The notes below the pieces were generated by a model. It was not told the origin of the DNA. It made no database searches and worked only from the letters and a program-made list of their open reading frames with translations. Positions 1 through 64,000 of a stretch of DNA of 64,000 nt are shown here, piece after piece. Location of the stretch: contig JAKFDL010000023.1 of assembly GCA_036676175.1 (NCBI GenBank), positions 14,807 to 78,806 of the forward strand, read 5' to 3'. The DNA is from Methylotenera sp. (GTDB lineage: Bacteria > Pseudomonadota > Gammaproteobacteria > Burkholderiales > Methylophilaceae). Position numbers and translations under genes: made by a program. The number at the start of each line of letters is the position of its first letter. Position 1 is the first letter of the stretch.

Positions 1-50
1 TTAGTTGCGCTTAAGAATATTTTAATTTGACGCAGGGTGAGATTGCGCAT
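1..50 (-). CDS. cbbR: 5' end of LysR-type Calvin cycle regulator CbbR (runs off the window's left edge)
   Basis: Reverse complement of 1-50 reads ATG CGC AAT CTC ACC CTG CGT CAA... = MRNLTLRQIKIFLSAT, a LysR HTH N-terminus. It has an AGGA RBS and is divergent from cbbL. Not in the ORF track. Confidence 0.85.
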   Translation of the reverse strand, partial: MRNLTLRQIKIFLSAT

Positions 51-62
51 GCCGTTCCTATC

Positions 63-109
63 ATTAAGTAAAACTTAATCAAGCATAAAATAATAATTAC
101 TTTACCTTA
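63..109. promoter_or_regulatory. Putative CbbR operator
   Basis: Perfect inverted repeat ATTAAGT-AAA-ACTTAAT (63-79) containing TAA-N7-TTA (65-77), plus a second TTA-N7-TTA at 97-109. This fits the LysR T-N11-A / CbbR TNA-N7-TNA pattern. Confidence 0.65.
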
Positions 110-172
110 ACATTAAACACTTTTAAAGTGGGTTCGTGTATTAAGTTTTATATATTGAAAAAGTTTCTTTAA

Positions 173-1678
<1,506 letters not shown>

Positions 1679-1689
1679 GAGAAACAATT

Positions 1690-2124
1690 ATGATGACCAA
1701 CCCGAATGGAATTGTTACGCAGGGGCAGTTTTCTTTTTTACCACCTTTAACAGATGTACAAATTACCTCGCAAATTAAATATGCGCTTAGCAGAGGTTGG
1801 GCGCTGTCAGTTGAATATACGGATGACCCGCACCCACGCAACACCTATTGGGAAATGTTTGGCGCACCGATGTTTGATTTAAAAGACCCAGCGGGGATTT
1901 TGATGGAAGTGAATAACTGCCGTAAAACTTTCCCAAATCACTACATTCGCGTGATGGCATTTAGCTCGGTACGTGGCGTAGAAAGTCCGACCATGTCGTA
2001 TATCGTGAATCGCCCTAAAATTGAGCCTGGCTTTGGCCTAGTGCGTCAAGAAACTGAAGGGCGTAATATACGCTATACGATTCATTCTTATGCGACCGAT
2101 AAACCCGAGGGAGAGCGTTATTAG
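1690..2124 (+). CDS. cbbS: RuBisCO small subunit, red-type
   Basis: [29 protein letters not shown] and the red-type C-terminal beta-hairpin extension are present. Start ATG at 1690/1693 follows AGGAG. Confidence 0.96.
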
Positions 2125-2142
2125 TTCGAGCGCTATTAAGGT

Positions 2143-3048
2143 ATGACCGACAAAATCGACATTCAAGCGCTGTTGGAAGAGTCTCATATTAATGAGGTGC
2201 TGGATGCGCTTGATAAAGATTTAGTTGGTTTGGTGCCAGTAAAGCAACGCATTCGTGAAATAGCGGCCTACTTGCTCATTACTAAAGCCAGATTGCAGCT
2301 TGGTATTGAGGCAGCCAAACCTAGCTTACACATGTGTTTTACTGGCAATCCGGGTACTGGCAAAACGACAGTTGCTCTCAAAATGGCGGAGATGTTGCAT
2401 CGATTGGGTTACATTCGGCAGAATCATGTCATTAGCGTCACGCGGGATGATTTGGTAGGGCAGTATATTGGACATACCGCGCCAAAAACCAAAGAGGTGA
2501 TTAAAAAAGCCATGGGTGGAATACTGTTTATTGATGAGGCGTATTATCTCTATAAGCCAGAAAACGAACGCGATTATGGTCAAGAATCTATCGAGATTTT
2601 ATTACAGACCATGGAGAATCACCGTGACGATTTAGTGGTTATTTTGGCAGGATATCAAGACCGCATGGGCACGTTTTTTAAATCCAATCCAGGTTTGTCA
2701 TCACGTATTGCGCATCATATTGATTTTCCTGACTATAATGAAAATGAGCTATTGGAAATTACGAAATTGATGAGTGATGCGATGCATTACAATTTAGACG
2801 CGAATGCCTCAAAAGCAATGCAAGAGTATATTCAACTGCGTAAACAGCAACCACATTTTGCTAATGCACGTTCGATACGCAATGCCTTGGATCGGGCGCG
2901 TTTGCGCCAAGCGAATCGATTATTTAATGATGCTATCCAAAATAAAAAACAGGCAACGGCAGCAGATTTATCGCTAATTACCGAAGCGGATATTCGTGCC
3001 TCACGCGTATTTACCAATCAAAAAATTACAGACAATAAAACAGGGTAG
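2143..3048 (+). CDS. cbbX: CbbX AAA+ red-type RuBisCO activase
   Basis: Walker A GNPGTGKT, Walker [22 protein letters not shown]; lies directly after cbbS. Confidence 0.96.
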
Positions 3049-3063
3049 CCCAAAAAGCGCAAT

Positions 3064-4125
3064 ATGATAAAAGCTCAAATCAGCCTAGAAAATTTTTTGC
3101 ATGCGACTCACACAAGTGAGAGTTTGGCTGCTTTATTGTGCGCCATTGCTAAAGCTTCACAAGCTATTTCTGCACTGACTGAAAATGGCGCCATTGAAAA
3201 TAAAGATGGCAAAAATATTTACGGAAAATTAAACAGTGAAAACGTGCAAGGTGAAACGCAAGCCACCTTAGATGTGATTTGCGATGAGATATTTACTAGC
3301 CGCCTGGCTGCTACAGGTTTGGTGGCTGGCATGGTGTCTGAAGAAGTTGATTTGCCGATTACGGTTAAAAACAAGACCAACAAGGCCGAATTTTTAGTGT
3401 TTTTTGACCCCTTAGATGGTTCATCCAATGTCGATGTGAATGTGTCGATTGGTTCGATATTCTCGATATTTAAAGCGCCGAATAAAACGAGTTTATCTGA
3501 AGCTGATTACCTGATTGCGGGCAAACAACAGGTGGCTGCTGGCTATGCTATCTATGGCCCGTGCACGATGTTGGTTATCACCACTGGTCATGGCACTCAT
3601 GGCTTTACGCTTAATCGTGCCAGCAAACAATTTTTACTGACGCATCCCGATATGCAGGTGCCAGCAGACACCAAAGAATACGCTATCAATTCCAGCAACC
3701 AGCGCTTTTGGGAGTCGCCAATCAAGCGCTATATTACCGAGTGTAAATCTGGCGCGGCTGGGCGGAGAGAGAAGGATTTTAATATGCGCTGGATAGGCAG
3801 CATGGTGGCTGATATTCACCGTATTTTAACCAGAGGCGGTATTTATCTTTACCCGAAAGACAACAAAGATAGCACCAAGCCTGGTCGTTTGCGTTTGATG
3901 TATGAAGCTAACCCAATGGCCATGTTGGTAGAGCAAGCGGGAGGAGCTGCTTCAACTGGTAGGATGCGGATGCTAGATGTACCACCAGAACATATACACC
4001 AGCGCATTCCAATTATCATTGGCTCTAAAAATGAGGTGGAACATATTGAGCGCTACCATGCCGCTTTTGATAAAGGTACAGACGAGCCATTCCCGCTGTT
4101 TAATGAGCGTACTTTTTACAGATAA
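3064..4125 (+). CDS. fbp: Class I fructose-1,6-bisphosphatase (likely FBPase/SBPase)
   Basis: FDPLDGSSN, RWIGSMVADIHR and LRLMYEANP motifs. Confidence 0.95.
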   Translation: MIKAQISLENFLHATHTSESLAALLCAIAKASQAISALTENGAIENKDGKNIYGKLNSENVQGETQATLDVICDEIFTSRLAATGLVAGMVSEEVDLPITVKNKTNKAEFLVFFDPLDGSSNVDVNVSIGSIFSIFKAPNKTSLSEADYLIAGKQQVAAGYAIYGPCTMLVITTGHGTHGFTLNRASKQFLLTHPDMQVPADTKEYAINSSNQRFWESPIKRYITECKSGAAGRREKDFNMRWIGSMVADIHRILTRGGIYLYPKDNKDSTKPGRLRLMYEANPMAMLVEQAGGAASTGRMRMLDVPPEHIHQRIPIIIGSKNEVEHIERYHAAFDKGTDEPFPLFNERTFYR

Positions 4126-4157
4126 ATATACTTAAGAATAGTTACTCGAGGATAGTG

Positions 4158-5027
4158 ATGTCTAAAAAATACCCCGTTATTGCAATCACAGGCTCATCAG
4201 GCGCTGGCACTAGCTCAGTGATGGAGAGCTTTGAATATATTTTTAGACGTGAAAATATTAGCGCACAAGTGATCGAAGGTGATTCGATGCACCGTTATGA
4301 GCGTAAAGAAATGGATGAACTGCTGGAAAAACATCACAAAATTCCTGGCAATTATTTTAGTCACTTTAGCCCAGAAGCCAATGAGTTAGCTCAGTTGGAG
4401 AATACCTTTAGCACTTTTGGTGAAACAGGGCGATGTAAAGTACGTAAATATATTCACAGTGATGTCGAAGGTGCACCTTACAAACAAAAAGCCGGCACGC
4501 TGACCCCTTGGCGCGATAGCGCGGAGGATGCCGATGTGCTGTTTTATGAAGGTCTGCATGGCGGTTACGTAGGCGATGAAGCGAATGTGGCGCAGCATGT
4601 AGATTTGCTGGTAGGTGTGGTGCCGATTATTAACCTTGAGTGGATACAGAAAATGCATCGTGATCAAAAGGTGCGTGGCTATTCACCTGAGGCGGTGGTG
4701 GATACGATTTTGCGGCGCATGCCAGATTATATACATCACATCTGCCCGCAATTTTCGCGTACCCACGTTAATTTTCAGCGCGTGCCGACAGTCGATACCT
4801 CTAACCCTTTTATTGCCAAGCACATTCCCAGTGCTGATGAGAGTATGGTGGTGATTCGTTTTGCAGAGCCTAAAGGTATTGATTTCCCTTATTTGCTTTC
4901 GATGTTGCATGGCTCGATGATGACGCGACCAAATACGCTGGTGGTGCCTGGCGGCAAAATGGGCTTGGCGATGCAGCTGATTTTTACGCCGATGATTTTG
5001 CGCTTAATGCAATTACGAGATAGATAG
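4158..5027 (+). CDS. prk: Phosphoribulokinase
   Basis: MSKKYPVIAITGSSGAGT P-loop, FYEGLHG, RRMPDY and QRVPTVDTSNPF; ATG at 4158 after GAGGA. Confidence 0.97.
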   Translation: MSKKYPVIAITGSSGAGTSSVMESFEYIFRRENISAQVIEGDSMHRYERKEMDELLEKHHKIPGNYFSHFSPEANELAQLENTFSTFGETGRCKVRKYIHSDVEGAPYKQKAGTLTPWRDSAEDADVLFYEGLHGGYVGDEANVAQHVDLLVGVVPIINLEWIQKMHRDQKVRGYSPEAVVDTILRRMPDYIHHICPQFSRTHVNFQRVPTVDTSNPFIAKHIPSADESMVVIRFAEPKGIDFPYLLSMLHGSMMTRPNTLVVPGGKMGLAMQLIFTPMILRLMQLRDR

Positions 5028-5052
5028 CAGACTGCTGTCTGAACGCATTAAT

Positions 5053-5709
5053 ATGGCATTGGTCATGTATGACTTAGATGGTACTTTAATAGACACAGCG
5101 GGTGAAATTGCCTTGGCTGTAAACGCGACATTAAGGCAATACAAATTTAAAACGGTGACTGAGGATCAAGTAAAAGCATGGATAGGCCATGGCACTGTTT
5201 GGTTAATGCAGCAAGCATGGCCTGATAAGCGCGATGTTGAGTCGCATGACACATGGAACACAGTGATGGAAAACTTTATGCAGCACTATAAGTATGTGGT
5301 CGGTACAGCTAGCAAGCCATATCCTGCCGCATTAGAAACGTTGACTAAGCTAAAAGAGCAAGGGATTAAACAAGCCATTGTGACCAATAAAGAAGAACCT
5401 TATACCAGTAAAATATTGGCGCAACATAACATGAAAGGCTTATTTGATTTGCGCATCTCTGGCAATTCTTTACCTTACAAAAAACCTGATGCAGCGGTGA
5501 TTGAATACTGTTTAGAAGCATTAGGTGAAACTAAGGAAAACAGCCTATTTGTAGGCGATTCTGAAATCGATATCACGACCGCAAAAAACGCCGGGGTGAC
5601 TTGTTGGGTAGTGCCCTACGGTTACAACGCAGGGCGTGACATTGCAAAAGCGAACCCCGATAAACTAATTGATAACATTAGCAAAGTTCCTGATTTTTTT
5701 AGTCTTTAA
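5053..5709 (+). CDS. cbbZ: Phosphoglycolate phosphatase (HAD)
   Basis: YDLDGTLID motif I, VTNK, KKPD and VGDSEID; position in the cbb cluster. Confidence 0.88.
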   Translation: MALVMYDLDGTLIDTAGEIALAVNATLRQYKFKTVTEDQVKAWIGHGTVWLMQQAWPDKRDVESHDTWNTVMENFMQHYKYVVGTASKPYPAALETLTKLKEQGIKQAIVTNKEEPYTSKILAQHNMKGLFDLRISGNSLPYKKPDAAVIEYCLEALGETKENSLFVGDSEIDITTAKNAGVTCWVVPYGYNAGRDIAKANPDKLIDNISKVPDFFSL

Positions 5710-5772
5710 AAATTTTAAAAACTTAAACCTTGATTCAGATTCAAACAAAAATACACTAAAAAAGGGTTATAC

Positions 5773-6837
5773 ATGGCATTAGTTTCATTAAGACAATTGC
5801 TTGATCACGCAGCTGAGCACCAATACGGCCTACCCGCATTTAACGTGAATAATATGGAGCAAATTCATGCCATTATGCAGGCGGCCAATGAAGTAGATAG
5901 CCCGGTGATTTTACAGGCTTCTGCCGGCGCTAGAGGTTATGCCGGTGAACCGTTCTTAAGACACTTGGTGGAAGCAGCCATTGAGCAATACCCCCATATT
6001 CCTTTGTGCATGCACCAAGATCATGGCGCTTCAGCCGCAGTATGCCAGACTGCATTGAGAAGTGGTTTTTCAAGCGTAATGATGGATGGCTCGCTGATGG
6101 ACGATGCCAAAACGCCTTCCACCTTTGATTACAACGTGCAGGTGACGCGCCAAGTGGTAGAAGCTGCACATGCTGTGGGCGTATCTGTTGAAGGTGAGCT
6201 AGGTGTACTTGGCTCACTAGAAACTGGACAAGCAGGAGAGGAGGATGGTGGTGGTGCAGAAGGTGTTTTGAGTGAATCACAACTGCTTACCGACCCTGAT
6301 GAGGCTGCTGCATTTGTCAAAGCAACGCAGGTGGACGCTTTGGCGATTGCCATAGGTACTAGCCACGGGGCATATAAATTCAGTCGTCCACCCACGGGCG
6401 ATATACTTTCTGTAGACAGAATTAGAGCCATTCATGCGCGCATTCCTAACACGCATTTGGTCATGCATGGTTCATCCAGTGTGGAGCAAGAATGGCTGCA
6501 AATGATTCGTGAATACGGCGGCCAAATAAAAGAGACTTACGGCGTACCCGTTTCTGAAATTGTGGAGGGTATTAAAAATGGCGTGCGCAAAATCAACATT
6601 GACACGGATATTCGCTTAGCCATGACTGCCACCATCCGCAAAGAAATGGCGCATCACCCCGCAGAATTTGACCCGCGCGCTTTTTTAAAGGCGGCCACGA
6701 TTGCCGCGAGAAGTGTTTGTAAAAGCCGTTTTGAAGCATTTGGCAGTGCGGGCCAAGCCTCTAAAATTAAGGTGATTTCTTTAGATAATATGGCGGCGCG
6801 CTACGCAAAAGGCGAGTATGCAGCAATCATCAAATAG
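5773..6837 (+). CDS. fba: Class II fructose-bisphosphate aldolase (Calvin subtype)
   Basis: [34 protein letters not shown] and KINIDTD motifs. Confidence 0.96.
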
Positions 6838-6863
6838 GTAAACTTATCTACAATAAGGAAAAC

Positions 6864-7634
6864 ATGAGACGTAAATTAGTAGTCGGTAATTGGAAAATGA
6901 ATGGGCGCATCGCTCAAAACCAGGTTTTTTTGCAACGCTTGAAAATTGGTGTGCAAGATTTAAAGCACGCAGATGTTGTCGTGTGCGTGCCTTACCCCTA
7001 TATTGCACAAGCACAAGCCTTGCTGCAAGACTCTAATGTGGCTTGGGGTGCCCAAAATTTGTGCGCCGATGAGAATGCAGCGCTAACCGGCGCAGTGTCG
7101 GCCTATATGCTGACCGATTATGGCTGCAGCTATGTGATTGTTGGACACTCGGAACGACGTACACAGTTTCACGAAACTGATGACACAGCAGCGACCCGCT
7201 TTAACGCTGCTGAAAAAGCGGGCTTAATCCCGATTTTTTGTATGGGGGAGTCGTCTGAAGAGCGCGAATCGGATTGGACGGAATATGTAGTGGGACGGCA
7301 ATTGGATTCGATTATCCGTCGCTATGGAGCTGAAGTGCTAAGCAAAGCTGTGCTGGCCTACGAGCCTTTGTGGGCGGTTGGTACAGACATTGCGGCGACT
7401 CCAGAGCAAGCCCAAGAAGTCCATGCATTTATTCGTAATCGTGTGGCTAAGTGTGACGCTAAGGTCGCTAGAAATGTACAGATATTGTATGGTGGTAGCT
7501 TAAAACCAAGCAATGCTGAAGCGCTATTTTCCATGCCAGATATTGATGGTGGTTTGGTTGGGCGTAGCTCGCTTGATGTAAATAGCTTTATAGCCATTTG
7601 CCATGCAGCAAATCAAGAGTGTGTAGCGGTATGA
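6864..7634 (+). CDS. tpiA: Triosephosphate isomerase
   Basis: GNWKM, GHSERR, AYEPLWAVGT and YGGS motifs. Confidence 0.93.
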   Translation: MRRKLVVGNWKMNGRIAQNQVFLQRLKIGVQDLKHADVVVCVPYPYIAQAQALLQDSNVAWGAQNLCADENAALTGAVSAYMLTDYGCSYVIVGHSERRTQFHETDDTAATRFNAAEKAGLIPIFCMGESSEERESDWTEYVVGRQLDSIIRRYGAEVLSKAVLAYEPLWAVGTDIAATPEQAQEVHAFIRNRVAKCDAKVARNVQILYGGSLKPSNAEALFSMPDIDGGLVGRSSLDVNSFIAICHAANQECVAV

Positions 7635-7644
7635 AGATAATAAA

Positions 7645-8790
7645 ATGAAAACTCACTCACTCGTCGTTGGTGTTCCTTTCGAAATTAAGAGTGACGAGCA
7701 GCGCGTGGCTGCAACGCCTGAGACCGTAAAAAAAATGCTCACTTTAGGTTGTAAAGTGCTCGTACAAAGGGGTGCGGGTGAGCGCGCCAGCATTACTGAT
7801 ACTGCATATGAGGCAGTGGGCGCAGAGATTGTTTCCGCAAAAGAGGTGTTTAAAGCCGATTTAATTCTTAAGGTACGTGCACCAGAATCAAACGAAATCA
7901 AAGCCATGAAATCGGGAACTGTATTAATCGGCTTGCTGGAGCCCTTTAATCTGCCCCAATTAAATGCCATCGCTGCACAGGGCATTACTGCATTTTCACT
8001 GGAAGCACTCCCCAGAAACTCCAGGGCACAAAGCATGGATGTGCTGTCTTCGCAGGCGAATGTGGCGGGCTACAAAGCAGTGTTACTGGCCAGCCATTTT
8101 TACCAACGTTTTATGCCGATGCTGATGACAGCTGCAGGCACAGTGAAGGCTGCGCGGGTATTGGTGTTGGGGGCAGGGGTTGCCGGATTACAAGCGATTG
8201 CTACAGCTAGAAGACTAGGCGCCGTGGTAGAAGCCTCCGATGTGCGTCCGGCAGTGAAAGAGCAGATTGAATCACTCGGTGCAAAGTTTTTAGAGGTGCC
8301 TTACGAAACAGCAGAGGAGGAAGAAATTGCTGCTGGTGTTGGTGGCTATGCGCGCCCAATGCCAAGGGAGTGGATGATGCGACAAGCAACACTTGTTGCC
8401 CAACGCGCTGCCGAGGCGGATATTGTGATTACTTCTGCACTGATTCCTGGTCGTGAGCCACCGATTTTACTGCATGCGGAAACCGTAGAAAAAATTAGGC
8501 ATGGCGCAGTTGTCATCGACATGGCAGCTGGCCTCGGTAAAAATGGCTGTGGCAATTGCCCGCTCACAGAGGCGAATCAAGTGGTGGTGAAACATGGCGT
8601 TACCATCGTGGGTTATACCAATTTACCTAGCTTGGTTGCAGCAGATGCCTCCGCTTTTTATGCCCGCAATATTTTAGAGTTTTTGAAGTTATTAATATCA
8701 GAGGAGAAATTGAATCTCCCTGCGGATGACGAATTAGTAATGGCGAGTTTGATGTGCAAAGATGGTCAATTAATTAAAAAAAGTGACTGA
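7645..8790 (+). CDS. pntAa: Proton-translocating NAD(P) transhydrogenase alpha-1 (domain I)
   Basis: [17 protein letters not shown] and the Rossmann motif LGAGVAG. Confidence 0.95.
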
Positions 8791-8810
8791 AAAGAAATAG
8801 GGAAGCGCTT

Positions 8811-9161
8811 ATGACTGAATTACTCACCATGCAGAACATTACTATTTTCGTGCTGGCCATATTTGTGGGTTATCACGTGGTTTGGACGGTGACACCAGCC
8901 TTGCATACCCCACTGATGTCAGTCACTAACGCCATTTCGGGCATTGTGATTGTGGGCGCCATGCTCCAAACGGTAAGTATAGATGGTGAAACTTTAAATT
9001 TAACCAGTATTTTGGGAGCGATTGCAGTATTTTTAACTTCAATTAATATCTTTGGTGGCTTTCTAGTCACCCGACGCATGTTGGAAATGTTCAAAAAGAA
9101 AGAGGCCAAGGTATCAGAAAACAAGGTTTCAGAGTCGAGAGCAGTGGAGTCAAATAAATGA
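8811..9161 (+). CDS. pntAb: Transhydrogenase alpha-2 membrane subunit
   Basis: [18 protein letters not shown] and [16 protein letters not shown]. Confidence 0.95.
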
Positions 9162-10531
9162 ATGTGATTAATCCCAATTTCATCTCGGCCGCTTATTTAA
9201 TCTCTGCGGTATTGTTTATTTTCTCACTCAAGGGGTTGGCTTCTCCCACCAGTGCGCGTTTGGGGAATACATTGGGCATGGTGGGGATGGCAATCGCAGT
9301 CACCACCACTTTCTTCGTTGGTCATCATCTTATATTCTCACTCATTGCTGGTGCGATTGTTTTAGGTGCAGTTGTAGGTACTTTGGCTGCAAAGCGAGTG
9401 CAGATGACCAAAATGCCAGAGCTGGTCGCTCTGATGCACTCGTTTGTGGGCTTGTCAGCAGTATTGATTGCTATTGCTGCTGTGTACAACACGGCAGAGA
9501 CACATACATCGGTGCAGCGCATTGAGTTGTTTATCGGTGCTTTTATCGGCGCAATCACTTTTACCGCTTCTGTGGTCGCTTTTGGTAAGCTATCTGGGAA
9601 ATTTGGTGCAAAACCAGTGAGTTTTAAAGGCCAGCATTTGTTAAATCTAGTGCTGGCTTTACTCATGTTGGGTTTTGGTATTTTGTATTATCTGCAAAGC
9701 AGTCAGCTGGCTTTTCTAGTGATGTGCAGCTTGGCACTCATTTTAGGAATGACGCTCATCATACCTATCGGTGGGGCTGATATGCCAGTGGTGGTCTCCA
9801 TGCTGAATAGTTATTCTGGTTGGGCGGCGGCCGGCATTGGCTTTACCTTGAACAATCCTGTGCTCATTATTGCCGGGGCTTGTGTGGGCTCGTCTGGTGC
9901 GATTCTGTCTTATATTATGTGTAAGGCCATGAATCGCTCCATCATTGCCGTTATGCTGGGTGGGTTTGGCGCTGAAACCAGTGTAGATGCAGCGGCAGGT
10001 GAACAAAAAGCAGTGAAATCAGGCTCCGCAGAAGACGTGGCATTTTTAATGGGCAATGCCGATACTGTGATTATTGTGCCAGGTTACGGTTTGGCTGTTT
10101 CACGTGCGCAACATGCGCTACAAGAACTCACCACTAAATTAATCGCCAAAGGCGTCAATGTAAAATACGCCATTCACCCAGTCGCAGGCCGTATGCCTGG
10201 GCATATGAATGTTCTTCTAGCGGAGGCAGATGTGCCTTACGAGCAAGTGGTGGAGATGGAGGACGTGAATAATGAATTTGGGCAAACTGACGTCGTTTTT
10301 GTGATTGGTGCCAATGATGTAGTGAACCCCGCCGCTAAAAAGCCCGGCAGTGCTATCTACGGCATGCCGATTCTAGAGGCTTACAAAGCCAAAACCATCA
10401 TTGTCAATAAACGCACCATGGCGGCTGGCTATGCAGGTTTGGATAATGAGCTATTCTATTTAGATAAAACCATGATGGTGTTTGGCGATGCTAAGCATGT
10501 CGTTGAAAGTCTTGTAAAGGCGATAGACTAG
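9158..10531 (+). CDS. pntB: Transhydrogenase beta subunit
   Basis: [39 protein letters not shown] and GANDVVNP; ATGA overlap with pntAb. Confidence 0.96.
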
Positions 10532-10539
10532 AGATATTT

Positions 10540-11919
10540 TTACAGGCCAGTATTTTCCACATATTTGGCATAGATATGTTTACGGGTTAGTGGTAAAGAT
10601 GATTGACCAATTTCACGTTTGTTGGCCAATATTTGATAGATGCCGATTCTACCTTTTTCAAACTCCAAAGCGCATGCGGCCATATATAAACGCCAAACTC
10701 TGTAGGTAGATTCCGTCACATATCGCAGTGCTTCTTCGTGATGATTCTCTAAACGGGAAACCCACTGCCGCAGTGTTAAGGCGTAATGTGGGCGTAACGA
10801 TTCAACATCAGAGATCTCAAACTTCTCTTTTTCCATAGCGCGTTGAATATTGCTCACAGTATCTAACTGGCCATCAGGAAAAATATAACGGTTAATGAAC
10901 TCTGTTGATAAGGTCTTTTCCCAGCCCTCTACATCATGCGTAATGCCATGATTTAAAAATAACCCAGATGGTTTTAACAAGCGGTGCACCGTTGAGAAAT
11001 ATAAAGGTAAATTTTTTAAACCGACATGTTCAAACATGCCCACACTGACTATCTTGTCATAAATACCAGTACCTTTAATATCGCGGTAATCACATAAACT
11101 AAGCGTGACCTGCTTTTCTAAACCGGCTGCTTTGATACGTGCGGTTGCTAGTTCAAACTGTTGTTGACTCAGTGTGATCCCGTGCGCTTTAACACCAAAA
11201 TGCTGCGCTGCGTAAATAACCAACGCTCCCCAGCCACAGCCTATATCAAGCAATTGTTCACCTGGTTTCAATATTAATTTGCGGCATATATGTTCAAGCT
11301 TAGCCTGTTGCGCCTGTTCCAGCGTGGCATCGGCTTTCTCAAAGTATGCGCATGAATAAATCATGGCACTATCTAGCCATAGTGCATAAAAATCGTTCGA
11401 TACGTCATAATGAAATTGGACTGCATCACGATTTTCTATTTTGCTATGCGCTTTTATCGCACGACTGTAAGTGAGTGAGTCTCTGTAATTTTGGGCATCA
11501 ATACGGGCAGGAAGTTTTAACGCACTGATGATTGCAACGAGCCTGTTGTATAAGGACAGTTTGATAATGTGCAAATGGTCTTTTAAGCTAACGGCAGCAA
11601 AAAAGTCACCTTCAATATCAATGTCACCTCGAAAGTATGCATTGGCCAAGCGAAGGGGATCCCGACCAAACACGATACTGCTCAGAATGTTCGGGTTACG
11701 CCAGATCAAAATGAATGATTGACTCAAGTCTTGAGTAATACCTTTACCCAGCTTTAGGCTAATCCCATTCCATAACCGCATCGTCAGCTTGCCATCAAAG
11801 TTTCTAAACAAGCACTTCAACAATTTCACGGTATCTTCAATTCCCGCATTAGGAATTAACCGCTGCCCTCTACCCTCTGCGGCGAGATCTTGATTATTTT
11901 GATTAATTAAACCATTCAT
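10540..11919 (-). CDS. cfa: Cyclopropane-fatty-acyl-phospholipid synthase family SAM methyltransferase
   Basis: FHYDVSNDFY, YSCAYF, LLDIGCGWG, SVGMFEH and YIFPDG motifs. Confidence 0.88.
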   Translation of the reverse strand: MNGLINQNNQDLAAEGRGQRLIPNAGIEDTVKLLKCLFRNFDGKLTMRLWNGISLKLGKGITQDLSQSFILIWRNPNILSSIVFGRDPLRLANAYFRGDIDIEGDFFAAVSLKDHLHIIKLSLYNRLVAIISALKLPARIDAQNYRDSLTYSRAIKAHSKIENRDAVQFHYDVSNDFYALWLDSAMIYSCAYFEKADATLEQAQQAKLEHICRKLILKPGEQLLDIGCGWGALVIYAAQHFGVKAHGITLSQQQFELATARIKAAGLEKQVTLSLCDYRDIKGTGIYDKIVSVGMFEHVGLKNLPLYFSTVHRLLKPSGLFLNHGITHDVEGWEKTLSTEFINRYIFPDGQLDTVSNIQRAMEKEKFEISDVESLRPHYALTLRQWVSRLENHHEEALRYVTESTYRVWRLYMAACALEFEKGRIGIYQILANKREIGQSSLPLTRKHIYAKYVENTGL

Positions 11920-12001
11920 ATAAATTAAATGTGGCGTGTTTAAAATATCAATTTAAATTTCTTAATTACCCCAATTACAACTTTTATGACTATAAGCATC
12001 C

Positions 12002-12035
12002 AAGATTAAGTATCTAAGATTAAGTATCTAAGATA
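12002..12035. repeat. Tandem 14-bp repeat AAGATTAAGTATCT (two copies plus a partial third)
   Basis: Read directly at 12002-12015, 12016-12029 and partially at 12030-12035. Confidence 0.85.
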
Positions 12036-12118
12036 AATGAATACTTTACTGTGTGCTATCGAACATAAGATAACAACTTTTTGCATCACTTCAAAATGCA
12101 GAAACCAAGCACTAAGTC

Positions 12119-13903
12119 TTATAAGTTAGTTTGTTGACTCTTTTTGAACTCATCCTGCTCAAGCGCTAATAAATCTTTCAGGTCTTGACGTCCTTTTTCG
12201 GCCATACTGCGCACGGCATTCATATCGTGCCTGATAGCCCTCGTTGCTTCAAGCTGCTCCAAGTCATGCTGTTCAAAATGCTTGATAATCTTTGTAGCAG
12301 CGCTAGGTGATTCACCGATAGCCAATAAAGCTTGCTTAGCCGCCACAAGCGATGAGTAAAATGTTTCCCGTATTGGGTCTAGGCCAATATCGAGAAAATC
12401 AAAGGCATCGGTCCGGCTGCGTGCCCTCGTCACAACAGCAAGATTGGGCCAGCGCTGTTTCACTAATTTGCCAATATCTAATGCTGCTACCGGGTCATTA
12501 ACGGAAATGACTAGTAATTTAGCGGTTGCGATGCCAGCTTCTTCTAACAAATCCAATCTGGACGCGTCGCCATAATAGCAACGCCAGCCAAACTTTCGCA
12601 TCAAGTCGACTTGATTAGGGTCATTGTCTATCAGCGTTGCGTTGATTCCCTTGGCCAGTAACACCCGACCAACAATCTGCCCAAAACGACCAAACCCGGC
12701 AATGATGACCGCATGGTTTTCCTCAATCGCATCTTTTGGCCGCTCCCCGCACTGCAGGGTCAAAAAGCGATCGTAAAGTAACAATAAGATGGGCGTAATC
12801 AGCATCGACACTGCAACAATCGCGTTGAGGATATTGTAGGTTTCGCGGGGGATCGTGTTTTGGGTTAAAGCCACGCCAAAGATGACAAAAGCAAATTCAC
12901 CTATTTGCGATAAGGCCACGCCAAATAGTAAGTTATCTCGTAGAGAGTAATTAAATAATCGCCCTAGCCCCATTAAAATAGCCATTTTGGTCATCACGAT
13001 TAATAAAGCGAGACCAAAAATCATCAATGGTGAGTTTGCTAATAACGATAAATCTACTGACATGCCTACGGCAATAAAGAAAAGACCTAGCAGCAAACCT
13101 TTGACGGGTTCAATATCTAATCTAAGCTCATAGCGATATTCCGAGTCAGCCAAAAGAACACCAGCGAGAAACGTACCGAGTGCCATGGATAGACCCACAG
13201 ACTGCATGGCGAGCGAAACGCCAATCACCAATAGCAGCGAAAATGCGACGAAGATTTCTCGAACGCCAGTTTGAGCGACGATGCGCATAATAGGGCGCAA
13301 CAAGATGCGGCTAGCAAAGATAAGCAAGACGATCACGCTGATGGCTTTTAACACTGCCCATACATCAAAACTAGATTCAGCACTATTTGGCGCAATCAGC
13401 GCTAACAACATGAACAGTGGAATGACCGATAAGTCTTGAAAAAGCAGGGTTGCAAATGATGCTTGGCCACCAGGGGTGCTTAACAGTTTTTTTTCTGAGA
13501 GGGATGTCAATCCAATGGCCGTGGACGACATCGCAACGCCCATGCCAATGACGATAGCTATTGGCCAACTAAAATTCATTAAGTGCGCTGCAAATGTCAT
13601 AAGCCCAATAGTGCTAATCACTTGTAATCCGCCTAGCCCAAATAAGGTTTTGCGTAGCTCCCAAACTTTCTGGGATTCAAGCTCTAGCCCGACAAGAAAA
13701 AGCATCAGCACGACACCAAATTCAGCAAAATGCAGCACGTGTTCAGGGTCGGGAATCAACTTTAGGGCATATGGGCCAATGAGTATCCCGGCAAGCAAGT
13801 AGCCGAGTACTGAGCCTAGTCCCAGTCTTTTAAACAGGGGTACTAAAAATATGGCGGATGATAAATAGATTGCAGCTTGAACAAGAAAATCGGATGAACC
13901 CAT
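12119..13903 (-). CDS. CPA2 / KefB-KefC-like potassium efflux antiporter with KTN domain
   Basis: Multi-TM N-terminus (LGSVLGYL, LLFQDL, DIEPVKGLLLGLFF) and KTN domain IAGFGRFGQ. Confidence 0.9.
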   Translation of the reverse strand: MGSSDFLVQAAIYLSSAIFLVPLFKRLGLGSVLGYLLAGILIGPYALKLIPDPEHVLHFAEFGVVLMLFLVGLELESQKVWELRKTLFGLGGLQVISTIGLMTFAAHLMNFSWPIAIVIGMGVAMSSTAIGLTSLSEKKLLSTPGGQASFATLLFQDLSVIPLFMLLALIAPNSAESSFDVWAVLKAISVIVLLIFASRILLRPIMRIVAQTGVREIFVAFSLLLVIGVSLAMQSVGLSMALGTFLAGVLLADSEYRYELRLDIEPVKGLLLGLFFIAVGMSVDLSLLANSPLMIFGLALLIVMTKMAILMGLGRLFNYSLRDNLLFGVALSQIGEFAFVIFGVALTQNTIPRETYNILNAIVAVSMLITPILLLLYDRFLTLQCGERPKDAIEENHAVIIAGFGRFGQIVGRVLLAKGINATLIDNDPNQVDLMRKFGWRCYYGDASRLDLLEEAGIATAKLLVISVNDPVAALDIGKLVKQRWPNLAVVTRARSRTDAFDFLDIGLDPIRETFYSSLVAAKQALLAIGESPSAATKIIKHFEQHDLEQLEATRAIRHDMNAVRSMAEKGRQDLKDLLALEQDEFKKSQQTNL

Positions 13904-13981
13904 ATATGCCTTAGTTACGGTTTTATTAAGTTGTTTTATTAATTTGATACTTGATTATAAATACTTGGCATCATGAATAGC

Positions 13982-14515
13982 TCACTCGCTGGTAAATATG
14001 CCTTGGTCAGCACCAGCAAATAGTTTGATTAAATCAGTCATTTTGAGGGATAGAGCAAACCCCAATACGCCACTACCAATCACTACAGTTTCATAATCAT
14101 GCACACTATTATCGACCAAGACTTTAATGTGCTTGGGCAAAGCGATAGGTGGCACGGCACCGACAACATAGCCCGTAGCTTCTGCTACTTCATCAAACTC
14201 TGCCATGCGGCACTTACGCTCATCTAAATGGCCGCGTAATACGCCCCAATCGGCACGGCCACCACCTGCCACCGCTAGTAAAACAAACTGACCTGAGCCT
14301 GTTTTAAACAGCACACTCCGTACGACAGATTGCGGATTTACACCTTGCTTTAATAGGAGCTCCTCCAGATTCCGAACAGGCTTTTTATCCTCAGTGAGCG
14401 GAATTTCTATCACATCATAAGCAATGCTTTCATGTTGTAATAATTCAGTCACAGGTGAAGTAATAGGTATAGGCATCATTATTGGTGTGGTTAGGTTAAT
14501 TCTTAAGTTATTCAA
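13982..14515 (-). CDS. YbaK/EbsC family aminoacyl-tRNA deacylase (true start probably near 14479)
   Basis: VVRSVLFK, TGYVVGAVPP and VIGSG motifs. Confidence 0.8.
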   Translation of the reverse strand: MNNLRINLTTPIMMPIPITSPVTELLQHESIAYDVIEIPLTEDKKPVRNLEELLLKQGVNPQSVVRSVLFKTGSGQFVLLAVAGGGRADWGVLRGHLDERKCRMAEFDEVAEATGYVVGAVPPIALPKHIKVLVDNSVHDYETVVIGSGVLGFALSLKMTDLIKLFAGADQGIFTSE

Positions 14516-14624
14516 CTGTATATTGCGGTTTTTTTGTCATATTTTGGTTGTTAAGATTAAATTTTGTTGCTCAACAATAGAATGTCATCGCTTTAAATGG
14601 GCTTAGGACTATAATTCTATTCAT

Positions 14625-15980
14625 ATGTTGACAGTCAGCGATCGCATAAAACTGAACTTTAAATGGCACGGCGCAGCTTTCATTACAGCTGTTTTAGTGT
14701 TTATTCTATTTCATTTTTTAATCGAATTACAGAATCAGAAATATAAAGCTGAAGAAGCGTTAAGGTCGTCTATATACGGTAATCTTTTGTGGACTGAAGT
14801 TGACCGAGAGTTAAATTCCCTGTTATTTATTTCAAATGGCCTTGCAAGCTATATCTCCGCCTATCAAGATGAGCTGAAGCCAGAAAAGATCAATTTCATT
14901 CTTAAAGATTTGTGGCTGCGTTCTAAACATGTGCGTAATCTAGGAGTTGCCGTCGGTTATCAATTAACCTACGTTTATCCTGAAGCTGGTAATAAAAAAA
15001 TCATCGGTGTGGATTTCCGAAATATCCCCAAGCAATGGCCAAAAGTTAAACAAGCGATTGATACCCGACAGGGCGTCTTAGACGGCCCAATACAATTGAT
15101 TCAAGGTGGGCAAGGCATTGTGTATCGCTACCCTGTCTTCATTGATGGCGAGTATTGGGGCATCATATCTACCGTGATCGATACCGATCGCTTCCTAAAG
15201 GCGGCATTTAAAAATGCACCTAACCAGCATAAATTTGCGATTCGCACCGCAGACACTAAAAATGTATTTTATGGCGACCCCAAACTGTTCTCAGACAAAG
15301 ATACTTTCAAGCAAACTAGCTTGGTTCCTAATGGAAAGTGGGAGTGGGCAATCAAGAACCATACATCTCACTTTGCAGATCAAATCTTAATCTATCAAAT
15401 AATTAGCGTTTTTATTAGTTTAGTTTCTGGGTTCTTGGCATATTACTCACTGAAAGATCGTTACCGCCTTTCAGAAGATGCCATGCTAGATAGCCTGACT
15501 AACTTGCCAAACCGAAGGTTATTGAACGACCGGATGGAAATTGCATTTCATACTGCGAAGCGTTTTCAAAAAATGATGGCGATTATGGCCGTTGATTTAG
15601 ATTACTTTAAAACAATCAACGATACCTATGGCCATGATTTTGGCGATGAGGTGTTAAGGACAGTCGCTTTATTTATTAAATCTAACTTAAGGGAAACTGA
15701 CACGGTTAGCCGAGTAGGTGGCGATGAGTTTGTCGTAGTTTTAAGAGAGGTTAACTCGATACAGAATATCGTCGCTATCGCTGATAAACTAAAATCGCAC
15801 TTTTCCCAACCAATCGTCATATTGGAAAAAGCGATACCCGTGCATCTCAGTATAGGTATTTCTATTTATAATCCTGATAGGCACATTACTTTAAAGCAAT
15901 TGACTAAAGAAGCCGATATCGCTTTGTACCAATCCAAAGCGAATGGTAGAAATACCTATAGTATTTTTGAAGCATACTAA
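14625..15980 (+). CDS. Membrane diguanylate cyclase with CHASE-like sensor
   Basis: Two TM segments flank a periplasmic domain; DSLTNLPNR, RETD I-site five residues before GGDEF. Confidence 0.9.
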   Translation: MLTVSDRIKLNFKWHGAAFITAVLVFILFHFLIELQNQKYKAEEALRSSIYGNLLWTEVDRELNSLLFISNGLASYISAYQDELKPEKINFILKDLWLRSKHVRNLGVAVGYQLTYVYPEAGNKKIIGVDFRNIPKQWPKVKQAIDTRQGVLDGPIQLIQGGQGIVYRYPVFIDGEYWGIISTVIDTDRFLKAAFKNAPNQHKFAIRTADTKNVFYGDPKLFSDKDTFKQTSLVPNGKWEWAIKNHTSHFADQILIYQIISVFISLVSGFLAYYSLKDRYRLSEDAMLDSLTNLPNRRLLNDRMEIAFHTAKRFQKMMAIMAVDLDYFKTINDTYGHDFGDEVLRTVALFIKSNLRETDTVSRVGGDEFVVVLREVNSIQNIVAIADKLKSHFSQPIVILEKAIPVHLSIGISIYNPDRHITLKQLTKEADIALYQSKANGRNTYSIFEAY

Positions 15981-16030
15981 ATCATTGAACTTAGATACTT
16001 AATTGGGATAGTTTGATTAGATTTTTTGAG

Positions 16031-16270
16031 CTATTTTTTTGAGTGTAGTTTTGCGTTTAGCTGGTCAATCACTTCTGCCCAATCAGCATCTTTAAGAATT
16101 TCTTCTCGTAAGAAGGATGCTTGTGCTGCTGTCCAGAATGGCGCATCAGAAAGCAAAATATTGGTGGCTAGCGGACTATGCGTGTTAATAAAATTTTCAA
16201 TCGCCGCTTGGTCAGAAGGTAGGCCAAGTTGGGCAAAAAGATTATTAAGGCTGTGATTTGAAGATTCCAT
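16031..16270 (-). CDS. DUF2789-like small protein
   Basis: LFAQLGLPSD, APFWTAAQASFLREE and DADWAEVIDQL resemble this family (recognition only). Confidence 0.75.
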   Translation of the reverse strand: MESSNHSLNNLFAQLGLPSDQAAIENFINTHSPLATNILLSDAPFWTAAQASFLREEILKDADWAEVIDQLNAKLHSKK

Positions 16271-16411
16271 GATTTACCTCATCTGCATTCATTATTTTTT
16301 GACTTGAATCAGGGATATAATAGTTCAATGTTAAGTTAATAAATACCAGTATTTATTAAAGCAATTCAAAGTCATGTATCGTATGCCAACCTAGTCCTGG
16401 AGGTCGCCGTC

Positions 16412-17194
16412 ATGAATACATTATCTTCTGTTAAAGGTATCTTATTCGATTTAGACGGTGTGCTGTATATCGGATCGCAGGCTATTGAAGGCGCTATCGA
16501 AGCTGTGCGCAAAATCCAGGCTAGCCACATACAATGCCGGTTTGTCACCAACACCAGCACCTTGTCATTAACATCGCTGCAGCAGAAAATTAATGCATTA
16601 GGTTTTTCCATCCCAGCTGATCAAATCATCAGCGCACCTCAAGCCACCTACCTGTATTTAAAGCGCCAGCAGAACCCTGTTTGCCGTTTATTGCTGGCGA
16701 AGGATGTAAAGCAGAACTTTGAAGAGTTTGACCAGGTTGGCCAACGGGTGGATTACATCGTGATAGGGGATATTGGTGATACATGGTCTTATCCTCTGCT
16801 AAACCAGGCCTTCAATGACTTAATGCACGGTGCAAAGCTTATCGCTATCCATAAGAACCGCTTCTGGCAAACTGAACACGGATTGCAAATGGATATAGGC
16901 GGCTTTGTTGAGGCCTTGGAATACGCGAGTGGTGTCAAGGCAATGATTATCGGCAAACCTTCCCCAGACTTCTTCCAGATTGCATTAGATGACATGGGGC
17001 TAAAACCAGCAGAGGCGGCAATCATCGGTGATGATATTGATGCGGATGTTGGGGGTGGACAGCAAGTTGGTTTAAAAGGGATTATGGTAAAAACAGGTAA
17101 ATACCGGCAGAGTTATGCTGAGGCATCTGCCATAAAACCCCAATTAACTATCGACTCAATCGCAGATTTGCCCAGGATGCTAGGGGTTGATTGA
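16412..17194 (+). CDS. HAD-IIA hydrolase (LHPP/TIGR01458-like)
   Basis: FDLDGVL, VTNTS, GKPS and IGDDIDADV motifs. Confidence 0.85.
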   Translation: MNTLSSVKGILFDLDGVLYIGSQAIEGAIEAVRKIQASHIQCRFVTNTSTLSLTSLQQKINALGFSIPADQIISAPQATYLYLKRQQNPVCRLLLAKDVKQNFEEFDQVGQRVDYIVIGDIGDTWSYPLLNQAFNDLMHGAKLIAIHKNRFWQTEHGLQMDIGGFVEALEYASGVKAMIIGKPSPDFFQIALDDMGLKPAEAAIIGDDIDADVGGGQQVGLKGIMVKTGKYRQSYAEASAIKPQLTIDSIADLPRMLGVD

Positions 17195-17279
17195 GTGTTT
17201 TGCTTTGAACTCTTCTGTAAATCTTTTGCTAATCATTTGATAGCCCTTTTAAGCATTGTTATGATGCTTAAAAAAATGA

Positions 17280-18191
17280 CTATTGCAGCTTGCTTGATTC
17301 GCTATTACTTAATATCTCCACCAAATAATCGAAGACTACCCTGACGCGCTCTGCTACCGGTCCACGTTGTGGGCGATAAACGTACACGCCCCACGGAGCA
17401 GGTGCTTGCTCTGTCAACACAGGTACCAATGTGCCGTTACGAATATACTTCTCACATAAAAAGTCACCCAGCTGCCCATAGCCGATTCCGGCAAGTACTG
17501 CGGCTAACTCAGCTGCCGGGTCATCAGTTACAAATGCTGGCGGAATTGAAAAGCCATCTGGCGCATTTGCAAAAGTCCAAGGCCAGGCTCTGCCAGTATT
17601 AAGATCAATTAAACCTGTATATGGCATTTTGAATAGATCATCCACACTGTTGGGCACGCCTGTTTTTGTAATAAGTTCTGGTGTTCCTACAATATGAAAC
17701 TTCATTTCGTTGACGCGTCTTGCAACATTTCTGTTATTACTAAAAAAGCCGACGCGCACGCCAATATCCATCTGGTCTGCTACCACGTTATCTATCAGGT
17801 TTGAGAATCTTAAATCAAGCTGAATGCCTGGATGATTGATTAAAAAATCGTTAAGTGCCGGCAGTAAATATTGCTGGCCTAATGAATTAGGCATGGTGAT
17901 TTTAACTAAACCTTCCAAGCGCTGAGAACTGGCGCTCTTACTGGGTTTGAATAGTGCATCAATCTGGCCTATCACGCCTGCACTTTTTTGCGCCATTTGT
18001 TTGCCAAATTCGGTGATGGTGGTATTGCGCGTGCTTCTATAAAAAAGCGGCTCGCCTAAAATCTCTTCGAGCTCTTTGATGGCGCGCGTGACAGACTGCG
18101 GAGAAGTGCCTAGTCTTATGGAGGCTTCTTTAAAGTTAGAGGACTCTGCGACGACCTTAAAGATACGCAGCATTTCTATTTGATTTTGCAT
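17280..18191 (-). CDS. LysR family regulator, divergent from iorA
   Basis: N-terminal HTH (FKEASIRLGTSPQSVTRAIKELE) and LysR substrate domain. Confidence 0.92.
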   Translation of the reverse strand: MQNQIEMLRIFKVVAESSNFKEASIRLGTSPQSVTRAIKELEEILGEPLFYRSTRNTTITEFGKQMAQKSAGVIGQIDALFKPSKSASSQRLEGLVKITMPNSLGQQYLLPALNDFLINHPGIQLDLRFSNLIDNVVADQMDIGVRVGFFSNNRNVARRVNEMKFHIVGTPELITKTGVPNSVDDLFKMPYTGLIDLNTGRAWPWTFANAPDGFSIPPAFVTDDPAAELAAVLAGIGYGQLGDFLCEKYIRNGTLVPVLTEQAPAPWGVYVYRPQRGPVAERVRVVFDYLVEILSNSESSKLQ

Positions 18192-18205
18192 GGTAGGATT
18201 AGTCC

Positions 18206-18234
18206 ATAATTTGGAATTATCAATTCCAAATTAT
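18206..18234. promoter_or_regulatory. Perfect 13-bp inverted repeat, probable LysR operator
   Basis: ATAATTTGGAATT-ATC-AATTCCAAATTAT, 15 bp upstream of the LysR start. Confidence 0.65.
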
Positions 18235-18372
18235 TCCACACAATGATAATTAACACTATGCGATAGTATGGTTTTTGAATTTACTGTACTTGGTTTTTAA
18301 GAAATCAAGTAATCATAAGCTTTAAAGCAATTATTAATCAAAATCTAGCAAATAGCAGAAGGAGCCGTCATC

Positions 18373-18831
18373 ATGATTACGTTGAATATTAATGGCAAAG
18401 AACAGCAGCTTGACGCAACCGGTGACATGCCGATTCTGTGGGCATTGAGGGATGTAGCGCATCTTACCGGTACAAAATTTGGCTGTGGTATGGCGCAGTG
18501 TGGTGCTTGTACCGTACTTCTTGATGGGCAGGCGATACGCTCGTGCATAACACCCATTTCTGCGGCTGAGGGTAAAAAAATTACCACGATTGAAGACGCT
18601 CAAAATGACAAAGTAGGCCAAGCTGTACAAGCAGCTTGGAGCGAAATTGATGTAGTGCAATGTGGTTACTGCCAATCTGGCCAAATTATGTCTGCCATGG
18701 CTTTACTGGCTAACAATAAAAAACCAACGGATGCCGATATTGATGCAGCCATGAGCGGCAATATATGCCGTTGTGGTACTTACCCGCGTATCCGCGCTGC
18801 AATCCATGCTGCTGCAACTAAATTAGCTTAA
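18373..18831 (+). CDS. iorA: 2x[2Fe-2S] small subunit, isoquinoline/aldehyde oxidoreductase
   Basis: [22 protein letters not shown] and CRCGTY. Confidence 0.92.
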
Positions 18832-18841
18832 GGAGCAGACC

Positions 18842-21034
18842 ATGAACGCACCCTTAAAAAATAGCCCGTTGAATATTTCAAGACGTACTTTTATCAAAGC
18901 GTCTGCCCTTGTCGCAGGTGGTCTTATTATTGGTTTTACTATTCCACACGCTAAACGCTTTTTAATGCCTGGCGCCACCCCAACAGATGCAGCCAAAGAC
19001 GCATCAAAGTTACCTACGCCAAATGCATTTTTGCGTATTGGTACTGACAACACCATTACCGTTATGCTTGCGCATAGCGAGATGGGGCAAAGTATTTGGA
19101 CTACATTGCCCATGTTGATTGCTGAAGAGCTGGACGCAGATTGGAGCAACATTAAAGTTGAGCATGCTTCTGCAGCGCCCGAATATGCGCATACTGCTTA
19201 CGGTCTTCAAATCACGGGCGGCTCTTCTACTACTTGGTCTGAGTTCGACCGTTACCGCCAAGCTGGCGCATTGACACGTGCGCTGTTAATCAATGCCGCG
19301 GCTGAGAAATTAGGTGCTTTTGCTGATAGCCTTAAAACTGAAAATGGCTTTGTACTCAGCGGCGATAAAAAAATTAGATATGGTGAGTTGGCAGAAGCTG
19401 CGGCTAAGTTAGAAACGCCAAAATCCGTCACTTTAAAAAACCCTAATGACTGGAAAATCATTGGCAAGGCGACCAAGCGTTTGGATGGCCCTGAAAAAAT
19501 AAATGGCACGGCAGTATTTGGCCAGGATATTCAATTTGAAGGCTTGATGACGGCGATGGTTGCGCGTTCCCCCGTGTTTGGTGGAAAAGTGAAAACGTTT
19601 GATGCCAGTGCTACGAAGAAAATCAAAGGCGTAAAAAATGTGTTGCAGGTGCCGACAGGGGTGGCAGTAATTGCAGATAATTATTGGGCGGCGAAAACAG
19701 GCCGTGAGGCGTTAAAAGTAGATTGGGATTTGGGCGAAAATGCCAGCCTTGATTCAAAAGCACTATTTGCAGAATATAAAAAATTAGCCGCAACAACGGG
19801 CTTAATCGCAGCAAAAGCCGGTGACAACAAAGCCGCCATGGCTAAAGCCGAAAAATTCATTGATACCGAATATGCATTACCCTATTTGGCGCACTCGCCT
19901 ATGGAGCCACTGAATTGCTCAGTGAAAATTGAAAAAGATGGCTGTGAGATTTGGACTGGTACGCAAATGCAGGGTACGGATCAAGCAGCTGCGGCAAAAA
20001 TACTTGGCTTAAAACCAGAGCAGGTCAAAATCCATACTGTATTTTTGGGTGGCGGTTTTGGCCGTCGGGCCAATCCTGCGGCTGATTTTGTATCAGAAGC
20101 GGTACAAGTGGCCAAAGCGGCAGGTGTACCTGTGAAAACCGTGTGGAGCCGCGAAGATGATGTGAAGGGTGGCTATTACCGTCCTATGTATGTACACAAA
20201 GCCAAAATCGCTTTGGATGCAAATGGCATGCCGTCTGCTTGGGAGCATGTGGCGGTTGGTCAGTCTATTATGGCAGGTACGCCGTTTGAAGCATTTCAAA
20301 TTAAAGATGGCATTGATGCCACCTCAGTAGAAGGCACTGCAGATTCACCTTATTTAAAAAATATCCCCAACTATCAAGTCAGTTTGCACACGGACAAAAC
20401 TAAAGTACCTGTACTTTGGTGGCGTTCGGTCGGGCACAGTCACACGGCATTTGTAATGGAAAGTTTGATTGATGAGCTTGCTAATTTGGCTAAAAAAGAC
20501 CCGTTGGAATATCGCCGCGCGCTGTTAAAAGACCATCCACGGCATTTGGCAGCGCTAAATTTAGCTGCTGAAAAAGCGGACTGGAATAAGCCACTAGCTA
20601 AAGGTGTGTTCCGTGGAATTGCCGTGCACGAGTCTTTCGGTAGTTTTGTGGCACAGATTGCAGAAGTTTCAGTAGACAAAGGTGAAGTCAAAGTGCATCG
20701 CATCATTTCTGCCATTGATTGCGGCCTAGCGGTGAACCCTGATTCACTGAAGGCACAAATGGAATCATCGGTTTCATTTGGTTTAGGTGCTGCCATGCAA
20801 AGCGAGATTACCTTTAAAGAGGGCATGGTGGAGCAATCTAACTTCCATGATTACCAAGTGATGCGCATGGCAAATATGCCTAAAGTAGAAGTATATATTG
20901 TGCAAAGCACTGAAAAAATGGGCGGCGTCGGCGAACCGGGATTGCCACCTGTGGCACCTGCCGTGACCAATGCGATTTTCGCAGCAACAGGTAAACGCAT
21001 TCGCACGTTGCCAATAGGCAATCAACTCGCTTGA
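18842..21034 (+). CDS. iorB: Molybdopterin large subunit, IorB-like, with Tat signal
   Basis: ISRRTFIK twin-arginine motif, EMGQ, TGGS, GGGFGRR, WWRSVG and GVGEPG. Confidence 0.9.
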
Positions 21035-21043
21035 GATTAGCGT

Positions 21044-22036
21044 ATGAAATCTGCTGATTTAGAAGTGTTAACCCGTGCGCTGGAATGGCTGGAGAGTGGC
21101 TATCAAGCGCATTTGTTCACCGTGGTGCAAACTTGGGGTTCAGCACCGCGCTTGCCAGGTGCAATATTGGTGGTGCGCGATGATGGGCATTTGATTGGCT
21201 CAGTTTCAGGCGGCTGTATTGAAGATGACCTGGCTGATAAAGCACGCAATCAAGCACTACCCAAAGTGCCTACTGTGATGGAGTACGGCATTAGCCGAGA
21301 TGAGGCGCAGCGCTTCCGCATTCCTTGTGGTGGTCGCTTGCAGATATTTGTTGAGCCACTGAACATTGTAGAGCAATTACAACTGTTGCTTGATAGTTTG
21401 CAAGATAGAAAACTCATCAAACGCTCGGTGAATTTGAAAACGGGGCAAATCAAGTTAATGCAGGTGCTGCCTGAAGGGTTGCCAAAAATCGAAGGCGATT
21501 GGTTTCACACCTACTTTGGGCCGCAGTGGCGATTGCTCATTATCGGCGCGAATCAACTCGGCTCAATGCTGGCAAGCATGGCACAAGTGCTGGATTTTGA
21601 TGTGCTGATTTGTGAGCCACGCCAGGAGATTCGCGATGAATGGCATGTAGAAGGCGTCACCTGGGTTGAAGGCATGCCCGACGACGTGGTGTTGGAAATC
21701 AACGCAGATGCACATACCGCAATTGTTGCCGTGACACATGACCCCAAACTGGATGATATGGCTTTGCTGGAGGCACTTAAATCGGACGCGTTTTATGTTG
21801 GTGCTTTAGGCTCACACAAAAATCAAGAAAAGCGGCGTGAACGTCTGCGCATGTTTGATTTGAATGAGCTGGAAATCTCTACCCTGCGCGGGCCAGTGGG
21901 CTTGCAAATCGGCAGCCGTACACCAGCTGAAATTGCCATCGCTATCCTTGCTGAGCTAATTCAGGTAAGAGCGCAACAACTGAAAATGGGCGCTGGCTTT
22001 ATCAGTAATATGACGGATATTCGCTGCCAAGCTTAG
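21044..22036 (+). CDS. xdhC: XdhC/CoxI molybdenum cofactor chaperone
   Basis: WGSAPR, GSVSGGCIE, VTHDPKLDD, YVGALGS and GSRTPAEIA. Confidence 0.9.
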   Translation: MKSADLEVLTRALEWLESGYQAHLFTVVQTWGSAPRLPGAILVVRDDGHLIGSVSGGCIEDDLADKARNQALPKVPTVMEYGISRDEAQRFRIPCGGRLQIFVEPLNIVEQLQLLLDSLQDRKLIKRSVNLKTGQIKLMQVLPEGLPKIEGDWFHTYFGPQWRLLIIGANQLGSMLASMAQVLDFDVLICEPRQEIRDEWHVEGVTWVEGMPDDVVLEINADAHTAIVAVTHDPKLDDMALLEALKSDAFYVGALGSHKNQEKRRERLRMFDLNELEISTLRGPVGLQIGSRTPAEIAIAILAELIQVRAQQLKMGAGFISNMTDIRCQA

Positions 22037-22623
22037 TTTTTAAAATCGCTATCTGTTAAATCCGCTGGCGTATCAATATCTGCCAAAATTCCAGCATCAT
22101 CCGTTGGCAAGAGGTGAATCTCATGGGGATAGCGCTTGATAATAGAACGCGCACCTTCATCGCCTTGCAGATTTTCTAACGCATTGCGGAATTTTGCGGA
22201 AAAACCTACAGGATGTCCGCGTTGATTTTGATGCGTAGGAATCACAATTGAAGCGCCACCCGCAATTTTATCCGCTACTACGCGTATGGTTTTTGGTCGA
22301 ATGTAAGGCATATCCGCCAGCCCAATCACAAACCCATCCTTCGCTGCTTCAAAACTTGAGGAATAGCGGATGGCAGCAGTCAAGCTATCGGCCATTTCAT
22401 GCTCATTATCATTGCAAAAAATCACTTTCAAACCAGCATTAACCAGCAATGATGCCAGCGCTTTATTTTCTGGCCTAAGCACTGCAATGCACTCTGGAAT
22501 CGCTTGAATCAAATGCTCTGCAGACGCCAATGCTATCGGCCGGCCGTCTGCTAAAAGTTGTAAAAGTTTATCGGTTGACCCAAACCTGCGAGAAAAGCCA
22601 GCCGCCAATAGAATGCCTACCAT
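22033..22623 (-). CDS. mocA: Molybdenum cofactor cytidylyltransferase (MocA-like)
   Basis: LLAAGFSRRFG, LADMP, GHPVGF, GDEGAR and DIDTP; next to xdhC. Confidence 0.8.
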   Translation of the reverse strand: MVGILLAAGFSRRFGSTDKLLQLLADGRPIALASAEHLIQAIPECIAVLRPENKALASLLVNAGLKVIFCNDNEHEMADSLTAAIRYSSSFEAAKDGFVIGLADMPYIRPKTIRVVADKIAGGASIVIPTHQNQRGHPVGFSAKFRNALENLQGDEGARSIIKRYPHEIHLLPTDDAGILADIDTPADLTDSDFKN

Positions 22624-22693
22624 GAGTTAAACTAGATTAATAAGCGCTAGTTTAATGGTAAAACATTGCGCTGCAATAGTTGGTTTTTTGTGG

Positions 22694-24196
22694 TCATCGG
22701 GTACTCCATAATTCTAGGTACTTATCTGATTTATTTAAAAGATTGTTGTTCATCTCTTCATAATTCAGTAATTTGGCAGAGAAATCTTCGTTTGAAAACG
22801 CTGTGACGCCCAACCCAAGTTTACCCCCTTCAACCTTAAAACCAATAAAATCTAATATGCTAGGTAACATATCAAAAGGAAGTATCACATCTCGGTTTCT
22901 TGAGGTGGGCTTAGCTGAGATAAATTTATTAAAAATGAGGCGCTCTTTGACTTGATGTAATTTACCATAGACTGGGTTTTCCATGGCTAAGTGATCGCCA
23001 ATAATGACAACGTTGGTGTCTTTCAAGTAGTTATTTTTTTTCATAAACTTCACGAATGCAGAAACCTGTTCAGAGGTGCACTCGACGACAGACTCAAACG
23101 ATTTTGCCCCTTTTGCTTTGCAGTATTTAGAAAAGTGTCCATCCGGACCATGCGTATCAATGGTGGTGATGGTCAGGTTAAAAGGTTGGTTGGACGTATG
23201 TAATTCAACCAGTTTTTCTTTGGCGAGTTTGAATAAATCATCGTCATACAGCCCCCAGTAATTAAGCGCTGGATTTTGTAATTGACTGACTAGCTCATCT
23301 CTACCAAGCACCTCGTCATAGTGATGATTTTTAAAGAACATGCCTTTGCCCGCAAACGCCAAGGCATCACCGCCCATATAGACATTGCGATAGCCGGCTT
23401 GATGCAGGATGTCACCGAGGCAAATCGCATTCGGTAAGAAACTTTTGATGACTTGGCCTTGGTCGTTGCCGTCGTACATGGTGATGCTTTTAAGGGGTAA
23501 TCCACATTGGGTCGCGGTGATGCCAGCGATGGTCCACCAACTTCCCGGGGCAGATCTGTAAGACGGGAAGCTAGTGCCAGGCAGCTTGTCTAAGCTGGCA
23601 AGTAGATTTTTGCCAAATATTTCCTTGTGCTTATAGGTGTTGTCTAGGCTTTCGACATAGATGAGTACAAGATTCTTAGGTTGAGCAGGCGGAAGTATGT
23701 TGACTGATGCTGGATTTAAATAATGCTCTGCAAAATAATCTTTGCCAAGTAGCTGATAGACAAACACGCTGACTGAAAACTGGAAGCAAAAAAATACGCA
23801 CGCACCTAGCATGGCATAGAAAGGCGCACGGTGCCCAATAAACCAATAGAACACTTTTAGTACATGGATATTGCCGTGACGTGCTGGTTTTGTAATCCAA
23901 TGGCTAGAGTCATACACCAAAAACAGGGCGATAGAATATTCGATGATGATCAGTAGAAAAGCGCTGATTAAAGGGGTGACTATGCACCAAATAACGAAGC
24001 TTTCAATAATGATAGCGTCAGTATCTAATAGGCCCTCGGTGCCAAATTGCGCGTGATACAGCAATTGCTCAAGTGAAGGCTCACCAAATTTACTCGGTAC
24101 CCATATCGCTAGTGCCAATATAAAAAACGCTAATAGGTAGGTAGAGAACCTGATGAAGCTTCTCAGCCAGTGGCGGTAAGTATTACTGTGTTGCAT
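22694..24196 (-). CDS. opgB: LTA synthase / phosphoglycerol transferase I family sulfatase-fold enzyme
   Basis: N-terminal TMs, NLVLIYVESL, WTIAGITATQCG, TIDTHGPDG and IGDHLAM. Confidence 0.72.
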   Translation of the reverse strand: MQHSNTYRHWLRSFIRFSTYLLAFFILALAIWVPSKFGEPSLEQLLYHAQFGTEGLLDTDAIIIESFVIWCIVTPLISAFLLIIIEYSIALFLVYDSSHWITKPARHGNIHVLKVFYWFIGHRAPFYAMLGACVFFCFQFSVSVFVYQLLGKDYFAEHYLNPASVNILPPAQPKNLVLIYVESLDNTYKHKEIFGKNLLASLDKLPGTSFPSYRSAPGSWWTIAGITATQCGLPLKSITMYDGNDQGQVIKSFLPNAICLGDILHQAGYRNVYMGGDALAFAGKGMFFKNHHYDEVLGRDELVSQLQNPALNYWGLYDDDLFKLAKEKLVELHTSNQPFNLTITTIDTHGPDGHFSKYCKAKGAKSFESVVECTSEQVSAFVKFMKKNNYLKDTNVVIIGDHLAMENPVYGKLHQVKERLIFNKFISAKPTSRNRDVILPFDMLPSILDFIGFKVEGGKLGLGVTAFSNEDFSAKLLNYEEMNNNLLNKSDKYLELWSTR

Positions 24197-24216
24197 GGGG
24201 TAGGAAAGGATTTCGG

Positions 24217-26796
24217 TTAAACATCTTTTTTATTCTCTTTTAAGTAGATTAACTGGCAGGCTAGCGCACTTAAATAAGGTAAGGATTGCAGGCTTAGTAA
24301 CGCAACCCAAATTTGCGCATCCGCATTGTTAAAGCCACGTGTGACCAACATGGCGATAGCAGACGCGAATAGTGCCATTAGCAGTAACACCTCTTCTCTA
24401 ATCGGCTGAATCCATTCAAATGCACTGTCTTTTTGGGCCACTTTGCCCTTGGCTGTGACTCTAAACACACCATCTTTTTTAATTAGGCCGCTGATGATGC
24501 CTTTGGCGATGGCATGTGATAGGCCAAGGCTGGCGACAGAGGCGCCTAAAATATCTACCCACTTGCACTGCATAGTTTTTCTGTAAAGAATAGGGCCCAT
24601 GGCTGCTTTAATGAGTAAGAAGCAAATGATGGTAATAATCATCAGCGATACTGGCAAGCTAAACGCATGTGGAAATAACAGCATCGCTACAGTCCAGCCT
24701 ATTGAGCCTAATGTAAATGCTAATTGCAGCGCATCACCAAGCCAGCCAAACCAGCCAGTGATGAAATGATACCGTTGCCCAAAATTAAGCGTTGAGTTAC
24801 CTAGTAGCTTTGGCAGGTGATGTTTTAGGATTTGCATGGCCCCAAATGCCCACCTGAAACGCTGTGACTTGAGCGCGCTGAAATTGCCAGGGGTCAGACC
24901 CCTGCCAAAAGTATCATCAACATATCTCAGTTCGTAACCGTCTTCCAATAACCTTAAACCCAGTTCGGTATCCTCACAAATACACCATTCTGACCATGCC
25001 CCACTTTTGATTAGCGCTTGATGTCTAACCAGTGTCATGGTGCCGTGTTGAATAAGCGCGTTGCGTTCATGGCGATGATGCATGCCTATCTTAAAAAAAC
25101 CTTCGAATTCCCAATTGCTCATACGGCGGAAGAAATTATGCTGCCACTCCCGGTGCGCTTGCGGCGCTTGCACAACCGCAACATTCGGTTCTACGAAATG
25201 CGGAATTAAGTCCGTTAGCCAATCCGAGGTCACTTCATAATCGGCATCGACAATACCAATCACTTCTGCGCTCGGGTTAGTTTTTGATAAGGCAAAATTA
25301 AGCGCGCCAGCTTTAAATCCTGGCCATTTGGGCAAGTGGAAAAATTTAAAATGACTTGGTAAGCTTGCCATATAGGCTTCAACTGGTTTCCATTTATCTT
25401 CATCAGTGGTGTTGTTATCCACCACAATGACTTCATAATTGGTGTAGCTAAGTTTGGCTAAGCTCTTAATGGTGGCGATCACCATTTCTGGGGGCTCGTT
25501 GTAGCAGGCTAAATGAATTGAAACAAGCGGTTCTTTTTCCGCTGGTAATGCAGCCAATCTTGAAAAGTTGCGACGCCATTTGCCCTTAAACATGACTTCA
25601 CTAAATTCAACGCCATAAATCATCAGCACGGCAGATGTCAGCATCATGCCCATCAACAGAGCAATTAGGAACGAAAAATCGGTAATCGAATAGTAGTAAT
25701 CCTTAGGCAAGTTCCACGCGACTACCAGTGTGGTAACAGAAACCTGAATCAAAATGGCAAGAGACAGTCTGCCACCCAGACGCCAATGACTGAATCTGTA
25801 AGCAATGATAAGAATAGGAATAAAAGCGATGAGGCTTGACCATATTGCTTTGATTAGCCAGCGCTCATCTTCTGGCACCGCACCTTGCAATGAATACTTT
25901 TGCACGCGGTCAGCATCGAACATGCCCCAATAAGGACCGCCCCAGCCTTCAATTTCGGTTTTCCAAGGCTGGTCAAATGCTTCAATTAAATAGTAATCAA
26001 AATCTTGCTGGGTGCTGAGTGCTAGAAACTCCCTTACAAATTTTGCTTGATTGACTTGAGAAGCTACCGCACCCTCAATGGTAGGGCCGTTGCTAGGCCA
26101 GCCAATTTCACTAATAACAATTTTTTTTCTAGGGTAGGCAGTCAAAAGTTCTTGGTATCTTTGTTTGGCATAATTCATCGCTTGTTCAATGGGAATGCCT
26201 TCGTGATACGGTAATAGGTGAACGGCAATAAAACTGACATGTTTGACTAGCTCAGGATTTTTAATCCACACGTGCCAAGGTTCTGCTGTGGAAATAGGCA
26301 GGTCAGTTTCTGCTCTCATTTCGTCTAGGTAATCAATTAATTGCTCTACGGTCAAGTCAGTGCGTAGCAAGACTTCGTTGCCGACAATTGCCCGCTCAAT
26401 ATTAGGATACGTTTTGATCTGTTCCTTTAAAGCAACAATTTGTCTTCGATTAGCATTGAAGTCGCCGTCTAACCACGCACCAGCGGTGACTTTCATGTTG
26501 TATCGCTCTGCTAGCGCCATCACCTCAGTGTTTTGCAGAGAATCATAAATCCTGATTTTATTAGTCAGTGGCTTTAAAAGTTTGAGATCATTGGCTAATT
26601 CAGCCGTGCTGGGGAAAATTCTTTGTAAGGGGCTTTGGTCTTTTTGAAAGCCAGCATAGGCAAAACCTTTGACGACCTTGGGCGCCTCAATTAACAAATA
26701 AGCTTGGTTAAATAAGCTCCACAGCAAAAAATGCGCGACGGCAAAGACTGTAGCGAATATCAACGCGATGCTAAGGTTTTTTAAGCGAGGCGTCAT
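24217..26796 (-). CDS. ndvB: GH17-GT2 periplasmic beta-(1,3)-glucan synthase (NdvB-like)
   Basis: GH17 domain (VGNEVLLR, ISEIGWPS, EAFDQPWK) followed by GT2 (KAGALN, DAD, ICEDTE, QRFRW) and TMs. Confidence 0.85.
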   Translation of the reverse strand: MTPRLKNLSIALIFATVFAVAHFLLWSLFNQAYLLIEAPKVVKGFAYAGFQKDQSPLQRIFPSTAELANDLKLLKPLTNKIRIYDSLQNTEVMALAERYNMKVTAGAWLDGDFNANRRQIVALKEQIKTYPNIERAIVGNEVLLRTDLTVEQLIDYLDEMRAETDLPISTAEPWHVWIKNPELVKHVSFIAVHLLPYHEGIPIEQAMNYAKQRYQELLTAYPRKKIVISEIGWPSNGPTIEGAVASQVNQAKFVREFLALSTQQDFDYYLIEAFDQPWKTEIEGWGGPYWGMFDADRVQKYSLQGAVPEDERWLIKAIWSSLIAFIPILIIAYRFSHWRLGGRLSLAILIQVSVTTLVVAWNLPKDYYYSITDFSFLIALLMGMMLTSAVLMIYGVEFSEVMFKGKWRRNFSRLAALPAEKEPLVSIHLACYNEPPEMVIATIKSLAKLSYTNYEVIVVDNNTTDEDKWKPVEAYMASLPSHFKFFHLPKWPGFKAGALNFALSKTNPSAEVIGIVDADYEVTSDWLTDLIPHFVEPNVAVVQAPQAHREWQHNFFRRMSNWEFEGFFKIGMHHRHERNALIQHGTMTLVRHQALIKSGAWSEWCICEDTELGLRLLEDGYELRYVDDTFGRGLTPGNFSALKSQRFRWAFGAMQILKHHLPKLLGNSTLNFGQRYHFITGWFGWLGDALQLAFTLGSIGWTVAMLLFPHAFSLPVSLMIITIICFLLIKAAMGPILYRKTMQCKWVDILGASVASLGLSHAIAKGIISGLIKKDGVFRVTAKGKVAQKDSAFEWIQPIREEVLLLMALFASAIAMLVTRGFNNADAQIWVALLSLQSLPYLSALACQLIYLKENKKDV

Positions 26797-26973
26797 GAGT
26801 GGATGTATTCTAATGAGGGTTGTAAAGCGTTGCTACTGAATGGCTATGTTTTAAGGATGACTAAAACTTAAGTTACTATTAAAATTCAGTCGGTTATATA
26901 ATTATAGCTTCTCGTACTTTTTTACGATAGCTACATTTCACATCATTTTATTACGATAGATATCATTCACTTT

Positions 26974-27441
26974 ATGTTAAAAAAATTACTTCTCGCTGTT
27001 TTAATCTTGTCAACTTCGTTAGCTCACGCAAACAATGCAAGTAATGATAGAAACTTTAGTGGTGTATATGCTTGTAAAGGCAACAACACCAAAGTAGGCG
27101 ACTATGTATTCACGTTAACCTTAAAATTAAATAAGCCCAACAGTCGGGATGAAGTTAATGTATATGACGTCACCGGTCAGACCGAAAATGCAACCAATTA
27201 TTTCGGGAAAGCGTTGGCTATCGCCAATAAAATGTCATTGGCTTTCAGGATTTCTGATTACAAAGAAAATATTTTTGGCGTGGGCATGGCGGTATTTAAG
27301 CTTAATCAAGAAAAATCGTGGACTTTTACAACGCAGTATTACGAACCAGATCAAAATGACGGTATCTCAGGTACCGAAGTCTGTGCTCTGCAAAATCCAG
27401 TCATTCCTAAGAAATCACCAGATGAGCCTAACCAAACCTAG
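26974..27441 (+). CDS. Secreted hypothetical protein
   Basis: Signal peptide (MLKKLLLAVLILSTSLAHA), beta-strand pattern and two Cys. Confidence 0.7.
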   Translation: MLKKLLLAVLILSTSLAHANNASNDRNFSGVYACKGNNTKVGDYVFTLTLKLNKPNSRDEVNVYDVTGQTENATNYFGKALAIANKMSLAFRISDYKENIFGVGMAVFKLNQEKSWTFTTQYYEPDQNDGISGTEVCALQNPVIPKKSPDEPNQT

Positions 27442-27491
27442 GCTGTGTCAGCAGCAATCTCGGACTCTAGTTGAGAGCTGACATATTCAGT

Positions 27492-28091
27492 TTACTCACC
27501 GCCTAATTTCTGAATGCCGGTCACACCTGCAGTGAGCGTGAAACGCATGGCTTCTTCCATGCTCATTTTAAGCGGTTTTGTCGCTTTACGTGGAACAAGC
27601 ACAGCAAACCCCCCAATACCGTAACTCATCGGAATATAAACCAATAAACTATCTTTTTGATTTAATCCTGCAGGCATCTTGGACATGTCGGCCTGGGTAA
27701 CAAGCCCAACCAATTGCATATCTCCAATAGTCACTGCTACCACCTGCTCAAAGTCTTTCTTTTTCTCTGCTGAGAAATAATCAAGTAAATCTCGAATCGA
27801 TAGATATACTGATTTAATGACTGGAAGTCGCTTCATCAGCCGCTCCACAGAAGCGAGTATTTGACGTGCAATAATGGTTTGCATTATTAGCCCGACTAAG
27901 AAAGCCACCACAAGTCCTGCAACCACCCCCATCCCTGGCCGGTAAAATTCCTCTGGTAGAACACTACGGATTACTCCGCCAAGTATGGTCTCAGTGGTCA
28001 AAACAAACCAGTAAAGTAAATACAGCGTGAGTATCACCGGCAATAGTGTGATTAAGCCAGTTAAGATATTTTTATTGATTAATTTCAACAT
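27492..28091 (-). CDS. DUF502 family membrane protein
   Basis: LTGLITLLPVILT, RLPVIKSVY and YIPMSYGIGG. Confidence 0.8.
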   Translation of the reverse strand: MLKLINKNILTGLITLLPVILTLYLLYWFVLTTETILGGVIRSVLPEEFYRPGMGVVAGLVVAFLVGLIMQTIIARQILASVERLMKRLPVIKSVYLSIRDLLDYFSAEKKKDFEQVVAVTIGDMQLVGLVTQADMSKMPAGLNQKDSLLVYIPMSYGIGGFAVLVPRKATKPLKMSMEEAMRFTLTAGVTGIQKLGGE

Positions 28092-28142
28092 GATTATTTC
28101 CTAATTTAAATTTGGTATTTTGGCTACAGACGAGTGAATTTC

Positions 28143-28406
28143 CTAATCGGGCTCTGCAGGTAATTCATTATCTTTTGTGTTTGCTGTTTGTTGCATGAAT
28201 AAATAAAGGCGTTCAACTCTATCACGTGCCCAAGGTGTTTTCCGTAGAAATTTAAGGCTTGATTTAATACTTGGGTCATGGGAGAAACAGTTCACAGGTA
28301 TGCGCTCAGCTAATCCATCCCACCCGTAATGGTGAAATAACGAAGTCACTACCACTTCTAGTGTAATGCCATGTAAGGGGTTATTGGGTTGTTCAGGTAA
28401 AGTCAT
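28143..28406 (-). CDS. VF530/DUF2132 family small protein
   Basis: [15 protein letters not shown] and [18 protein letters not shown]. Confidence 0.85.
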
Positions 28407-28559
28407 GAGTATCTATATAGCTAATTTACGTATTGAAAAGTTTCTAGGAAAATAGGTGAATGCCGCTTAGTCTTGAGGTAACATGATTAGAGTCCTAGTC
28501 TAGATGCATAATCAAATTTAATATCAACCTAGATATTACCATTTATAAATTTACTTCTA

Positions 28560-29186
28560 ATGTGCAATTACCAAACCTTGGTGAATACGCTACATGCATT
28601 TCAAATGCAGGCAAAACATCGCCAAATTACCATAGGCGAGCTTATCGATAGCCTGGATGAAGCGGCTTTTGCCTTCATTGCGATTATTCTGGTACTGCCT
28701 TTCCTGCAGCCGCTACCTCTGGGCCCGATATCAGTTGCAGGCGGCCTCACCTTTGCAGTGCTCGGGCTACAGTTGTTACGGGGGCATGAATCACCCGTAT
28801 TGCCGAAACGTATACGTGAATTAGAACTACACGAAAAGACATTACAAATTATGATTAGTGTGGGTCTGAAAATAATTGATTTTTGTCGCAAAATTACACG
28901 CCCTCGAATGCAGTATTTAGTGAGTGGTAAAACAGGGCGGCAGGTAAGCGGATGGATTTTGCTAGCTGGAGGGTTGCTGATGGCGGTTCCGTTCCCAATT
29001 CCATTGCCATTCAATAATGCCATCCCAGGCTTGGCTATTTTGTTTTACTGTATTGGCGAGCTGGAAGATGACGGATTGATGGTATTTTTCTCTTTATTTT
29101 GGTTGGTAGTAACGGTGCTTTATTTCACAGCTTTTTTTGTGTCTATATGGATTTTTGGATACCAGGCAGTCAGCCACTTTATATAG
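28560..29186 (+). CDS. exoD: ExoD-like exopolysaccharide synthesis protein
   Basis: Hydrophobic protein with LALP-like segments and PLPFNNAIPG. Confidence 0.78.
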   Translation: MCNYQTLVNTLHAFQMQAKHRQITIGELIDSLDEAAFAFIAIILVLPFLQPLPLGPISVAGGLTFAVLGLQLLRGHESPVLPKRIRELELHEKTLQIMISVGLKIIDFCRKITRPRMQYLVSGKTGRQVSGWILLAGGLLMAVPFPIPLPFNNAIPGLAILFYCIGELEDDGLMVFFSLFWLVVTVLYFTAFFVSIWIFGYQAVSHFI

Positions 29187-29251
29187 TGGTTTTTAGTCAT
29201 TACTATCTGGAAGGCTAGTGATTATTCTTAGTTTAGTGTTAAATTAGGGAT

Positions 29252-29473
29252 ATGAAAAAATCATATTACATTGACTATCCGCAAGAGCATGTAGAGGGGC
29301 AGGCTAATACCTATCGATGTGTTTATTGTAAGGTGGTGACGACTAAAATTAATGGTAGCTTACAAGGCCATTTGCCAACATGTGAGTATCGATTGAAGTT
29401 AGAGCGCGATGGCTTTGAAAAAAATGACGATTCAAATTCACCTGGTTATTCAACCGCTGACGACTTTGATTGA
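29252..29473 (+). CDS. Small hypothetical protein with CxxC...H...C motif
   Basis: GGGA RBS; RCVYC and GHLPTCEY. Confidence 0.65.
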   Translation: MKKSYYIDYPQEHVEGQANTYRCVYCKVVTTKINGSLQGHLPTCEYRLKLERDGFEKNDDSNSPGYSTADDFD

Positions 29474-29638
29474 TTCAAAATTCCTCAGGCATGCCTGTTT
29501 GTAGTCCGATTCTTACATCTATTTAACCGCATCTCTGATACGACTTGTTGTAGATTTAGATTATGTTTCTCCTTAGCAAGTAATTACTACTTGATAGATA
29601 AAAAGAATTAGTAACTTTTTATTTTGAGGAGAGTCATC

Positions 29639-29812
29639 ATGCCCGCAGGTTCAAGTCCTAAACGAGAGCGTGAATATAAAAAATTGGTGAAAGAGTTCCG
29701 TCAATCACATCAATACCCTGGTAGAGAAGAGGAAGTTGCAGCGCGTATTGTGAATAAGCAACGCAAAGAACATGGTGAGACCAAAGATGACGATAATAAA
29801 AACACGCACTGA
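29639..29812 (+). CDS. Small conserved charged protein
   Basis: GAGGAG RBS before ATG 29639; MPAGSSPKREREY...GREEEVAARIVNKQR. Confidence 0.8.
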   Translation: MPAGSSPKREREYKKLVKEFRQSHQYPGREEEVAARIVNKQRKEHGETKDDDNKNTH

Positions 29813-30086
29813 GTGGTCATTTCTGAGTAAGAAAAAGCCTGATCTATACTGAAGCGTAATTATTTCCAGCTAAGATTTACTCATAGGCTGAAATGTTAAG
29901 ATATTATTGCTTATGCTGTATCTCGGCCTGAGTAAATGGTCAAACGACAGGCACACAAGGGATTCATAAGCAATGATGCGATATAATTCTTGGGTAGTAA
30001 TTAGAGAATCTTACATTCATGCATCTCCACACAGCTTCATACCCAATTATTTTCCCCATGACACCGAATAGAAAGACATCTAACTA

Positions 30087-31136
30087 GTGAGTTTACCGAC
30101 TATGGGCATAAAAACCGCACACATGCCTTTTTCTGATGTTAATCAACAATCACAACTTTGGAAAGATAGCCTGCTGGGCGCCATCTGCTTTGTTGAATGC
30201 CTACCCGATAGCAATACATTAGAAACGATAGGGGCTTCAATCGCCCAGTTGCAAGCACCTATTCTGGCTGGCGCTGAGGTGTCTGGCGAGATATGGTTAA
30301 GTCATCCTGCTTTGTTATTGGGAAAGCCGTTAAGCTATGGTTCCAAAGGCGCAATTCAATATCGGTTTGATAACGACTTACTATTTGGTGTTATTTCCGT
30401 ACCTGAGCTTGGGTCATTACAACATGCCACAGAGTCTGCCTACCGTGAGATATTTGCGCTCATGCAAGCGCTTGATTATCCTTATATTTACCGATTCTGG
30501 AACTACATGGCAGATATCAATGGCGTAAGTAATGGCCTAGAGCGTTATCGCCAATTTAATGTAGGTCGCAAGGATGCATTTTTGGCTTCTAACGGCGAAT
30601 TAGATAATCAGTTGCCAGCCGCCTGTGCATTGGGTCTGGCGGACGGCCCATTGACCGTTGCTTTTCTATTAGGGCGTCAACCAACAGTGGAAATCGAAAA
30701 TCCTAGGCAAGTAAATGCGTATGAATACCCTGAAGAATATGGTCCACGCTCTCCCAGTTTTTCGCGTGCGACTTTATTGAATGCTAAGCAAAATGCGCTA
30801 TTGTTCATATCAGGCACTGCGAGTATTGTTGGTCATCAAACACTGCATCCATTAGATGTAGTGGCACAAACCACGGAAACCCTGGTTAATTTGGAGGCGG
30901 TCATCGCCGAAGCCAACCGCATGCTCGGCAAACAGGAATTTGATTTGCACAACATTTATTTCAGGGTATATATTCGTCATGCGGCCGATTTAAACTTGGT
31001 GAGAAATGAAATCGAGCGCTACATAGGTGGTGCAATAAAAGCTGTTTATATACAGGCCGATATATGTCGCCAGGAGCTGTTGCTAGAAATTGAAGCAACT
31101 GCTGGCCGTAGGTTAGAACTTGCGAGCGACTGTTAA
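30087..31136 (+). CDS. FkbO/Hyg5-family chorismatase (XanB2-like hydroxybenzoate synthase)
   Basis: RFWNY, ERYRQFNVGR, PAACA, IENPRQVNAYEYP, SPSFSRA, FISGTASIVGH and ICRQELLLEIEA. Confidence 0.85.
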   Translation: MSLPTMGIKTAHMPFSDVNQQSQLWKDSLLGAICFVECLPDSNTLETIGASIAQLQAPILAGAEVSGEIWLSHPALLLGKPLSYGSKGAIQYRFDNDLLFGVISVPELGSLQHATESAYREIFALMQALDYPYIYRFWNYMADINGVSNGLERYRQFNVGRKDAFLASNGELDNQLPAACALGLADGPLTVAFLLGRQPTVEIENPRQVNAYEYPEEYGPRSPSFSRATLLNAKQNALLFISGTASIVGHQTLHPLDVVAQTTETLVNLEAVIAEANRMLGKQEFDLHNIYFRVYIRHAADLNLVRNEIERYIGGAIKAVYIQADICRQELLLEIEATAGRRLELASDC

Positions 31137-31138
31137 AA

Positions 31139-31996
31139 ATGAACTCGATACAGTATCAATTGCTTGTCTTATATGATTACGGCGTGCTGTATCTCGGTTT
31201 GATTTGGCTGGGATTTTTGAGTTTATGCTGGACAATAGTGGCCACTATTTTGTATCCACTTTTGCCAGGGCGCTTTGCAACCCGCTTAGGCCGATACATC
31301 ATCATGATTTCTTTTCGCGCTTATCTTGCCAGCTTAAGTATGTCGCGGCGCTGTCGCTTTGATTTAACCGAGCTGGATGTACTGCGAGATGACGCTCCGT
31401 TGATTATTGCGCCCAATCATCCCTGTTTGCTAGATGCGGTCATGATTATTTCGCGTTTACCGAATGTGGCTTGTGTAATGAAAGCCGAGCTGATGCACAA
31501 TATCTTTTTAGGCGCGGGTGCGCGTTTGGCGCGCTATATCCCTAATGAACCCATACGCCAGATGGTGATGCAAGCCAGTGAAGATTTTAAAACGGGTAGT
31601 CATTTGCTGCTATTCCCTGAGGGGACTCGCACGGTAAATCCACCTATTAATGCGCTAAAAGGCAGCATTGCGTTAATCGCCATGCAGGCAAAAGTACCAG
31701 TGCAAACGATATTAATAGAAACAGATTCACCTTATTTAAGTAAAGGCTGGCCTTTGTTTCGCAAACCTAACATGCCTGTCAACTACAAAATAAGATTAGG
31801 CAAGCGTTTTGATCCGCCCCAAGATACGCATCTTTTTATAGCTGAGCTTGAAGACTATTTTTTGCAGGCACTAACGCCTTCAACGCGCGCATCCTCTAGT
31901 GAAAAACCTGATATTGCTACAAGTACTCAGCAATATGGGGGCTTCGCTGACACTAAATCACCTGGCACTAAATCACCTGGAACTGCGTTGTCATGA
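31139..31996 (+). CDS. Lysophospholipid acyltransferase family (aryl polyene cluster)
   Basis: NHPCLLD and FPEGTR motifs. Confidence 0.88.
   Translation: MNSIQYQLLVLYDYGVLYLGLIWLGFLSLCWTIVATILYPLLPGRFATRLGRYIIMISFRAYLASLSMSRRCRFDLTELDVLRDDAPLIIAPNHPCLLDAVMIISRLPNVACVMKAELMHNIFLGAGARLARYIPNEPIRQMVMQASEDFKTGSHLLLFPEGTRTVNPPINALKGSIALIAMQAKVPVQTILIETDSPYLSKGWPLFRKPNMPVNYKIRLGKRFDPPQDTHLFIAELEDYFLQALTPSTRASSSEKPDIATSTQQYGGFADTKSPGTKSPGTALS
31951..31980 (+). repeat. In-frame 15-bp tandem duplication CACTAAATCACCTGG x2 (TKSPG-TKSPG)
   Basis: Read directly at 31951-31965 and 31966-31980. Confidence 0.85.
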
Positions 31997-32751
31997 TCAC
32001 TGCTTCTTCAAGCCATATCGTCCTTATACCTAGTTATAATCCAGGTGAAAAAGTGTATGACACTGTCCGCTCGGCTCGCCAATATTGGAACCCAGTATGG
32101 GTGGTGATTGACGGCAGCACGGACGGTTCTGAAGTTACCCTGCAAAAAATGGCTAAAGTAGATGCTGGTTTACGGGTGATTCATTTGCCCAAAAATAAAG
32201 GTAAAGGTGCGGCGGTATTACAGGGCCTGCACTTAGCCGCCGCCGAAGGTTATACCCATGTGCTGACGATGGATTCTGATGGGCAGCATCCGCCAGACCT
32301 GATTCCCACTTTTATGGCTGAGTCAATCAAACAGCCAGACGCGATGATATTGGGCAAGCCGATATTTGATGCCAGCGCACCAAACATCAGGGTACAGGGA
32401 CGTAAGCTTTCCAACTGGTGGGCAAATGTGGAAACCTTATGGGCAGGGATTGGTGACTCGCTGTTTGGATTTCGTGTTTATCCAATTGACCCGCTTAGAA
32501 AGGTAATGCGTTTTCAGCCTTGGATGCGCCATTTTGATTTTGATCCTGAAGCCGCAATAAGGTTAAGTTGGCGCGGGGTTAAGGTGGTTAATTTGCCTGC
32601 ACCTGTACTTTATTTCAGTACAGATGAAGGTGGTGTTTCGCACTTTCGTTATTTGCGAGATAACATATTACTTACTTGGATGTATACGCGGCTGTTTATC
32701 GGTTTTGTGCTGCGTTTGCCGATACTTTTAATCAGGCGCTTTTTAAAGTAA
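31993..32751 (+). CDS. GT2 glycosyltransferase (aryl polyene cluster)
   Basis: LIPSYNP, IDGSTD, NKGKGAA, MDSDGQH and GFRVYP; ATGA overlap with the acyltransferase. Confidence 0.9.
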   Translation: MITASSSHIVLIPSYNPGEKVYDTVRSARQYWNPVWVVIDGSTDGSEVTLQKMAKVDAGLRVIHLPKNKGKGAAVLQGLHLAAAEGYTHVLTMDSDGQHPPDLIPTFMAESIKQPDAMILGKPIFDASAPNIRVQGRKLSNWWANVETLWAGIGDSLFGFRVYPIDPLRKVMRFQPWMRHFDFDPEAAIRLSWRGVKVVNLPAPVLYFSTDEGGVSHFRYLRDNILLTWMYTRLFIGFVLRLPILLIRRFLK

Positions 32752-32814
32752 TCCTTTCTTAGCGATGATTAAACAGCTAGGCTCAATAATGTAGTCATAC
32801 TCGTTGTTCATTTC

Positions 32815-32841
32815 ATTTGTAGTCAAAATCTGACTACAAAT
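32815..32841. promoter_or_regulatory. Perfect 11-bp inverted repeat upstream of the cytochrome cL gene
   Basis: ATTTGTAGTCA-AAATC-TGACTACAAAT, with extra TAGTCA half-sites near 32792 and 32842. Confidence 0.6.
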
Positions 32842-32977
32842 TAGTCAAAGTGCTGATATCAGCAATTCGAAGTTTATTTTAAATTCATTTAATTGTTAGT
32901 AATGCGGCTTGGCACCTGCTAATCGCATTTATTAAAAATATAATTACTGATGGATTGTCATGAACGAGGAGATTATC

Positions 32978-33463
32978 ATGCGCATTGTCCTTAAAAAATC
33001 AGCATTTACTGCTTTTGCAGGCTTGCTTATATTTTCAAGTAGTTTTTCATTTGCAGAGCAAAGTTTTGTAGATACTAAAACTGGCCAGCCCCTGAAAATT
33101 GATTCAGGCCTATTTAATACAGAACAGTCTAAGAAATTCCTCAGCACAGGTGAGAATCCATACAAGGGTAATGCAGAAGCCATCGCTAGTGGTAAAAAGC
33201 ATTATCAAAGCTACTCTTGTGCCCAATGTCACGGTGCACAAGCCCAAGGTCAGACCGCTGGTGGCATAACAGGCCCCAGATATAACCATTCCAAAACTGC
33301 TACAGATAAGGGCATGTTCGAAATCATTTGGGCTGGTACCAATAATGGCATGAGCGGTAAAGGCAAGGGCGTGATGGATCCGAGTGATCGTAACAACGGC
33401 TTATCACCCGATGAAGTGTTAAGGATGATGGCGTGGATTAGAAGTCAGCCTGCTGGAAAATAA
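32978..33463 (+). CDS. Periplasmic monoheme cytochrome c, cytochrome cL/XoxG-like
   Basis: Signal peptide, FLSTGENPY, CAQCH heme motif, TDKGMFE and a distal Met region; GAGGAG RBS before ATG 32978. Confidence 0.78.
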   Translation: MRIVLKKSAFTAFAGLLIFSSSFSFAEQSFVDTKTGQPLKIDSGLFNTEQSKKFLSTGENPYKGNAEAIASGKKHYQSYSCAQCHGAQAQGQTAGGITGPRYNHSKTATDKGMFEIIWAGTNNGMSGKGKGVMDPSDRNNGLSPDEVLRMMAWIRSQPAGK

Positions 33464-33466
33464 AGC

Positions 33467-33488
33467 CTTTCACTTTATTACGTGAAAG
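33467..33488. terminator. Weak hairpin between convergent cytochrome and fabG genes
   Basis: CTTTCAC-N8-GTGAAAG. Confidence 0.35.
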
Positions 33489-33539
33489 AAAAGCTCGCTA
33501 TCATGCAGGGCACTCTTTTACATTTTAATCATATTGAAT

Positions 33540-34259
33540 TTAAATCATGCCGCCGTTAATCGAGATGATTTGCCCTGTGATATAAGTCGCTTGATCTGAA
33601 ACAAGAAAACTCACCAAGTCGGCTACTTCCGTTGGGTTGCCAGCACGTTTCATCGGTACGATATTGGCGATCGCTTTAGCATCGAATGCGCTTTCGCTCA
33701 TGCTTGTATCAATAATACCTGGAGCGATGGCGTTCACGGTAATGCCTCTGCTTGCAACTTCTTGAGATAGCGATTTGGTTGCAGCATTTAATGCGCCTTT
33801 TGCCGCAGAATAGTTGGTCTGACCGCGATTACCAGTGATTGCAGCAACAGAAGACACATTCACGATACGCCCCCAGCGACTGCGTATCATGGGCATCATT
33901 AACGGTTGCGTCACATGAAAAAAGCCATGTACCGATACATCTATCACGCGATGCCATTGGTCTGGGCGCATGCCGGGAAACACTGCATCATCATGAATTC
34001 CGGCATTATTCACCAATATTTGGATAGATTCGTGTTCTACCAACGGAGCCAGCACCGCTATCACGGCGGCGCTGTCGGTTACGTCAAATTGCAAGGCTTC
34101 GGCACTAGCGCCTGCCGCACAAATTTCTGCCGCTAATTGCTGTGCGGTCGCAAAGCCTTGGTTGGCATGGATATAGACATGGTAGCCATCAACAGCAAGC
34201 CGGCGGCTAATGGCCGCACCAATACCACCACTACCACCTGTGACTAATGCTCTTTTCAT
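33540..34259 (-). CDS. fabG: 3-oxoacyl-ACP reductase (APE ketoreductase)
   Basis: TGGSGGIG, VNNAGI and NYSAAK. Confidence 0.92.
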   Translation of the reverse strand: MKRALVTGGSGGIGAAISRRLAVDGYHVYIHANQGFATAQQLAAEICAAGASAEALQFDVTDSAAVIAVLAPLVEHESIQILVNNAGIHDDAVFPGMRPDQWHRVIDVSVHGFFHVTQPLMMPMIRSRWGRIVNVSSVAAITGNRGQTNYSAAKGALNAATKSLSQEVASRGITVNAIAPGIIDTSMSESAFDAKAIANIVPMKRAGNPTEVADLVSFLVSDQATYITGQIISINGGMI

Positions 34260-34278
34260 ACGTTACTTTCTTCTACAT

Positions 34279-34737
34279 TCATAAGTTTGCAAGACTATCT
34301 GCATTTAATACCACAGCGGCACGTCCTTCTAGCAACACTTTATCGTTCGCACGCACCGTAAATTGATACAGCATATTGCTTTCATTCGCCATCATGCAAT
34401 TGGCTGTTATCACCAAATCTGTATTTACATCGTCAAGTCGTGTCACAGCCATCGTCACGCTACGCACACTGACCAGATAACCCACTTTAGGTCTTGAGCT
34501 ATTTGCAGGGGCCAATAAGGCACCATGCACTGCCATCGCTTGCGCTGCATACTCAATGCCGCAGGCAATGCCCAACTGGCTGTGGGCACGCAATGGGTTA
34601 TCAAGTGCTCGATGACTGTCAGCGATACATTCAATTTTCTCTTGATCCCAAGCTTGTACGTTCTTTAATAAACACATGCTGCCTTGATGTGGAATATGAC
34701 TTTCTATCCAAGCATGATTCAGGTCTTGATTCAACAT
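34279..34737 (-). CDS. Hotdog-fold 3-hydroxyacyl-ACP dehydratase
   Basis: IPHQGSMCLL and IEYAAQAMAVHG. Confidence 0.85.
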   Translation of the reverse strand: MLNQDLNHAWIESHIPHQGSMCLLKNVQAWDQEKIECIADSHRALDNPLRAHSQLGIACGIEYAAQAMAVHGALLAPANSSRPKVGYLVSVRSVTMAVTRLDDVNTDLVITANCMMANESNMLYQFTVRANDKVLLEGRAAVVLNADSLANL

Positions 34738-35543
34738 GGGCTGACCTCTATCGCTATGCGTGTATTACCAAGGTAATCTAGCACGACACGACGTTTTTTC
34801 TGTTGCGCGATTGCTTGCAACAAAGGTAAACCGCGCGCAGCGGGAATCGCCATGCGTAAAGTTTCCAGCGCCGTATCGCTAAACATGTCAGCCTTATCAT
34901 TGGTGATGCTGACTTTTATTTGGGTGATTGTTTTTTGGCTGGCTTGTGGCGCTAGCAGCAACGCTATACCACAGTTGTCGGGTATTGGTCGTTTGCTAAA
35001 CATCGGTTCAGGATATGGCGTATCACTGGCCATCAAGATGCAGCGCGTATCTTCAACCACAACTTGTGTCAAAGCGTCCAGTAAACCGGCACCGAAGCTT
35101 GCATCAAATGCGCACAACACCGACGAAGTTGCCATAGTTTCGGTAGCGATGCTCCAATAGCCTGCGGCAGCATTGTGTACGGAATTATGAAAGCGCGTGG
35201 GTGAAATCTGCCTGTCATTTGACGCCAGCATTTCGCAAATAGAATGGCAGTTAATACCATCACCGTTGGAAAAGGTGAACACACTAGGTAAATTTTCTTG
35301 CTGTAAGCCTGCCGCAGCGATAGCTTCCAGCGAAGTTGCCAATGTCAATTTGACGATGTCACTGGCTCGCCTGCGCTCTGCCGCTGGTAATAACTCAGGC
35401 GTTGGAATGACTGTTTTTGATGATTGGTATGGTTGTGATCCAACCAGAATGGCACGACTGCTAGGCCAGTCATTAAATCCAGGGCCTAATAGACCAATGC
35501 CTTCAATATAGGCGGCCAATTCTATTCTTTGTTCTGTCGCCAT
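34731..35543 (-). CDS. Ketosynthase chain-length factor
   Basis: ERRR and SPTRFHNSVHNAAAGYWSI; no catalytic Cys motif. Confidence 0.87.
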   Translation of the reverse strand: MATEQRIELAAYIEGIGLLGPGFNDWPSSRAILVGSQPYQSSKTVIPTPELLPAAERRRASDIVKLTLATSLEAIAAAGLQQENLPSVFTFSNGDGINCHSICEMLASNDRQISPTRFHNSVHNAAAGYWSIATETMATSSVLCAFDASFGAGLLDALTQVVVEDTRCILMASDTPYPEPMFSKRPIPDNCGIALLLAPQASQKTITQIKVSITNDKADMFSDTALETLRMAIPAARGLPLLQAIAQQKKRRVVLDYLGNTRIAIEVSPC

Positions 35544-36754
35544 TAAACAAGCCTTTCAGCTTGAGCCAGCCCAAAAATTAAACTGCAATTAGTGCCGCCA
35601 AAGCCAAATGAATTACTCATGGCACGATACAAAGTTTGGTCTCGATTTTTCAGTTGGTAATTCAAACCCAGCAATGGGTCAGTTTCATTCGTATTGAGTC
35701 CGCCAGGGATAAATCCGTGTTGTAAAGCAAGCGCACAAATCACGGCTTCCACTGCCCCCGCGGCGCCCAAGGTATGGCCAGTAGCACCCTTGCTAGAACT
35801 GCAAGGCGGCGTACCTTGACCAAACACCGCAATCACTGCCTTGGCTTCAGCCGCATCATTACTGGGTGTAGCGGTGCCATGCAGGTTGATGTAGTCAATA
35901 TCAGTCGGTACTAACCCAGCGCTTTGCAGCGCCTGTTGCATCGCCATGCGCGCACCCAAGCCCTCTGGATGAGGGGATGACATATGATAGGCATCGCTGG
36001 ATTCACCAGTGCCAAGTAATAAAACTGCATCTGCCTGCAAATTCGAATCTGGTCTTTCTAATAAAGCAAAAGCCGCAGCCTCACCAATCGAGATACCATC
36101 GCGCGCGATGTCATAGGGACGGCAGGCTTGTGTAGAAAGCAGCCCCAAAGAATTGAAACCGTATAAGGTCGTCAAACACAAGGTATCCACCCCCCCAACC
36201 ACCGCAGCATCTATCAAGCCAGTTTCTATCATACGTCGTGCTGCACTAAACACCTTGGCACTGGATGAGCAAGCCGATGATACGACTACAGCAGGCCCAG
36301 TAAGCTTGAAGTACCGTCGTGTAAAATCTGCAACGGAGTAAGTATTTTGCGTCTTGCCATAAATAAAATCGGCAGGGAGCGCCCCAGTTTCAGGGTTGCG
36401 GTTGCGAAAAGCCAGCTCAGTTTCCAGGATGCCTGAAGTGCTGGTACCTATAAAGACGCCGACACGGTCGCGCCCATATTTTTCTGCGGCAGAGTTGACC
36501 GCATCACTGAAGCCATCTTGTTCTAATCCTAACTGCGCCAGGCGATTGTTACGACAATCATAATCGGTCATGTCTGGTGCCATTTTCACAGTATCGACAC
36601 CCTCGACCTCGCCAATAAAAGTGGTTAAATCTACCGTTTCGAAGTCGCAAGGTTTGAGCGCTTTACGACCTTGTTGCAAGGCATCTAATGTCGGTCGCAA
36701 GCCACGTCCGATGCAGCTAGTAGCTGTAAAATGTGAAAGCAATAGCGGTTTCAA
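35543..36754 (-). CDS. Aryl polyene beta-ketoacyl-ACP synthase
   Basis: DCRNNRLA, catalytic SSACSSS, INLHGTAT, SKGATGHTLGA and SNSFGFGG. Confidence 0.92.
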   Translation of the reverse strand: MKPLLLSHFTATSCIGRGLRPTLDALQQGRKALKPCDFETVDLTTFIGEVEGVDTVKMAPDMTDYDCRNNRLAQLGLEQDGFSDAVNSAAEKYGRDRVGVFIGTSTSGILETELAFRNRNPETGALPADFIYGKTQNTYSVADFTRRYFKLTGPAVVVSSACSSSAKVFSAARRMIETGLIDAAVVGGVDTLCLTTLYGFNSLGLLSTQACRPYDIARDGISIGEAAAFALLERPDSNLQADAVLLLGTGESSDAYHMSSPHPEGLGARMAMQQALQSAGLVPTDIDYINLHGTATPSNDAAEAKAVIAVFGQGTPPCSSSKGATGHTLGAAGAVEAVICALALQHGFIPGGLNTNETDPLLGLNYQLKNRDQTLYRAMSNSFGFGGTNCSLIFGLAQAERLV

Positions 36755-36855
36755 AGAGGGGCTCTAGACTTTCTGTGTAAGGGTAATAAATTTAGCAACA
36801 TTAAGTTGAGTAGTATTAAGTATAACGGTACGCATGGCATTATTATAAGGGCTAT

Positions 36856-37668
36856 TCATAAAGCAGCTTCCCGCAAAGTCACGAAGTGCAGGTTTTGCTG
36901 TTTGGCAGCATCCAGTAAAGCTGGCAACACTGCCAGTATGATGGGTATGTTCATTTTAGTCCGTGCTGCATTACCATCGTGTAACAATAAAATAGCCCCA
37001 GGGCGCAAGCCTGCTGACAATTTATTTATCACTTTGTCTGCGTCACCAATTTTAGTATCAAAGGCACGCACCGACCAACTTGCGAGCTGTAAACCTAGAC
37101 TCCTCAATGCAGGTTCCAAAAATGGATTGCGTAAACCAGCGGGTGCACGAAAAAACTGAGGAGTCTCGCCAGTAATACCGGATATGATTTTCTGTGCTGC
37201 CTCGATTTCACAGATAAGTCTATTTGTCCCTAACAGCGAGAAATAATAGCGATGTTGTTGGCTATGATTCTCTACTGCATGCCCACGTCGCACAATCTCC
37301 CGACATAATTCAGCCTGTTGTGCAGCTTTGTTACCAATACAAAAAAAGGTGGCCTTGACATGGAAGTGCTCCAATATATCAAGCACTTGTGGTGTTACTA
37401 AAGGGTCAGGACCATCATCAATGGTGAGGGCGATTTCATTTCGTTGAGCAGCAGCAGCCGGTAGTCGAGTCCAGTTTGGCCCCAACCAGTGACTGCGTGG
37501 CCATAAACCCACAGCGGTAATCAGCAGGTGATTCATGACAAACAGCGTGAGCGCCCATGGCCATAGATGTGGCAAGACCAATACGCTCATCAATAACAGT
37601 AAATGCAAGGCCACTGATAGCTTAATCAGCCAAGAAGAGTACCAGGACACTTTACTAGGGCTATTCAT
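36856..37668 (-). CDS. Polysaccharide deacetylase family protein
   Basis: LTIDDGP, NHSQQH, FRAPAG and LLHDG. Confidence 0.88.
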   Translation of the reverse strand: MNSPSKVSWYSSWLIKLSVALHLLLLMSVLVLPHLWPWALTLFVMNHLLITAVGLWPRSHWLGPNWTRLPAAAAQRNEIALTIDDGPDPLVTPQVLDILEHFHVKATFFCIGNKAAQQAELCREIVRRGHAVENHSQQHRYYFSLLGTNRLICEIEAAQKIISGITGETPQFFRAPAGLRNPFLEPALRSLGLQLASWSVRAFDTKIGDADKVINKLSAGLRPGAILLLHDGNAARTKMNIPIILAVLPALLDAAKQQNLHFVTLREAAL

Positions 37669-38342
37669 CAGTTGTTGTTACACGTGGTTTCTTTAACAAA
37701 GCGTTTATCTAAAAAGTTGTGCCATAAGCATAACCATACTGGCCATACATGACCGCCTGAAATTCTGTCAACATGCGCTACCGGTAGTGCTTGTGCCATC
37801 ATGAAATGGCTTTTGGCAAAACGGTCGTCTTCACCATAGCCTAAATGTATTTCAATATCCTTAGCATTTGCGTTGGCTTTCAGCCAACGCCAGTTACCTA
37901 GTTCGGTATCATCATCTGCAACAGCTTCTGGTAGCCATTCCATTATGCCCCCCGCCTGCGCAATTTCGCCAGTCGTGATGCGGTTGCCGGGATAGGGTGC
38001 TAACAGTAGCAAACCTGCCAGTTTTGCTGGATAACGATTGGCATAAGCGATTGTTACATAACCGCCTATGGAAATACCAGCCAGCCAGATATTTTTATAG
38101 CCTTTGCTCAGTGCGGGTTGAATCAAGTGGGTATCGATTTCAGTTAAGGCGGTTTGATCGGCAATATGATGAAACGATAACTCTGCCATCATTAAATCAA
38201 TCGGTAATTGACGCTCTTGTACCGCTGTGACGAAACCTTCCTTGATAAAATCTTCTGGCAGATGATAAGCACCAGGCAGCAATATAACGAGCGTTTCGGC
38301 GTGTTGTCTAGGCTGTGCCAGATAGCTTAGTTGGCGCATCAA
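37668..38342 (-). CDS. Alpha/beta hydrolase-fold protein
   Basis: Nucleophile elbow GISIGG, GEDDRF and GGHVW. Confidence 0.75.
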   Translation of the reverse strand: MMRQLSYLAQPRQHAETLVILLPGAYHLPEDFIKEGFVTAVQERQLPIDLMMAELSFHHIADQTALTEIDTHLIQPALSKGYKNIWLAGISIGGYVTIAYANRYPAKLAGLLLLAPYPGNRITTGEIAQAGGIMEWLPEAVADDDTELGNWRWLKANANAKDIEIHLGYGEDDRFAKSHFMMAQALPVAHVDRISGGHVWPVWLCLWHNFLDKRFVKETTCNNN

Positions 38343-40753
38343 GGCCTGTTTTCCTGTTTAGAACTGCTGCGAGCAAATACTGCCGAGAACACCAGCGCAA
38401 GTATGACGCCCGGCGCTACAGTGACTCCCATTGCCTGCAATACAGGTACGCTGGAAAATGCCAACAGACCAAACCCCAGCACCGTCGCAACATTGGCAAA
38501 CAATAGCGATGCATAAGTGCGCGGGGAAATTTCCGGTGTTTGTTGGTTAAGTGGTGGGTTAAAGAATAGCGCGTAGTTAGAGCCTATGGCTACAATCAGC
38601 AACAAGCCAATTAAGTGCAATATAATCAATTGCTGTCCCACTAATGCCAATCCTGCGCTAACAGTCAGCACAGAGGCAGCCAGTGGGGCAATGACCGTCA
38701 TCACATGCATAGGTGAACGCAACACAAACAGCAGCAGTATCACAATCGCTAATAAGCCAGCCAGCGATAACAAGATAGCTTCATGCATGTAAGATGAATA
38801 CAAGCGGTTGGATTCAGTTTTCATATCAATGAACAATGCGTTTGCAACCTTTGCTTGGGTTAAGGCCTTGTGCACTTGGTCGGCATCAAGGTTACCAGTT
38901 TCAGCCGCAGTTAAAGGCACCAGTGCGCTCCAGCGCTGACCCTGTTGTAGCAACATCGCATCTACTGCCATTGCCATTGACGTCCCTTCTAAGTCACTAC
39001 GTTGCAGCAGAGGTTGATTACGGACAGTTTCTACATCTTGCAGGAAAGGTGCAAATACTTTGGCGCGGACTGGTAAATCTTGAATGGCCTGCACTAGTCT
39101 GGGTTTTAATTCTGCAGCAACTGGCAAGCTGGCCAGTCGTGCCTGCTGAGTGCTTTGACTGGGCAGGTAATGGCTGGCGCTATCGAAGCTGGTGAGTACT
39201 CCCTTCGCCACTAATGGTTGCAACGCTCTCGACACTTTTTCAGTAGCAACAAGCACCGCTTCCTGACTATCCCCAGAAACCACAACTACGTAACGTACAT
39301 CAGGCGCACCCATACCCGCACGCAACCTAGTATCAAGCGCCTGGTCAGCTGCGGACACTGGGCTCAAAGCTGAAAGTTCGGTGCCCCATAAGTCATGATG
39401 GTGTTGGTAAACCACGACACTGGATGCCACGATGAGCCCGATTGCTGGCCAACGTAAGTGCCGAGCCAGCACTGCCCAATGCGATAATTTTAATCCAGCT
39501 TTGGTGACGTCCTGAATTTGAAAGCCAGCCGGCAGCAAATGTGGCAATACATAACGCGTCATCGCTGCGGCAGCAATCAAGCCGGCTGTTGAATACAAAC
39601 CAAGTTGTGCTAAACCTGGAAACCCCGATAACAATAATGCGACAAAGCCGAATACAGAAGTGAGGACGCCAAGCCGGACGGTCGGCCATACCTGCTTTAC
39701 CCATTGTTTACGGTTCGGTTCGTTATCAGTATTTGCGGCATAATTCGATTGCATGAATAAATAGATGGAATAATCGACTGCCTCACCAATTAAAGCCGTA
39801 CCAAAACCCAGTGTTATACCATGTACAACCCCAAATCCTAGGCTGACGGAGGCGATGCCTGCCAATATGCCTGTGGCTACTGGCAGAAAACCTAGCAGCA
39901 AGGCTGATAACGAACGATAAACCGCCAACAGCAGAATTGCGATAAGCAAAGTACTAATGACAAATATCAGTCGGACTTGGCTTTTAATGCTATCGCGGGA
40001 CACCACTGAGAAGACGCCAGGTCCAGTCATTAACAATTTTGGGCGGTTTGCCAAACCATGGCCGATACTAGCAGACGCTTTGCTGAACGCACCTTCAATG
40101 ATCTGTATTGCCTGCTTTTGCGCATCGGTATCAGAGCCTAAAGCCCGTGTCTGAATCAGCAATAAGGCGGTCTTGCCATCACGCGATGCCCAGGCGCCTT
40201 CTATCATTTGTGGACGGCTACCCGCATTGAATTGATCTAGCAGTTGCAGCATTTCACCTGTAGGATCGTGTGGCAACAACGACTTGAACAATAAACCAGC
40301 TGGGGAGGCGATCTGGTCAATGCTGTCGCTAATTGCCGTGCGTAGGCCATCTTCAGTGAAACGTTCGGGCGTCACAGCCGGGCTTAGCAGATAACGGTTG
40401 TTGAACAGATAATTGCGATCACGCTCGGCGGTGACAGGCTCTCCATTGTTAACCGAGATGAATGCAGGATTATTGCGCAGTGACTGTGCAACTTCTTTGG
40501 AAATCTTTGCACGCGTACTTGCGTCCGCATCTTCTATGCCTACCAGTATCAGTCGGGAGGCTAGGCCATCTTTAAGCTGATCCATTAGTAGTTGCTGCTC
40601 GGCAGTCGGGGTGCTCGGCAGGAAAGCTGACAGGTCGGCAGTAAAGTGGCTGCGGCTAATAATGACCAGACTCACGATTAGCATGACTAGCCAAACCGCG
40701 ATTGCGCTCTTAGCTTTTATACTAAGACGGCGTTGCAATGCAGTTAAACTCAT
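38339..40753 (-). CDS. MMPL/RND-like exporter (aryl polyene cluster)
   Basis: DLSAFLP, two TM bundles with GEAVDYSIY and IGSNYALF. Confidence 0.88.
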   Translation of the reverse strand: MSLTALQRRLSIKAKSAIAVWLVMLIVSLVIISRSHFTADLSAFLPSTPTAEQQLLMDQLKDGLASRLILVGIEDADASTRAKISKEVAQSLRNNPAFISVNNGEPVTAERDRNYLFNNRYLLSPAVTPERFTEDGLRTAISDSIDQIASPAGLLFKSLLPHDPTGEMLQLLDQFNAGSRPQMIEGAWASRDGKTALLLIQTRALGSDTDAQKQAIQIIEGAFSKASASIGHGLANRPKLLMTGPGVFSVVSRDSIKSQVRLIFVISTLLIAILLLAVYRSLSALLLGFLPVATGILAGIASVSLGFGVVHGITLGFGTALIGEAVDYSIYLFMQSNYAANTDNEPNRKQWVKQVWPTVRLGVLTSVFGFVALLLSGFPGLAQLGLYSTAGLIAAAAMTRYVLPHLLPAGFQIQDVTKAGLKLSHWAVLARHLRWPAIGLIVASSVVVYQHHHDLWGTELSALSPVSAADQALDTRLRAGMGAPDVRYVVVVSGDSQEAVLVATEKVSRALQPLVAKGVLTSFDSASHYLPSQSTQQARLASLPVAAELKPRLVQAIQDLPVRAKVFAPFLQDVETVRNQPLLQRSDLEGTSMAMAVDAMLLQQGQRWSALVPLTAAETGNLDADQVHKALTQAKVANALFIDMKTESNRLYSSYMHEAILLSLAGLLAIVILLLFVLRSPMHVMTVIAPLAASVLTVSAGLALVGQQLIILHLIGLLLIVAIGSNYALFFNPPLNQQTPEISPRTYASLLFANVATVLGFGLLAFSSVPVLQAMGVTVAPGVILALVFSAVFARSSSKQENRP

Positions 40754-40791
40754 AAGGTGGTCAGCTTCAGGAATGGCAACAATAAGCTAAC

Positions 40792-41394
40792 TTAAAGCGA
40801 TGGCAATGGGGTGATGGTCATTTGCGAGTTGTCACCATCAGCCTGTAAAATGTTGATGGTTTGTAGCACATTACCTGAACCTGCAATGCTGATTTTAGCC
40901 ACTATCTTTTTCATTTTATTTTCTATTGGCAGTAAAGTAAGGTTCCAGTTTTGCTGGTCGCCTTCAATAGTTAACTGATAATTACGCTCTAAGGCCTTGC
41001 GATCACCTGCGAGCGTACCGCGGATGCTGTCAATAAATGCAGCGACTTCAGGGTAGTTATGCAGTGGTAATACCCGTTTTTTGCCACGCTGCTCTACAAT
41101 CAACTTATCCTTATCCAGTACCATGCTCTCAAGTTTAGGTTTTAAGGTGCGCTTTTCCAGGCGGTCTGGCGCGCTGTAAAATAATTCACCAGATGATTCC
41201 ACCGGCTTTTCAAGAATGGCGATGGATTTTATTTCAACAAAGCTTGCATGCCCGGAACGTGTGGTAGCCAGCGACTGCATCAGTTGCTCTATGTCCCAGG
41301 TGCTTTCTGCATGGCTAAGGACGGCAAACAACAATATGCATGAGAAGAGCGCGAGTTGTAAAAAACTGCCATGTTTTAATTTGATTATAGTCAT
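40792..41394 (-). CDS. LolA-like periplasmic carrier
   Basis: Signal peptide, FVEIK, SSGELFYSAPDRLEKRT. Confidence 0.82.
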   Translation of the reverse strand: MTIIKLKHGSFLQLALFSCILLFAVLSHAESTWDIEQLMQSLATTRSGHASFVEIKSIAILEKPVESSGELFYSAPDRLEKRTLKPKLESMVLDKDKLIVEQRGKKRVLPLHNYPEVAAFIDSIRGTLAGDRKALERNYQLTIEGDQQNWNLTLLPIENKMKKIVAKISIAGSGNVLQTINILQADGDNSQMTITPLPSL

Positions 41395-42386
41395 AAAACT
41401 TTATTTACCTTGTCGTTTAAAGAGCATGGCACAGATTGCCAGTAATCAAAAAAGTTAAACCAATTATAAGGAGCTAAGCGCGTGTAACGATTTAGCAACT
41501 CGGTATAACGCGCAATCGCCATATCTACCGCTTGGTCGCGTTGACCTTGGGGGATATCTGAAAAATCTGCCAGTGTCTCAAAATGTACTTGGTAGCGATT
41601 TCCCCCCATATATAATCCCACCATGAACACGACCGGGCGGCGCAACAAGGCGGCCATGCGAAATGGGCCAGTGGGTAACCCAGCGCTAGTGCCCAGCAAA
41701 TTGATTGGTGCCATAGGTTCATTCCCCAATGTACGGTCTGACAGCATGCCTACTAGCATGCCATCATCAAGCCGTTCTTGCACTTGAAGCATAGAATCGA
41801 TATGTCCTAAGGGGATAACGTCCATAGCGGCTTCTGGGTTGATAGCAGCTAACATGGAATTGATTTTTTGTGCATTGTCTTCATGCATGACCATCGCGAC
41901 TCGCAAGCCTGGAACCTGTCGACCGATCGCGCGCATCACCTCGAAGCTGCCAAGATGTGCACCCATTAAAAATACACCCTTGCCTGCATCAATCAGTGGG
42001 CGGATATGTTCCTTACCCTGAAGGTCGATATCGAATAAATCATAACTTCGGTTAACCAGGTAGATGCGATCATGAATGGTGGCAGCAAAGTAGAAAAAAT
42101 GTCGGTATAAATCTAGCAAGGTAGCCGGACGCCCTAATGCACGCGGCAGGTAATTGAGTGAGGCACGGCGACTATCGGGGGCAAATAACACAAAATAAAG
42201 TGCAACTAAATGTAGTACCGAACGGGCAGCTCCGCGACCTAGTCGCAGAGATATCCAGCTCATGATGCGTAGCATCGGCATATTGCTGCGTTCTTGCCGT
42301 TTGAGCCAAGTCGCAGGAGATTTTATGTGATCTCTTTTGGTCGCCGCTGTCATGTTAAGACTCTGAAGCTTGCTGCCTTGCAACAA
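41391..42386 (-). CDS. LpxL-like acyltransferase (aryl polyene cluster)
   Basis: QERSN, GAHLGSFE, MLSDR and PYNWFNFFDYW. Confidence 0.85.
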   Translation of the reverse strand: MLQGSKLQSLNMTAATKRDHIKSPATWLKRQERSNMPMLRIMSWISLRLGRGAARSVLHLVALYFVLFAPDSRRASLNYLPRALGRPATLLDLYRHFFYFAATIHDRIYLVNRSYDLFDIDLQGKEHIRPLIDAGKGVFLMGAHLGSFEVMRAIGRQVPGLRVAMVMHEDNAQKINSMLAAINPEAAMDVIPLGHIDSMLQVQERLDDGMLVGMLSDRTLGNEPMAPINLLGTSAGLPTGPFRMAALLRRPVVFMVGLYMGGNRYQVHFETLADFSDIPQGQRDQAVDMAIARYTELLNRYTRLAPYNWFNFFDYWQSVPCSLNDKVNKVL

Positions 42387-42669
42387 GGTTGCCAGTCACA
42401 ATATGGCGGTTACCTTTTAACACTTCAAATTTTAATGCGCCATTTGCCAGTTGCTCATGTTCAATGATCACCGTCTCATTGGGTTTTAGCGGGCTCAAAA
42501 ACTTGACGGATGCGATTTGCCAAGCAGTCGCAGTCAATCCGGTATCAATCGCAATGGCATGCATGACTTCATCTAGCAGCACGACGCCAGGCACAATCGG
42601 CGTACCTGGAAAATGTCCTGCGAAAGCAGGGTGATCTATCGGTAATTTTAGGAGCGTTTGCTTTTTCAT
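42355..42669 (-). CDS. FabA/FabZ-like dehydratase domain protein
   Basis: HPAFAGHFPGTPIVPGVVLL. Confidence 0.85.
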   Translation of the reverse strand: MKKQTLLKLPIDHPAFAGHFPGTPIVPGVVLLDEVMHAIAIDTGLTATAWQIASVKFLSPLKPNETVIIEHEQLANGALKFEVLKGNRHIVTGNLVARQQASES

Positions 42670-42679
42670 ATTGGGCTTT

Positions 42680-44035
42680 TTATCTCTGCGTACAGCTTAA
42701 ATCATTGTGCATTGACGCTGAGAATAGTTTTTTAAGTGCTTCGCGTGGCAATTTACCGGTGTCGTTTCTTGGTAAAGACTCAACGAACAACAATGGCCTT
42801 GGCAAAAAAACCGGGTCTATCTGTAAGCGCAATGCTGCCAGAAGGGCAGAAGCAGTCAAACTTGGCGCAACTACACATGCAGCTAAACGGGTGACATGGT
42901 CATGCGACAACTCATCTGGCATATAAAAAGCGCCGTCAATGACACCATTAATGGCATTCAAGTGATGATTCAGATTAGCCAGTGAGCTACGTTTACCCGC
43001 GATATTAATCAAATCTTGCTGACGGCCAAGTAATAAAAAATAGTCAGCATCCGTCAGCTCTATGATGTCGTTAAGAGGTGAGGCTATTTCTACATGCCCG
43101 CCACCTGCCCAAATTTGTTCGGCATGCTGTGTTAATTTTACATCTGGCAGTAAATGCCATACCTCAGTTTGAGTGGTATGTCGCGTTGCTATCTGTCCAG
43201 TTTCTGTACTACCGTATATTTCGATTAAAGGAGACTTTAGATTCTTTTCAATTTTATGTGCTAACTGCGGTGATAAAGGTGCGGTTGCAGATAATGTCAG
43301 TGTAAGCGCGGGCACTTTGAGTTCAGCATCTAATAACAATCGCAAGTGTAATGGGGTAGAGACCAAGATGCGTGGTGAAGGGATGGCTTCCAGAATGTTG
43401 CAAATATCTGCAGGATAAAATGGATGTGCGCTACTAAGCGCATTGCCACTTTGCATAGGCAGCAATACTGTAGACTCCAGCCCGTACATATGCTGAGGTG
43501 GAATTGTGCCAACTATGATGTAACGAGTGTTAGCCAGCAATCCAAGTCTCGCTGCCTGTGCCTGCACATTGCTCACCAACGCACCCCAGCTTTTAGAATG
43601 CGGGATAGGCGTGCCGGTAGAGCCTGAGGTAAATACAATGGCTATGAGTTGCTGGATGCTGATCTGGGGAATTGCTATTTTTACCGCATGCTGAATAGGC
43701 ATAGGCGGATAACGAAATTGCGGTAATGCAACACTGCAATCGTCATGGTCATGCAGGCAGAATACATCGGGAGAAAAAGCCTGTAGCTGCCGCACCATAT
43801 CTGGCGTATGTGTGGGTGGTAACACGCTTATTTTGTTGCAAACAATGGCTGCAGCCAAACCAACTGTAAAATGATAGCGGTCTCGACATAAGTTAAGGAT
43901 GTGTTTACCTGCAGGCAGTAAGGTTGTTAGATAGTTAACGTCAGCCAGAAATTTTTCAACAGAAATGGCTTTGCCTTCATGCCATGCGATTGTTGCGTCA
44001 AAAGTGGTATGGGTGATTAGCGGTAAGGTTTGCAT
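42680..44035 (-). CDS. AMP-dependent aryl-acid ligase (XanA2-like starter loading)
   Basis: FTSGSTGTP, HMYGLES, YGSTETG and PRNDTGK. Confidence 0.87.
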   Translation of the reverse strand: MQTLPLITHTTFDATIAWHEGKAISVEKFLADVNYLTTLLPAGKHILNLCRDRYHFTVGLAAAIVCNKISVLPPTHTPDMVRQLQAFSPDVFCLHDHDDCSVALPQFRYPPMPIQHAVKIAIPQISIQQLIAIVFTSGSTGTPIPHSKSWGALVSNVQAQAARLGLLANTRYIIVGTIPPQHMYGLESTVLLPMQSGNALSSAHPFYPADICNILEAIPSPRILVSTPLHLRLLLDAELKVPALTLTLSATAPLSPQLAHKIEKNLKSPLIEIYGSTETGQIATRHTTQTEVWHLLPDVKLTQHAEQIWAGGGHVEIASPLNDIIELTDADYFLLLGRQQDLINIAGKRSSLANLNHHLNAINGVIDGAFYMPDELSHDHVTRLAACVVAPSLTASALLAALRLQIDPVFLPRPLLFVESLPRNDTGKLPREALKKLFSASMHNDLSCTQR

Positions 44036-44080
44036 GGAAAAGAGTTAAAACTTACCGAGCATAATAAATCGGTGGGTAAA

Positions 44081-44728
44081 TTAGCGTACACGGCTAGATT
44101 TATCTAAATACGCATATACTGCATCAAGTACATGCCCGCTAGGTAAATCTGTCAATAGACGTCGACGTAACATGAATTCAGCTAAGAACATTAATGCAAC
44201 GAGCGGTAGTGTTAAAAAGTTTACAAAGAATGACCATGTGGTTAGCGGGGCCAGAAAGAACAATGCAGTTGAGGTAATGCCAATGATTGCAAAAAATACC
44301 ACCCAAGCTACGGTCACGTTGCGCGCGTAACTTTCATGTGCTGGGGGTAGCGTTCCACGATTGATTATTTCGGCAAAAAACACGCATAAAGGTTTCCGTC
44401 CTGGTAATAAAGTCAGGCCAAAAGTCATTGCTAACGCTAGCATCAACCCTATATCCAGCATCCAGAATATTAGCCCAGTATGTTGCTTTATAAATGGCCA
44501 TGCCAGCCAAGAGGCGGCAATTAAAATCAATAATGAACATACGCTAACTAAGCGCGACTTAGCTTTCCAGGCATAGGTAACCACCAGCATGAATATGGGT
44601 GCTAAAGCTAACGTTGCGCCAAGCGCGCTGGCTTGGCCTAAGGTATTGACGTGATGTACCAGTAATGCATACATCACAATGACTGCCGTGATACCTAATC
44701 CGCGCGCAATTCTGATGGCTTTAGGCAT
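44081..44728 (-). CDS. COG4648-like membrane protein (aryl polyene cluster)
   Basis: FGLTL, YARNVTVAW, WSFFVNF and AEFMLRR. Confidence 0.8.
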   Translation of the reverse strand: MPKAIRIARGLGITAVIVMYALLVHHVNTLGQASALGATLALAPIFMLVVTYAWKAKSRLVSVCSLLILIAASWLAWPFIKQHTGLIFWMLDIGLMLALAMTFGLTLLPGRKPLCVFFAEIINRGTLPPAHESYARNVTVAWVVFFAIIGITSTALFFLAPLTTWSFFVNFLTLPLVALMFLAEFMLRRRLLTDLPSGHVLDAVYAYLDKSSRVR

Positions 44729-44742
44729 CTTTTATTTGAATC

Positions 44743-45012
44743 TCAAGTTGATCGGTGTGCCGCTACATAATCCGTTAGATTACGTAAAGAACTGAAGATT
44801 TGGTGATTGTTCTCGCTATCTGCTTTAAGCTGCAAGCCGTAGCGTTTTGAAACGACCAAAGCAACTTCGAGGATATCAATGGAATCCAGGCCAAGTCCGT
44901 CACCGTAAAGCGGCGCTTCCGGGTCAATTTCGGCTGCAGTCGTATCTAGATTTAAAGCCTGCACCATTAGTTCAGCTATTTCAATCTGCAAGGTTGTGTT
45001 GTTTTCAGTCAT
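44743..45012 (-). CDS. Acyl carrier protein
   Basis: GLGLDSIDILE phosphopantetheine attachment site. Confidence 0.93.
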   Translation of the reverse strand: MTENNTTLQIEIAELMVQALNLDTTAAEIDPEAPLYGDGLGLDSIDILEVALVVSKRYGLQLKADSENNHQIFSSLRNLTDYVAAHRST

Positions 45013-45269
45013 GATTGTCTTTTTAAAATAAACTCGTTCGATTGGATGAGTAATTAACGGATGCGGTAATAGTATAGTGAGTCGCTACACAAGTGAAGTT
45101 TTTTTGTGGATCCTTTAGAAACTCAACAAATACTTAAACGACATTGCTATAACGACATAAAAGCTAAACTAAGCTCGTTCATTATATCAAGTTGTCCGTA
45201 ATCGAAACATAAGCAAATTCTTACAATAGATTAAGATGAATCAAAACAATCATTGCTACTTGCAAAGTT

Positions 45270-45299
45270 AAACGGCAACCCTCAGGGTTGCCGTTTTTT
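45270..45299 (+). terminator. Rho-independent terminator in a divergent intergenic region
   Basis: AAACGGCAACCC-TCA-GGGTTGCCGTTT followed by a T tract. Confidence 0.75.
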
Positions 45300-45539
45300 G
45301 TCTAGTTCGAGATCTAATTTATAAAGCGAACATCGACAGTTGCAGATTAAGCTTCTACAACTTTTAAATTAATAAGAATCTGTCCGATTTTAGAGTAAGA
45401 ATTTTCTTATATGACAAGATTGTATCGAGTAGGCAGCACGTTTGTTAAAAAATTTTAGCTTCAGTTAGATGGCACACAGACAACTTTTCAAAACCTTGTA
45501 ATCTGTGACTAACTAAATAGTTTAGATAAAGGATTAATC

Positions 45540-45980
45540 ATGCATTTCTTACGCAACATTTTTCTGATATTACCGCTGAGCTTTAGTTTAAGTGTATTGG
45601 CAGCAGATCCAAATAATACCACTGAACAAAGAGACAAAACTTTGGAGCGCCGTCACTCTGGAGAAACGATGCCAATGCGCGATTGCCTGGTTAAAAATGG
45701 TAATGATAAAGCCTTTTGTGAAAAGGAATTAGCTGACAATCCTACCGGTGTCAAAGCTACTGATACCCCCCGTCGTAGCATCCCTAACACCAACACTCAA
45801 ATGCGGGATGATATTAAAACGAGAAATACCAATCCTACAGATGTACAAACGCCTGACAGTCAACTGAGCGTTCCAAGGATTGAACCGTTACCACCTAGCA
45901 GTAATAATTCCAGTGGCAGCACTCCCAATACTACAGGCACGGGTAATGCAAACGCTGCTGGTACTAATACAACACAATAA
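45540..45980 (+). CDS. Secreted Pro/Thr/Asn-rich low-complexity protein
   Basis: Signal peptide ending VLAA, AAGGA RBS, a Cys pair and a disordered tail. Confidence 0.7.
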   Translation: MHFLRNIFLILPLSFSLSVLAADPNNTTEQRDKTLERRHSGETMPMRDCLVKNGNDKAFCEKELADNPTGVKATDTPRRSIPNTNTQMRDDIKTRNTNPTDVQTPDSQLSVPRIEPLPPSSNNSSGSTPNTTGTGNANAAGTNTTQ

Positions 45981-46001
45981 ATCGGACACGCTGCCGCAGG
46001 A

Positions 46002-46484
46002 ATGATGAAACCAAAAGAAAGCGAGCTTAGGCTAACCTTAAGCGACATATTCAGAAAAATGGCAGCTTCTTTTGTCGACGCAATTAGTTCTGTGTGGGCG
46101 TTTCTTTTTTTCTTTATAGCAATTCTAATTTGGTTCTTAGTGGGAATTTTATTTGGATTTACAGAGACATTACAGATGTTTCTACATAACACCCTTAATA
46201 TAGTCACCCTGTTTATAGTGCTGTTGATACAACATAATAAATATCGCGATAACAGATCGATGCATATTAAGTTAGATGAACTATTAAACGGCGTGGAAGG
46301 TTCTCGTAATGCGTTTATAAACATTCAAAAGGAATTTGATAAAGACCTTGATAAGCTTGAGGATGAGGTGGTGGTTAACAAAACAGATGACATTGACAGC
46401 ACATCTAAAGCACAGAAACGGCAGAGCACTAAACAAAAGATTGTTAGTGCAAATAAACTAAGTACTACAAGTAAAGTTAAGTAA
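46002..46484 (+). CDS. Low-affinity iron permease (Fet4-like) family protein
   Basis: FLLIQH-like segment, SMHIKLDELL and SRNAFINI. Confidence 0.72.
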   Translation: MMKPKESELRLTLSDIFRKMAASFVDAISSVWAFLFFFIAILIWFLVGILFGFTETLQMFLHNTLNIVTLFIVLLIQHNKYRDNRSMHIKLDELLNGVEGSRNAFINIQKEFDKDLDKLEDEVVVNKTDDIDSTSKAQKRQSTKQKIVSANKLSTTSKVK

Positions 46485-46634
46485 GCGCAAGAAATTTTCG
46501 GCTGAAGCCATCTGGTTATTAAGTTGATGTTTTGTAGTCATTTTCTTACATCAAAAATCTTAACTTTCGATAAAGTTTTAGTTAAAATAAATTATATTTC
46601 AGATATAAATAATTATTTTTGAAAGGGGTCAGAA

Positions 46635-46937
46635 ATGTGTTGGCAGTGTATTGAGTCTCATTGGCCTGAGTTTAAAATTAATGCAAAAAAAAACTGGGAT
46701 CAATTAACTAATAAACAGTTAGATTTTATTGCAGGAAACCGAGAAAATTTTCTTATCACTTTACAACTCAGCTATGGTCTACCGCGTAAGGAAGCTGATT
46801 ACCAACTTTTAAACTGGGAGACTAGACAATTCGATCGTAAGCCCTACAATAGGCGCGCGAATATTCAAACAATTGAGAATAAGCTTGGAAGGCGTTTAGA
46901 ACACGATAAGGAATTACGTAATAGCAGTCTAGTTTAA
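46635..46937 (+). CDS. CsbD-like general stress protein
   Basis: WPEFKINAKKNWDQLT...IAGNRENF...YG resembles the CsbD WGKLTDDDL...G.R pattern. Confidence 0.65.
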   Translation: MCWQCIESHWPEFKINAKKNWDQLTNKQLDFIAGNRENFLITLQLSYGLPRKEADYQLLNWETRQFDRKPYNRRANIQTIENKLGRRLEHDKELRNSSLV

Positions 46938-47001
46938 AAATCGTTAGCCCATTCGATAGAAGCCGATTGTCACCTAAGATCTTATCCTAATTACTCCGAA
47001 C

Positions 47002-47043
47002 AGCTTTTGCTGGCGGGCTTTAATACTCCCACCGGCAAAAGCT
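47002..47043. terminator. Bidirectional terminator-like hairpin
   Basis: AGCTTTTGCTGGCGGG-N10-CCCACCGGCAAAAGCT; 16-bp stem with one wobble and one mismatch. Confidence 0.65.
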
Positions 47044-47439
47044 AGTTAAATAAATACTAGGTGAATAAAAATAGTTAACTTCTATTTATATTCCACTTCG
47101 AGCTGAGTTTTCCGTTCAGCTATTTTGGCTCCCAGTTCCGTCATATTTAATCCATTCAACAATAACTTTACGGCAGTTAAGTGGTAGGCGAAGGTGCTTT
47201 CAGTTGGGGTTTCGAATTGTCGCTAAATTCGCACAAAATTTTTGTAACAGACAGTACTACCTGCATCTGGCTGGTCCTTAACTTGAGCATCCGTTGATGT
47301 TAAAAAATTCCATTGTAGTTAGGCATCCAACTTTAATCTTTTAGTTAAGTAAATCTGCAGTTATGTACGATGGATGACAGAGACGGTTAATCAATAGTGC
47401 AATACTTTCCTCACTTTTATTAACTTAGGGGGAGTAAAC

Positions 47440-48411
47440 ATGGCAATTTCATATGTCGGCACCGATGAGCTTGAAATCGTAAATATCCCGCCAGACTCAT
47501 ATACAAATAGGTCTATAAATTCCAGTGCAGTTTCTTGGGGTGCAATCTTTGCTGGCGCAGCTGTTGCCGCGGCACTTTCATTAATCTTGTTAATACTGGG
47601 TGCAGGGCTGGGATTATCCACAGTTTCACCATGGGCGAATAAAGGTTTCAGTGCGGCTACGTTTGGAGTTTCCACCATTGTCTGGTTAACCGTCACCCAG
47701 ATTCTTGCCGCTGGCATGGGTGGGTATTTGGCGGGAAGACTTAGAACAAAATGGGACGGTGTACATTCAGACGAAGTGTTTTTTCGTGACACAGCACATG
47801 GTTTCTTAGCATGGTCTGTTGCAACTTTGGCTACTGCAGCTTTGTTGACTTCGGTGATAGGATCAGTTGTAAAGAGTGGAGTCCAAGCTGGCGCCACTGT
47901 GGTAGAAAGTGCTGCAGTTGCCGCCGCCGGAAAGGCTGATGACGGCCTTAATCAATTGGACAAAACAGGCAATGCAAGCGCAACTTCAATAAACGGAGGC
48001 AACTACTTTATTGATTCTCTGTTTCGCGCAGCTCCGACCTCTCCCGATACACTAAGCGCTAATCCTCAAACAGATATTTCACAAAAAAACGCCTCTACTG
48101 CAGAAGTTATCCGCATTTTAGCTAATTCAAAGGATAACAAATCGCTACCTGCAGAGGATGTTTCTTATATCAGTCTGTTAATAGCAAACAATACCGGATT
48201 GACTCAACAAGAGGCAGAAAGTCGCTTCAATGAGACTTATGCCCAGATGCAGAAAGAAAAACTGGAAGCGGAACTAGCGGCTAAAAATACGGCTGAAAAA
48301 GTGCGTAAAGCAACAATTTACGCAACCTTGTGGCTGTTTGTTTCACTTCTGATGGGGGCGTTCTCCGCCAGCCTAGCCGCTACTTGGGGCGGTCGTAGTC
48401 GCGATGCTTAA
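47440..48411 (+). CDS. Conserved multi-pass membrane protein
   Basis: SAVSWGAIFAGA, GGYLAGRLR and RDTAHGFLAWSV; GGGGGAG RBS. Confidence 0.85.
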   Translation: MAISYVGTDELEIVNIPPDSYTNRSINSSAVSWGAIFAGAAVAAALSLILLILGAGLGLSTVSPWANKGFSAATFGVSTIVWLTVTQILAAGMGGYLAGRLRTKWDGVHSDEVFFRDTAHGFLAWSVATLATAALLTSVIGSVVKSGVQAGATVVESAAVAAAGKADDGLNQLDKTGNASATSINGGNYFIDSLFRAAPTSPDTLSANPQTDISQKNASTAEVIRILANSKDNKSLPAEDVSYISLLIANNTGLTQQEAESRFNETYAQMQKEKLEAELAAKNTAEKVRKATIYATLWLFVSLLMGAFSASLAATWGGRSRDA

Positions 48412-48464
48412 CCTAAAATTTAACCACTCAATCTTAACTATTTTTTATTAATTTGGAGACTCAC

Positions 48465-48536
48465 ATGCGTTCATTATTATTATTTTTTCTCGGCATTCCT
48501 ATTCCACTTATTATTTTAATTGCTTTATTTACGTAA
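48465..48536 (+). CDS. 23-aa hydrophobic small protein MRSLLLFFLGIPIPLIILIALFT
   Basis: GGAG RBS 7 nt upstream; single TM; below the ORF-track cutoff. Confidence 0.75.
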   Translation: MRSLLLFFLGIPIPLIILIALFT

Positions 48537-48633
48537 GCTAAAACAAGAAAAAGCAAAGAAGTTAAGTATGAATGTAGCCAACTATATTTTATGGGCTACA
48601 CAACTAAATATTTAAATCCATAGGAAATCTTGT

Positions 48634-50727
48634 ATGAGTAGCGATAAAACAGTCAACAGTAAGGACAGGTCAGCTAATAAAGACGATATTCAATCAGGTA
48701 AAGGCGGAGAACTCCATCAGCGCGCTGGCGGTGAGCATGGAATGCTGACGACCAACCAGGGTTTAGGTATATCAGATAACCAAAATTCCCTCCGTGCTAA
48801 TCCTAAGGGTCCTACGTTACTGGAGGATTTTATCCTGCGGGAAAAAATCACCCATTTCGATCATGAACGCATCCCGGAGCGCATTGTGCATGCGCGCGGC
48901 ACAGGCGTGCATGGGTATTTTGAATTAACGGCTTCATTACAAGAGCACACAACTGCAAAAATACTCACTGAGGTAGGTAAAAAAACCCCGTTATTTACCC
49001 GCTTTTCGACTGTTGCAGGGGGCTCAGGCTCTGTGGATACGCCGCGAGACGTGCGTGGCTTTGCCGTTAAGTTTTATACGGAAGAGGGCAATTGGGATTT
49101 AGTTGGGAATAATATCCCGGTCTTTTTTATTCAAGATGCAATTAAGTTTCCAGATTTAGTCCATGCGGTAAAAATGGAGCCGGACCGCGGGTTCCCTCAG
49201 TCTGCCACTGCCCACGACACTTTTTGGGACTTTATCTCGCTTACCCCGGAATCCATGCATATGGTGATGTGGATTATGTCTGACCGCACGATACCACGTT
49301 CATTGCGAATGATTGAAGGCTTTGGCGTACATAGTTTCAGGCTCATTAATAAGGCCGGAAATTCAACTTTTGTGAAATTCCATTGGCGACCTAAACTTGG
49401 GCTGCAATCTACGGTATGGGATGAAGCAGTCAAGATAGCCGGCGCAGATCCGGATTTCCAGCGGCGTGAGATGTTTGAGGCAATTCAAGCTGGTAACTTT
49501 CCTGAATGGGAGCTGGCGGTGCAGCTTTTTACACAAGAGGAAGCGGATCAATTTCCCTTTGACCACTTGGATGCTACCAAATTAATCCCAGAGGAGCTGG
49601 TTCCACTAAAAGTCGTCGGACGTATGGTGCTGGATCGTTGGCCTAATAATTTCTTTGCTGAAACAGAACAAGTTGCATTTTGCCCATCCCACATAGTGCC
49701 TGGCATCGATTTTAGCAACGACCCGCTTTTACAAGGACGTTTATTTTCATATTTAGATACTCAGCTGTCGCGTCTAGGCTCACCAAATTTTCACCAGATA
49801 CCAATCAATGCGCCAAAATGTCCATTTGCCAACCATCAACGTGATGGCCACATGCAGATGGAGCAGCCAGTTGGCAGGGTTTCATATGAACCTAATTCAT
49901 TGTCACCAGATTCCCCCCGTGAGTCTTTAAAAGGTTTTAGCAGCATGACTGCCGAAGAAGTGGGAGAGAAGGGCAGGATTAGGGCTGAAAGCTTTGCAGA
50001 TCATTACTCTCAAGCAAGACAGTTTTTTATTAGCCAAACTGCTTATGAACAGGCGCATATTGCCTCTGCGCTGGTTTTTGAGCTTTCCAAAGTAGAACAT
50101 TTACACATTAGAGAAGCAATGGTCGGGCATTTGCGTCATATTTCACAAGACTTGGGAGGCCGAGTTGCCAAAGGGTTAGGCTTAGACAAAATGCCGAATC
50201 CCCCAAGAACTGCAGTCCAAGTACAGGAATTGCCGCCATCACCAGCATTGCAAATCATTGGAAAAATGAAAGACACTTTGCAAGGGCGTGTCGTTGGTAT
50301 TCTTATTGCCGATGGATCAGACGCTACTTCCATTAACAGTATTAAAAAAGCAGTTGTAAAAGCAGGTGCAAGTGTCAAAATCGTGGGGCCAAAAATTGGT
50401 GGTGCCAAATTAAGCGATGGTTCTACTCAGGCAATCGACGGACAGCTTGCTGGTACACCTTCCGTATTATTTGACGCTGTTGCGATTATTCTTTCAGGTG
50501 AGGGTGCGAAAACACTCTCGACAGAATCGGCTGCTATTGATTTCGCTCGAGATGCCTTCGGTCATTTGAAAGCCATAGCTGTGGATAGTGGAGGCGAAGC
50601 TATATTAACTAAAGCAAACATAAATGCTGATAAAGGTATAGTCAATATTTCAGAGGTTGAAACATTTATTTCTTTGGCTAAAACCCGCCAATTCGATAGA
50701 GAAAAGTCAATTAGAACATTGGCATAG
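48634..50727 (+). CDS. katE: Large-subunit monofunctional catalase HPII
   Basis: [27 protein letters not shown] and RLFSYLDTQ, plus a C-terminal DJ-1-like domain. Confidence 0.97.
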
Positions 50728-50886
50728 CAGGAGATTTGTTTATTAAGTCAATGTGATTGAATGGTTGCTCTTGCTTGATGAATACCCCAATTATTTTGAT
50801 TTAGATAAATTAGATATAGGAATACTTAATGTATATCAAAAAAGAAAATAGCTTGCAGCTTAAAACTGTCGTTATTTGTGTAAGCA

Positions 50887-52707
50887 ATGTTCCTCTCAAA
50901 CTTTAAAGAAATTTTAAGAGGATATAAAACATATATATTTATACTTTTAATCCCCGTCGTTCTTTTACTTTTTCTGTATGTTTTTAACTGGAATTGGTTA
51001 AAACCATTCGTGATAAGTTATGTAAGTCAAAAGTCAGAGCGTTTAGTCAAGATAGGCAAGCTGGATGTGAAATTCTCCGGTTTGCTCAATCCAACATTAA
51101 AATTTGATGAGCTGTATATTTCAAATGCACAATGGTCAAATAAGCGCCCTTTGATTTCAGCCAAAAAGATTTCTTTCAAATTCAATGCCATTCAATTCTT
51201 ATTGAACCCAGAGGCTAGAAACGTTCATGTAACCATGTCAGATAGTGAAGTTAATCTGGAAAGATTAAGGGATGGACTAAGAAATTGGAGGCTTTTAAAG
51301 CCTAATTATAAAGGCGTCGGTAAGTATGTCGTACTTTCACTATCAGCGGAAAATAGTGAAATTAGTTTTAACAACCATGCACTTCAATTGAACATAACTG
51401 CCAAATCGAGTCCCAATTTAACCTCGACGCAATTACCAAATAAAATAAAATTTTCGGGTAGCTACCTCAAAGGGCCATTTGATGGGGTCGTATTAACGAG
51501 TTCAAAAGTTACTTTTCAGAAAACTAACGAGCTTTTTGATATGAATGGCTATGCAAATCAAGGTAAAAATAAAATAAACATAGTGGGCAAAGTAGGCGAT
51601 GTTTATAGGGATGCTTTAATAGACGCTGAGGTTGGGGTAACAGGCAATATTTTCTCTTTAGTCAACAACTTGGGCAATGAGTCTTTGGTTGGGAAAAATT
51701 CATTCAATCTGTCTACGCACTTACATAAATTAAAAAATAATTATAAATTCGAAAATTTTCACGGAAAGATTAATGGATCTGATCTAAAGGGCTATTTGTT
51801 ATATGTTGATGACAGCGAAGCGCCGCAAGCTTTGGGCAATTTTACAAGTAAAGAAATCAATTTTAAGAGTATGGCTGATCTGTACGCTCAGCTAGATAAA
51901 AGTAAATTTAAACCCGGATACCCATTCCCGATAATTGGGCATTTAAAAAAAACGCATTTAAATTTAATGGTTAATATCGATCATATAGTCAATATTAAAC
52001 ATATGGATATTAGGAATTTGAAGGTTGCAGTGAATGGTAGTAATGAGGAATTTGATATAAATATTGAGACTGACCAATTAAATGGGGGCAAGCTTTCAGC
52101 GAATGTCACTATTAAACCTGCTAATAAACCAGCTCAGGATTTGTCAGCAGTTCATATGGACGTTATTGTCAAGAAGCTGAAACTTGCAAGCCTATTAAAC
52201 AACTCTGAATTAGACAATAAAGTATCAGCTCCTGTAGATATAAAAATACAGGGGGACAGCGTAGGCAATTCATTTCGAGAGTTCATTTCTAACGCATCTG
52301 GTAAAGCGGATATAACGCTGGGTAAAGGTATGATTTCAAATAAACTTGACGCTAAGTTGGGCTTAGATTTCGGCAAAGTTTTCTGGCTCTCATTTCGAGA
52401 GGACAAAAATATAACTTTAAATTGCGGCAAAATAAGTTTTAACATCAAAAAGGGTTTTGCAAACTCAAGGTCATTATTTATTGATACCTCTCAAACTACG
52501 ATTAACGGTCAAAGTGATTTCGATTTTGGCAATAAACGCCTGAATGTTTTGTTGGATCCTGCCCCCAAAAATCCAACATTATTTGCAAAAAATGAATCTA
52601 TTAAATTAACGGGGTATTTGGATGGGGCGAATTACAAGTTTAAAACCTCTACTACTAAATTTAAAAACCCTCAAAATTTAATTTTGCAGAGTTGCAATAC
52701 TCATTGA
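50887..52707 (+). CDS. AsmA family protein
   Basis: N-terminal anchor FNWNWLKP, VNLERLRDGLRNW and a C-terminal LNCG...LFIDT region. Confidence 0.75.
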   Translation: MFLSNFKEILRGYKTYIFILLIPVVLLLFLYVFNWNWLKPFVISYVSQKSERLVKIGKLDVKFSGLLNPTLKFDELYISNAQWSNKRPLISAKKISFKFNAIQFLLNPEARNVHVTMSDSEVNLERLRDGLRNWRLLKPNYKGVGKYVVLSLSAENSEISFNNHALQLNITAKSSPNLTSTQLPNKIKFSGSYLKGPFDGVVLTSSKVTFQKTNELFDMNGYANQGKNKINIVGKVGDVYRDALIDAEVGVTGNIFSLVNNLGNESLVGKNSFNLSTHLHKLKNNYKFENFHGKINGSDLKGYLLYVDDSEAPQALGNFTSKEINFKSMADLYAQLDKSKFKPGYPFPIIGHLKKTHLNLMVNIDHIVNIKHMDIRNLKVAVNGSNEEFDINIETDQLNGGKLSANVTIKPANKPAQDLSAVHMDVIVKKLKLASLLNNSELDNKVSAPVDIKIQGDSVGNSFREFISNASGKADITLGKGMISNKLDAKLGLDFGKVFWLSFREDKNITLNCGKISFNIKKGFANSRSLFIDTSQTTINGQSDFDFGNKRLNVLLDPAPKNPTLFAKNESIKLTGYLDGANYKFKTSTTKFKNPQNLILQSCNTH

Positions 52708-52793
52708 TTTGCACAGGAAAAGCCGGGCATACAGAAATTAGGGATAGAGCTTAATATAAACTTAATAAAACAAAAGTTTCGTTTAAATAGTGA

Positions 52794-54746
52794 TTAAGTT
52801 TCAAGCCAACACATACCGAGAGGCGGTATGCTGAAGTTGCTGCTGCTTAAGTCGAGCATTTGATCTGTGAATAGATCTTTAACGTTGCTATGCTGCAGTA
52901 AACCAAGCTTGCGTAAACCTTCGATATTCAGATCTTGTATTGAGTGATCAAAATTACAAATTACCAGTACACGTGGATGATTGCCGCTACCATCAAAACG
53001 CACAAAGCTAAATAGATGGGGGTTGTCTAATGCGATTAACGTACGGTTATTGTGATCGGCAAACGCAGTAATTTCTTTTCTGGTTGCAATCATTCTCTTC
53101 AAGCCAGAAAAAATACGCTGTTCGATTGTGCCTTTTTCTTTTCTCAACTCACTTTGTTGCCAGTTCATGGCCGGGCGATGAATCCAGCGGCTATCGTTTT
53201 TTTTATCTTCATTCTCCAGATAGGTCTGATCATTGATTGTGCCAATTGCATCGCCATAATAAATTAGCGGAATACCGCCAAACGCCATAATAAAGCCATG
53301 CAGCAGTAAGATGCTGTCGATACTAAGCGCTATCGCGGCTTCATCGGCTTGCTCAATCGCCGTTTCCAAACCGGCCAGGGAAGCAAGAGATCCTGCAATG
53401 CGCGCATCACCATTTTTCTTATTGGTGCCAAACGCAATGCCTTTGGCGTTAGAGTCCGCAAATTTTCCAGTGTAATAATTAAGCAAAAACTGGCGATGCG
53501 ATACTGGGTCGTAGCCTGCGAGGCGAATATCTTTATCGTCAAACCCGAGTCCAATATCATCGTGACAACGTACATAATTTAACCAAGTTGCGCGCTCAAG
53601 TTTGTCTGGAATTGACTTAATCGCGTGATTCAAAAGAGTACTTTTTTTGGTGGCCAGTGCTTCCCATAGCAAAGCCATTAAAGTCGCGTTATAGGCAATT
53701 TCGCACTCTTTGGCGTTAATGGCGTCTTCGCCAAAGTATTTAATCACTTCAATCGGCGCCACAATGGCCTCAGCGATAAATAAAACCCCTGGGGCGGTTA
53801 CTTGGCAGCAATCTTTCATCAATTGCAGAATTAAGTGTGCTTCCCGCTCATTTTGGCAAGTACTGCCGATTTTTTTCCATAAAAATGCCACAGCATCAAG
53901 TCGAATGATATCTGCGCCATGATTTGCCCAGAATAAAATAATATCGACCATTTCTATGAACACAGCTGGATTCTGATAATTCAGATCCCATTGATAATCA
54001 TTAAATACGGTCATCACCCATTTACCCGTTTCGGCGTTCCAAGTGAAGTTACCTGGCGAATTCTCTGGGAATATTTCTGGCATGCTTTCTTCGTACAAGT
54101 CAGGCATGCTACGGTCATTAAACATGTAATAGTAGTCCTGATATTTTTGATCGCCCTCACGCGCCTTAACAGCCCAGGCATGTTCATCGGAAGTGTGATT
54201 CACAACTACATCCAGCACTAGCAGCGTATCGCGCTTTTTAAGATTGAACACTAAATCATCCAAATCTTTAAGGTTGCCAATACTCTCATTAATCTTTCTA
54301 AAGTCGCGGACGGCATAACCACCATCGCTTTTGCCTTTGGGACAATCTAAAATCGGCATAATGTGCAATATATTGATGCCAAGATCTTGTAGATAGCTGA
54401 GCCTTTTTTTCAATCCTTTTAAGTCTCCGCAGAACTCTCTGCAATAAACTGCGTAACCCACCCAGCGCTGACTTAAAAACCAGTTATGATTTTTTTCGCG
54501 TGCCAGATCAAGCTTCCGCAGCTTTTGTGGACGCGCGATATAAGTACGCGTGAGCACTTTTACTAATTGATTCATCTGGGATTTAAAGTCTGGGCGATGC
54601 CCATATAACTGATGAAACAGAGAGTGAATGGCGTAAAAATTTGCGCCTAACCGCGTATAAAAATACTGCATGTTTTTATCTTTAATTTCGACGCCCACTT
54701 CAGTCAAAATATCATTCAATAAGGAATGTGATACTTGTTCATACAT
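52794..54746 (-). CDS. ams: Amylosucrase-like GH13 enzyme
   Basis: DGGYAV, DVVVNHTS, QWDLNY, RLDAVAF, AEAIV and YVRCHDDIG. Confidence 0.88.
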   Translation of the reverse strand: MYEQVSHSLLNDILTEVGVEIKDKNMQYFYTRLGANFYAIHSLFHQLYGHRPDFKSQMNQLVKVLTRTYIARPQKLRKLDLAREKNHNWFLSQRWVGYAVYCREFCGDLKGLKKRLSYLQDLGINILHIMPILDCPKGKSDGGYAVRDFRKINESIGNLKDLDDLVFNLKKRDTLLVLDVVVNHTSDEHAWAVKAREGDQKYQDYYYMFNDRSMPDLYEESMPEIFPENSPGNFTWNAETGKWVMTVFNDYQWDLNYQNPAVFIEMVDIILFWANHGADIIRLDAVAFLWKKIGSTCQNEREAHLILQLMKDCCQVTAPGVLFIAEAIVAPIEVIKYFGEDAINAKECEIAYNATLMALLWEALATKKSTLLNHAIKSIPDKLERATWLNYVRCHDDIGLGFDDKDIRLAGYDPVSHRQFLLNYYTGKFADSNAKGIAFGTNKKNGDARIAGSLASLAGLETAIEQADEAAIALSIDSILLLHGFIMAFGGIPLIYYGDAIGTINDQTYLENEDKKNDSRWIHRPAMNWQQSELRKEKGTIEQRIFSGLKRMIATRKEITAFADHNNRTLIALDNPHLFSFVRFDGSGNHPRVLVICNFDHSIQDLNIEGLRKLGLLQHSNVKDLFTDQMLDLSSSNFSIPPLGMCWLET

Positions 54747-54758
54747 AGATAGGCAACC

Positions 54759-56942
54759 TCAATTCAAATGTTCAGTATTGGTCGGTGCAGCATTTAACCC
54801 ATAATGCGTCAGCCCCTCAAGAATGCCCGCGGCGTAATGTTGGTCAGCAAAATAAATATGCTCGTGATGCCGCAATTTTTCTATCTCTTGGCTGTAATTA
54901 CCAACCACGATTGCGCGCGTGTCTCCAACCAGCATTTCAATATCGTTGCCTGAATCACCCGCTACCACGAAGTTTTCCAGCGGCAAGCCCCATTTGTAAG
55001 CTAGATAGCGTATAGCATGACCTTTTGAGGCGCGCACAGGTAGCACATCTAAAAATTCCTCATGCGAGTAGATAAGTTGCGCATATAAATTACATTGGCG
55101 CAGATGATTTTGAATCTCGGATAATGGCGGCATTACTGCAGGGTCGGCAATATAACTTAACTTGAACTGGCGTTGAGTTTCGGCTGGTTGCAAGCTCAAG
55201 CCGGCAAAGTGACTTAACGCTTTTTCAAGTGCATCCCTTCGCCACAGGTAATTAATATGCTTAGCCCAGCCCGTATCTGGTACCAATTTTTTGCTGTAAT
55301 AGATTTCAGAGCCAACCGAGGTAATCACCACATCCGGCACGTTCAGCTGATTTTTTTTGAGTATCTCAAGTGCACTTTCAAGAGAGCGGCCTGTCGCTAC
55401 ACCAAACATGCAATGCCCTCTATTTGCTTCTGCCCAGCCAGTTAAGTCTTTGAGTGATTTTTTGTTACCCAATAGCGTGTTATCAATATCACTGATCAGC
55501 GCCATACTGGCAAAAGGGATGCGAGATTTATCTGCGTTTAAAATCAGCGCGTGCTGACGACGCAAGCGTTTTTGGTCGCGGCGCAGTAATCGGCGTACTT
55601 CTTTCATGTACTTTTCTACATGCGCGGCCCAGCTGTAATGACGCCACACACCGACCAAGCCGCTGCTGGCCCATTTGCGCCAGCGTTTTCTATCCTGTAG
55701 AACGAACAATAATCCATCCGCAATCGCTGCGCTATCAAGCGTGTTTACAATGAGTCCATTCTTACAGTTGCCCACTATATCGTGCGGGCCGCCATCGTCT
55801 GGCGCCACAAAAGGTAATCCGCTCGCTGCGGCTTCAATCAATGTTAAGCCAAATGGCTCGGTAAATGCAGGGTTAACAAATACGCCACGACGCCTTGCGG
55901 CTAATCGATACAGCTCTGGTACATCTTCTTGGGAAACAAATTTTGGAATTGCGACTTTGCCCCATAAGTCATAACGGTCTAAATCAAATAGCAATTGACT
56001 CATGACTTTTTTCTCGGACTCTTCTAAATGACGAATATCTTCGCGGGTACCGGCCACAATCAGTAAGTTTGCTGCCTCTTGCAGTGCAGGGCTGTTGCCA
56101 TAAGCTTCAATCAGACCATGAATGTTTTTTCTCAAATCAGGTCGGCTCATTGAAAAAATCAGCGGCTTTTCTGGATTGGCTAAATAACTGTCAATTTTAT
56201 GCTGAATGGATGTTTTTTGTTTTACGCGGCTAGGCGGCAAAAATCGCGAGGTATCGGTTCCAGGTGGAAGCACCCTGAAGCGGGATTGGTTAAAGTTGTT
56301 ATACATACCATATTGTTGCTCAATCTCTTGTTTGGTACTGGTTACAATCAATGAGGCATGTTGAATAATATCTTCTTCAACGGCAATACGGCGTTCAAAA
56401 TTAAACTGTTTTTCAATCGCTGACGCTTTCCTGCCACTCGCTATTAAACGATCAAGTTTGGGGCGCCCGAGTGAGTGCCCCGTGTGCACTTGTGGAATCC
56501 CAAGCAATAGCGATAATTGCTGCCCAACATAGCCGGCATCAGCATAGTGACTATGAATCAAATCAGGGATACGCCCTTGTTGCCTTAAAAAATGCAGGGC
56601 TTTATCCACTACTTGATCTAAATGTGGCCATAACAGTTCTTTTCTTAAATAGCGTTTTGGTCCACAGGGTAAACGAATAATACGCGCACCTTCACCGATT
56701 GGTTCTTCAGGTTTTGCATAATCAACTGCCAAACTATCATCTTCAATCAATCTGGTTAGCAAATCCACTTTATCTACACCTGCATGACTTGCCAGCGCAC
56801 GTGCAAGTTCAACCACATAAGTTGTTTGCCCACCGGTATCTGCATCAACGCCCAATTCCAAATCGTTCGCCCGTATCAGTCCGTGCATGCTTATCATCAG
56901 CACATATATTGGATTTTCTGTTTTTATTGTTTGATCGATCAT
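54759..56942 (-). CDS. sps: Bifunctional sucrose-phosphate synthase / phosphatase
   Basis: DADTGGQTTYV, HSHYADAG, SRPDLRKN and EPFGLTLIEA; HAD domain SDIDNT and GDSGND. Likely start at 56942 gives an ATGA overlap with fruK; the track start is 56951. Confidence 0.92.
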   Translation of the reverse strand: MIDQTIKTENPIYVLMISMHGLIRANDLELGVDADTGGQTTYVVELARALASHAGVDKVDLLTRLIEDDSLAVDYAKPEEPIGEGARIIRLPCGPKRYLRKELLWPHLDQVVDKALHFLRQQGRIPDLIHSHYADAGYVGQQLSLLLGIPQVHTGHSLGRPKLDRLIASGRKASAIEKQFNFERRIAVEEDIIQHASLIVTSTKQEIEQQYGMYNNFNQSRFRVLPPGTDTSRFLPPSRVKQKTSIQHKIDSYLANPEKPLIFSMSRPDLRKNIHGLIEAYGNSPALQEAANLLIVAGTREDIRHLEESEKKVMSQLLFDLDRYDLWGKVAIPKFVSQEDVPELYRLAARRRGVFVNPAFTEPFGLTLIEAAASGLPFVAPDDGGPHDIVGNCKNGLIVNTLDSAAIADGLLFVLQDRKRWRKWASSGLVGVWRHYSWAAHVEKYMKEVRRLLRRDQKRLRRQHALILNADKSRIPFASMALISDIDNTLLGNKKSLKDLTGWAEANRGHCMFGVATGRSLESALEILKKNQLNVPDVVITSVGSEIYYSKKLVPDTGWAKHINYLWRRDALEKALSHFAGLSLQPAETQRQFKLSYIADPAVMPPLSEIQNHLRQCNLYAQLIYSHEEFLDVLPVRASKGHAIRYLAYKWGLPLENFVVAGDSGNDIEMLVGDTRAIVVGNYSQEIEKLRHHEHIYFADQHYAAGILEGLTHYGLNAAPTNTEHLN

Positions 56943-57856
56943 AATTTCCATTCAAGAATAAATGGTGTATAAAAACGAATGTCTGCAGGTGCACTGCCAC
57001 GGATGCTGCAAATCGCAGTCGCAAATTGATTGGCGCGATTGAGTGTGGTGACATGATCCCAATTTAAGCCGTGTCCTAAAATACAAACAGCTGAAAATGC
57101 ATCACCTGCGCCAACAGTATCAACTAACAAGGCTTTAGTAGTTGTTACGACATCTGATTTTATGATTCCATTTTTGTTCACCATCCATGCACCTTTTGCA
57201 CCAGCGGTTACAATGATTTGCTGGATGTTAAACTCGGTGAGTAATTGGCTGGCTTTTTCATGTGCGGATGGCGCATCAATCTTGAAATATTGGGCAACGA
57301 TCAGTAATTCTTCTTCATTTAGTTTCACAATATCACTTCGCATAAGTGAGCTGTGAATAGTCTGTTCGTTGTAAAAAGGTGCACGTAAGTTAACGTCCAA
57401 GAAGCGTGGGCATTTCACATCGGCTAAGAACTCATCCAAAGCTAATCTAGATGTCATGCTGCGCTGCGCTAATGTGCCAAAATATACCAAGTCTGGTTTT
57501 AATGACATCGTGACCACACGTACGGTATTTGCCTGAATATGGTCGTAGGCTTGGTCTTGTAAAATTTCGAACTGATGTCCGCCATCCTCGATTAAATGCA
57601 CTTTTACTTGACCTGTTGGATAAATGGCATCAATTTGCACGCCAGAAACATCCATGTTAAGCCTATGCATTTCCTGCAAAAGTTCGATGCGTAATGCATC
57701 CTGGCCGGTCCTGGTAATCAGCACTGGCCGCAAACCAAATGCCTGTAAGTGGCGCGCCACGTTAAAAGGTGCTCCGCCTAATACGGTTTTATCTGGAAAA
57801 ATATCGGCTAATACTTCACCAAAAATTGCGATAACTTTATTTGCTTTTGTATTCAT
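56939..57856 (-). CDS. PfkB-family fructokinase
   Basis: GGAPFNVA, DVNLR, KLNEEEL and DTVGAGDAF. Confidence 0.88.
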   Translation of the reverse strand: MNTKANKVIAIFGEVLADIFPDKTVLGGAPFNVARHLQAFGLRPVLITRTGQDALRIELLQEMHRLNMDVSGVQIDAIYPTGQVKVHLIEDGGHQFEILQDQAYDHIQANTVRVVTMSLKPDLVYFGTLAQRSMTSRLALDEFLADVKCPRFLDVNLRAPFYNEQTIHSSLMRSDIVKLNEEELLIVAQYFKIDAPSAHEKASQLLTEFNIQQIIVTAGAKGAWMVNKNGIIKSDVVTTTKALLVDTVGAGDAFSAVCILGHGLNWDHVTTLNRANQFATAICSIRGSAPADIRFYTPFILEWKL

Positions 57857-58023
57857 TTTAGTGATCAGCTAACAGCGTGTGTATAAAGTGGATTATCCAT
57901 CTATATTCATGAGAATTGGGTACGCTAACGCACAGAGCCGAACCAACATAATGGCTATTGTTACGATGAATTTAATTCGTTATTGAGTAAATTTTCCAAA
58001 GTGGAGATTTATTTTGTAAACCC

Positions 58024-58188
58024 ATGACCGAATTTAATCCGTCACGGCGAAAGTTCATCAAAAACACCGCAGCTACCTGTGGTGCAGTCACAGTAGGGCG
58101 ACTTAACCATGATGTCGATGTTAAATCTGTTCCGCAGCCATCGCAGGCAACAACCGAGCCTACAAACGTCTACGTACTCCTAAACTAA
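58024..58188 (+). CDS. 54-aa ORF beginning with a twin-arginine signal (small Tat peptide or gene remnant)
   Basis: MTEFNPSRRKFIKNTAATCGAVTVG...; not in the ORF track; no clear RBS. Confidence 0.45.
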   Translation: MTEFNPSRRKFIKNTAATCGAVTVGRLNHDVDVKSVPQPSQATTEPTNVYVLLN

Positions 58189-58258
58189 CCCGGTAGTAAA
58201 GTTTTACTCATACTGATTTAAGTAAGAAGTAAGTTTGATGTTTGGTTGATAACACTAG

Positions 58259-59644
58259 TTGATTGCAACACAAGGAAGTTTAAATGACATGATTGAATTA
58301 AAAGCGCACTTCAAAAAAGCATGGACAAAATTAGCAGAAATATATGGCAGCAGTATTGTCGTATTTATGTTCTGGACGCTAGGGCTTGTCGCCGTTGTTT
58401 GCTTAGCCGTTTTTTTATTTTTTAATTCGGCAGCACCAACCACCTTAACAATTGCTGGCGGTGAAGAGGGCAGTATTTTTCAAAAGAACGCACTCAAATA
58501 TAAAAAGGCTTTGGCAAGAGAAGGCGTGACACTTACCATACTGCCATCAAATGGATCTATTGATAATCTCAATAAATTGGCTGACAAACGCGTCAAAGTT
58601 GACATTGGTTTTGTGCAAAGTGGCGTTGCCAAAAATATTAAGATTGACAAGCTGATGTCGCTTGGCAGTATTACTTATCAGCCAATGATGTTTTTTTATC
58701 GCGGCGAAAGTAAAAATTTAATTTCGGATTTCGCTGGTCAACGATTGAATATTGGTGAGCCTGGAAGTGGTACGCGGTCTTTAGCATTGAATATCCTCAA
58801 GGAAAATGGAATTTTACCTGGTGGCGATACGCAATTGATTGAAAAGCCAAGTCTTAATCCTGTTGAAGATTTATTGCAGGATAAGATCGATGCAATATTT
58901 GTGATGGGGGATTCTATACCATTGCAATTAATCAAAGACTTAGTTAAAACGCCGGGTATTAACATTTTTAATTTTAATCAGGCAGATGGTTACACACGAC
59001 GCATTAAATATTTACATAAATTGGTTTTGCCAGAAGGGGCAGTTGATTTAGGTAAAAATATACCCGTAAATAATTTAAATTTAATCGCACCCAGTGTTGA
59101 GTTAATCGCGCGTGATACCTTACATCCAGCGTTATCTGATTTGCTATTAGATGTTGCAAATCAGGTACATGGCTCTGCAAGCATGTTTGTGAAACGTGGA
59201 GAATTCCCAAATCTCAATACTCAGGAATACCGAATCAGCCCAGATGCAACGCGCTATTACAAGTCTGGCAAAAGCTTTCTCTATCGGGATTTTCCATTTT
59301 GGATGGCCAGTTTTATTAATAGGATGCTGGTCGTTTTGGTGCCTTTATTATTGATATTAATCCCTGCAATAAAATTAGCACCCAGTGTCTATCGCTGGAA
59401 AATACAATTAGCCATTTATCCTTTTTATAAAGCACTGCTTGAACTGGAACGAGATGCATTTGGGTTGGCTATAGATGCGGATAAGCGACAAGAAATCATG
59501 GATAATCTTGACCAGCTAGAAGTGAGATTAAGTAAAATAAAAATACCTGCTGCATTTGCCGATATGTTTTATGGGTTACGTGGACATATTAATTTTGTAC
59601 GTACCAGGCTGTTGGCAGAGCAAATTTCTGATGCAACTGAATGA
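58259..59644 (+). CDS. TAXI-family solute-binding protein with N- and C-terminal membrane segments
   Basis: TIAGG, SNGSIDN, IGFVQSG, IGEPGSGT and a C-terminal PFWMASFINR TM segment. Confidence 0.8.
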   Translation: MIATQGSLNDMIELKAHFKKAWTKLAEIYGSSIVVFMFWTLGLVAVVCLAVFLFFNSAAPTTLTIAGGEEGSIFQKNALKYKKALAREGVTLTILPSNGSIDNLNKLADKRVKVDIGFVQSGVAKNIKIDKLMSLGSITYQPMMFFYRGESKNLISDFAGQRLNIGEPGSGTRSLALNILKENGILPGGDTQLIEKPSLNPVEDLLQDKIDAIFVMGDSIPLQLIKDLVKTPGINIFNFNQADGYTRRIKYLHKLVLPEGAVDLGKNIPVNNLNLIAPSVELIARDTLHPALSDLLLDVANQVHGSASMFVKRGEFPNLNTQEYRISPDATRYYKSGKSFLYRDFPFWMASFINRMLVVLVPLLLILIPAIKLAPSVYRWKIQLAIYPFYKALLELERDAFGLAIDADKRQEIMDNLDQLEVRLSKIKIPAAFADMFYGLRGHINFVRTRLLAEQISDATE

Positions 59645-59694
59645 TAAATAAGATATAAATAATCTTCATTCGGTAATATTTAAGAAAGTAAATC

Positions 59695-60279
59695 ATGCAA
59701 ATTGCTGATATTGGCCCGCTTCCATTAACACTTATTGCGTCATTAGTAATTGCAGTTATTCTGTTAGCAATACGCGTGTTTGTTATGCAGCGTGTGCAAC
59801 AAAAACGTCAGCGCGAGAATAGGCAAGAGACTGAGCGACTTAAATCGCTGGTGGCGGCATATCGTTCTCTTGCAGGTTCGTTTACGCCAGCGAGACAAGA
59901 TCACACGCCTCAGTTAGAGGAAACGCTTGCTGACCTCATCTTATTTGGCTCTGTTGCCCAAGTTGAGTTAGCAGTAGCATGCGCAAACGGTTTAAAAAAT
60001 GATGAGTATGTAGACTTTCAGCCGCTAATTAAATCTTTACGCTCTGATTTGCGAACTCAATTGGGTTTAGAGCAAATTCCAAGTAGTTTAGTCATGCCAG
60101 CATCAGGCCCAGCACGATTATCGCACTTAACGCATGTGGAAGACGAGGGCGGTGGCCGAGGAGAAGCTAAAGGTGGAGGCGCTGGAATGGGTGGAGGCGG
60201 TGCAGCAGCAGGGGCAGGTGGTTTGGGTGTAGGACTAATTGCAGCGGATGCTACTACCCAAAGGAGTAGTGGCAATTAA
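59695..60279 (+). CDS. Hypothetical single-TM protein with Gly-rich tail
   Basis: TM, QKRQRENRQETERLK and a GGGAG-rich C-terminus. Confidence 0.75.
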   Translation: MQIADIGPLPLTLIASLVIAVILLAIRVFVMQRVQQKRQRENRQETERLKSLVAAYRSLAGSFTPARQDHTPQLEETLADLILFGSVAQVELAVACANGLKNDEYVDFQPLIKSLRSDLRTQLGLEQIPSSLVMPASGPARLSHLTHVEDEGGGRGEAKGGGAGMGGGGAAAGAGGLGVGLIAADATTQRSSGN

Positions 60280-60340
60280 ACTAATGCATTTAGTGGCCAT
60301 TTATTCGTTTCTAACAATCCCTTGAATATGGGTCGGTCAA

Positions 60341-60757
60341 TTACTCTTCCCACTTTGGATTCCAAACAACCTCCCAAAGATGGCCATCTGGATCTTGAAA
60401 ATAGCCTGAATAGCCGCCCCAAATTGTATCATGTGCGGGTTTAACAATAATAGCACCAGCTGATTTTGCAAGTCCCATTACTTCGTCAACCTCTGACTTT
60501 GAAGAGACATTATGACCCAGTGTCATTTCGGTTGAACTGGCAGGCGAAATTGAAACACCTGAGTCATGTGCGATGCTTTTTCTAGGCCAAAGCGCTAGAC
60601 GTAACCCTTCTTGAAGTTGAATAAAAGCCACAGAACCATATTCAAACTCATTACCGATGATGCCTTCACCAGGAAATCCAAGCCCTTCTCGATAGAAGTG
60701 CAGGGACTTTTTGAGATCGTTCACACCAATAGTGATTACCGTAATTCTAGGTTTCAT
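60341..60757 (-). CDS. VOC/glyoxalase family protein
   Basis: MKPRITVITIGV, TLGHNV, WGGYSGYFQDPDGHLWEV; probable start at 60757. Confidence 0.88.
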   Translation of the reverse strand: MKPRITVITIGVNDLKKSLHFYREGLGFPGEGIIGNEFEYGSVAFIQLQEGLRLALWPRKSIAHDSGVSISPASSTEMTLGHNVSSKSEVDEVMGLAKSAGAIIVKPAHDTIWGGYSGYFQDPDGHLWEVVWNPKWEE

Positions 60758-60884
60758 CCTTAACTTTTCCTTCAGGGTTAACAATGATTAAAGTAGAAGT
60801 GTGCTTGCGTATATTAATCAATAGGAAGTTGGGACGCAAACCAGCACGATGCATTGCTTTAGGTAGAAAGTGAGTCTTGAAATG

Positions 60885-60914
60885 ACAAAGGGTTAGCCTA
60901 AGCTAACCCCTTGT
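60885..60914 (-). terminator. Hairpin downstream of the tRNA-Ser/tRNA-Arg unit
   Basis: ACAAAGGGTTAGC / GCTAACCCCTTGT stem. Confidence 0.6.
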
Positions 60915-60920
60915 TTTAAA

Positions 60921-60997
60921 TGGTGCGCCCGAAGAGATTCGAACTCCTGACCCCTTGGTTCGTAGCCAAGTACTCTATCCAGCTGAGCTACGGGCGC
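60921..60997 (-). tRNA. tRNA-Arg(ACG)
   Basis: Minus strand GCGCCCG...CTTGG-CTACGAA-CCAAG...GTTCGAAT...CGGGCGCACCA. Confidence 0.97.
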
Positions 60998-61043
60998 ATG
61001 CGAACATTATACGCGGTACTGCATGTTTCTAAAAGCTAAAACT

Positions 61044-61137
61044 TGGCGGAGAGCGAGGGATTCGAACCCTCGATACAGATTTAAGCCCGTATGCTTCCTT
61101 AGCAGGGAAGTGCCTTCGACCACTCGGCCAGCTCTCC
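61044..61137 (-). tRNA. tRNA-Ser(GCT)
   Basis: Minus strand GGAGAG...CTTCC-CTGCTAA-GGAAG, long variable arm, GTTCGAAT, CCA end. Confidence 0.96.
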
Positions 61138-61213
61138 GTTTTATTCAAACTACGCTTTGTTGCAAGGGCGCGATATTACTTGAAACGCCCCTAAAAATCA
61201 ATGAAAACTAGGC

Positions 61214-62449
61214 TTATGTTCCTTCTAATTCAAATGCTTTGTGTAGAACCCTTACTGCCAGTTCCATATATTTTTCTTCTACTACCACCGCAATTTTGAT
61301 TTCGCTGGTAGAGATCATTTGTATATTAATACCTTCTTCAGCCAGTGTCCTAAACATTTGGCTGGCAATGCCAACGTGCGAGCGCATGCCTACACCCACC
61401 ACAGCCACTTTGGCGATTTTGTCGTCACCAATAACTTCACGCGCTTTAATAAACCCTTGCACTTTGTCTTTAAGTATCGCCAAAGCTTTATTCATCTCGT
61501 TTTTGTGTACGGTAAATGTGAAGTCAGTTTCACCGTTCGCACTTACGTTTTGAATAATCATATCAACGTCAATATTGGCATCAGCAATCGGGCCTAAAAT
61601 TTGGTAAGCGATGCCTGGTGTATCAGGTACGCCCAGTACTGTGATTTTGGCTTCATCGCGGTTAAATGCAATGCCTGAGATAATGGGTTCTTCCATGTCG
61701 TTGTCCTTACTTGCTTCTTCAAATGTAATCAGTGTGCCGTCGCCTTCATCTTCAAAGCTAGAAAGCACACGCAACTTAACTTTATATTTACCTGCAAACT
61801 CTACCGAGCGTATCTGTAATACCTTGCTGCCTTGGCTGGCAAGTTCTAGCATCTCTTCAAAGGTGATTTTACTCAGGCGACGCGCTTCAGGCACTACGCG
61901 CGGGTCGGTTGTGTAAACTCCATCCACATCGGTGTAAATCTGGCATTCATCCGCTTTAAGTGCGGCAGCAAGCGCAACCCCGGTCGTGTCAGATCCACCG
62001 CGGCCAAGCGTAGTAATGTTGCCAAACTCATCTGCACCTTGAAAGCCTGCTACTACAACTACGTAGCCATCATTTAGGTCTTGTTTGATATTGTATTCAT
62101 CAATATCTAGAATGCGTGCTTTGGTAAAAGCGGCATCAGTAAGGATTTTCACTTGTGCGCCAGTGTAACTTTTGGCTTTAATGCCAAGCTCTATTAAAGC
62201 AAGCGCAGTTAAGCCTATGGTCACTTGCTCACCGCTAGAAATCATTACATCCAGTTCACGTGGGTCTGGGTCTGGCATGATTTCTTTCGCCAGTGCAATT
62301 AGTTTATTGGTTTCCCCAGACATAGCAGAAACCACTACTACCACTTGGTGCCCCATGGCTTTGTAGCGTGCTACTCTTCTTGCAACGTTACGAATTCTTT
62401 CAGGATTCGCTACAGAGGTGCCGCCGTATTTTTGTACAATTAATGCCAT
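61214..62449 (-). CDS. lysC: Aspartate kinase
   Basis: VQKYGGTS, VVSAM, TLGRGGSDTT, YTDVDG and two ACT domains. Confidence 0.97.
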   Translation of the reverse strand: MALIVQKYGGTSVANPERIRNVARRVARYKAMGHQVVVVVSAMSGETNKLIALAKEIMPDPDPRELDVMISSGEQVTIGLTALALIELGIKAKSYTGAQVKILTDAAFTKARILDIDEYNIKQDLNDGYVVVVAGFQGADEFGNITTLGRGGSDTTGVALAAALKADECQIYTDVDGVYTTDPRVVPEARRLSKITFEEMLELASQGSKVLQIRSVEFAGKYKVKLRVLSSFEDEGDGTLITFEEASKDNDMEEPIISGIAFNRDEAKITVLGVPDTPGIAYQILGPIADANIDVDMIIQNVSANGETDFTFTVHKNEMNKALAILKDKVQGFIKAREVIGDDKIAKVAVVGVGMRSHVGIASQMFRTLAEEGINIQMISTSEIKIAVVVEEKYMELAVRVLHKAFELEGT

Positions 62450-62510
62450 AATTCGTTAAGCTTTAGTTGGTTTTTAATATTAAAGTTTAATTGGTTTAAA
62501 TTTTACTGGT

Positions 62511-64000
62511 TTAAATTTTAAGGCTTACCCAGTCTTTTACACTTGCCAGAGCTTTGGGTAACTGGCTGGCATCAGTACCGCCCGCCATTGCCATATCCGG
62601 CTTTCCACCACCTTTGCCACCCACTTGGCTCGCCACATGGTTGACCAAATCTCCCGCTTTTAGTTTAGCGATTAAATCTTGGGTTACGCCAGCCGCCAAA
62701 TTCACTTTGCCATCATTCACGCTAGCGAGCACAATCGCAGCAGTTTTAAGCTTGTCCTTTAGTTTATCCATCGTTTCACGCAAGGCGTTAGCGTCAGCGC
62801 CTTCCAGTGTGGCCGCAAGCACTTTTACACCATTAATTTCAATGGCTAGGCTGGACAAGTCGTCCCCTTGGCTGGCGGCGAGTTTCGATTTTAAACGCGT
62901 TAATTCTTTTTCCAGCGAGCTTGCACGGTCGCTTAACTGTGCCACTTTGTTGGTGATTTCACTGCTTGGCGCTTTCAAATCACTCGCCAGTTGGTTGATT
63001 AAGGCTTGTTGCGCGTTAATTAGTTTCAGTGCGCCATTGCCGGTAGTGGCTTCCACGCGGCGCACCCCAGCCGCTACACCGCTTTCGGCGAATATCTTAA
63101 ATAGGCCAATGTCGCCAGTACGTCTAACATGCGTGCCGCCGCATAATTCGCGGCTACTGCCAATATCCAATACACGCACTTCATCGCCATACTTTTCGCC
63201 AAACAACATCATTGCGCCGGTTTTTTGTGCGGATTCAATATCCATGATGCGTGCTTGCGTGGCTTCGTTAGCGAGGATTTCTGCATTCACAATCGCTTCT
63301 ACTTTGGCAATTTCATCATCAGTCATCGGGGCGTTATGTACAAAGTCAAAACGGGTTTTATCGCTATCAACCAAGCTGCCTTTTTGTTGCACATGTTCGC
63401 CTAAAACTTCGCGCAAGGCTTTGTGCATCAAATGCGTGGCAGAATGGTTGCGCACAGTATCTGCTCTAGAAGCCAAATCTACATTGGCCTTTACGGTGTC
63501 GCCTACATTCAGCGTACCTGTTTTTAAAATGCCATGATGCCCAAATACGGCAGCTTGAATCTTCTGTGTATCTTCTACTGCAAAAATACCATTATCACTT
63601 TTAAGGCTACCGCTATCGCCAACTTGACCGCCAGACTCTGCGTAGAACGGGGTAACGTCCAAAACAACGATGCCTTGGTCGCCTTCATTTAAGGTGTTAA
63701 CCGGTGAGCTATCTTTGTAGAGTGCGAGTATTCTTGCACTGGTTTCTAAGGTTTCGTAACCTTTAAAATCAGTGTTGGCACCTGTGTATTCGACATTGGT
63801 AGCGCCTTTAAACTTGCCGGCTGCACGCGCTTGGTCTTTTTGACGCGCCATCGCTGCATCAAACGCTGCCGTATCGACGATGACATCACGTTCGCGACAA
63901 ATGTCAGCGGTTAAATCCAGTGGAAAACCATAGGTGTCATGTAATTTAAATGCAGTTTCACCGTTAAAAATTTGCTTGGTATTAGCAAGCTCTGTTTCCA
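62511..64000 (-). CDS. alaS: Alanyl-tRNA synthetase, 3' portion (5' end beyond the window)
   Basis: [24 protein letters not shown] and [15 protein letters not shown]; upstream codons ([15 protein letters not shown]) continue the frame past the track start. Confidence 0.97.

Follow-up and report, generated by a model that had tools for sequence, protein, structure and literature searches.

Organization of the cbb-tpiA2-pnt block

The window is the whole stretch of 64,000 nucleotides of Methylotenera sp. DNA that was analysed, and all positions refer to it unless stated otherwise. Between positions 173 and 10531, 11 genes, cbbL-cbbS-cbbX-fbp-prk-cbbZ-fba-tpiA-pntAa-pntAb-pntB, follow one another on the plus strand, and the distance from the start of cbbL to the stop of pntB is 10.36 kb. 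They are bordered by a divergent regulatory gene and by a convergent gene. The features and the matches that support them are:

G000:C23:13936-14856 (host contig numbering, just outside the window), minus strand: cbbR, divergent LysR-type regulator (NF045990, E 3.6e-84)
173..1678, plus strand: cbbL, form I (red-type) RuBisCO large subunit (NF003252, 766 bits)
1690..2124, plus strand: cbbS, RuBisCO small subunit (97% identical to the 149-aa cbbS match in locus L025)
2143..3048, plus strand: cbbX, red-type RuBisCO activase (TIGR02880, 494 bits against a cut-off of 459)
3064..4125, plus strand: fbp, class 1 fructose/sedoheptulose bisphosphatase (sole copy found in the genome)
4155..5027, plus strand: prk, phosphoribulokinase (NF011997, 476 bits against a cut-off of 362)
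5053..5709, plus strand: cbbZ, phosphoglycolate phosphatase, family-level call (NF009695, E 2.9e-61, 207 bits; TIGR01449, 161 bits)
5773..6837, plus strand: fba, class II (type B) fructose-bisphosphate aldolase (TIGR01521, 622 bits)
6864..7634, plus strand: tpiA2, second triose-phosphate isomerase (TIGR00419 (TIM), 192 bits against a cut-off of 131, full-length)
7645..8790, plus strand: pntAa, transhydrogenase alpha part 1, dI (alanine dehydrogenase/PNT fold), NAD(H)-binding (NF006942, 399 bits, PntA positions 3-366 of 510)
8811..9161, plus strand: pntAb, transhydrogenase alpha part 2, membrane segment of dII (NF006942, positions 424-509 of 510)
9158..10531, plus strand: pntB, transhydrogenase beta, dII + dIII, NADP(H)-binding (PntB profile positions 4-460 of 460, E 4e-164)
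10540..11919, minus strand: cfa, cyclopropane-fatty-acid synthase, convergent; downstream boundary, outside the block

The identities of the 11 genes are virtually certain. NCBIfam profile matches upheld the names that the original prediction had given to tpiA, pntAa, pntAb and pntB, and the open reading frame coordinates reproduced exactly its gaps of 26 nt (fba-tpiA), 10 nt (tpiA-pntAa), 20 nt (pntAa-pntAb) and -4 nt (pntAb-pntB, a 4-nt overlap). The cbbZ call holds at the family level only, because both matches fall under the curated cut-offs (207 versus 225 bits for NF009695 and 161 versus 180 for TIGR01449). The longest cbbS reading frame begins at 1603 and overlaps cbbL; the ATG at 1690 is preceded by GGAGA and is likely the true start. 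The CbbR-type protein, 306 amino acids long, is encoded 122 nt upstream of the operon, and NF045990 is its best match, below the equivalog cut-off. The split-alpha transhydrogenase set is complete by profile (dI, alpha membrane part, and beta with dII and dIII), and pntAa-pntAb-pntB encode a predicted proton-translocating NAD(P) transhydrogenase of the split alpha form. PntB scores 547 bits, below the E. coli-type equivalog cut-off of 689, with a full-length profile match. This enzyme is encoded by three genes in Rhodospirillum rubrum (PntAA/PntAB/PntB) and by two in E. coli (PntAB). As in R. rubrum, domains dI, dII and dIII are here distributed over three reading frames, of which pntAb and pntB overlap.

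The divergent cbbR and the order cbbL-cbbS-cbbX, then fbp, prk, phosphoglycolate phosphatase and class II aldolase, are those of red-type (form IC/ID, CbbX-containing) operons. The gene orders in Cupriavidus necator and Rhodobacter sphaeroides are cbbLSXYEFPTZGKA and cbbFPAL SXYZ, respectively. Unlike them, the operon in the window has no tkt, gap, pgk or rpe and ends with tpiA and a full pntAaAbB set; to our knowledge, neither red-type operon has a terminal tpiA or pntAaAbB. No published cbb operon that includes a transhydrogenase turned up in literature searches.

A signal scan found no terminator-like or promoter-like site in the four gaps from fba to pntB, in agreement with the earlier claim that no terminator separates these genes. 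Gaps of this length have no space for signals between the genes. Promoter-like sites in the region were fewer than in shuffled sequences (12 versus 24), terminator-like sites were about as many (17 versus 13.6), and Rfam searches of positions 1-12500 returned no element at E <= 0.1. Downstream, pntB lies 8 nt from the convergent cfa and is the last gene of the conserved block; a terminator after pntB was considered and rejected, the fold of 10470-10620 being no better than that of shuffles (z = -0.32). Judging from this arrangement, co-transcription of cbbL to pntB as one operon is probable. Another reading is that pnt landed once behind tpiA2, stayed there by descent and is expressed from a weak promoter of its own within tpiA2 or fba, with no link to cbb. 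Promoter-like hexamers do exist at 6740-6767, inside fba, and at 6976-7004. However, the former, which is the best site, was not counted as an internal promoter because its -10 box is not conserved in S06.Bin152, G014, G003 and G018; the rarity of promoter-like sites relative to shuffles also argues against this reading, and the tpiA2-pntAa gap, 10-31 nt across loci, leaves no space for a promoter.

The host genome (G000) is a 2.08-Mb Methylotenera-like Methylophilaceae metagenome-assembled genome. RuMP and CBB coexist in it, since two hps genes, zwf, gnd, edd, tal and a PQQ methanol dehydrogenase were found beside the cbb genes. Its housekeeping tpiA is located in nagZ-tpiA-secG, and the copy in the operon is a second one of foreign type (tpiA2); pnt is present in a single copy. 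The genome has no fba other than that of the operon, and the housekeeping gene of the tkt-gap-pgk-pyk-fba cluster is missing. Among the 30 genomes sampled for GAPDH and fba, each one with a full cbb operon has the cbb-type fba as its sole aldolase. Since neither fba nor fbp has a second copy in the host genome, the distal genes may need expression outside autotrophy, perhaps through an internal promoter. RuBisCO in lake Methylotenera has already been published for clade LW2 (Li et al., ISME J 2025; PMC11978286). Like those organisms, termed facultative autotrophs in the part of that paper available to us, the host is a streamlined lake Methylotenera that carries RuBisCO and PRK atop RuMP. The main text of that paper, as far as it was available, does not contain the word transhydrogenase and describes no operon structure; in the loci described here, pnt and tpiA2 belong to the inherited block.

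Distribution and history of the tpiA2-pnt junction

The pnt genes are accessory in the Methylophilaceae, where pntB was found in 20 of 121 genomes. Among eight genomes of the host's own genus, pntB occurs only in G000 and G057, the same two that alone carry cbbL; pnt is likewise missing from each of the six sampled congeners that have no cbb. The original prediction had named an ordinary explanation, that pnt is a single core copy flanking the insertion site in relatives without cbb. The copy is single but not core, as the six congeners attest, and its flanks differ between G000 and G057. Across the family, cbb and pnt are unassociated: 4 of 24 genomes with cbbL and 16 of 97 without it have pntB, an odds ratio of 1.0 over the 121 genomes, and the notion that autotrophy needs pnt in the Methylophilaceae was discarded on these figures. 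Full cbb operons in genomes without any pnt were found in genera g25, g39 and g6 and in strain OrH-2. In the other families of the order, in contrast, pnt is a near-universal stand-alone gene, present (as pntB) in 77 of 80 prk-positive genomes; in none of these 77 does it lie within 20 kb of prk, the closest distance being 30 kb. The earlier statement that a transhydrogenase is not a standard member of cbb operons is borne out by these genomes, and the fusion to a carbon-fixation operon sets the present locus apart.

A synteny search for cbb-pnt neighbourhoods recovered seven loci with the tpiA2-pnt junction, spread over at least four genera. The gap between tpiA2 and pntAa is 10-31 nt in G000, G057, S06.Bin152, SF2_5, G014 and G003, and in G018 the two genes abut directly, their longest reading frames overlapping. 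Methylotenera sp. SF2_5 (locus L026) shares the tpiA2-pnt tail with the window (80% identity for TpiA2, 92% for PntB; gap of 15 nt), but its operon, cbbLSX-prk-tpiA2-pnt, is trimmed and lacks fbp, cbbZ and fba, whereas the window holds the full form. G003 and G018 carry tcdA-fbp-fba-tpiA2-pnt with no RuBisCO or prk, and pieces of a cbbX pseudogene are left in G003. The junction outlasted the loss of fbp, cbbZ and fba in one lineage and that of RuBisCO and prk in two. Comparison of G000 with G057 showed the cbbR-pntB block intact in both and ending at pntB, with different flanks, including downstream, where cfa is missing at this place in G057. The dS values of the ten genes compared (cbbS left out) are similar, 0.5-1.3, and all dN/dS values are between 0.004 and 0.10 (tpiA2, 0.056; pntB, 0.018). 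An empty insertion site was also sought in congeners through cfa; the cfa orthologues of G152, G088 and G025 have unrelated neighbours, gene order being too fluid for such a comparison. The cbbL-pntB block is very probably a co-inherited unit.

In the PntB tree, the linked loci form one clade inside a Methylophilaceae PntB clade (97/98), and the RuBisCO-less loci are nested beside G014. TpiA2 constitutes a clade (100/99) apart from the housekeeping TpiA of the family, restricted to Methylophilaceae sugar-phosphate operons, and its inner topology agrees with that of PntB. A joint import of pnt and cbb from outside was rejected, as PntB is nested in a Methylophilaceae clade; TpiA2, in contrast, is of foreign type. 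The trees and gene orders point to the presence in the Methylophilaceae of a red-type cbb operon that ended with fba and a foreign-type tpiA2. The three-gene pntAaAbB native to the family would then have been fused 10-31 nt behind tpiA2 in one sublineage, and the fused block would later have been inherited or exchanged as a unit. Since a single fusion event lies at the origin of every linked locus, conservation of the junction is partly shared ancestry.

The single origin of the linkage and the congruent PntB and TpiA2 trees are also what would be expected if pnt had stayed behind tpiA2 by descent alone. The family-wide lack of association between cbb and pnt fits that reading as well, as does the fact that, in the related Methylopumilus, pnt is located on flexible genomic islands (PMC10872708). 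Nonetheless, the junction outlived three independent remodellings in addition to changes of the flanks, in a family whose gene order is very fluid, and we consider a neutral neighbourhood unlikely.

The two RuBisCO-less loci bear on a different possibility, namely that tpiA2-pnt is part of an fbp-fba module, for gluconeogenesis or a sedoheptulose-bisphosphatase variant of RuMP, that is unrelated to RuBisCO and merely shares a promoter with cbbLSX-prk. The gene content of G003 and G018 is what such a module predicts; CbbR-controlled fbp-fba-tpiA loci without RuBisCO exist (L027, L156 and L157), and the status of the cbb-type fba as the only aldolase in the sampled full-cbb genomes is in line with it. 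However, SF2_5 lost fbp and fba and kept cbbLSX-prk-tpiA2-pnt, most fbp-fba-tpiA loci have no pnt, and the RuBisCO-less loci are derived, given their nested position in the tree and the cbbX pseudogene. An independent fbp-fba module is therefore distinctly unlikely. The claim that pnt is tied to CO2 fixation stood in part: pnt does lie in the cbb block, but the tie is to the reductive sugar-phosphate branch of one sublineage and not to RuBisCO as such, since fbp-fba-tpiA2-pnt persists in two relatives that have lost RuBisCO and prk, and full cbb operons occur elsewhere without pnt.

GAPDH variant and predicted NADPH supply

Descriptions of the Calvin cycle in Proteobacteria usually have it linked to NADH and leave redox supply in the background. 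In the present locus, a transhydrogenase forms a physical part of a carbon-fixation operon, is inherited with it across genera and co-occurs with a variant of GAPDH. The sequence VVAINSSYD of the single GAPDH of the host corresponds to AIND in E. coli GapA, and the NAD-discriminating Asp is gone. This acidic residue, which excludes the 2'-phosphate of NADP, is Asp32 in B. stearothermophilus and Asp34 in E. coli. GAPDH sequences with [S/C]SY at this place form a clade (100/97) that includes each of the six sampled genomes that carry this pnt type (junction confirmed in five) and none of the 24 others (Fisher p = 1.7e-6 over the 30 genomes, without phylogenetic correction). Five full-cbb genomes without pnt have Asp-type GAPDH only, and an Asp-less GAPDH of a Gly type is also found in congeners that have neither cbb nor pnt. 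Replacement of D34 confers NADP activity on E. coli GapA (PMC9145139), and the Ser/Cys-type GAPDH should accept NADPH. The host enzyme shares the lack of the NADP-excluding Asp with GapB of Bacillus subtilis and with the engineered GapA D34 (PMC9145139). Unlike the NADP(H)-using GapB, it is E. coli GapA-like by sequence; it keeps TVDGPS, with Gly-Pro at 188-189 as in the NAD-type E. coli GapA, and the NADP-favouring changes at 187-189 (PMC9145139) are not present. A preference for NADPH is not established, because this Gly-Pro is retained.

The occurrence of the block in a small group of relatives suggests a built-in supply of NADPH for sugar-phosphate synthesis. We favour, with modest confidence, an 11-gene operon under the divergent CbbR in which PntAB would feed NADPH to the reductive triose-phosphate branch. 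The host would be a streamlined Methylotenera-like methylotroph that retained RuMP alongside the operon, and whenever the operon is on, PntAB would convert NADH to NADPH using the proton gradient. NADPH would enter through the co-distributed GAPDH in which Asp is replaced by Ser or Cys, and the branch so fed would run from 3-PGA to glyceraldehyde-3-phosphate, then through TpiA2 to DHAP, and through Fba and Fbp to hexose and sedoheptulose phosphates. PntAB may also cover biosynthetic NADPH when carbon is brought in by RuBisCO and not by the oxidative RuMP pathway, which yields NAD(P)H. That this role of PntAB is tied to GAPDH is a reasonable possibility, somewhat short of likely. In Hydrogenophaga pseudoflava, deletion of pntAB slows the onset of growth under autotrophy only (PMC13725076).

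The coexistence of RuMP and CBB genes in the host would also suit the opposite direction, in which cyclic RuMP oxidation makes too much NADPH, PntAB runs backwards and pumps protons as it turns NADPH into NADH, and the excess reductant is consumed by the Calvin cycle; purple non-sulfur bacteria do use the Calvin cycle as a redox sink. The sequence carries no sign of the direction of PntAB, but the proton gradient of respiring cells pushes it toward NADPH (established knowledge; also in the part of PMC8551311 available to us), and a GAPDH that takes NADPH makes the reverse reaction needless. This electron sink is highly unlikely. Both physiologies suggested in the original prediction, the drawing of NADPH from cyclic RuMP oxidation and the Calvin cycle as an electron sink, are speculative.

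The favoured supply of NADPH can be taken further, to a Methylophilaceae sublineage in which an NADPH-dependent reductive triose-phosphate branch (a dedicated Asp-less GAPDH, a dedicated TpiA2 and the proton-driven PntAB) is hard-wired into the cbb operon and a single regulator toggles between a RuMP mode that yields NAD(P)H and a CBB/gluconeogenic mode that consumes NADPH. We regard this extended scheme as speculative and rather doubtful; if true, it would be the bacterial counterpart of the Calvin cycle of chloroplasts, which is linked to NADPH, PntAB replacing photosystem I as the source of NADPH. If the link between the transhydrogenase and the cbb operon is functional, it would show a methylotroph with NADPH from oxidative RuMP rewiring its cofactor supply on turning to CO2, and would inform the question of how methanol oxidation and dark CO2 fixation are balanced in the abundant lake Methylotenera. 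The operon would also be a small, naturally occurring gene set (RuBisCO, activase, PRK, FBPase, aldolase, TPI and PntAB) of use in the engineering of CO2 fixation. Should the linkage reflect history alone, the locus is an ordinary operon variant.

Other candidates for a part in redox or carbon supply were considered. Crude regular-expression motif scans of the host genome, which are weak evidence of absence, found no NiFe hydrogenase and no SthA-like protein. The flavoprotein beside tkt, considered as a soluble transhydrogenase, is a glutathione reductase. The ABC transporter upstream was considered as a bicarbonate pump; it has NasT-like (receiver + ANTAR) and NrtA-like neighbours and therefore more likely belongs to a nitrate uptake cluster.

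Structure of the operon and its host genome

The original prediction placed tpiA and a complete pntAa-pntAb-pntB transhydrogenase at the end of the cbb operon. The open reading frames were found in place, all on the + strand, and the spacing from fba to pntB (26, 10 and 20 nt, then a 4-nt overlap) was identical when re-measured.

Features of the operon region (window coordinates unless a contig is named)
173-1678, +, cbbL
likely start 1690, end 2124, +, cbbS
2143-3048, +, cbbX
3064-4125, +, fbp, class 1
4155-5027, +, prk
5053-5709, +, phosphoglycolate phosphatase (cbbZ)
5773-6837, +, fba, class II
6864-7634, +, tpiA (tpiA2)
7645-8790, +, pntAa
8811-9161, +, pntAb
9158-10531, +, pntB
G000:C23:13936-14856 (source genome and contig), just outside the window, divergent from cbbL and 122 nt upstream, LysR gene with CbbR as best match
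8 nt past pntB, convergent, cyclopropane-fatty-acid synthase gene (cfa)

A scan of the region found no promoter-like or terminator-like sites in the four gaps between fba and pntB. Over the operon region promoter-like sites were rarer than in its shuffles, and terminator-like sites were about equally frequent. An Rfam search of the region gave no match, and the predicted fold at the pntB 3′ end was no better than chance.

The source genome (G000) is a 2.08-Mb MAG of 123 contigs, with 44.5% GC and 98.9% completeness, and its nearest matching loci belong to Methylophilaceae and Methylotenera MAGs. It encodes two 3-hexulose-6-phosphate synthases and a PQQ methanol/ethanol dehydrogenase, and regular-expression scans gave motif-level hits to putative zwf, gnd, edd and tal genes; the host is therefore a methylotroph of the RuMP type to which a Calvin-cycle operon has been added. 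Since RuBisCO and PRK are described for the streamlined lake-water Methylotenera clade LW2 (PMC11978286), the presence of cbb is not itself new. The checks for additional copies proposed with the original prediction revealed a housekeeping tpiA, 49% identical to tpiA2, in the order nagZ-tpiA-secG, while pntB and pntAa are single-copy in G000, as are fbp and class II fba. Most relatives house fba in a tkt-gap-pgk-pyk-fba cluster, and wherever a full cbb operon was sampled, its cbb-type fba is the sole aldolase gene of the genome. No class II fba was found in three 1.3-Mb pelagic genomes. The core cluster of G000 (G000:C84:29202-36060; L155:7202-14060) reads tkt-gap-pgk-pyk-purC, without the relatives' fba behind pyk.

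Inheritance and distribution of the tpiA2-pnt tail

Both pnt and tpiA2 truly belong to the operon block, are under selection and are inherited with it. The alternative, that pnt is a core copy merely flanking the cbb insertion site, failed: pntB is present in 20 of the 121 family genomes surveyed (form I cbbL in 24), and within the genus (8 genomes) both pntB and cbbL are restricted to G000 and its congener G057. These two are collinear from cbbR to pntB, where similarity stops, their downstream neighbours being unlike. In all ten block genes tested (cbbS left out), dN/dS was 0.004-0.10 with comparable dS.

In G000, pntB is followed (window 10540-15980) by cfa, a kefC-like K+ efflux gene, a ybaK-like deacylase gene and a GGDEF protein gene. 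The gene after pntB in G057 is a homologue of G000:C23:31218-32000 (window about 16400-17200), and the ~6-kb segment downstream of pntB is an indel between these close relatives. Adjoining cbbR on the other side, upstream of the window (L004:9941-13766, on G000:C23), are genes for a NasT-like regulator (receiver and ANTAR), an NrtA/NMT1-like binding protein and a nitrate-type ABC permease and ATPase, a cluster that we read as predicted nitrate uptake, not a bicarbonate pump. The first two of these genes are kept beside the block in S06.Bin152, and the NasT-like gene is also kept in G057.

As far as sampled, tpiA2-pnt operon membership is limited to one Methylophilaceae sublineage. Transhydrogenase had been described as unusual in cbb operons, and the proposed synteny search agreed. 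Gene prk occurs in 198 of 401 sampled genomes of the order; among 80 prk-positive genomes searched, all from other families, 77 have pntB, which is therefore near-universal in them, and pntB lies within 20 kb of prk in none (12 share a contig at a distance of at least 30 kb; in the rest the genes are on separate contigs). Full-text literature searches found no published description of a transhydrogenase within a cbb operon. The nearest approach outside Methylophilaceae among the genomes searched is in G418, where a cbbL..cbbX-fbp-prk cluster and pnt are 30 kb apart on one contig (L117/L118; G418:C12:120000-157000). This pnt is partly degraded, its pntB match covering residues 199-457 with one in-frame TGA.

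Forms of the block among Methylophilaceae
G000, G057, S06.Bin152: full form, cbbLSX-fbp-prk-cbbZ-fba-tpiA2-pnt
G014 (another genus): full form with pnt, without cbbZ
Methylotenera sp. SF2_5: cbbLSX-prk-tpiA2-pnt, without fbp, cbbZ and fba
G018, G003 (two more genera): tcdA-fbp-fba-tpiA2-pnt; RuBisCO and prk absent genome-wide
OrH-2, genus g25: full cbb operon with tpiA at the end, no pnt
Several genera: cbbR-cbbLSX only
1.3-Mb pelagic genomes: pnt alone

The tpiA2-pntAa spacing is 10-31 nt in measurable loci, and in G018 the genes directly abut. In the PntB tree, Methylophilaceae form one clade (97/98) save two or three strays, with the pelagic stand-alone copies basal. The eight operon-linked copies cluster (81/83), with the RuBisCO-less G003 and G018 nested beside G014. 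TpiA2 forms a 100/99 clade apart from the housekeeping TpiA of the family (98/97) and nearer to the TpiA of other families, and it branches internally in the same pattern as PntB. Our reading of these trees is that tpiA2 probably arrived as part of a cbb operon of foreign origin, that a single fusion added pnt from among the copies native to the family, and that the RuBisCO-less forms would be secondary reductions.

Two CbbX-matching ORF fragments lie between tcdA and fbp in G003 (L016:4046-4762; profile positions 182-284 of 284 are matched by the C-terminal piece). They are the decaying remains of a cbb operon that once stood here and whose fbp-fba-tpiA2-pnt tail persists. Besides their pnt-bearing loci, G018 (L156:181-3360) and G003 (L157:1-3937) have a CbbR-type regulator gene transcribed divergently from an fbp-fba-tpiA set that lacks RuBisCO genes, as does L027:6604-10798; thus, a predicted CbbR-controlled sugar-phosphate operon without carbon fixation recurs in Methylophilaceae. 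Between genera (L005, L006, L024 and others) cbbL is 96% identical, compared with 43% for cbbR, 69% for cbbX and 55% for fbp, which suggests either extreme RuBisCO constraint or recombination swapping cbbLS between operon backbones.

The co-occurring GAPDH and possible coupling to the Calvin cycle

The single GAPDH of G000, located in the tkt-gap-pgk-pyk cluster, is E. coli GapA-like and reads AIN-S-SY where GapA has AIN-D-LL. That Asp binds the adenosine 2′-OH and disfavours NADP (PMC3728087), and replacement of D34 in E. coli GapA gave dual NAD/NADP activity (PMC9145139). Among 30 family genomes, the [S/C]SY enzymes form a clade (100/97) found in every one of the six genomes sampled that have this pnt type (G000, G057, G014, G018, G003 and G106, whose contig stops just upstream of pntAa, so that any tpiA2 junction would lie beyond its end) and in none of the remaining 24. 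Five full-cbb genomes without pnt have the Asp form only, and cbb-less congeners have a Gly form. Since positions 188-189 of the G000 enzyme are still Gly-Pro, we offer a preference of the Asp-less GAPDH for NADPH as a hypothesis.

Gene identities, co-inheritance and junction conservation are established; a physiological coupling of pnt to the cbb operon is a plausible hypothesis. The operon would be expressed as one CbbR-dependent transcript, and PntAB would then turn NADH into NADPH, driven by the proton gradient. The NADPH would be spent by the Asp-less GAPDH and biosynthesis, with carbon flowing concurrently from 3-PGA to triose phosphates and, through TpiA2, Fba and Fbp, to hexose and sedoheptulose phosphates. 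Methylophilaceae usually obtain NADPH from the oxidative RuMP branch (G6PDH and 6PGDH), which releases CO2 and would oppose the Calvin cycle, so that a dedicated transhydrogenase makes sense as a substitute. When pntAB was deleted in the autotroph Hydrogenophaga pseudoflava, growth was delayed under autotrophy only (PMC13725076).

Several points stand against this coupling. Across the family cbb and pnt show no association (odds ratio 1.0), and full cbb operons without any pnt occur. All linked loci trace to one fusion, so neither the conserved junction nor the correlation with the GAPDH variant represents phylogenetically independent cases. With no other copy of fba or fbp in the genome, the cell may also require, and express, the distal operon genes when it is not growing autotrophically. 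The tail persists without RuBisCO in two relatives, which argues that its functional partner is the sugar-phosphate branch, not CO2 fixation as such. The transhydrogenase may also run in the reverse, electron-sink direction, with which the sequence is compatible.

The arrangement of the GAPDH genes varies. Genomes G014 (L149:5511-12597) and G003 (L150:5446-12724) carry two in one cluster, tkt-gapS-pgk-gapR-pyk, one with Cys and one with Gly at the NAD-discriminating position. In G000, G018 and G106, gapS (the [S/C]SY form) is alone in the tkt-pgk-pyk cluster, and the second copy of G057 sits elsewhere.
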